Below are positions 1-24,463 of a stretch of 24,463 bases of DNA, one piece after another. Numbering within the stretch: the stretch's first letter is position 1; every line of letters begins with the position of its first letter. This DNA is from a virus. Its lineage: Duplodnaviria; Caudoviricetes. The stretch covers positions 1-24,463 of the IMG/VR virus record IMGVR_UViG_3300044448_000080; one strand, given 5' to 3'. A model generated the notes under the pieces. The model was not told the DNA's origin and did no database searches. It worked only from the letters and a program-made list of their open reading frames with translations. A program made the translations under genes and the position numbers.

Positions 1-1
1 A

Positions 2-517
2 AATAAGATCAAAGGAAACCCAAGCAATCCTCGAATAATTAAGAATGATAAATTCAAGAAGTTAGTTAAGTCTATTAGGGAGTTCCCTGAGATGTTAAAA
101 CTTAGACCTATTGTAGTAGATGAAGATATGATTGTCTTAGGTGGCAATATGAGATTAAAGGCAAGTAAAGATGCAGGGCTTAAAGAAGTATGGATAGAAA
201 TAGCAGAAGGACTTACTGAAGAACAAAAGAAAGAATTTATAGTAAAAGACAATGTAGGTTTTGGAGAATGGGAATGGGATATACTTGCCAATGAATGGGA
301 TAGTGTACAACTTGCTGAATGGGGATTAGATGTGTGGCAGAATGAAGATGACTTAGAAGAACCTGATTTTAATGAATTAACAGATGATAGTAAAAAAGAT
401 GCAGTTATTAAAATAACATTTAAAAATGAAGAACATTTAGAAGATGCAGAAAAAGAAATAGCAAACATAGTAAGTAAATATGAAAAAGCATTTTATTCAG
501 TTAGTTCAGAAAAGTGA
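2..517 (+). CDS. ParB/Sulfiredoxin-like N-terminal domain protein (5' truncated)
   Basis: The frame is open from position 2 (NKIKGNPSNPRIIKNDKFKKLVKSIREFPEMLKLRPIVVDE...LGGNMRLKA). The NPR, PIVVD and GxxR motifs fit ParB-N, so the true start lies upstream of the window, not at 92. Confidence 0.8.
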   Translation, partial: NKIKGNPSNPRIIKNDKFKKLVKSIREFPEMLKLRPIVVDEDMIVLGGNMRLKASKDAGLKEVWIEIAEGLTEEQKKEFIVKDNVGFGEWEWDILANEWDSVQLAEWGLDVWQNEDDLEEPDFNELTDDSKKDAVIKITFKNEEHLEDAEKEIANIVSKYEKAFYSVSSEK

Positions 518-1098
518 GATTAGAAAAAGCTTCATACAAGGCAGTTAAGTATGCCTGTCTTAAATTTCATTATGCTAAGACAGTTCCTGTAACTAATATA
601 TCATATTCAGTGTTTAATAATAAGAATGAATGGTGTGGTGTTATTTGTTATGGTTTAGGTGCAAATTATAGATTAGGCAGTACTTATGGAGTAGTGTCAG
701 GACAATTTTTAGAATTAACTAGAATGGCTTTAAATGGAAAGCAAGAAAGTACAAGTAAGGCAATGGCAATATCTATTAAACTATTAAAGAAACATAAACC
801 TTTAGTAAGGCTTCTAATTAGCTATGCAGATAAAGGACAAAAACATTTAGGTATAATTTACCAAGCTACAAATTGGTTTTTTGTAGATGAAAGTAGAAGT
901 AGTGGATGGGAGATATTTTACAAAGGGAAATGGAGACATGACAGAATCTTGACATCATTATCAAACCAAATAAAAAATAACATTCAAAAAAGAAGAAAGT
1001 CAGGAAAATTTAAATATATATATCCACTAACAAAAGAATTAAAAGATAGGTGTTTAGAATTAAAAAAACCATATCCTAAAAATGCGAGTAAAGCATAA
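514..1098 (+). CDS. mom: Mom-like DNA adenine-modification enzyme (GNAT fold)
   Basis: Motifs FHY, GVICYGxGA, LELTRM, LISYADxGQxHxGIIYQATNW and a C-terminal KYIYPL...PYPK match Mom-family proteins. GTGA overlap with the upstream stop. Confidence 0.8.
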   Translation: MRLEKASYKAVKYACLKFHYAKTVPVTNISYSVFNNKNEWCGVICYGLGANYRLGSTYGVVSGQFLELTRMALNGKQESTSKAMAISIKLLKKHKPLVRLLISYADKGQKHLGIIYQATNWFFVDESRSSGWEIFYKGKWRHDRILTSLSNQIKNNIQKRRKSGKFKYIYPLTKELKDRCLELKKPYPKNASKA

Positions 1099-1158
1099 AG
1101 AGTAATGCGTTGGCTATTCCAAGTCAAAGAAGGGGTGCAATTCCACCTACTCGCTCAA
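1084..1158 (+). tRNA. Atypical tRNA-Gly(TCC)-like element
   Basis: Acceptor GCGAGTA (1084-1090)/TACTCGC (1148-1154); D stem GCAT/ATGC; anticodon stem TTGGC/GTCAA with 8-nt loop TATTCCAA; T arm GGGG-TGCAATT-CCACC with a bulged A; discriminator T1155; CAA instead of CCA. Confidence 0.75.
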
Positions 1159-1168
1159 AATATAAAAA

Positions 1169-1522
1169 ATGGAACAAAATAGAACAAAGATTAACAAAGA
1201 GAGGTTGTTAAAAGCATTAGAAAGTTCACTAGGAGTAATAACTACAGCATTAAAGGTTTGTGATTTATCAAGAACAAACTTCTATAAGTGGTTAAAAGAA
1301 GATGAAGAATTTAAAGCAAAAGTAGAAGAAATAGAAAACATACAAAAAGACTTTATTAAGTCAAAGTATTATGAATGTGTAAAAGACAAAGTGCCTTCAG
1401 TTGTTATACACGCAGCTAAGACACGACTTGGTTGGAACGAAACAAATAGAGTAGATATAACGTCAGGCGATAAAGCTATTAATATGCCTGTTATAACATT
1501 TGTTGAAACTGATACTGAATAA
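1169..1522 (+). CDS. terS: Terminase small subunit (HTH)
   Basis: N-terminal HTH (GVITTALKVCDLSRTNFYKWLKEDEEF), C-terminal VDITSGDK motif, overlaps terL. Confidence 0.7.
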   Translation: MEQNRTKINKERLLKALESSLGVITTALKVCDLSRTNFYKWLKEDEEFKAKVEEIENIQKDFIKSKYYECVKDKVPSVVIHAAKTRLGWNETNRVDITSGDKAINMPVITFVETDTE

Positions 1523-2711
1523 AAAATATAATCCGCTATTTGAATCAGATGCTCGTTATTTTATAATAACAGGCGGTAGGGGATCAGGTAAATCTTTTGC
1601 TGTCACAGTATTTCTTACTTTACTTACAATGACTAAAGGAATAAGGATATTGTTTACAAGGTTTACAATGACATCAGCTCATTTATCAATCATTCCTGAA
1701 TTCTTAGAAAAGATAGGCCTACTAGGATTTGAAGATGTCTTTAGTATTAACAAAGCAGAAGTATTAAACACAAGCAATCAATCAGACATTCTATTTAGAG
1801 GTATTAGAACTTCAGCAGGAAATCAAACAGCCAGTTTAAAGTCTTTGCAAGGAATAAGTTGTTGGGTATTAGATGAAGCCGAAGAACTTATTGATGAAGA
1901 TATATTTGATACTATTGATTTAAGTATTAGAGAAAAGGATATACAGAATAGGATCATACTTATATTGAATCCTGTTACGAAGGAGCATTGGATTTATGAT
2001 AGGTTCTTTCAGAGCAAAGGCGTAGAAGGGGGTTTTAATGGCATTAAAGACAATATATGTTATATCCATAGTACATACCTAGACAACAAAGATAATCTCT
2101 CTAAGAGCTTCCTAGACCGTATTAAGAGCATAAAACATAATAACTTTAAAAAGTACCAGCATAAGATTCTTGGTGGCTGGTTAGATAAAGCCGAAGGAGT
2201 GGTCTTTGAGAATTGGAGTATTGGTGAATTTAATCCTGATGGACTTCAAACATCTTGTGGAATGGACTTTGGCTTTAGTGTAGACCCTGATAGTTTAACT
2301 GAAGTTGCTATTGATAAAAAGAAAAGAAAGATTTATTTAAAAGAGCATATCTATAAAAATGGATTAAAATCACAAGAACTTGCTCAGATTGTTTTAGATA
2401 AAGTAGGTGATAAACTTATAATTGCTGATAGTGCCGAACCAAGACTGATTGCGGATCTTAGGCATTTAGGAGTTAATATCAAGCCAGTTAAAAAAGGAAC
2501 TATTGAAAGCGGTATAACTCGTATGCAAGATTTTGAATTAGTGATAACCCCTGAATCAACTAACATAGCAAAGGAGCTGAATAATTATGTGTATGCAGAT
2601 AAGGGTTCTAAATTATATCATGATTCATATAACCATGCAATAGATTCTGCAAGATATTGTATAATATACCATTTAGATAATCCTAATGCAGGGAAGTATT
2701 TTGTGCAATAA
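1500..2711 (+). CDS. terL: Terminase large subunit (PBSX/SPP1-like)
   Basis: Walker A GGRGSGKS, Walker B WVLDEAEE, motif III LNP, nuclease GMDFGFSVDP, DSAEP and NHAIDSARY. The exact start is uncertain. Confidence 0.95.
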   Translation: MLKLILNKKYNPLFESDARYFIITGGRGSGKSFAVTVFLTLLTMTKGIRILFTRFTMTSAHLSIIPEFLEKIGLLGFEDVFSINKAEVLNTSNQSDILFRGIRTSAGNQTASLKSLQGISCWVLDEAEELIDEDIFDTIDLSIREKDIQNRIILILNPVTKEHWIYDRFFQSKGVEGGFNGIKDNICYIHSTYLDNKDNLSKSFLDRIKSIKHNNFKKYQHKILGGWLDKAEGVVFENWSIGEFNPDGLQTSCGMDFGFSVDPDSLTEVAIDKKKRKIYLKEHIYKNGLKSQELAQIVLDKVGDKLIIADSAEPRLIADLRHLGVNIKPVKKGTIESGITRMQDFELVITPESTNIAKELNNYVYADKGSKLYHDSYNHAIDSARYCIIYHLDNPNAGKYFVQ

Positions 2712-2746
2712 AAAAAGGGGCAAGAACAAAAATCTTAACCCCTTTT
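2710..2746. terminator. Bidirectional intrinsic terminator-like hairpin
   Basis: AAAAGGGG-C-AAGA...TCTT-AA-CCCCTTTT directly after the terL stop; 4 U on the + strand and 7 U on the - strand. Confidence 0.6.
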
Positions 2747-2817
2747 AAAACAAGATAATGAAAAGCGTGGCAAATATATAAGAATAAATGAAACAATAAA
2801 CTATTTTTAATAAATTT

Positions 2818-2827
2818 CTATTATATA
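2818..2827 (+). promoter_or_regulatory. Putative late-promoter core CTATTATATA
   Basis: Same 10-mer as at 12623, 13357 and 15746; 4 nt before ATG 2832. Lacks the exact upstream CAAATAAA box. Confidence 0.55.
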
Positions 2828-2831
2828 ATAT

Positions 2832-3473
2832 ATGAAAGTGAAGATTAAGAAGAAGGGTAAAGAAAAAGAGTTTAAATTAATTAGCAAATGGGAGGATGTT
2901 ACGCTTGAAAAATGGATAAAGCTAGTAAATTTTAAAGAAGAAGCAAAGACTGATGAAGCATTAATAACTATCACAGCCTTATCTAATATTCCTAAAGATT
3001 TGGTAAGTCAATTGGCTTTAAGGGATGTGGTGGTGATAATGGATAGATTAGCAGAGCTACAAGCAGAAACAGATAGTTCTTTGAAAAAGATAATAAAGGT
3101 GCAGGGAAAGGAGTATGGCTTTCATCCTGATTTAGAAGCTATCACTTTAGGTGAATATGCAGATTTAGAGCAGTTTATAAAGTTAGGGATTGAAGACTAC
3201 TTGCCTGAAATAATGGCTATTCTTTATAGACCGATAATTGAAAGGGAGGGTGATCTGTACACTATTAAGGCGTATGATGGTAATATAAAGTTAAGGGCGG
3301 AGAAAATGAAAAAGATGTCAGCAGTTCAAGTGCAAAATGCACTGGTTTTTTTTTATCATTTAGGGAAAGAGTTATTAATGACTACCGAATTATCTTTGAA
3401 GGAACGCCAGAAGGAAATGAAAAAGCAATTGCATCTGAAACCTTTGCAGAAAAATGGGGATATTTTGGAATAA
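2832..3473 (+). CDS. Putative tail assembly chaperone (G-like, zero-frame product)
   Basis: Helical 213-aa protein (ITLGEYADLE...IMAILYRP) containing a T9 slippery run at 3346-3354. Confidence 0.55.
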   Translation: MKVKIKKKGKEKEFKLISKWEDVTLEKWIKLVNFKEEAKTDEALITITALSNIPKDLVSQLALRDVVVIMDRLAELQAETDSSLKKIIKVQGKEYGFHPDLEAITLGEYADLEQFIKLGIEDYLPEIMAILYRPIIEREGDLYTIKAYDGNIKLRAEKMKKMSAVQVQNALVFFYHLGKELLMTTELSLKERQKEMKKQLHLKPLQKNGDILE

Positions 3474-3610
3474 TGTATAGATTATGCAATGCAGACATTT
3501 CAAAGTTAGAAAAGATAACAAAGCTTAACTTATTAGAAGCATTTACTTGGTTAAGCTATGAAACAGATTTAGAAACACAAAACAAAGTACAAAGACATGA
3601 TAGCAAATAA
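3353..3610 (+). CDS. -1 frame extension (GT-like) of the chaperone gene
   Basis: Open for 85 codons after the T9 run: LSFRERVINDYRIIFEG...FAEKWGYFGIMYRLCNADISKLEKITKLNLLEAFTWLSYETDL...DSK*. Fills the 3474-3596 gap. Confidence 0.7.
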   Translation, partial: LSFRERVINDYRIIFEGTPEGNEKAIASETFAEKWGYFGIMYRLCNADISKLEKITKLNLLEAFTWLSYETDLETQNKVQRHDSK

Positions 3611-4127
3611 GACATTTAACAATGCAATAGACACCTTAAAACAATTAGGTGTTGAGCATGAACAAATAGCAACTACAACAACAGGGGATATTTGGAAAAT
3701 TGATCTTGCTAAAAATACTTTGTTTCCTTTGTTTCATATCAATCCCGTAAATGTAGAAACAGGGCAATCTACTCTGACCTATAATTTTCAACTATTTGTT
3801 ATGGATGCTGTAACGGAAAAAGAGAATTGGACAGAAGCTAACATACAGTCAGCAAATTATCTAAGCAATGAGCAAGAGGTTATGTCAAGTTGTTTACAAA
3901 TTTGCACCGACATTATAGGAATGATGCGACATAGTAAATGGCAAGGAGCAGGGGAACTAGATATTGATGCCCCTGTTTATTTTACAGAAGGTGAATATAC
4001 TTTAGAGCCTTTTCAAGAACGCTTTGACAATCTTTTAACAGGCTTTGTGTTCTCAATAGGCATAGTAGTTCAGAATGACTTTCAAACTTGCACAATACCT
4101 GTTGCAGATAATCCAATAGGGAAATAA
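3597..4127 (+). CDS. Putative tail terminator/completion protein
   Basis: 176 aa with FPLFHINP...YNFQLFVMD...EPFQERFDN; beta-rich pattern and tail-module position. Confidence 0.45.
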   Translation: MIANKTFNNAIDTLKQLGVEHEQIATTTTGDIWKIDLAKNTLFPLFHINPVNVETGQSTLTYNFQLFVMDAVTEKENWTEANIQSANYLSNEQEVMSSCLQICTDIIGMMRHSKWQGAGELDIDAPVYFTEGEYTLEPFQERFDNLLTGFVFSIGIVVQNDFQTCTIPVADNPIGK

Positions 4128-4192
4128 TGAAATTCAAAATAGGAAAATATACAATAGAAATAGGATTTTTTAAAATAACAATTAAATTATGA
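4127..4192 (+). CDS. 21-aa micro-ORF MKFKIGKYTIEIGFFKITIKL
   Basis: TAATG overlap upstream and ATGA overlap downstream; fills the gap exactly. Confidence 0.5.
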   Translation: MKFKIGKYTIEIGFFKITIKL

Positions 4193-4539
4193 AATACGAG
4201 GAGTTATTAGAAAAATTAGAATCAATAAGTATTGAGTTAGAAACTTACAATGACTACCCAAAGTCAGCTACTAATAATGCAAAAAAAGCGAGAAAGTGGA
4301 AAGAGGAAAACGGAAGTGATTGTGGTACTCGTGTTGGCTGGACTCGTAGTTCACAATTAGCAAATAGAGAAAATATAAGTAGAGATACAATAGCAAGAAT
4401 GGCGTCATTTAAAAGGCATCAACAATACAAAGACGTTCCTTATTCAGAAGGGTGTGGGGGGTTAATGTGGGATGCTTGGGGAGGTACAAGTGGTGTGGAG
4501 TGGGCAATAAATAAATTAAAACAAATAGATAAAAAATAA
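4189..4539 (+). CDS. Conserved phage protein (YNDYP...CGT.VGW.R...LMWDAWGG domain)
   Basis: Intact ORF with a recognisable motif I recall from head-morphogenesis-associated proteins; function unknown. Confidence 0.55.
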   Translation: MKYEELLEKLESISIELETYNDYPKSATNNAKKARKWKEENGSDCGTRVGWTRSSQLANRENISRDTIARMASFKRHQQYKDVPYSEGCGGLMWDAWGGTSGVEWAINKLKQIDKK

Positions 4540-4544
4540 AAATT

Positions 4545-4994
4545 ATGGCAGATTTAACAACAACGATAACCGAGAGTGTCGTCTTAAACGGATCAACAAG
4601 AGGTTCAACAAATGTACTTACAACTACTGGAATAGTAGATGTATTTGAAAGAATACTAACTTGCACTCATTCTCAAACAACAACAGTAGCAGTATTTAAT
4701 TCTACACCACATGGCGCAGATGGTGCTTTGGATGTAGAGAATTGTAAATACTTTAGAATAACTAATTTAAGTGCAGACGAAGATATGAAGGTTGCCTTTG
4801 TAACAGCAGCGACGAATTATCAAGTAACTGTAAGAGCAGGGGGTTCTCATATTTTATTTCAAGCAGAAGAGGCTCTTATTGCAGAAGCTGATACAACACC
4901 TAACTTCCCTACACTAGAAGATTTAGTAACTGTTGAAGTAAGACCTGCAGCTACAACTGATGTACAAGTAGAAGTATTTGCAGCCCTTGTATAA
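4545..4994 (+). CDS. Hypothetical virion protein
   Basis: Thr/Val-rich beta protein with an A-rich leader, in the structural operon. Confidence 0.5.
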   Translation: MADLTTTITESVVLNGSTRGSTNVLTTTGIVDVFERILTCTHSQTTTVAVFNSTPHGADGALDVENCKYFRITNLSADEDMKVAFVTAATNYQVTVRAGGSHILFQAEEALIAEADTTPNFPTLEDLVTVEVRPAATTDVQVEVFAALV

Positions 4995-5563
4995 TGGAAA
5001 CCAAAAATGTTGAACGGTATTTAAAGTCGTTTGGTGAAGAGGTTATCAGAGGAGCTAGGAAAAACTTATCATCAGCAGGAAAAGGTGGTGGTAATTTAGA
5101 AAAGTCGCTAGAGTTTAAAGTTGTTCCTTCCAAAAATGGATTTGCAGTGCAGTTCTTTATGGCGGAGTATGGTGAATATGTAGATAAGGGAGTTAAAGGC
5201 GCAGGTGGTGAAATTAAGAGTGGAAAACATAAAGGAACTTGGGGTGGTCGTAGGCATTACATAACTTATGAAGGGAAAAGAAAAGATAGCCCTTATAAAT
5301 TTGGAAGTGGCAAGGGAACAGGAAGTATTTATAAAGGCATCGGTTCTTTTATCAAAAAGAAAGGATTACAGCCAAGAAGTGAAGGAGGGCAATATATGAC
5401 AACAGTAGGACTTAAAATAGCAATAGTGAAAGTATTATGGACAAAAGGAATACATGGTATTAGTTTCTTTCAGAAGCCTTTAGGTGAAGTGTGGAAAGGT
5501 GCAGGTGAAAACTTTTTGGACGCATTAGCAGAAGATATTAAAAATTCAATAAAAGTAAATTAA
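4994..5563 (+). CDS. Putative neck/tail-completion protein (HK97 gp10-like)
   Basis: Basic protein with GNLEKSL, YGEYVDKGVKG and a C-terminal GIHGISFF motif. Confidence 0.5.
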   Translation: METKNVERYLKSFGEEVIRGARKNLSSAGKGGGNLEKSLEFKVVPSKNGFAVQFFMAEYGEYVDKGVKGAGGEIKSGKHKGTWGGRRHYITYEGKRKDSPYKFGSGKGTGSIYKGIGSFIKKKGLQPRSEGGQYMTTVGLKIAIVKVLWTKGIHGISFFQKPLGEVWKGAGENFLDALAEDIKNSIKVN

Positions 5564-5569
5564 AAAGAT

Positions 5570-7003
5570 ATGGCATTAACTTTATTACAACAACCTTTAA
5601 GTTTTCTTAATGGGGGGCAATTCACTAGGATCCCTGTCGGGCAACAATTAATGTTTAGCGTAGCAGATACAAACATAGTAGCTAATTATTATAATGTAAA
5701 GTATCTAATGGAAGTTTATGTAACCACAGCTACTGATTATACTATATTAACTCCTGAAACAAGGATAGGAACTTTTAAAACCACTCCTAATAATGCAGGT
5801 TCAGGAGTGTTTGATTTAAGACCTGTATTAGAATCTTTTGTGTCACCCGACCATGAAGCAATGGGAGATACAACCTACAAACTTGACGACAAAATTGAAC
5901 CTCCCATACATTTAATTGATAGATTCTCAATGAGTGAAAATAATTTTAAATACTTTGCTGTAAAATTTTATTCCGAATACTCTTTATCTCCTGCAAGTGC
6001 AATCATCACTTCTAATGCTCTCAATGCGACTGCTATTTGGGGAATCTTTAATGGGGTGGTATATCAAAACAATCCTCTTACTTTAGATGGTGGAAATTAT
6101 GGATACGATATGACTAAATTTACTTTCTATAATAGTAATGCGTTGCAATTTTTAAGTAATGCGCCTACCACTCAATATGCAAGACCAACTGACTATGGAA
6201 CTTTCCCAATGTTAAATTGGACTGGAACGGCAATAGGAACTGGCTCAGACCCTATCAATAGAATTAATTTCGCCTTCTATAATTCTAGTGGTGCTTTGAT
6301 AGCGACTTATGCTAACTTTAATCTAACGACAACAGGAGGTACAGGGAGTACTAATATATCGCCAGCAGGAGGCATTCTATATTATGGGGCTTTTCCTGCA
6401 AACCTAAGACAGCATAATTCTGGACTTGAAACCATATTTTCGGGAGGAAGTATTGATGGTGGTTACTATACAGTACAAGTGGAAAACACTAATGCTGAAG
6501 CGAGTGTGGTATATACAATCAATCTTATTTGTCCGAATGCAAAAAACTATGAAGGCATTAGATTAACCTGGCTTAATCAATGGGGTACTTGGGATTACTA
6601 TACTTTCACAATGAAATCTACTAGGTCTGTTTCAACTAAAAGAATACCTTACACTCAACAAAGTGGAACTTGGAATGAAAGCACTTTTAAGATAAAAGGA
6701 TGGAAAGGAGGTAAGAAAAATTTTAGAGTAAACTCAACTGAAAAGATTAAAATAAACACTGACTTCGTTACTGAAGAAGAAGGAGCATGGTTTGAAGAAT
6801 TAATCAATAGCACAGAAGTTTATATAGTTAAGGAATTGGATGGAACAGAAACAACCCCTTTTGATACAATAACTAATAAATATATAGAGCCAGTTACTGT
6901 GACGACTTCTAACTATACAAGAAAGACAATTGCAAATGACAAACTTATGCAATATACTTTTGAAATTGAAAAGGGTAAAATGCAAAGAACACAATCTGTA
7001 TAA
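5570..7003 (+). CDS. Tail-tip/distal tail structural protein
   Basis: C-terminal RLTWLNQWGTWDYYTF...INTDFV...WFEELINSTEVY domain; TAATG-coupled to the next gene. Confidence 0.55.
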   Translation: MALTLLQQPLSFLNGGQFTRIPVGQQLMFSVADTNIVANYYNVKYLMEVYVTTATDYTILTPETRIGTFKTTPNNAGSGVFDLRPVLESFVSPDHEAMGDTTYKLDDKIEPPIHLIDRFSMSENNFKYFAVKFYSEYSLSPASAIITSNALNATAIWGIFNGVVYQNNPLTLDGGNYGYDMTKFTFYNSNALQFLSNAPTTQYARPTDYGTFPMLNWTGTAIGTGSDPINRINFAFYNSSGALIATYANFNLTTTGGTGSTNISPAGGILYYGAFPANLRQHNSGLETIFSGGSIDGGYYTVQVENTNAEASVVYTINLICPNAKNYEGIRLTWLNQWGTWDYYTFTMKSTRSVSTKRIPYTQQSGTWNESTFKIKGWKGGKKNFRVNSTEKIKINTDFVTEEEGAWFEELINSTEVYIVKELDGTETTPFDTITNKYIEPVTVTTSNYTRKTIANDKLMQYTFEIEKGKMQRTQSV

Positions 7004-10000
7004 TGAGTACCGAACTAATATTATATCCTCAAAACTATAACGGGTACAGCACCAGCACAACTGCGGCTACTGAATACGTTGTAGATGGACAATTTTTTTC
7101 AACTTTTAATAGTGCTGCTAGTATAACACAGTCAGGCTCGTATGGTCTCATAGTACTAGCGTTAGGTTCAAACATAAATACATGGTATCGAGGAAGAACA
7201 AATGCTGCTGTAAGCTATCCTACAGAAGTGAATACTGATGTGCATTTTAATACAGTAGCAGGGTTTCTTTATGGAAGTTATGCATATCAAAGACTAACTA
7301 ATTTAACAGTAGGTCAAATATACACAATAACTGTCACCTTTGAAGCTAACCCTTCAGGCACAGTAGCGTTAGCTGCTTTAAAAGGAGATGCAACTCTTAT
7401 TACGTTTGCTTGGCAAAATTATGCAGTAGTTAATATGGGAACGCAAGTAACTTTAGATTTTACAGCACAAACAACACAAGATATTATATATATAAATTTT
7501 TATGATGCTAGTGCTAATGATTTAGTTGTAGAACATATTTCCGTAAAACAAGGTGGTTTACCACCTTCTATGGTATATACAGATTTAAGTGATGGGCAAG
7601 TGATTTGTGATTTATACCAAGAAGAAGACATCCCTTTAAGTTTGAGTGTTGATAATTTTACAAATGTAGCGGAGAAAGTGCAATCATATTCTAAGAACTT
7701 TAACCTACCTGCAACAAAAAGAAACAATCAAATCTTTAACAATATGTTTGAGATCACAAGGGCAGATGATGGTTTAATTTTCAATCCTTATGTAAAAACC
7801 CAATGCGTTTTAAAACAAGATGGTTTCTTGATATTTGAAGGCTATTTAAGAATGATAGATATAAAAGAAAAAGATGGCGAAATAAGTTATAATGTTAATC
7901 TGTATTCAGAGGTGATAGCTTTAGCAGACACATTGAAAGATAAAACGTTTGCAGACCTAGACCTTACAGAATTAACCAGCGACTATAAGATTAATGATAT
8001 TAAAGATAGTTGGGATGATACTATTGGTTTACCTTTAGAAAACTCGTTATCTGTTACAAGTTTTGCTCGAGACCCTTCATTAGCATCAAACCATACAAAC
8101 GTAATGAAATATCCTTTTATAGATTGGAATCATCAGTTTTCTTTAACTGGAGGGGTTGTTGATTTGCCTAACTTAAATTCAGCTTTCAGACCTTGTATTC
8201 AAATAAAGTATTTAATAAATAAAATATTTTCAGCAGCAGGGTTTACTTGGACTTCTACTTTCTTTGATACTACCGATTTTGGAAAATTGTTTATGGATTT
8301 TAACTGGGGAAATGACGAAAACCCTACTGACCTTAATTATAGTGGATGGAAGGACTATCGACCAGAAACATTACCTGCTCCTAATTTTGTGGCAAATCCT
8401 AATCAGCCTATTAAATTTACTGGTGGTGTTCTGCCTTCTCAAGCAGGTTATGATACTTCAACTGGGGTTTTTACAGTACCTGCAGGTCAAGGAGATACAG
8501 ATTATTATTTTAGTATTACTGTAGATTTTGTACTGTGTAATTATGATGAAGCCCCAGATTTAACCGCACAATTTTTGAAGAATGGTGTTTATGTTCCTAC
8601 TTCAGGTTTTACATGGCAATCAACAACTAATGCTGGTCATGGAAGTGCTATTGCTTATGTTGATAGTATAGTGGCAGGACAATTACAAAGTATCGCTTTG
8701 CAAACAAATAGAGGGGGTTGGTATGATTCTGCACCTACCGTAACTATTGACACAAGTCAAGGTGCGCCACTGTCTTCAGGAAGTGGAGCTACGGCAACTG
8801 CAACTGGTACTTTTCCAGGTCCAGTTACAGGAATCACAATGACTAATGTAGGGAGTGGTTATGATTCTAACCATCCTCCTTATGTAATGTTTAACAATGT
8901 GGAAAAAGATGAGTGTGTACGAACTTATACAGCAAATTTTTCTGTTGACCTTGAAGATGGAGATGTTTTACAGCCTGTCTTTGGCACAACTGGTACTCAT
9001 AGTTCACATCAATATGCAATACTTCAAGATAATAGATGGAATATATATGGGCTGGGTCAAGTTTATAGTATTAGTAGAACAGCATGGATGTATGTAAATA
9101 CAGGGGTAGATGTTTTAACCAGTCAGGGTTTACTTAACACCTTGCGAGGCGACTTAGGTCAATGGGATTTTATAAAAGGTATTATGACTATGTTTAATCT
9201 AGTAAGTCTTCCTGATGATACAAATAAAAATAACATCATAATAGAAACTTATAATGATATATTTATAAAACACACAAATAGTGGGGATATGTCTCCAGCA
9301 GGAATGACTTTAGCACATAGAAGTATAGAGCATGATTGGACAGACAAGGTAGATGTTTCACAAATGGAGCTTAAACCTTTAACAGATTTGAATAAAAATA
9401 CAATCTTTAAGTTTGTAGAAGATGATGATGATTATTCTTTTAATGCTTATAAAATGGCAACAGCAGGAGGGCTTTATGGTGCTAAGTATTGGGATGCTTC
9501 AGGATTTACTATTTTAGAGGGTGAAGAAGAAATTGTAGCTGAACCTTTTGCGGCAACAGTAATAAAACCTTTACAAGAAGGGTTGAATGATTTTATAGCT
9601 CCTGCAATATATGCAGTAGATGAAAGTGGAGAGAGTGATGGGTTTGATAATTCTCCAAGAATACTATATAATAATGGGGTAAAAACTTTATCTTCTACTA
9701 CCTACAATATTCCTTCTCAAAATGGTCATGCGGGAATATCTGGAGAAACTCAATATTTACAATTTAGCCATTTATCTGATATTCCTATTGCACCAGGTAC
9801 TACTAGAGATTTTAACTTTGAGAGTCAACAGCTTATACAACCTCTATCTATGTTTGGTGTTCCTGCGGATAATTTATTTACTACATATTGGCTTCCTTAT
9901 TTTTCAGAACTATATAGCCCCGATACAAGAACAATGACTTTAAAAGTCAATCTAACCCCTTCAGATATTAATACTTTTAAGTTCTACGATACTGTAATGA

Positions 10001-10083
10001 TTAAAAATAGAACTTTCAGAGTAAATAAAATAGAATACAAACCCAACACCTTAGCTAAAGTTGAATTTATTTTAATAGGATAA
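7003..10083 (+). CDS. Large tail hub/tail-tip protein
   Basis: 1026 aa with core motifs DLYQEEDIPLSLS..YSKNFNLPATKRNN, YPFIDW, DWTDKVD and FRVNKIEY, plus variable beta-rich inserts. Confidence 0.65.
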   Translation: MSTELILYPQNYNGYSTSTTAATEYVVDGQFFSTFNSAASITQSGSYGLIVLALGSNINTWYRGRTNAAVSYPTEVNTDVHFNTVAGFLYGSYAYQRLTNLTVGQIYTITVTFEANPSGTVALAALKGDATLITFAWQNYAVVNMGTQVTLDFTAQTTQDIIYINFYDASANDLVVEHISVKQGGLPPSMVYTDLSDGQVICDLYQEEDIPLSLSVDNFTNVAEKVQSYSKNFNLPATKRNNQIFNNMFEITRADDGLIFNPYVKTQCVLKQDGFLIFEGYLRMIDIKEKDGEISYNVNLYSEVIALADTLKDKTFADLDLTELTSDYKINDIKDSWDDTIGLPLENSLSVTSFARDPSLASNHTNVMKYPFIDWNHQFSLTGGVVDLPNLNSAFRPCIQIKYLINKIFSAAGFTWTSTFFDTTDFGKLFMDFNWGNDENPTDLNYSGWKDYRPETLPAPNFVANPNQPIKFTGGVLPSQAGYDTSTGVFTVPAGQGDTDYYFSITVDFVLCNYDEAPDLTAQFLKNGVYVPTSGFTWQSTTNAGHGSAIAYVDSIVAGQLQSIALQTNRGGWYDSAPTVTIDTSQGAPLSSGSGATATATGTFPGPVTGITMTNVGSGYDSNHPPYVMFNNVEKDECVRTYTANFSVDLEDGDVLQPVFGTTGTHSSHQYAILQDNRWNIYGLGQVYSISRTAWMYVNTGVDVLTSQGLLNTLRGDLGQWDFIKGIMTMFNLVSLPDDTNKNNIIIETYNDIFIKHTNSGDMSPAGMTLAHRSIEHDWTDKVDVSQMELKPLTDLNKNTIFKFVEDDDDYSFNAYKMATAGGLYGAKYWDASGFTILEGEEEIVAEPFAATVIKPLQEGLNDFIAPAIYAVDESGESDGFDNSPRILYNNGVKTLSSTTYNIPSQNGHAGISGETQYLQFSHLSDIPIAPGTTRDFNFESQQLIQPLSMFGVPADNLFTTYWLPYFSELYSPDTRTMTLKVNLTPSDINTFKFYDTVMIKNRTFRVNKIEYKPNTLAKVEFILIG

Positions 10084-10886
10084 TGGATTATTTAAAAGGA
10101 TATACAATAAAACCTTACACAGTAGAACCTAATGGTGAAGTGATTTTTACTGATGGAACAAATAATGATATAAGAGCAAATCAAACTCAGTGTCAAGCGT
10201 ATGGATTTACTTATGACCCTAATTCAGGTACTTGTAAAGCGTTTGATTTTAATCTTCAAATGAATACTAATTTTCAAAATATAGATAATAAAATATACGG
10301 ACCAGGAAATATAACAGGAACAGGTGTGAATAATACTATTATCAATGGAACTAACAATATAGTCGAGGGTAATAGTAATAATGGATTTATAAGTGGGCGA
10401 AATAATAAAATAGATTCAGGAGTTGATAATGCAACAGTTGTAGGTAGTTCTGGAACTGCTATAAGGCAAGGAGAATTTGTAGTTGGTAGTAATGCAGGGC
10501 AAACATCTTCTTTTGCTTTAAATGGAACAACAACAGATGCTACGGCAACCGCTTTATTTGTAGATGGTGATTCTTCTGTAACAACAATAGCAAGAGAAAA
10601 TGATTTTCCTTACTTTTTTACAATAGATGCTTTTGGATTTAGGACAGGAGGTGCTTCAGGCTCAGGGGCAGTAGGTGATGCTACATTTATAAAAATAGAG
10701 GGTTTTATAAGTGATGTAACATTAACACAAACAACAGCGACAGTAGTAAATAAAGGAACATCAGCAACGTGGAGATGCGCACCTGCTCTTAGTGGTAGCA
10801 ACTTGCAATTAAAAGCAACAGGTCAAGCATCAATGGATATTACTTGGCAGGCGAATGCTACATTTACTAAAATGATAGGAACATAA
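10083..10886 (+). CDS. Putative tail fiber/spike protein
   Basis: N/G-rich beta-roll-like repeats (GTNNIVEGNSNNGFISGRNNKI) and a beta-sandwich-like C-terminus. Confidence 0.55.
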   Translation: MDYLKGYTIKPYTVEPNGEVIFTDGTNNDIRANQTQCQAYGFTYDPNSGTCKAFDFNLQMNTNFQNIDNKIYGPGNITGTGVNNTIINGTNNIVEGNSNNGFISGRNNKIDSGVDNATVVGSSGTAIRQGEFVVGSNAGQTSSFALNGTTTDATATALFVDGDSSVTTIARENDFPYFFTIDAFGFRTGGASGSGAVGDATFIKIEGFISDVTLTQTTATVVNKGTSATWRCAPALSGSNLQLKATGQASMDITWQANATFTKMIGT

Positions 10887-10897
10887 AATAGATAACA

Positions 10898-12598
10898 ATG
10901 GCAACAAAAAAAGTATTAAATTTAGAAGTAGATTCAAATATAGGACAAGTATCTAAGGACGCAAAAGAAGCAGCTTCAGAGTTTCAATTTATGGGAGTTT
11001 CTTTAAATTCAGTTAAAAGTGCTTTTAGTAAAATTATACCAACAGCGAAAGCTATGTTTGGAACTATTAAAGCAGGAATAATAAGTACAGGTGTAGGAGC
11101 ATTAGTGGTGGCAGTAGGATCATTAGTTACTTGGTTTACTAAAACTAAAAAGGGAGCAGAAACCTTATTAGTAGTTTTCAAAGGAGTAGGTGCAGCAGTT
11201 AATGTGATTGTAGATAGAATCTCTAAATTTGGAGGTGGTATTGCTAAGATATTATCAGGGAATGTAAAAGCAGGATTAACAGACATGAAAAATAGCTTCA
11301 AAGGAATTGGAGATGAAATAAGAAGTGATACAACAGCAGCGATGAATTTACAAATGGCATTTAATAATCTCAGAGATAGGCAAAGAGATTTAAATGTAGA
11401 AACAGCACAAGCGAGAGCAGACATTGAAGCATACAAGTTAATTGCAGAAGATGTAACAAAGACAGAAGAAGAAAGATTAAGTGCAGCGCAAAAGGCATTT
11501 AAAATAGAAAATAATTTATTAGATAAGAGAATATCAAATGCAGAAGACTCATTAAAACTTCAGAGAGAGGAAATGGAGTTGTCTGAGAATATGGCAGAAG
11601 ATTTAGATGCTGAAGCACAATTACAAATTGACCTTGCTAATATTAAACAAGAAAGTGTTACTAAGCAAATTGAGCTGAACAATAAGATTAACGCAATTGA
11701 GGCTGAAACAAGGGCTAAAAGAAAAGAGAGGCATGATACAAGGATGCAGGAACTAGCAGATCAACGAGCAGCAGAATTTAATATTGCTGAGGAAACATCT
11801 AGAATAGAAGAAGAGTTAGCCACCGCTCGTTTGAAGACAGAAGAAGATAGACAGCTAGAGGCAATAATCAAGAAACGAGATATTGCATTAGAAGCAGCCG
11901 AACAAGAAATTAAAGATCTAGAAGACTTAGAGAGAAGAAAAACCGCCATTAATGAGTTATTTCAAGAAGAGTATTTTGCGTTCCTAGAGAAAACTTCATT
12001 AGTTGAAATTGAGGGTAATGAAAGAACTGCTGAACAAATTATAGCAGGTGAAAAACATAAGGCACAGGCAGTACATCAGATTAGAATGGCAGATGCAAAT
12101 AATTTATCAGCAGCAGTTGGTTTGATGAAAACCTTTGCAGGAGAAAATGAAGGACTAATGGCAGGAGCAATAGTTGCAGAAAATATTGCTGGAATAGCAA
12201 AGACTGTTATACAAACACAAGCTAGTAATGCAGCGACTATTGCACAAGGAGCGGCTTTAGCAATACCAACTGGAGGAGCATCAGTCGCAACAGCCGCAGC
12301 ATTAGTAACAAAAACTAATATTGCAGCAGGTATATCTATTGCAGCTTCTATTGCAGCAACAGCACAAGCATTAGGTCAATTAGGAAAAGGTGGGGGTGGA
12401 GGTAGTGGAGGAGCATCATTACCATCAGCATCTAGTGGTGGTGGTGGTGGTGGAACACCAGCCCCTGAATTTGCAACAGGTACTTTTGAGTTAAGTGGTG
12501 GTCAAGAAATAGAGCCAATGAGAGCTTATGTAGTTTCAGATGAAATAACACAAAGCCAAAATGCTTTAGAAATAATAAGACGTAGAGCAACAATTTAA
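10898..12598 (+). CDS. Tape measure protein
   Basis: Ala/Gly hydrophobic segments (IISTGVGALVVAVGSLV), long charged coiled coil, Gly-rich linker and C-terminal RAYVV motif. Confidence 0.7.
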   Translation: MATKKVLNLEVDSNIGQVSKDAKEAASEFQFMGVSLNSVKSAFSKIIPTAKAMFGTIKAGIISTGVGALVVAVGSLVTWFTKTKKGAETLLVVFKGVGAAVNVIVDRISKFGGGIAKILSGNVKAGLTDMKNSFKGIGDEIRSDTTAAMNLQMAFNNLRDRQRDLNVETAQARADIEAYKLIAEDVTKTEEERLSAAQKAFKIENNLLDKRISNAEDSLKLQREEMELSENMAEDLDAEAQLQIDLANIKQESVTKQIELNNKINAIEAETRAKRKERHDTRMQELADQRAAEFNIAEETSRIEEELATARLKTEEDRQLEAIIKKRDIALEAAEQEIKDLEDLERRKTAINELFQEEYFAFLEKTSLVEIEGNERTAEQIIAGEKHKAQAVHQIRMADANNLSAAVGLMKTFAGENEGLMAGAIVAENIAGIAKTVIQTQASNAATIAQGAALAIPTGGASVATAAALVTKTNIAAGISIAASIAATAQALGQLGKGGGGGSGGASLPSASSGGGGGGTPAPEFATGTFELSGGQEIEPMRAYVVSDEITQSQNALEIIRRRATI

Positions 12599-12602
12599 AA
12601 AT

Positions 12603-12632
12603 CAAATAAAATTAATTAAATACTATTATATA
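12603..12632 (+). promoter_or_regulatory. Bipartite late-promoter motif CAAATAAA-N12-CTATTATATA
   Basis: Identical boxes and spacing at three sites; 2 nt before ATG 12635. Confidence 0.65.
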
Positions 12633-12634
12633 AT

Positions 12635-13354
12635 ATGCCTTGTAAAGAATGTAAAGACGGAAAAGTAAAATGGGGAAACTCAGGAGAGTGTAAATATGAC
12701 TCAATAGCTGAATGTGAAGAAGCACATAAAGACTATTACGAAAAGACAACTGAGATTAGAGAGTTGTTAATTGATGATAATAGTCAAGAACTAGCAATTG
12801 ATGCGATTAGTCTAGTGTCAGCACCTGCAATCGAGCAGGACTTTGTTTATTTTGGAAAAGAAAAGAACAACTTAACTTTTGCTAAAGTAGACGAAGAAAA
12901 AAGAATGTTAATCAGTCCTGCTTTAATACCTAACAAACAAATCTTCAGATATGATCCTAATACTGATTCAGAATACTATGTTTACTTTAGTCCTGAAACA
13001 GTTAGAAAAGCGAGTGAGCTTTATTTAAAACATAACAATCATCACAAAGCTACATACGAACACCAAGATAGAGTAAGCGGTGTGCTTACAGTTGAAAGTT
13101 GGATAAAAGAAGGCGATATGGATAAGTCAAAGCTGTACGGTTTTGACCTGCCTAACGGCACTTGGTTCGTTAAAATGAAAATCAATAATGACGAGCTGTG
13201 GAAAAAAGTAAAGGATGGTCAATTAAAGGGCTTGTCTATTGAGGGCTACTTTACAGACAAGATGTCTAAGCTATCTGAAAAGACACCAACAGATGAAGAA
13301 ATATTAGCAGCTCTTAATGAGATAATAAAAGAAAATCAAATAAAGAACAAATAG
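12635..13354 (+). CDS. Prohead protease (XkdF-like putative serine protease)
   Basis: AISLVSAPAIE, ALIPNKQIFR, TYEH, VESW, GTWFVKMKI and GLSIEGYF motifs; upstream of the scaffold and capsid genes. Confidence 0.8.
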   Translation: MPCKECKDGKVKWGNSGECKYDSIAECEEAHKDYYEKTTEIRELLIDDNSQELAIDAISLVSAPAIEQDFVYFGKEKNNLTFAKVDEEKRMLISPALIPNKQIFRYDPNTDSEYYVYFSPETVRKASELYLKHNNHHKATYEHQDRVSGVLTVESWIKEGDMDKSKLYGFDLPNGTWFVKMKINNDELWKKVKDGQLKGLSIEGYFTDKMSKLSEKTPTDEEILAALNEIIKENQIKNK

Positions 13355-13366
13355 TTCTATTATATA
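13337..13366 (+). promoter_or_regulatory. Bipartite late-promoter motif CAAATAAA-N12-CTATTATATA
   Basis: Upstream of the scaffold-capsid genes. Confidence 0.65.
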
Positions 13367-13396
13367 ATATAAACTTACTTTAAATAAAAAATTACT

Positions 13397-14077
13397 ATGG
13401 ATTTAAAAGAACAAATATTAGTAGCTCTTGGTCTTAATAAAAAAGACGAAGAAGTGAAATTAGCTTGGCAGTCAAAATCTGAAGACGGTACAATTTTTGT
13501 ATCTACTGCTGAAGAGCTAGAAGCTGGGGTGGACATCTCAGTTCTGACCGAAGATGGCACGACAATATTACTACCTGTTGGAACTTACAAAACTGATACT
13601 GGCATATCTTTTAGAGTAGAAACTGAAGGAATTGTAGCTGAAGTTATTGAAAGTGAAACAGAAGCAGAAGATACAGAAGAAGAAGAAATGTCTGAAGAAA
13701 CTGCTTTAGAAGAAGAAGCAGATGTGGCTGATTGGCAGGGTATGGAAAAGCGAATTGAAAATCTCGAAATAGCGGTTGCAAAACTTAAAGAAGCTAAAGA
13801 AGGGGGTGATGATGAAGTTGAAGAAATGGCAGAAGAAACTGAAGAGCCTTCAAAGAATCCAAAAACTATAACTACAAAAGAAGTAGTAGAATTTTCCGCA
13901 GAAGAAGTAGAAGCAATAAAAGCTGAGAATGAAAAGTTAAAAGATGAATTAGCTAAATCACCTGCTGATTCACCAATTAATACAAATAAATTTAGTAGTG
14001 AACAAAGAGTTTATACTAAAAAAGAATTATCAAAAATGTCTCCGAGTGAGAGATTTTTACTAAAGTTAAATAAATAA
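13397..14077 (+). CDS. Capsid scaffolding protein
   Basis: Very acidic with a coiled coil; lies between the protease and capsid genes. Confidence 0.65.
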   Translation: MDLKEQILVALGLNKKDEEVKLAWQSKSEDGTIFVSTAEELEAGVDISVLTEDGTTILLPVGTYKTDTGISFRVETEGIVAEVIESETEAEDTEEEEMSEETALEEEADVADWQGMEKRIENLEIAVAKLKEAKEGGDDEVEEMAEETEEPSKNPKTITTKEVVEFSAEEVEAIKAENEKLKDELAKSPADSPINTNKFSSEQRVYTKKELSKMSPSERFLLKLNK

Positions 14078-14103
14078 AAATTAATAAATAAAAAACAAAA
14101 AAA

Positions 14104-15015
14104 ATGGCAGAACCAACAGTAACTCAAACGTTTACGGGAACGGCAGCAGGATTCTATATTTCAGCAGCCCTTCAAGATAGCGTTTCTTTAGACTATATGA
14201 CAGTCTTAGAGAACGTTAAGTATAAAATGAATGTGCAGACTCTAGGAGCAGCAAATGTTGTTAGAGATGCAACTTGCGACTTTACAGATCATGGAACTCT
14301 TGACTTAGGTGAAAGAGTATTAGAAGTTGAGCCGTTCCAAATTAACTTGGATTTGTGTAAGAAAAATCTTTTAAGTTCTTGGGAGGCATTAAAAATGAGA
14401 GCAGGAGCAGGTGCGCCTCCAGCACCAGAATTTACAGACTATGTTATTTCTTACATGGCAGGTAATATTTCATCACAAGTAGAAAAATGTATTTGGACGG
14501 GTAATACAGCTAACAATGGAGAATTTACAGGATTTGTTACAGGTGCGGTAGGACTTTTATTAGGAGCAGGGGCAACACAAGTAGCAGCTTCAGCAACTCC
14601 TTTTACAAATGGAAACATTATAGCTAACTTAAATGTAGCTTATGAAAGTATTTCAGACGCATTATTTGGTAGAGATGACTTATATATTTACATGTCGCCT
14701 ACTTCATACCAAATGTATATCCAAGCATCTTCAGCTTTAACTAACTTCCCTTATGCAAATATGAGTGAAGATTACATGCCAGTATTTAATGGCGTAAAAT
14801 TAGCTGTGTGCAATGGAATGTCAGATGATGAATTAGTAGTGGCACAAAAGAGTAATTTATTCTTCGGTACCGACCTGATCTCCGATACAGACGGAGCTTC
14901 AATCAAACTTTTAGATATGGGTGCTTTGGATGGATCAGATAATTTACGAGTAGTATGTAGATATAATGCTGGTGTTGTTCAAGGAATTAAAGCTGATATT
15001 GTAAGAGTAGCTTAA
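14104..15015 (+). CDS. Major capsid protein
   Basis: 303 aa with FYISAAL, NVKYK, CDF, QINLDLCK and NLFFGTDL motifs; follows the scaffold and precedes a strong hairpin. Confidence 0.8.
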   Translation: MAEPTVTQTFTGTAAGFYISAALQDSVSLDYMTVLENVKYKMNVQTLGAANVVRDATCDFTDHGTLDLGERVLEVEPFQINLDLCKKNLLSSWEALKMRAGAGAPPAPEFTDYVISYMAGNISSQVEKCIWTGNTANNGEFTGFVTGAVGLLLGAGATQVAASATPFTNGNIIANLNVAYESISDALFGRDDLYIYMSPTSYQMYIQASSALTNFPYANMSEDYMPVFNGVKLAVCNGMSDDELVVAQKSNLFFGTDLISDTDGASIKLLDMGALDGSDNLRVVCRYNAGVVQGIKADIVRVA

Positions 15016-15031
15016 TAACTTAATTACAAGA

Positions 15032-15058
15032 AGTGAGGGCTTCGGCTCTCACTCCTTT
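15032..15058 (+). terminator. Hairpin with C(UUCG)G loop after the capsid gene
   Basis: AGTGAGGGC-TTCG-GCTCTCACT followed by a weak CCTTT tail; leaky terminator or stabilising stem. Confidence 0.65.
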
Positions 15059-15079
15059 AACCTTTAAAATAATAAAAAT

Positions 15080-15661
15080 ATGGCTTGTACGGCATTAACA
15101 AAAGGACGAGGACTGGACTGTAATCGTATATCAGGGGGCGTAAAAAAGATATTTTTCTCAGTATTTGACGAAGATGTGTCTTATACTTATGATGCTTCCC
15201 ACCCTTTAGAAATTGATGCGATTGATTGGAACAGCACGACAATTTATGAATATGTGATGCCGCTTGGAGTGGCAAGTATAACAGATACAATCACAGGTAG
15301 TCGTGAAAACGGAACTATTTTCTATACTCCAACAGTCAATATCATGTTAAATAAACTGACAAAACAGGATCAAAATGAGATTAAATTGTTAGGGAAAACT
15401 AAGGTGAGAATTTTTGCACAATTAAATCAACAATTAGCTAATGGTCATGATGTATTTATTGCATTAGGAATGGCAAATGGGCTAGAACTTAACGCAGGGA
15501 CTATGGATAGCGGAGCTGCCTTCGGGGATCGTAATGGTTACACTCTTACCTTCGATGGACTGGAAGCAATACCTTTTGCTTTCTTAGAAGATTATACTAC
15601 CAACCCGTGGGATCAATCTGGCTTTATTAATGAAGCAGCAACATTCCCAACAACTGGATAA
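15080..15661 (+). CDS. Major tail tube protein
   Basis: MAC.LTKGR..DC...GGVK, SRENGTIFY and GAAFGDRNGYTLTFDGLE motifs. Confidence 0.7.
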   Translation: MACTALTKGRGLDCNRISGGVKKIFFSVFDEDVSYTYDASHPLEIDAIDWNSTTIYEYVMPLGVASITDTITGSRENGTIFYTPTVNIMLNKLTKQDQNEIKLLGKTKVRIFAQLNQQLANGHDVFIALGMANGLELNAGTMDSGAAFGDRNGYTLTFDGLEAIPFAFLEDYTTNPWDQSGFINEAATFPTTG

Positions 15662-15693
15662 ATTAATTAGTAGTTTTCATATATTCTTTGATT

Positions 15694-15721
15694 AGGGGGC
15701 TTTTTAGCCCTCTTTTCTTTT
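15694..15721 (+). terminator. Intrinsic terminator
   Basis: AGGGGGCT-TTTT-AGCCCTCT followed by TTTCTTTT. Confidence 0.75.
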
Positions 15722-15725
15722 ATAC

Positions 15726-15755
15726 CAAATAAAAACCACTTTTTTCTATTATATA
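15726..15755 (+). promoter_or_regulatory. Bipartite late-promoter motif CAAATAAA-N12-CTATTATATA
   Basis: Directly after a terminator and 2 nt before ATG 15758. Confidence 0.65.
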
Positions 15756-15757
15756 GT

Positions 15758-16237
15758 ATGATACAAGCAATTAGGGAAACTAACTTTACAGCTTATATAG
15801 AAACTGAAGCAAAGAGAATAGATACTTCAGTAGGGAGTGGTAAAATAAGACATCTATTTAAGTTTACAAATGATTTAGATGGTGCAGTATTTTATTGTTA
15901 TGGAGCAGTTGAAAATATTTTTGACCGATATACTAAAGTGGGATTTACTTATAGTTCTTCACCTGATAGATATGAAGGAAGAATAGATTTAAAACCTGCG
16001 GGATATTACAAGTATGAAGCGTATGAAGTTAGCTGGATAGGAACAGTAAAAATGGAAAACAACTATGCACCTGCAACAGAAACAGATGTATTACCTGTTG
16101 AAAATGATAATGGAGTAGTGCAAGGGCTTGTGGCAATAGGCAAATTATATTTAGCAGAAAAAGCAGGAAGTGAACAGGTACGATATACAGAATATGAACC
16201 ACCAGCTTCTACAAATTATATATATTACGGACAATAA
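15758..16237 (+). CDS. Hypothetical virion protein (possible head closure)
   Basis: Intact ORF behind the late motif; GYYKYEAYEV motif. Confidence 0.45.
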   Translation: MIQAIRETNFTAYIETEAKRIDTSVGSGKIRHLFKFTNDLDGAVFYCYGAVENIFDRYTKVGFTYSSSPDRYEGRIDLKPAGYYKYEAYEVSWIGTVKMENNYAPATETDVLPVENDNGVVQGLVAIGKLYLAEKAGSEQVRYTEYEPPASTNYIYYGQ

Positions 16238-16248
16238 AAAATTAAAAA

Positions 16249-16524
16249 ATGGCAATAGAAAATGTACAACAGCTTTTAACAGAGCAATTAGGTAAAAATG
16301 GAGATACAGTAGTATTTACAACAGCAGCACAAACAGGCAAAGATTGGTATTGTGTTTACTTCCCTGTTGAAAGTGTAGTGTCAGCAATAACAGTAGCAGA
16401 TGCAACAGGTGAAAGTGCTTTACAGACAACTTTACCTGCTGGAACTACTTTGTTTATGAACATTACTGCGATAACTCTGACAAGTGGTGTTGGAGTAGGT
16501 TATGCAGAAGGAGCAACTACTTAG
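16249..16524 (+). CDS. Hypothetical small virion protein
   Basis: Beta-rich, TLPAGTTLFMNITAITLTSG. Confidence 0.5.
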   Translation: MAIENVQQLLTEQLGKNGDTVVFTTAAQTGKDWYCVYFPVESVVSAITVADATGESALQTTLPAGTTLFMNITAITLTSGVGVGYAEGATT

Positions 16525-16527
16525 AAT

Positions 16528-17205
16528 ATGTTATCTTTAAAACAAGGTCTTAGTTTAGATTCCATACGCTTACAAGGAGCGTGGAAGCCTAGTGATGAAG
16601 CTAGTTTAGAGGGTTGGTATCAAAAGGGCGAGGGAATCACTCTTAATGGCTCAGATGTTTCTAAATGGGATGATAGTTCTGGGCGTGGTGTTAATATGGT
16701 TCAAGCAACTGCAAGTGAGCAACCTGCTTATTCTAGTGGTGTTTTAACTTTTGATTCTAGTGCTACACAAAACTTACAATCAACTGGACAAATTTCTTTA
16801 TCAGGCGATTTTACTATTGGTGCAAAGGTGCATCTAGCTTCAGGTGGGGGTGTGTTTTTAGGAGATAATACTACAACAGGAGAATTTATACGGTTTTCAT
16901 CTACAAGTGAGTTTAGAGTACGAATAGACAATGCCACAGCAGTTAATATTGATAAAGATAGTGGCACTTGGCTAGAAGATGCTTATATGGTATTAACAAG
17001 AGTTAGCAATGTGCTTACTTTATATTGGAAGGGAACAGCACAAGTTGATACTGCAACTTTATCAGGAACAGCAGACATAGATGCAATAGGAGTTAGGAGG
17101 ACTGACTTAAACCCTTACGATGGAGATATTTCAGAAATTCAAATATATAGTAGTGCTAGTACAGGACTAACAGCTAATTTAAATGACTATCTTTCCAAAC
17201 TATAA
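16528..17205 (+). CDS. LamG/concanavalin-A-like lectin-domain virion protein
   Basis: VSKWDDSSG..MVQATASEQP, FTIG and YDGDISEIQIYS motifs. Confidence 0.65.
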   Translation: MLSLKQGLSLDSIRLQGAWKPSDEASLEGWYQKGEGITLNGSDVSKWDDSSGRGVNMVQATASEQPAYSSGVLTFDSSATQNLQSTGQISLSGDFTIGAKVHLASGGGVFLGDNTTTGEFIRFSSTSEFRVRIDNATAVNIDKDSGTWLEDAYMVLTRVSNVLTLYWKGTAQVDTATLSGTADIDAIGVRRTDLNPYDGDISEIQIYSSASTGLTANLNDYLSKL

Positions 17206-17213
17206 AAATTATT

Positions 17214-19217
17214 ATGAAAGACAATATTATTAACATCAATTTAGAAACGAGTACAGCACCTATTGTAAAAGAGGTAAGAGGCAGGGAATACATTGAATAC
17301 GGTACCGAAGATTGGGCGAACTTATATCCACAATTTCTAATTGATCTATACTATTCAAGTAGTATATCAGCAGCAATTATTAATGCAACATCAGAGATGG
17401 TTGCAGGTGAAGATTTAATTATTGAGGATGAAGATGATAGAGATTTAGATGCTAGAATAAAACTTCAGAACTTTATGAATAAAGCTAATGGTAATGAGAG
17501 CTTACATGAAGTAATAAAAAAAATATCTTTTGATTTTAAATTACAAGGGGCATTTGCGTTGAATATTGTATGGTCAAAGGATAGGACAGAAATAGCTGAA
17601 ATTTACCATGTAGGAGTTGAGAAAATTAGATGTGCTAGACCTGATGAATTAGGAAAAATAAGAGGATATTATATTAGTGCTGATTGGTCTAATACTAGAC
17701 AGAACAAACCTTACTACGTCCCTGCATTTAATACTAATGATAGAACTTGTGCCAACCAAATAATGTATTCAGGTCTATATAGCCCTAATATGAATAGCTA
17801 TTACACACCTGATTACGTCTCTTGTAATAACTGGGCATTGATCGATGCTAGGGTTTCAGAGTATCATCTCAACGCAATAAGCTCAGGATTTTCGGGGTCT
17901 TTTATGATAAATTTTTCGAATGGTATTCCGACTCAGGAAGAGCGTTTTCAAATAGAAAAAAGCCTAACAGATAAGTTTACAGGACAAAATAACGCTGGGA
18001 AATTTGTATTGACTTTTTCAGATGATAATACTAGAACCCCAACAGTACAACCAATAAGCACAAGTGATCTCGATAAACAATATTTGGCACTTCAGGAATT
18101 GCTTACTAGCAACATCCTGTCTGGTCACAGGGTGACTTCTAAAACACTTATGGGTATTGATAGTACCAATGGCTTCAGCTCTAATACAGACGAGCTGATA
18201 AACGCTGCAAACTTTTATCTTAATACTGTAATAAAACCCTATCAAGATCATATAGTAAAACAGCTAAGAAAAATATTCCAAGTAAATAATATGGATATGC
18301 CTGTAAACTTTGTACAGCTTAAACCAATCACAGTACAATTTGATTCTAAAACTTTAAGAGAGGTTATGACGCAAGATGAAATACGTGAAGAGCTGGGATT
18401 AGAACCATTAGGAGATGAAGCTACAATTGAGCAAGAAGTAAAGTTTAACAAAATAGGAATGATAGATGGAAAGCCTGTTTTTAGCACCATAGAAGAGGCT
18501 GAGGCTCATGCAAAGACTTTAGGGTGTACAGGGTACCACGAACACGAATATGAAGGCAGAACGGCTTATATGGCGTGTGAAGGGCATTCGGAAGCAACAG
18601 AGCTACATAAATTTATAGAAGAGTTTGGTGAAGATATACCTGAAGGATGGGATATTGTAGATGATGAAATAGTAGATGGTGAACACCAAGACTTTGATTT
18701 TGAAGATGAATTAAACAAAGTGGCAAATGAAAAATTTAACTTTGTAAGAACAGGGAGGGCTAATCCAAATGTAAGAAGTGAGCAAGATGGCTTAAATAAA
18801 GATGGCGATAAGTTTTTTAAAGTGAGATATATGTACACTAAAAATAATGCATTAAGTCAAGAAGGAGAAACAAGGAGTTTTTGCAAACTTATGATGGCAA
18901 CAAAAAAAGTGTATCGTAAGGAGGATATTTTGAGAATGACTAATATAGCTGTCAATCCAGGATGGGGACCGAGAGGTGCAAATACTTACTCAATCTGGCT
19001 CTACAAAGGAGGCGGCAATTGTCACCATTACTTCAGACGTGTAGTATATCAAGCACCTGCTAGTGATGAAGGTTTTGTAGTTTATCCTGATAACATTACA
19101 ACAGACAAAATTATTACAGCGACAAAAGCAAGAAGCGAAGGCTTTACAATTAAAAGAAATGATAGTCTAGTAGCAAAAGCACCTAAGACTATGGTGAATC
19201 AAGGATTTTTAGAATAG
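17214..19217 (+). CDS. Portal protein with a long C-terminal extension
   Basis: Portal core (YGTEDWANLYPQFLIDLY, DFKLQGAF, YYTPDY, FTGQNNAGK, ILSGHRVTS, MTQDEIREELGL) followed by about 265 extra residues. Confidence 0.85.
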   Translation: MKDNIININLETSTAPIVKEVRGREYIEYGTEDWANLYPQFLIDLYYSSSISAAIINATSEMVAGEDLIIEDEDDRDLDARIKLQNFMNKANGNESLHEVIKKISFDFKLQGAFALNIVWSKDRTEIAEIYHVGVEKIRCARPDELGKIRGYYISADWSNTRQNKPYYVPAFNTNDRTCANQIMYSGLYSPNMNSYYTPDYVSCNNWALIDARVSEYHLNAISSGFSGSFMINFSNGIPTQEERFQIEKSLTDKFTGQNNAGKFVLTFSDDNTRTPTVQPISTSDLDKQYLALQELLTSNILSGHRVTSKTLMGIDSTNGFSSNTDELINAANFYLNTVIKPYQDHIVKQLRKIFQVNNMDMPVNFVQLKPITVQFDSKTLREVMTQDEIREELGLEPLGDEATIEQEVKFNKIGMIDGKPVFSTIEEAEAHAKTLGCTGYHEHEYEGRTAYMACEGHSEATELHKFIEEFGEDIPEGWDIVDDEIVDGEHQDFDFEDELNKVANEKFNFVRTGRANPNVRSEQDGLNKDGDKFFKVRYMYTKNNALSQEGETRSFCKLMMATKKVYRKEDILRMTNIAVNPGWGPRGANTYSIWLYKGGGNCHHYFRRVVYQAPASDEGFVVYPDNITTDKIITATKARSEGFTIKRNDSLVAKAPKTMVNQGFLE

Positions 19218-19223
19218 AGAATT

Positions 19224-19796
19224 ATGGCATACGTATTATTTATAAGTGAAGAGAAACTTAAAGACGCTACAACAATCGGACTTAATGTAGATCCTGAATT
19301 GTTACTCCCGTATATTAAGCAAAGTCAAAAGCTGTATGTAGAAACTAAACTAGGTACAGATCTTAACCAAAAATTGAAAGACTTAATTACAGCAGGAACT
19401 GTAAACAATGCAGGGAATGAAGCCTATGCAACTTTACTAAACGATTATATTGGCGAAATGTTGCCTTCATTCGCATTATATATGGCAATTCCTTTTCTGA
19501 GATTTAAAATCGAAAATGGAAATATCTATTCTAAGACATCAGAAACAGGAACAGCATTATCAACTGAAGAAGCTCAACATCTTAGAAATGAGGTACTTAA
19601 CACGGGCGAATATTATATGGAACGAATGATTGATTATATAAGAAACAACACGAGTAGTTTCCCTGAATACAGCACCAACACGGGATCAGACGTGTCGCCT
19701 GATAAAAATTCTTACTATTCTAATATGAACTTAGAAAGACCCGATACACAAGGAACTAAATTAACATTAAGAAATTTTTTAACTCCTGACATATAA
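19224..19796 (+). CDS. Putative head-tail adaptor
   Basis: LFISEEKLK, NVDPELLLPYIK.SQ and LGTDL motifs; helical protein immediately after the portal. Confidence 0.55.
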   Translation: MAYVLFISEEKLKDATTIGLNVDPELLLPYIKQSQKLYVETKLGTDLNQKLKDLITAGTVNNAGNEAYATLLNDYIGEMLPSFALYMAIPFLRFKIENGNIYSKTSETGTALSTEEAQHLRNEVLNTGEYYMERMIDYIRNNTSSFPEYSTNTGSDVSPDKNSYYSNMNLERPDTQGTKLTLRNFLTPDI

Positions 19797-19797
19797 G

Positions 19798-19941
19798 ATG
19801 AAGAGATACTATAAAACAAAAAAAACAAATATAACTAAACTAAAGACATATTTAAAAGATGCCATTAAAACAAATAACAAAGGATGTGGGCGAAGTGCTG
19901 GGAGTAAACACAGCGATACTAAGCATCACAACGTTCACTAA
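19798..19941 (+). CDS. Small basic hypothetical protein (47 aa)
   Basis: MKRYYKTKKTNITKLKTYLKDA...; ATG 1 nt after the previous stop; overlaps the next ORF. Confidence 0.35.
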   Translation: MKRYYKTKKTNITKLKTYLKDAIKTNNKGCGRSAGSKHSDTKHHNVH

Positions 19942-20029
19942 TTTAGAGTTATTTCTAAAGATATTATTACTTGTAATAACAATAATATATACTATTGATA
20001 AATGGTGGTATCGTAAAAAAAATAGATAA
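19859..20029 (+). CDS. Putative holin/membrane protein (56 aa)
   Basis: MPLKQITKDVGEVLGVNTAILSITTFTNLELFLKILLLVITIIYTIDKWWYRKKNR: hydrophobic helix with a basic C-tail; below the ORF-track cutoff. Confidence 0.55.
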   Translation: MPLKQITKDVGEVLGVNTAILSITTFTNLELFLKILLLVITIIYTIDKWWYRKKNR

Positions 20030-20160
20030 TGCCTAAGAAAAGAAAACTCAATTCAAAGAATCCTAAGTATAACAAATCCCTAGAAAATAGTGTTAAAATG
20101 CGTAAAGAGTTTGTTCAAGAAGTTAAAGGAGTCAAAATCTACAAAGCCTATTACCTCTAA
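20029..20160 (+). CDS. Small basic hypothetical protein (43 aa)
   Basis: MPKKRKLNSKNPKY...KAYYL; TAATG-coupled; overlaps the 5' part of the next ORF. Confidence 0.4.
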   Translation: MPKKRKLNSKNPKYNKSLENSVKMRKEFVQEVKGVKIYKAYYL

Positions 20161-20572
20161 AATTAATAAAGTAAACCTGTTGTTAATTAGAGATACTCTA
20201 ACAGAGCAATCTACTATGGGTAAGTTGTTTCTAAATGGAGAGCAATTTTGTGATACTTTAGAGCTTCCTTGGAAAGAAAATCAAAGAAGTATATCTTGTA
20301 TTCCTGCTGGTGAATATAATGCAAGACTAAGATTACCAAGAGAAAGTGCTACAAGAGAATATGTTCATTTATTAATTAAAGATGTACCTAATAGAGATTA
20401 TATTCTTGTTCATATCGGAAACACCACCAAAGATACAAAGGGCTGTATTCTAGTTGGTCAAAGTCGTAAACAACACTTTGTTGGCAACTCAACTTTGGCA
20501 ATGGAATTGCTAATAAAAGAAATCATAAATTTGGGAGGTGAGAATATAAAATTAATAATCAAAAATAAATAA
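20090..20572 (+). CDS. DUF5675-like protein, candidate endolysin
   Basis: STMGKL...CDTLELPW...SCIPAGEY...VPNRDYILVHIGN...DTKGCILVG; flanked by membrane proteins. Start uncertain. Confidence 0.7.
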   Translation: MLKCVKSLFKKLKESKSTKPITSKINKVNLLLIRDTLTEQSTMGKLFLNGEQFCDTLELPWKENQRSISCIPAGEYNARLRLPRESATREYVHLLIKDVPNRDYILVHIGNTTKDTKGCILVGQSRKQHFVGNSTLAMELLIKEIINLGGENIKLIIKNK

Positions 20573-20574
20573 CT

Positions 20575-20760
20575 ATGTTTAAAAATTATCTAATTTCACA
20601 GATGTTAAAATCCAAGAAGTTTTGGTATGCAGTAAGTTCTATTGTAATTCCTATTATAGTTCAATATTTAGGAGTTGATGAAGCAACTGCATCGAATCTA
20701 TTTTATGCTTGTTTAACTTTAGTGGTTGGACAGGGAATTGCAGATAGTGCAAGAAAATAA
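20575..20760 (+). CDS. Putative holin (2 TM)
   Basis: SKKFW followed by two hydrophobic segments and a GQGIAD ending. Confidence 0.6.
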   Translation: MFKNYLISQMLKSKKFWYAVSSIVIPIIVQYLGVDEATASNLFYACLTLVVGQGIADSARK

Positions 20761-21469
20761 TAGATACCGCTTAAAGCCACACGAGATTGTGGCACTTAAA
20801 AAAATGAGGGAAACCGATACTAGGAATGTCCTAGTCATCGGTGACCTTCACGAACCTTTCTGTTTAGATGGTTACCTTGATTGGTGCTTAGAACAATACT
20901 ATGACTACAACTGCACAGAGGTAGTCTTCATAGGTGATGTAATAGATAACCATTTTTCTTCCTACCACGAAACCTCAGCAGATGGTATGGGTGGGGCAGA
21001 TGAGTTAGAATATGCTATTAAAAGGATAGCAAGGTGGAGAAATGCATTTCCTTTAGCTACTGTGATAATCGGCAACCACGATAGAATTATAATGCGTAAA
21101 GCACAAACCTCAGCAATACCTAGTAAGTGGATTAAATCTTATAAAGAAGTATTAGAAGTTCCTGATTGGAATTTTGTAGAACGATATGAAAAAGATGGCG
21201 TTCAATATATTCATGGAGAAGGTGGAACCGCGAGGACTAAGTGTCGTGCTGATATGATGAATACAGTACAGGGTCATCTTCATACACAATGTTATACAGA
21301 ACACTATGTAGGTAAAAATTTCCGTGTTTTTGGCACTCAAGTCGGCTCAGGAATTAATCATAAATCTTATGCAATGGCTTACGCTAAATATGGCAAACGA
21401 CCAGCAGTTGGATGTGCTGTTATATTAAACTCAGGAAAAACCCCTTTAAACCTTTTAATGCCCTTATAA
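20726..21469 (+). CDS. Calcineurin-like metallophosphoesterase
   Basis: GDLH, GDVID, GNHD, HG and GHLH motifs; the start may be the GTG near 20747. Confidence 0.85.
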   Translation: MDRELQIVQENNRYRLKPHEIVALKKMRETDTRNVLVIGDLHEPFCLDGYLDWCLEQYYDYNCTEVVFIGDVIDNHFSSYHETSADGMGGADELEYAIKRIARWRNAFPLATVIIGNHDRIIMRKAQTSAIPSKWIKSYKEVLEVPDWNFVERYEKDGVQYIHGEGGTARTKCRADMMNTVQGHLHTQCYTEHYVGKNFRVFGTQVGSGINHKSYAMAYAKYGKRPAVGCAVILNSGKTPLNLLMPL

Positions 21470-21546
21470 TGCACTTAAAAGACTCTACAAAGCTAACCCT
21501 ACTTTATTTATTACTTATAGTAATAGTTTTGCTCATTTCTCTTTAA
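21469..21546 (+). CDS. 25-aa single-TM peptide
   Basis: MHLKDSTKLTLLYLLLIVIVLLISL; TAATG coupling. Confidence 0.45.
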   Translation: MHLKDSTKLTLLYLLLIVIVLLISL

Positions 21547-21551
21547 TTTTC

Positions 21552-21581
21552 TTGTTAACATATTAATTGTTAATAACTTTG
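21552..21581 (+). promoter_or_regulatory. Bacteroidota housekeeping-sigma promoter 1
   Basis: TTG (21552-54)-N19-TAACTTTG (21574-81). Confidence 0.55.
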
Positions 21582-21614
21582 TAAATAATTGTGTTAATAT
21601 AGTTGTTAATTCAA
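21567..21614. repeat. Four imperfect 12-bp tandem repeats with core (T/G)TGT(T/A)AAT
   Basis: Units start at 21567, 21579, 21591 and 21603; an extra TTGTTAACA at 21552. Confidence 0.6.
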
Positions 21615-21632
21615 ATATTTGTTGTATGTTTG
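21603..21632 (+). promoter_or_regulatory. Bacteroidota housekeeping-sigma promoter 2 (early operon)
   Basis: TTG (21603-05)-N19-TATGTTTG (21625-32), 27 nt before ATG 21660. Confidence 0.75.
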
Positions 21633-21659
21633 TACCATTATTAATTTAAAAAAAAGAAA

Positions 21660-21995
21660 ATGAAAACAACTTTTAAAATGAAAGAAGCAACAAACACTTC
21701 AGAAGCAATTTACTCAATAGAAAATGTACTAATTGAGAACCCACTATGGCTAAACAAATGTACTAGCGACTTGTTTGCAGTAGTAAAACAATGTTGGGAC
21801 TTACCATTGACTGTGCAAGAATACAAAGTAGACAAAGCTAATTTTGACAATTCACACGATTACCTAGATGCCCTAGACAAATCAAAACATCAAGTTAGTA
21901 TGCTTTCAATGTTAAATTCAGAACAAATCATCAACTTGTTTATTGAAATCAAAACTGAATACTATAACTTTTTAGATAATACACAATGGAGTTAA
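21660..21995 (+). CDS. Hypothetical early protein
   Basis: First ORF after the promoters; A-rich leader. Confidence 0.6.
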   Translation: MKTTFKMKEATNTSEAIYSIENVLIENPLWLNKCTSDLFAVVKQCWDLPLTVQEYKVDKANFDNSHDYLDALDKSKHQVSMLSMLNSEQIINLFIEIKTEYYNFLDNTQWS

Positions 21996-22318
21996 TTTGC
22001 GAAGATTACTATTTCTATAATAACGGAATATACTCCAGTATTGCTAAATTTTCACCTGATGGCTGGTTCTCAGATTTGAAAAAAGTAGAACCAAGTATAA
22101 GAGTATTTGGAACTAGAAAACAGGTTGATGATGCTATTGATGTTTATGTAGAAATGACAGGGCTAAATTTAGATGAATGTCATACCTTTGAGGTTGAAAA
22201 AGAAGGCTCGTTTTTTTATAATGAAGAACGCAATAAGATCATTAAAAAGAAACTCCAAGAATATAAAGAACGCTACAATCAACTGAGTAATAACAAAGCA
22301 CTAATAACAACGATATGA
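21986..22318 (+). CDS. Hypothetical early protein
   Basis: Overlap-coupled ORF. Confidence 0.6.
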   Translation: MELICEDYYFYNNGIYSSIAKFSPDGWFSDLKKVEPSIRVFGTRKQVDDAIDVYVEMTGLNLDECHTFEVEKEGSFFYNEERNKIIKKKLQEYKERYNQLSNNKALITTI

Positions 22319-22533
22319 CACCAATACCTTTAGAAGAAGAACTAATACATAAAAGAATGAATGATATTAATACATTCCAAGCACACGAAAACGAGGTATA
22401 TTTAAGAGGTACAGACGAATACGGAAAAGACTTTCAAATTTGTTTTGATGCTTATAACTTTTTAGAATGGATTGATACTGAAAATTTAAAGTACATAAAA
22501 AAACAATTAACTAAATACATAAAAACGAAATAA
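22315..22533 (+). CDS. Hypothetical early protein
   Basis: ATGA and TAATG coupling. Confidence 0.6.
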   Translation: MTPIPLEEELIHKRMNDINTFQAHENEVYLRGTDEYGKDFQICFDAYNFLEWIDTENLKYIKKQLTKYIKTK

Positions 22534-22892
22534 TGGAAGAAATAAAAGATTATGCAATAGAGGGGCTTGAAAACCTAAAAGGAACAAATCCTGAAGCATC
22601 AGACCTACATCATAACATATTTAATATGGATTACTATATTATTGGAACTTATGAAGCTAAAAAATGGGTAGAAAAAATAGGGGCTTTTGAAGTTATAAGT
22701 GAGATTGTAGATTATGAAACTGTACATTTTGGAGAAGTACATACAGATTGTGCAGACCCTGAAAAGGTAGCTAATATGTATGCCTATATTAAAGGGCAAG
22801 AAATATTGGATGAAAGCAAAACATACCACGAGCTATACCACGAGCAATTAAATGATGGAGATTTACAGCAAATAATTAATGAATTAAATTAA
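22533..22892 (+). CDS. Acidic early protein (possible Ocr-like DNA mimic)
   Basis: About 26 D/E versus 8 K and no R in 119 aa; function speculative. Confidence 0.4.
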   Translation: MEEIKDYAIEGLENLKGTNPEASDLHHNIFNMDYYIIGTYEAKKWVEKIGAFEVISEIVDYETVHFGEVHTDCADPEKVANMYAYIKGQEILDESKTYHELYHEQLNDGDLQQIINELN

Positions 22893-22934
22893 TTTTTTTA
22901 TTTTTAACAAAATTATAAACAAAAACAATAAGAT

Positions 22935-23321
22935 ATGAAAACGGAACTATTAAAAGAAAAGTACATAAAGTACCAATTAACAAAAGATGATGTATTCAAA
23001 CATCAGCATTACATCATTATCACTCGTAGCGGCATAGAGAAAATACAAGCCATTGAAAATATACATATTAATTATGATGTGATAAAATGTGATCCTAATT
23101 TTGCTTCAGTTAAAGCAACTGCAATAAAAGATACAAATACAATCCAAACATTTGGATCTGCTTTAAAAGGAAGTAGCTTTAAAGATGGGAATACGAATAG
23201 TTGGTATGTAATGGAAATGGCAGAGAAACGAGCAATGAGTAGAGCAGTCCTCAAGCTAACGGGCTTCTACGAGTTAGGAGTATTTGGTGAAGATGAAGCA
23301 GAAGAATTTAAAAAGAAATAA
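22935..23321 (+). CDS. Conserved phage protein, possible ssDNA-annealing protein
   Basis: IITRSGIEKI...FGSA...EMAEKRAMSRAVLK...GEDE; lies near the SSB-like gene. Confidence 0.4.
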   Translation: MKTELLKEKYIKYQLTKDDVFKHQHYIIITRSGIEKIQAIENIHINYDVIKCDPNFASVKATAIKDTNTIQTFGSALKGSSFKDGNTNSWYVMEMAEKRAMSRAVLKLTGFYELGVFGEDEAEEFKKK

Positions 23322-23324
23322 TAT

Positions 23325-23409
23325 AGAAAGTGAAAAGGTTAGATAATAAATTAATAATTCAGCGATTATACTTTGTGGTGTTATCAATTCCTTTTCACTT
23401 TCTTTTTTT
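23325..23409 (+). terminator. Long hairpin with U-tract
   Basis: Perfect 14-bp inverted repeat AGAAAGTGAAAAGG (23325-38)/CCTTTTCACTTTCT (23390-403) followed by a T run. Confidence 0.5.
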
Positions 23410-23428
23410 AATAACTAAATAATAAATT

Positions 23429-23602
23429 ATGGAAACTTATATGCCAAAGAACAGCATTAACACACCCTTAGATAAAAGCGAAAAAGTAGAAAGATTACTA
23501 CAAGAAAACGAAAGGGTAAGACAAAACAACATGGAGTTAAAATTGCAAATAATAGATGCAAGAAAAAAACTAAATCAAATTAGAGAATTAATTAAAAAAT
23601 AA
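23429..23602 (+). CDS. Small coiled-coil protein (57 aa)
   Basis: METYMPKNSINTPLDKSEKVERLLQENERVRQNNMELKLQIIDARKKLNQIRELIKK; A-rich leader. Confidence 0.6.
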   Translation: METYMPKNSINTPLDKSEKVERLLQENERVRQNNMELKLQIIDARKKLNQIRELIKK

Positions 23603-23607
23603 AAAAA

Positions 23608-23919
23608 ATGACAATAATTGGAAAACTAATTAAAAAACTAGATGTTGAAACAGGCATCAGTAAAACAGGAAAGGAATGGAGAAAACAATCTATACTTGTA
23701 GAACAAGCAGGAACAGACTACAACAAACAAGTAGTAATAACTTTCTTTGGGGATAAAATGAAAAGCATTAGAGATGTTGAAGAAGGTTCTGATGTTAATG
23801 TTTCAGTAAATGTTTCTTCAAGAGAATTTAACGGTAAATATTATCATAATATTGATGGTTGGTTTTGTGCTGTATCAGGGAAAGAAACTGTTGGGGAATC
23901 TGATGAAATGCCGTTCTAA
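23608..23919 (+). CDS. DUF3127-like OB-fold protein (SSB-like)
   Basis: G.SKTGKEWRKQ, FFGDK, SREFNGKYYHNIDGW and an acidic DEMPF tail. Confidence 0.8.
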   Translation: MTIIGKLIKKLDVETGISKTGKEWRKQSILVEQAGTDYNKQVVITFFGDKMKSIRDVEEGSDVNVSVNVSSREFNGKYYHNIDGWFCAVSGKETVGESDEMPF

Positions 23920-24437
23920 TGACAGAAGAAGAAAACTTTAAAAACATTTGTAATCTCACTACAAAGCTAATGGGATTTGAAGATGGGGCTTTATCCTTAA
24001 AGAGCAGGAAAAGACCTTTGCAAGTAGCAAGATCAGTTGCAGCTTATATTGGAAGGACTGAAGAAAATATACATAGAACTGTAATTGCTAAAGTATTAAA
24101 TAGAGATAGGAGCTTAATATATCATTATGAACATGGGCATAGAGGTAATTATGCTACGTGCATTATATATAGAAATACTTTCAATAAAGTATATAGAGGG
24201 TACAAAGATATTGATGATTCTAAATTAACTTTCTTACATGATGATTTTTTAAGAACACATTTAATACAAAATGGTGTAAGAGAAAATAATAAATCACAGG
24301 TATTTTTGGAAGTAATTAGTGGTGATGCAGTATGTATAATAAAGACATCTTATTTTGACTTTTCAAATCAATTAGAAAATGTTAAATTTGCCATGAATAA
24401 TTATCATTATACAATAAAAATTATAACTAACGACTAA
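23919..24437 (+). CDS. DnaA domain-IV-like HTH protein
   Basis: KSRKRPLQVARSVAAYI...IAKVLNRDRSLIYHY resembles the DnaA C-terminal SRxRxxxxxRQIAMYL...IG..F.RDHSTV.H signature. Confidence 0.65.
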   Translation: MTEEENFKNICNLTTKLMGFEDGALSLKSRKRPLQVARSVAAYIGRTEENIHRTVIAKVLNRDRSLIYHYEHGHRGNYATCIIYRNTFNKVYRGYKDIDDSKLTFLHDDFLRTHLIQNGVRENNKSQVFLEVISGDAVCIIKTSYFDFSNQLENVKFAMNNYHYTIKIITND

Positions 24438-24463
24438 TGCAAAAACCAAATTACTATGCTGTC
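24437..24463 (+). CDS. Start of a putative replication initiator (truncated)
   Basis: TAATG-coupled MQKPNYYAV resembles the N-termini of phage HTH replisome organisers; only 9 codons are visible. Confidence 0.35.

What the first reader, a model, noticed from the sequence alone, without database searches (positions are those of the whole stretch)
514..1158. Mom-like DNA hypermodification enzyme with its own non-translational tRNA-Gly-like RNA
Seen: a full cloverleaf at 1084-1158 directly at the end of the mom-like gene. It keeps the bacterial GlyRS identity set (G1-C72, C2-G71, G3-C70, discriminator U73, TCC in the anticodon loop). It departs from translating tRNAs elsewhere: A instead of U8, no GG in the D loop (AAAGAGTA), an 8-nt anticodon loop, T loop TGCAATT instead of TTCRANY, a 4-bp T stem with bulged A1145, and no encoded CCA. 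Known: Mu Mom makes N6-carbamoylmethyladenine (a glycinamide-purine) and has a GNAT fold; GNAT-fold Fem transferases use aminoacyl-tRNA; staphylococci have non-proteinogenic tRNA-Gly with altered D/T features that bind EF-Tu poorly. I also recall recent work reporting Gly-tRNA-Gly as the Mom donor, which should be verified. Inference: the phage encodes a dedicated, chargeable, EF-Tu-evading glycyl carrier feeding its DNA modification enzyme, a two-part enzyme-plus-RNA anti-restriction system that standard tRNA scanners could miss. Intact stems alongside altered loops argue against simple decay.
Basis: partly seen in the sequence, partly recalled or inferred. Interest (0 to 1): 0.93.

Follow-up and report, generated by a model that had tools for sequence, protein, structure and literature searches.

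The report
Phage glycine tRNA tied to Mom
This uncultured phage carries a rebuilt glycine tRNA right behind its Mom-type DNA-modifying gene, a pairing that recurs in phages and prophages of several bacterial phyla, and the RNA is likely a private glycine carrier that is predicted to avoid the ribosome's delivery factor and feed the enzyme that would disguise the phage DNA.

Summary
Confirmed. ORF 514-1098 is a Mom-family enzyme (Pfam E 8e-35; Mu Mom structure E 3e-9). 1084-1156 is a tRNA-Gly-like cloverleaf that ARAGORN misses.

The pairing is tight. The RNA lies beside 80/80 close Mom homologues. In reverse, 76/80 RNA-led hits have mom within 1.2 kb, against 0/80 canonical viral tRNA-Gly. Sibling phages with another cassette in the same slot lack it (0/66). 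It is optional: 28/67 Mom loci in prokaryote genomes and 0/45 Mu-like loci have it.

Stems covary and glycine identity is nearly invariant. A bulged A disrupts the EF-Tu-read T stem in 78/78 distinct mom-led copies versus 0/10 host tRNA-Gly. Antisense copies carry promoter- and terminator-like motifs.

Two corrections: lack of CCA is normal for Bacteroidota hosts, and the D/T-loop changes form one compensated elbow swap (A18/G55). Mu's essential R151 is not conserved.

Best reading (0.72): a dedicated, non-ribosomal Gly donor for Mom. Charging, EF-Tu evasion and transfer are untested. Not found in ten literature searches; this scan noted similar Mom-linked tRNA-Gly RNAs before in other phages.

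The parts
2..517 (+). ParB-N-domain gene (open at the 5' end of the window; ATG at 92), the constant gene upstream of the variable DNA-modification cassette slot
   Evidence: Pfam ParB_N E 2e-4; PHROG ParB-like/nuclease/MTase-fusion hits; ParB match in 74 of 80 terS-picked sibling loci
514..1098 (+). Mom-family GNAT enzyme, 194 aa. Keeps equivalents of Mu H58, Y59, R111, S124, D149, Y159 (H19, Y20, R70, S81, D106, Y116). Mu R151 is not kept (G108/Q109).
   Evidence: PF25680 E 8e-35; phrog_1384; PDB 8bv8 Mu Mom E 3e-9; invariant columns with a 99%-identical Mu Mom; AF2 model pLDDT 86
1084..1158 (+). tRNA-Gly-like RNA gene (G1 = 1084, U73 = 1155, C74 = 1156; CCA not encoded), overlapping the last 15 nt of mom
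   Evidence: RF00005 35.8 bits; covariation; model R1 78 bits; the only R1 match in the record
1132..1147 (+). T arm: 4-bp stem with bulged A1145 (no 51-63 pair), and T loop TGCAATT whose G55 (1137) covaries with D-loop A18 (1101)
   Evidence: bulged A in 78/78 distinct mom-led copies and 0/10 host tRNA-Gly; 18/55 covariation
1115..1122 (+). 8-nt anticodon loop with TCC (1118-1120); C35/C36 fixed in the family, position 34 and loop length free
1169..1522 (+). Terminase small subunit-like gene, the constant gene downstream of the cassette slot (context, not part of the module)
   Evidence: phrog_4044 E 2e-4; 80 close relatives
1500..2711 (+). Terminase large subunit (context)
   Evidence: Pfam Terminase_3 E 2e-32

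Best explanation
The phage encodes a Mom-family enzyme together with a structurally rebuilt tRNA-Gly that is likely matured and glycylated by host enzymes, is predicted to bind EF-Tu poorly because of a bulged A in its T stem, and would therefore serve as a reserved Gly-tRNA donor that Mom uses to modify phage DNA against restriction. SHOWN here: Mom identity; the cloverleaf with compensatory changes; invariant glycine identity; the bulge; tight two-way linkage to mom; promoter and terminator motifs on antisense copies; CCA encoded mainly where hosts encode CCA. FROM PRINT: Mu Mom transfers glycine from Gly-tRNA-Gly to adenine N6 (PMC13219725); T-stem pairs 49-65, 50-64 and 51-63 set EF-Tu affinity (PMC11231383, PMC3239215); EF-Tu sequesters Gly-tRNA from a GNAT transferase (PMC7826273). 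INFERRED: expression; RNase P/3' processing and CCA addition; charging by the host dimeric GlyRS; weak EF-Tu binding; use by this Mom; adenine as the target base.
For: Linkage: model R1 hits 80 of 80 close Mom loci. 76 of 80 loci found by an RNA-only pattern have mom within 1.2 kb, 75 within 150 nt, and 3 of the 4 misses are at contig ends. Canonical viral tRNA-Gly(TCC): 0 of 80. Among 80 loci picked by terS, the RNA occurs in all 13 with mom and in 1 cut contig, and in 0 of the other 66. 13 sampled genes from those other cassettes were mostly glycosyltransferase-like (10), plus an MTase, a TGT-like and an unknown. The RNA sits downstream-sense, downstream-antisense or upstream of mom, and accompanies Mom clades on both sides of the deepest split. 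Structure: 99.8% of cells paired, 14 of 20 pairs with two-sided change, covariation 0.733 against 0.24 shuffled and at most 0.18 slid. Built to be charged: G1-C72/C2-G71/G3-C70 77/78, U73 77/78, C35C36 78/78. CCA is encoded in 19 of 21 non-Bacteroidota prokaryote copies and 0 of 7 Bacteroidota copies, as in host tRNAs. Not built to decode: bulged A 78/78; anticodon TCC 58, ACC 18, CCC 2; 7-nt loop only 40/78; fully canonical 0/78 against 10/10 host tRNA-Gly. Transcribed as a unit: antisense copies have TAnnTTTG within 35 nt upstream in 26/42 (2.2 expected) and a hairpin plus T-run downstream in 28/42, against 1/67 sense copies.
Against: No direct evidence of expression, charging, EF-Tu affinity or transfer. 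Mu Mom works with all three host tRNA-Gly isoacceptors (PMC13219725 section 10), and many Mom genes have no RNA nearby: 39 of 67 prokaryote loci, 0 hits in 45 Mu-like loci of which only 26 had 300 nt or more downstream, and 13 of 16 sampled cultured phages. The RNA is therefore not required for the chemistry. Two actinophage copies (BarretLemon, Appa) lack the bulge. One solo copy, L185, has no mom in a 54%-complete record. The effect of a bulge on EF-Tu binding is extrapolated; I found no measurement. Mu's essential R151 is not conserved in this enzyme. This copy can fold a slipped, unbulged T stem. The loci are related, so counts overstate independence.
Confidence: 0.72

Rival explanations
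1. The RNA is a translation-competent top-up tRNA-Gly that refills the common Gly-tRNA pool drained by Mom. It is tied to mom but not private to it.
For: Explains the linkage equally well. Many copies keep U8, GG, TTC and a 7-nt TCC loop, and ARAGORN of 60 tested loci as tRNA. The elbow appears preserved.
Against: The bulge is kept in 78/78 copies while host and canonical viral tRNA-Gly have none. 8-nt loops (35/78), non-U33 and ACC anticodons (18/78) are tolerated, although tRNA-Gly(ACC) is described as banished from nearly all organisms (PMC6720975). A plain copy of host tRNA-Gly would do this job, yet 0 of 80 canonical viral ones sit by mom.
Confidence: 0.12
2. The RNA is a glycyl donor or decoy shaped to survive or absorb host tRNA-directed defences (anticodon nucleases, T-arm-recognising nucleases, GNAT toxins acting on Gly-tRNA). 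The odd features serve nuclease evasion rather than EF-Tu evasion.
For: Anticodon loops are highly variable and never GCC. tRNA-cleaving defences countered by phage tRNAs are known (PMC12409363, search listing only).
Against: A general decoy should not track mom so tightly or vanish when the cassette is swapped. No defence link was tested.
Confidence: 0.07
3. The RNA regulates Mom rather than feeding it: an uncharged tRNA mimic that binds and restrains the enzyme, or a cis processing signal whose RNase P cut leaves mom mRNA without a stop codon.
For: In 33 of 34 distinct sense copies of the close set (window included), the mom stop codon lies inside or beyond the RNA.
Against: Antisense copies with their own promoter and terminator motifs, and upstream copies, exclude a purely cis role. 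Invariant C35C36 in an otherwise free loop and host-matched CCA point to selection for GlyRS charging.
Confidence: 0.06
4. It is a decaying tRNA pseudogene or an integration-site remnant carried along with the cassette.
For: No tRNA finder call in this window; several canonical positions changed.
Against: Compensatory changes in all four stems, tertiary covariation, a shared derived bulge across several phyla, and orientation changes accompanied by promoter and terminator motifs.
Confidence: 0.02

Closest known systems
Phage Mu Mom (6-NcmdA adenine hypermodification; PDB 8bv8; Silva et al. 2026, PMC13219725)
   Same: Same Pfam family. H58, Y59, R111, S124, D149 and Y159 equivalents are invariant. 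The glycine identity of the linked RNA matches Mom's Gly-tRNA-Gly donor.
   Different: About 25% identity; R151 replaced; sits in a ParB-terS cassette slot. Mu and 45 Mu-like loci have no linked RNA and use host tRNA. Product and target motif of this enzyme are unknown.
Staphylococcal non-proteogenic tRNA-Gly NP1-NP3, donors for FmhB/FemA/FemB (PMC7826273, PMC3239215)
   Same: Keep G1-C72, U73, C35, C36; altered T stem at the EF-Tu-read pairs; serve a GNAT-fold aminoacyl transferase.
   Different: Those are chromosomal, use weak A-U pairs at 49-65/50-64/51-63 in an intact 5-bp stem, and feed cell-wall synthesis. This family is phage-borne, gene-linked to its enzyme, keeps G49-C65, uses a bulged A, has a free anticodon loop and would feed DNA modification.
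Ordinary phage-encoded tRNA-Gly(TCC)
   Same: Cloverleaf, glycine identity, usually the TCC anticodon.
   Different: 78 of 80 sampled have a fully paired 5-bp T stem and 0 of 80 lie by mom.

Membership tests
Mom family (PF25680) | Profile match above curated cut-off | tested here: met
   120.8 bits against cut-off 27.1; phrog_1384 E 1e-43
Mom family (PF25680) | Mu active-site residues H58, Y59, R111, S124, D149, Y159 | tested here: met
   H19, Y20, R70, S81, D106, Y116 invariant in alignment A4 with a 99%-identical Mu Mom
Mom family (PF25680) | Mu R151 (R151A inactive in PMC13219725) | tested here: not met
   Aligns to G108, or to conserved Q109 with a one-residue shift. The same holds for most non-Mu Mom-like proteins aligned, so it lowers 'same chemistry as Mu', not family membership.
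Mom family (PF25680) | GNAT fold with HTH-like insertion | tested here: inconclusive
   AF2 model pLDDT 86 with an alpha/beta pattern and two short helices at 143-156; no fold comparison was obtained; sequence match to 8bv8 E 3e-9
Mom family (PF25680) | Transfers glycine from Gly-tRNA-Gly to adenine N6 in dsDNA | not testable with these tools
   needs biochemistry
tRNA-Gly (GlyRS substrate) | G1-C72, C2-G71, U73, C35, C36 identity set (PMC7826273) | tested here: met
   present in the window; 77-78 of 78 distinct copies
Canonical elongator tRNA | U8, G18G19, U33 with 7-nt anticodon loop, TTC T loop, 5-bp T stem | tested here: not met
   window copy departs at A8, GG, loop length, T loop and T stem; 0 of 78 copies fully canonical against 10 of 10 host tRNA-Gly
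Staphylococcal-type non-proteogenic tRNA-Gly | A49-U65, U50-A64, A51-U63 weak T stem | tested here: not met
   family has G49-C65, mostly G50-C64, and a bulged A: works like, is not a member
Staphylococcal-type non-proteogenic tRNA-Gly | Charged by GlyRS, weak EF-Tu binding, preferred by the transferase | not testable with these tools
   needs aminoacylation, ternary-complex and transfer assays

The most novel reading that the evidence does not exclude
A widespread two-part phage anti-restriction module: a DNA-modifying GNAT enzyme plus its own non-coding cofactor RNA, a new tRNA-Gly-derived family whose invariant T-stem bulge shuts out EF-Tu and may be read by Mom. It would be a virus-encoded private aminoacyl-tRNA channel into DNA chemistry, portable between distant Mom clades and host phyla, and testable in cultured phages.
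Probability: 0.6. Interest if true: 0.9.

Novelty: new variant of a known kind. Interest (0 to 1): 0.82.

Why it matters
Mom's glycine donor was identified only recently, and in the parts of that paper I read the donor is host tRNA. In cells most Gly-tRNA is expected to be held by EF-Tu, so how a phage gets enough to modify its genome is an open point. This module offers a direct answer and a natural experiment: a defined RNA family with one invariant structural mark, present or absent among sibling phages, and found in cultured phages (Salinibacter B2_17; bulge-less variants in Arthrobacter BarretLemon and Microbacterium Appa). It would give some phage tRNA-Gly annotations a non-translational function, reveal genes that tRNA finders miss (ARAGORN missed 34 of 60 tested), and suggest a natural design for a chargeable tRNA kept out of translation.

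Tried and rejected
RNA-seq: five marine RNA runs held 6-13% of the words. Four were laid and gave only contigs of relatives running on into flanking DNA; they show no mature end, so nothing for or against expression.

Fold search of the AF2 model was never obtained because the queue was full.

No TAnnTTTG site on the + strand upstream of the RNA in this window, and sigma70-like sites are at chance level. This copy probably comes from the operon transcript (inferred).

My first heuristic RNA finder chose the wrong strand or place in several loci and was replaced by model R1.

'+1 frameshift suppressor' (8-nt loop; the concept is recalled): rejected, because loop length varies from 6 to 9 across the family.

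'RNA belongs to terS or packaging': rejected.

'No CCA as a sign of non-translation': rejected.

The look-ups of earlier scan findings by sequence and by place returned nothing.

A literature precedent for an A18-G55 elbow pair was not found (none of the 10 listed papers held that term).

The Mom tree is the quick IQ-TREE version (careful run unfinished), midpoint-drawn, and labels 'none' from 1.2-2 kb flanks only.

Full report
OBSERVATION. The window is a linear, about 81% complete virus record with terminase, portal and head genes. ORF 514-1098 is a Mom-family protein (Pfam PF25680 E 8e-35; phrog_1384; Mu Mom PDB 8bv8 E 3e-9). It lies between a ParB-N gene and terS/terL. It starts at 1084, 15 nt before the end of the ORF. 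Rfam's tRNA model scores it above gathering (35.8 bits), ARAGORN misses it, and 2 of 200 shuffles fold as well. It is the only match to my family model in the record.

LINKAGE TO MOM, FOUR WAYS. (1) Mom-led: of 203 viral relatives found, the best 80 (55-87% identity) were kept. A covariance model built from 30 distinct copies hits all 80, 59 on mom's strand and 21 antisense; L051 lies about 430 nt downstream. The model's training copies come from this set and match by construction, but the RNA was visible by eye at the end of mom in 79 of 80 before the model existed. ARAGORN calls only 26 of the first 60. (2) RNA-led: a pattern for the 4-bp bulged form, blind to proteins, matched an estimated 630 stretches in IMG/VR. 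Of the 80 loci with long flanks, 76 have a Mom gene within 1.2 kb (42 same strand, 34 antisense). Three misses are at contig ends, and one of these has a weak partial Mom match. L185 is a solo copy. The other 40 loci had only 300-nt flanks and were not counted. More than half of these Mom proteins are under 40% identical to ours. (3) Negative control: 80 canonical viral tRNA-Gly(TCC) loci, same flank and same Mom HMM, gave 0 with mom. (4) Slot control: among 80 loci picked by the terS protein (92-100% identity), 13 carry mom in the ParB-terS slot. The RNA occurs in those 13 and in one contig that begins inside the RNA, and in none of the other 66. Three of the 13 are contigs already in set 1, and one of the 66 has only 83 nt upstream. 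Thirteen sampled genes from the other cassettes were mostly glycosyltransferase-like (10), with an MTase, a TGT-like and an unknown. The slot looks like a swappable DNA-modification cassette, and the RNA belongs to the mom version.

RANGE. In prokaryote genomes, 28 of 67 Mom loci have the RNA (a 29th hit is an ordinary tRNA). They include Bacteroidota, Acidobacteriota, Chloroflexota (RNA upstream of mom), Gemmatimonadota, a Clostridium and others, by record title. Of 16 sampled cultured phages, 3 have it: Salinibacter B2_17 (annotated tRNA-Gly), Arthrobacter BarretLemon (unannotated) and Microbacterium Appa (antisense tRNA-Gly(CCC)). Mu and 45 Mu-like loci do not (only 26 had 300 nt or more downstream). 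A quick tree of 91 dereplicated Mom proteins puts RNA-bearing loci on both sides of the deepest split and needs 10 gains or losses, at least 7 forced by strong branches. The RNA is common and widespread but optional.

ANATOMY. On 30 distinct 4-bp-type copies, 99.8% of cells pair, 14 of 20 pairs show two-sided changes, and the covariation score is 0.733 against 0.24 for shuffles and at most 0.18 for slid partners (related sequences inflate such figures). Parsing 78 distinct mom-led copies (50 viral, 28 from prokaryote genomes) gave the following. Glycine identity is nearly fixed (first three acceptor pairs 77/78, U73 77/78, C35C36 78/78). A bulged A two pairs from the base of the T stem is present in 78/78, in either a 4-bp or a 5-bp stem. 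Everything tied to decoding drifts: anticodon TCC 58, ACC 18, CCC 2, never GCC; 7-nt loop 40/78; U8 33/78; TTC T loop 50/78. None is fully canonical, whereas 10 of 10 Bacteroidota host tRNA-Gly are. The two actinophage copies have an unbulged stem. Pattern-led copies were excluded from these counts because the pattern selected for the bulge.

TWO CORRECTIONS. CCA is absent from 10 of 10 Bacteroidota host tRNA-Gly genes and from all 7 Bacteroidota prophage copies. It is encoded in 19 of 21 copies from other phyla, where the host tRNAs sampled from five such genomes all end in CCA. This argues for a matured, chargeable 3' end. D-loop position 18 and T-loop position 55 covary: G/U 102, A/G 40, G/G 1, A/U 10, other 4, among 157 of 160 distinct copies parsed. 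G18-psi55 is a known elbow contact (PMC4810234, passages), so the window's 'no GG' and 'TGC' are probably one compensated change that keeps the L shape (inferred).

EXPRESSION SIGNALS. Antisense copies have the Bacteroidota -7 promoter motif TAnnTTTG (PMC7366714, one passage) within 35 nt upstream in 26 of 42 (2.2 expected by shuffle) and a hairpin plus T-run downstream in 28 of 42. Sense copies have them in 9 and 1 of 67. The RNA is thus probably a separately transcribed gene in many phages and would act in trans. The window copy has no such promoter and is probably cut from the operon transcript. A Bacteroidota host is inferred from these motifs in relatives, the missing CCA and the hosts of related prophages; five such genomes have the dimeric GlyRS. 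Public RNA runs were uninformative.

MECHANISM. Mu Mom transfers glycine from Gly-tRNA-Gly to adenine N6, accepts all three E. coli isoacceptors and rejects Gly-tRNA-Ala (PMC13219725: abstract, sections 10, 13, 14, 38 and passages read; supplement file 2 searched, file 1 is a scan and could not be read). T-stem pairs 49-65, 50-64 and 51-63 set EF-Tu affinity (PMC11231383, PMC3239215; passages). In S. aureus, EF-Tu competitively inhibits the GNAT transferase FmhB, and non-proteogenic tRNA-Gly with weak T stems escape it (PMC7826273; passages). The one invariant oddity here falls exactly on those pairs. I therefore commit to a dedicated glycyl donor: host enzymes mature and charge it, EF-Tu binds it poorly, and Mom moves its glycine onto phage DNA (0.72). 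All of these biochemical steps are inferred. The enzyme keeps six of seven listed Mu active-site residues but not R151, so its product may differ. The AF2 model is confident, but no fold comparison was obtained.

NOVELTY. Ten paper searches were run; bear on this pairing and listed no report of a phage-encoded tRNA linked to Mom. Term look-ups in the Mom paper and in a jumbo-phage review (PMC7824862, passages) found none either. The library lacks most subscription papers, and the unread supplement could bear on this. PMC6720975 (passages) supports the rarity of tRNA-Gly(ACC). The 2023 Mom preprint and PMC12409363 were seen only as listings. Earlier notes of this scan on other, mostly T4-like phages proposed the same idea with mixed outcomes. 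I did not test their RNAs; my reading was written before seeing them. Both ingredients have precedents, so I class the module as a new variant of a known kind, with interest 0.82.

Noticed in passing
window 1084-1098 and close-set loci L001-L080: In 33 of 34 distinct sense copies the mom stop codon lies inside or beyond the RNA. 5' processing of the RNA from a shared transcript would leave mom mRNA without a stop codon, a possible brake on Mom levels.
   Followed up: partly
L092:2411-2483, L102:2416-2488 versus window 1084-1156: Sibling phages whose Mom is only about 32% (or 52%) identical to ours carry a nearly identical RNA with compensatory acceptor-stem changes, suggesting the enzyme gene was swapped while the RNA stayed.
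   Followed up: partly
window 2-1522; L081-L160: The ParB-terS interval is a hypervariable DNA-modification cassette slot: Mom plus RNA, glycosyltransferase-like genes, methyltransferases or a TGT-like gene in otherwise near-identical phages.
   Followed up: partly
L185:1201-1272 (minus strand): A solo bulged RNA with a TAnnTTTG motif 18 nt upstream, directly before a terS-like gene, with no mom in the 35-kb, 54%-complete record.
   Followed up: partly
L253, upstream of the RNA; 9 of 67 sense copies: Some sense copies have a TAnnTTTG motif within 35 nt upstream (9 seen, 0.2 expected), probably inside the 3' end of mom: a possible internal promoter for the RNA.
   Followed up: no
L451:1501-1572 (Dehalococcoidia genome G013): Another odd tRNA-Gly(TCC)-like gene with acceptor-stem mismatches, no bulge and no mom within 1.5 kb.
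   Followed up: no
L106, about 120 nt upstream of terS (1355-1474): A non-coding gap with a hairpin after a ParB-MTase gene; no match to model R1 or to Rfam at gathering score.
   Followed up: partly
L051:1350-1416 (minus strand): A copy with a 3-nt D loop, displaced about 430 nt from mom, while a GCGAGG-starting remnant sits at the usual place.
   Followed up: no
L346, L368, L383 (genome G009): One Chitinophagaceae genome bin holds three separate mom-plus-RNA loci.
   Followed up: no
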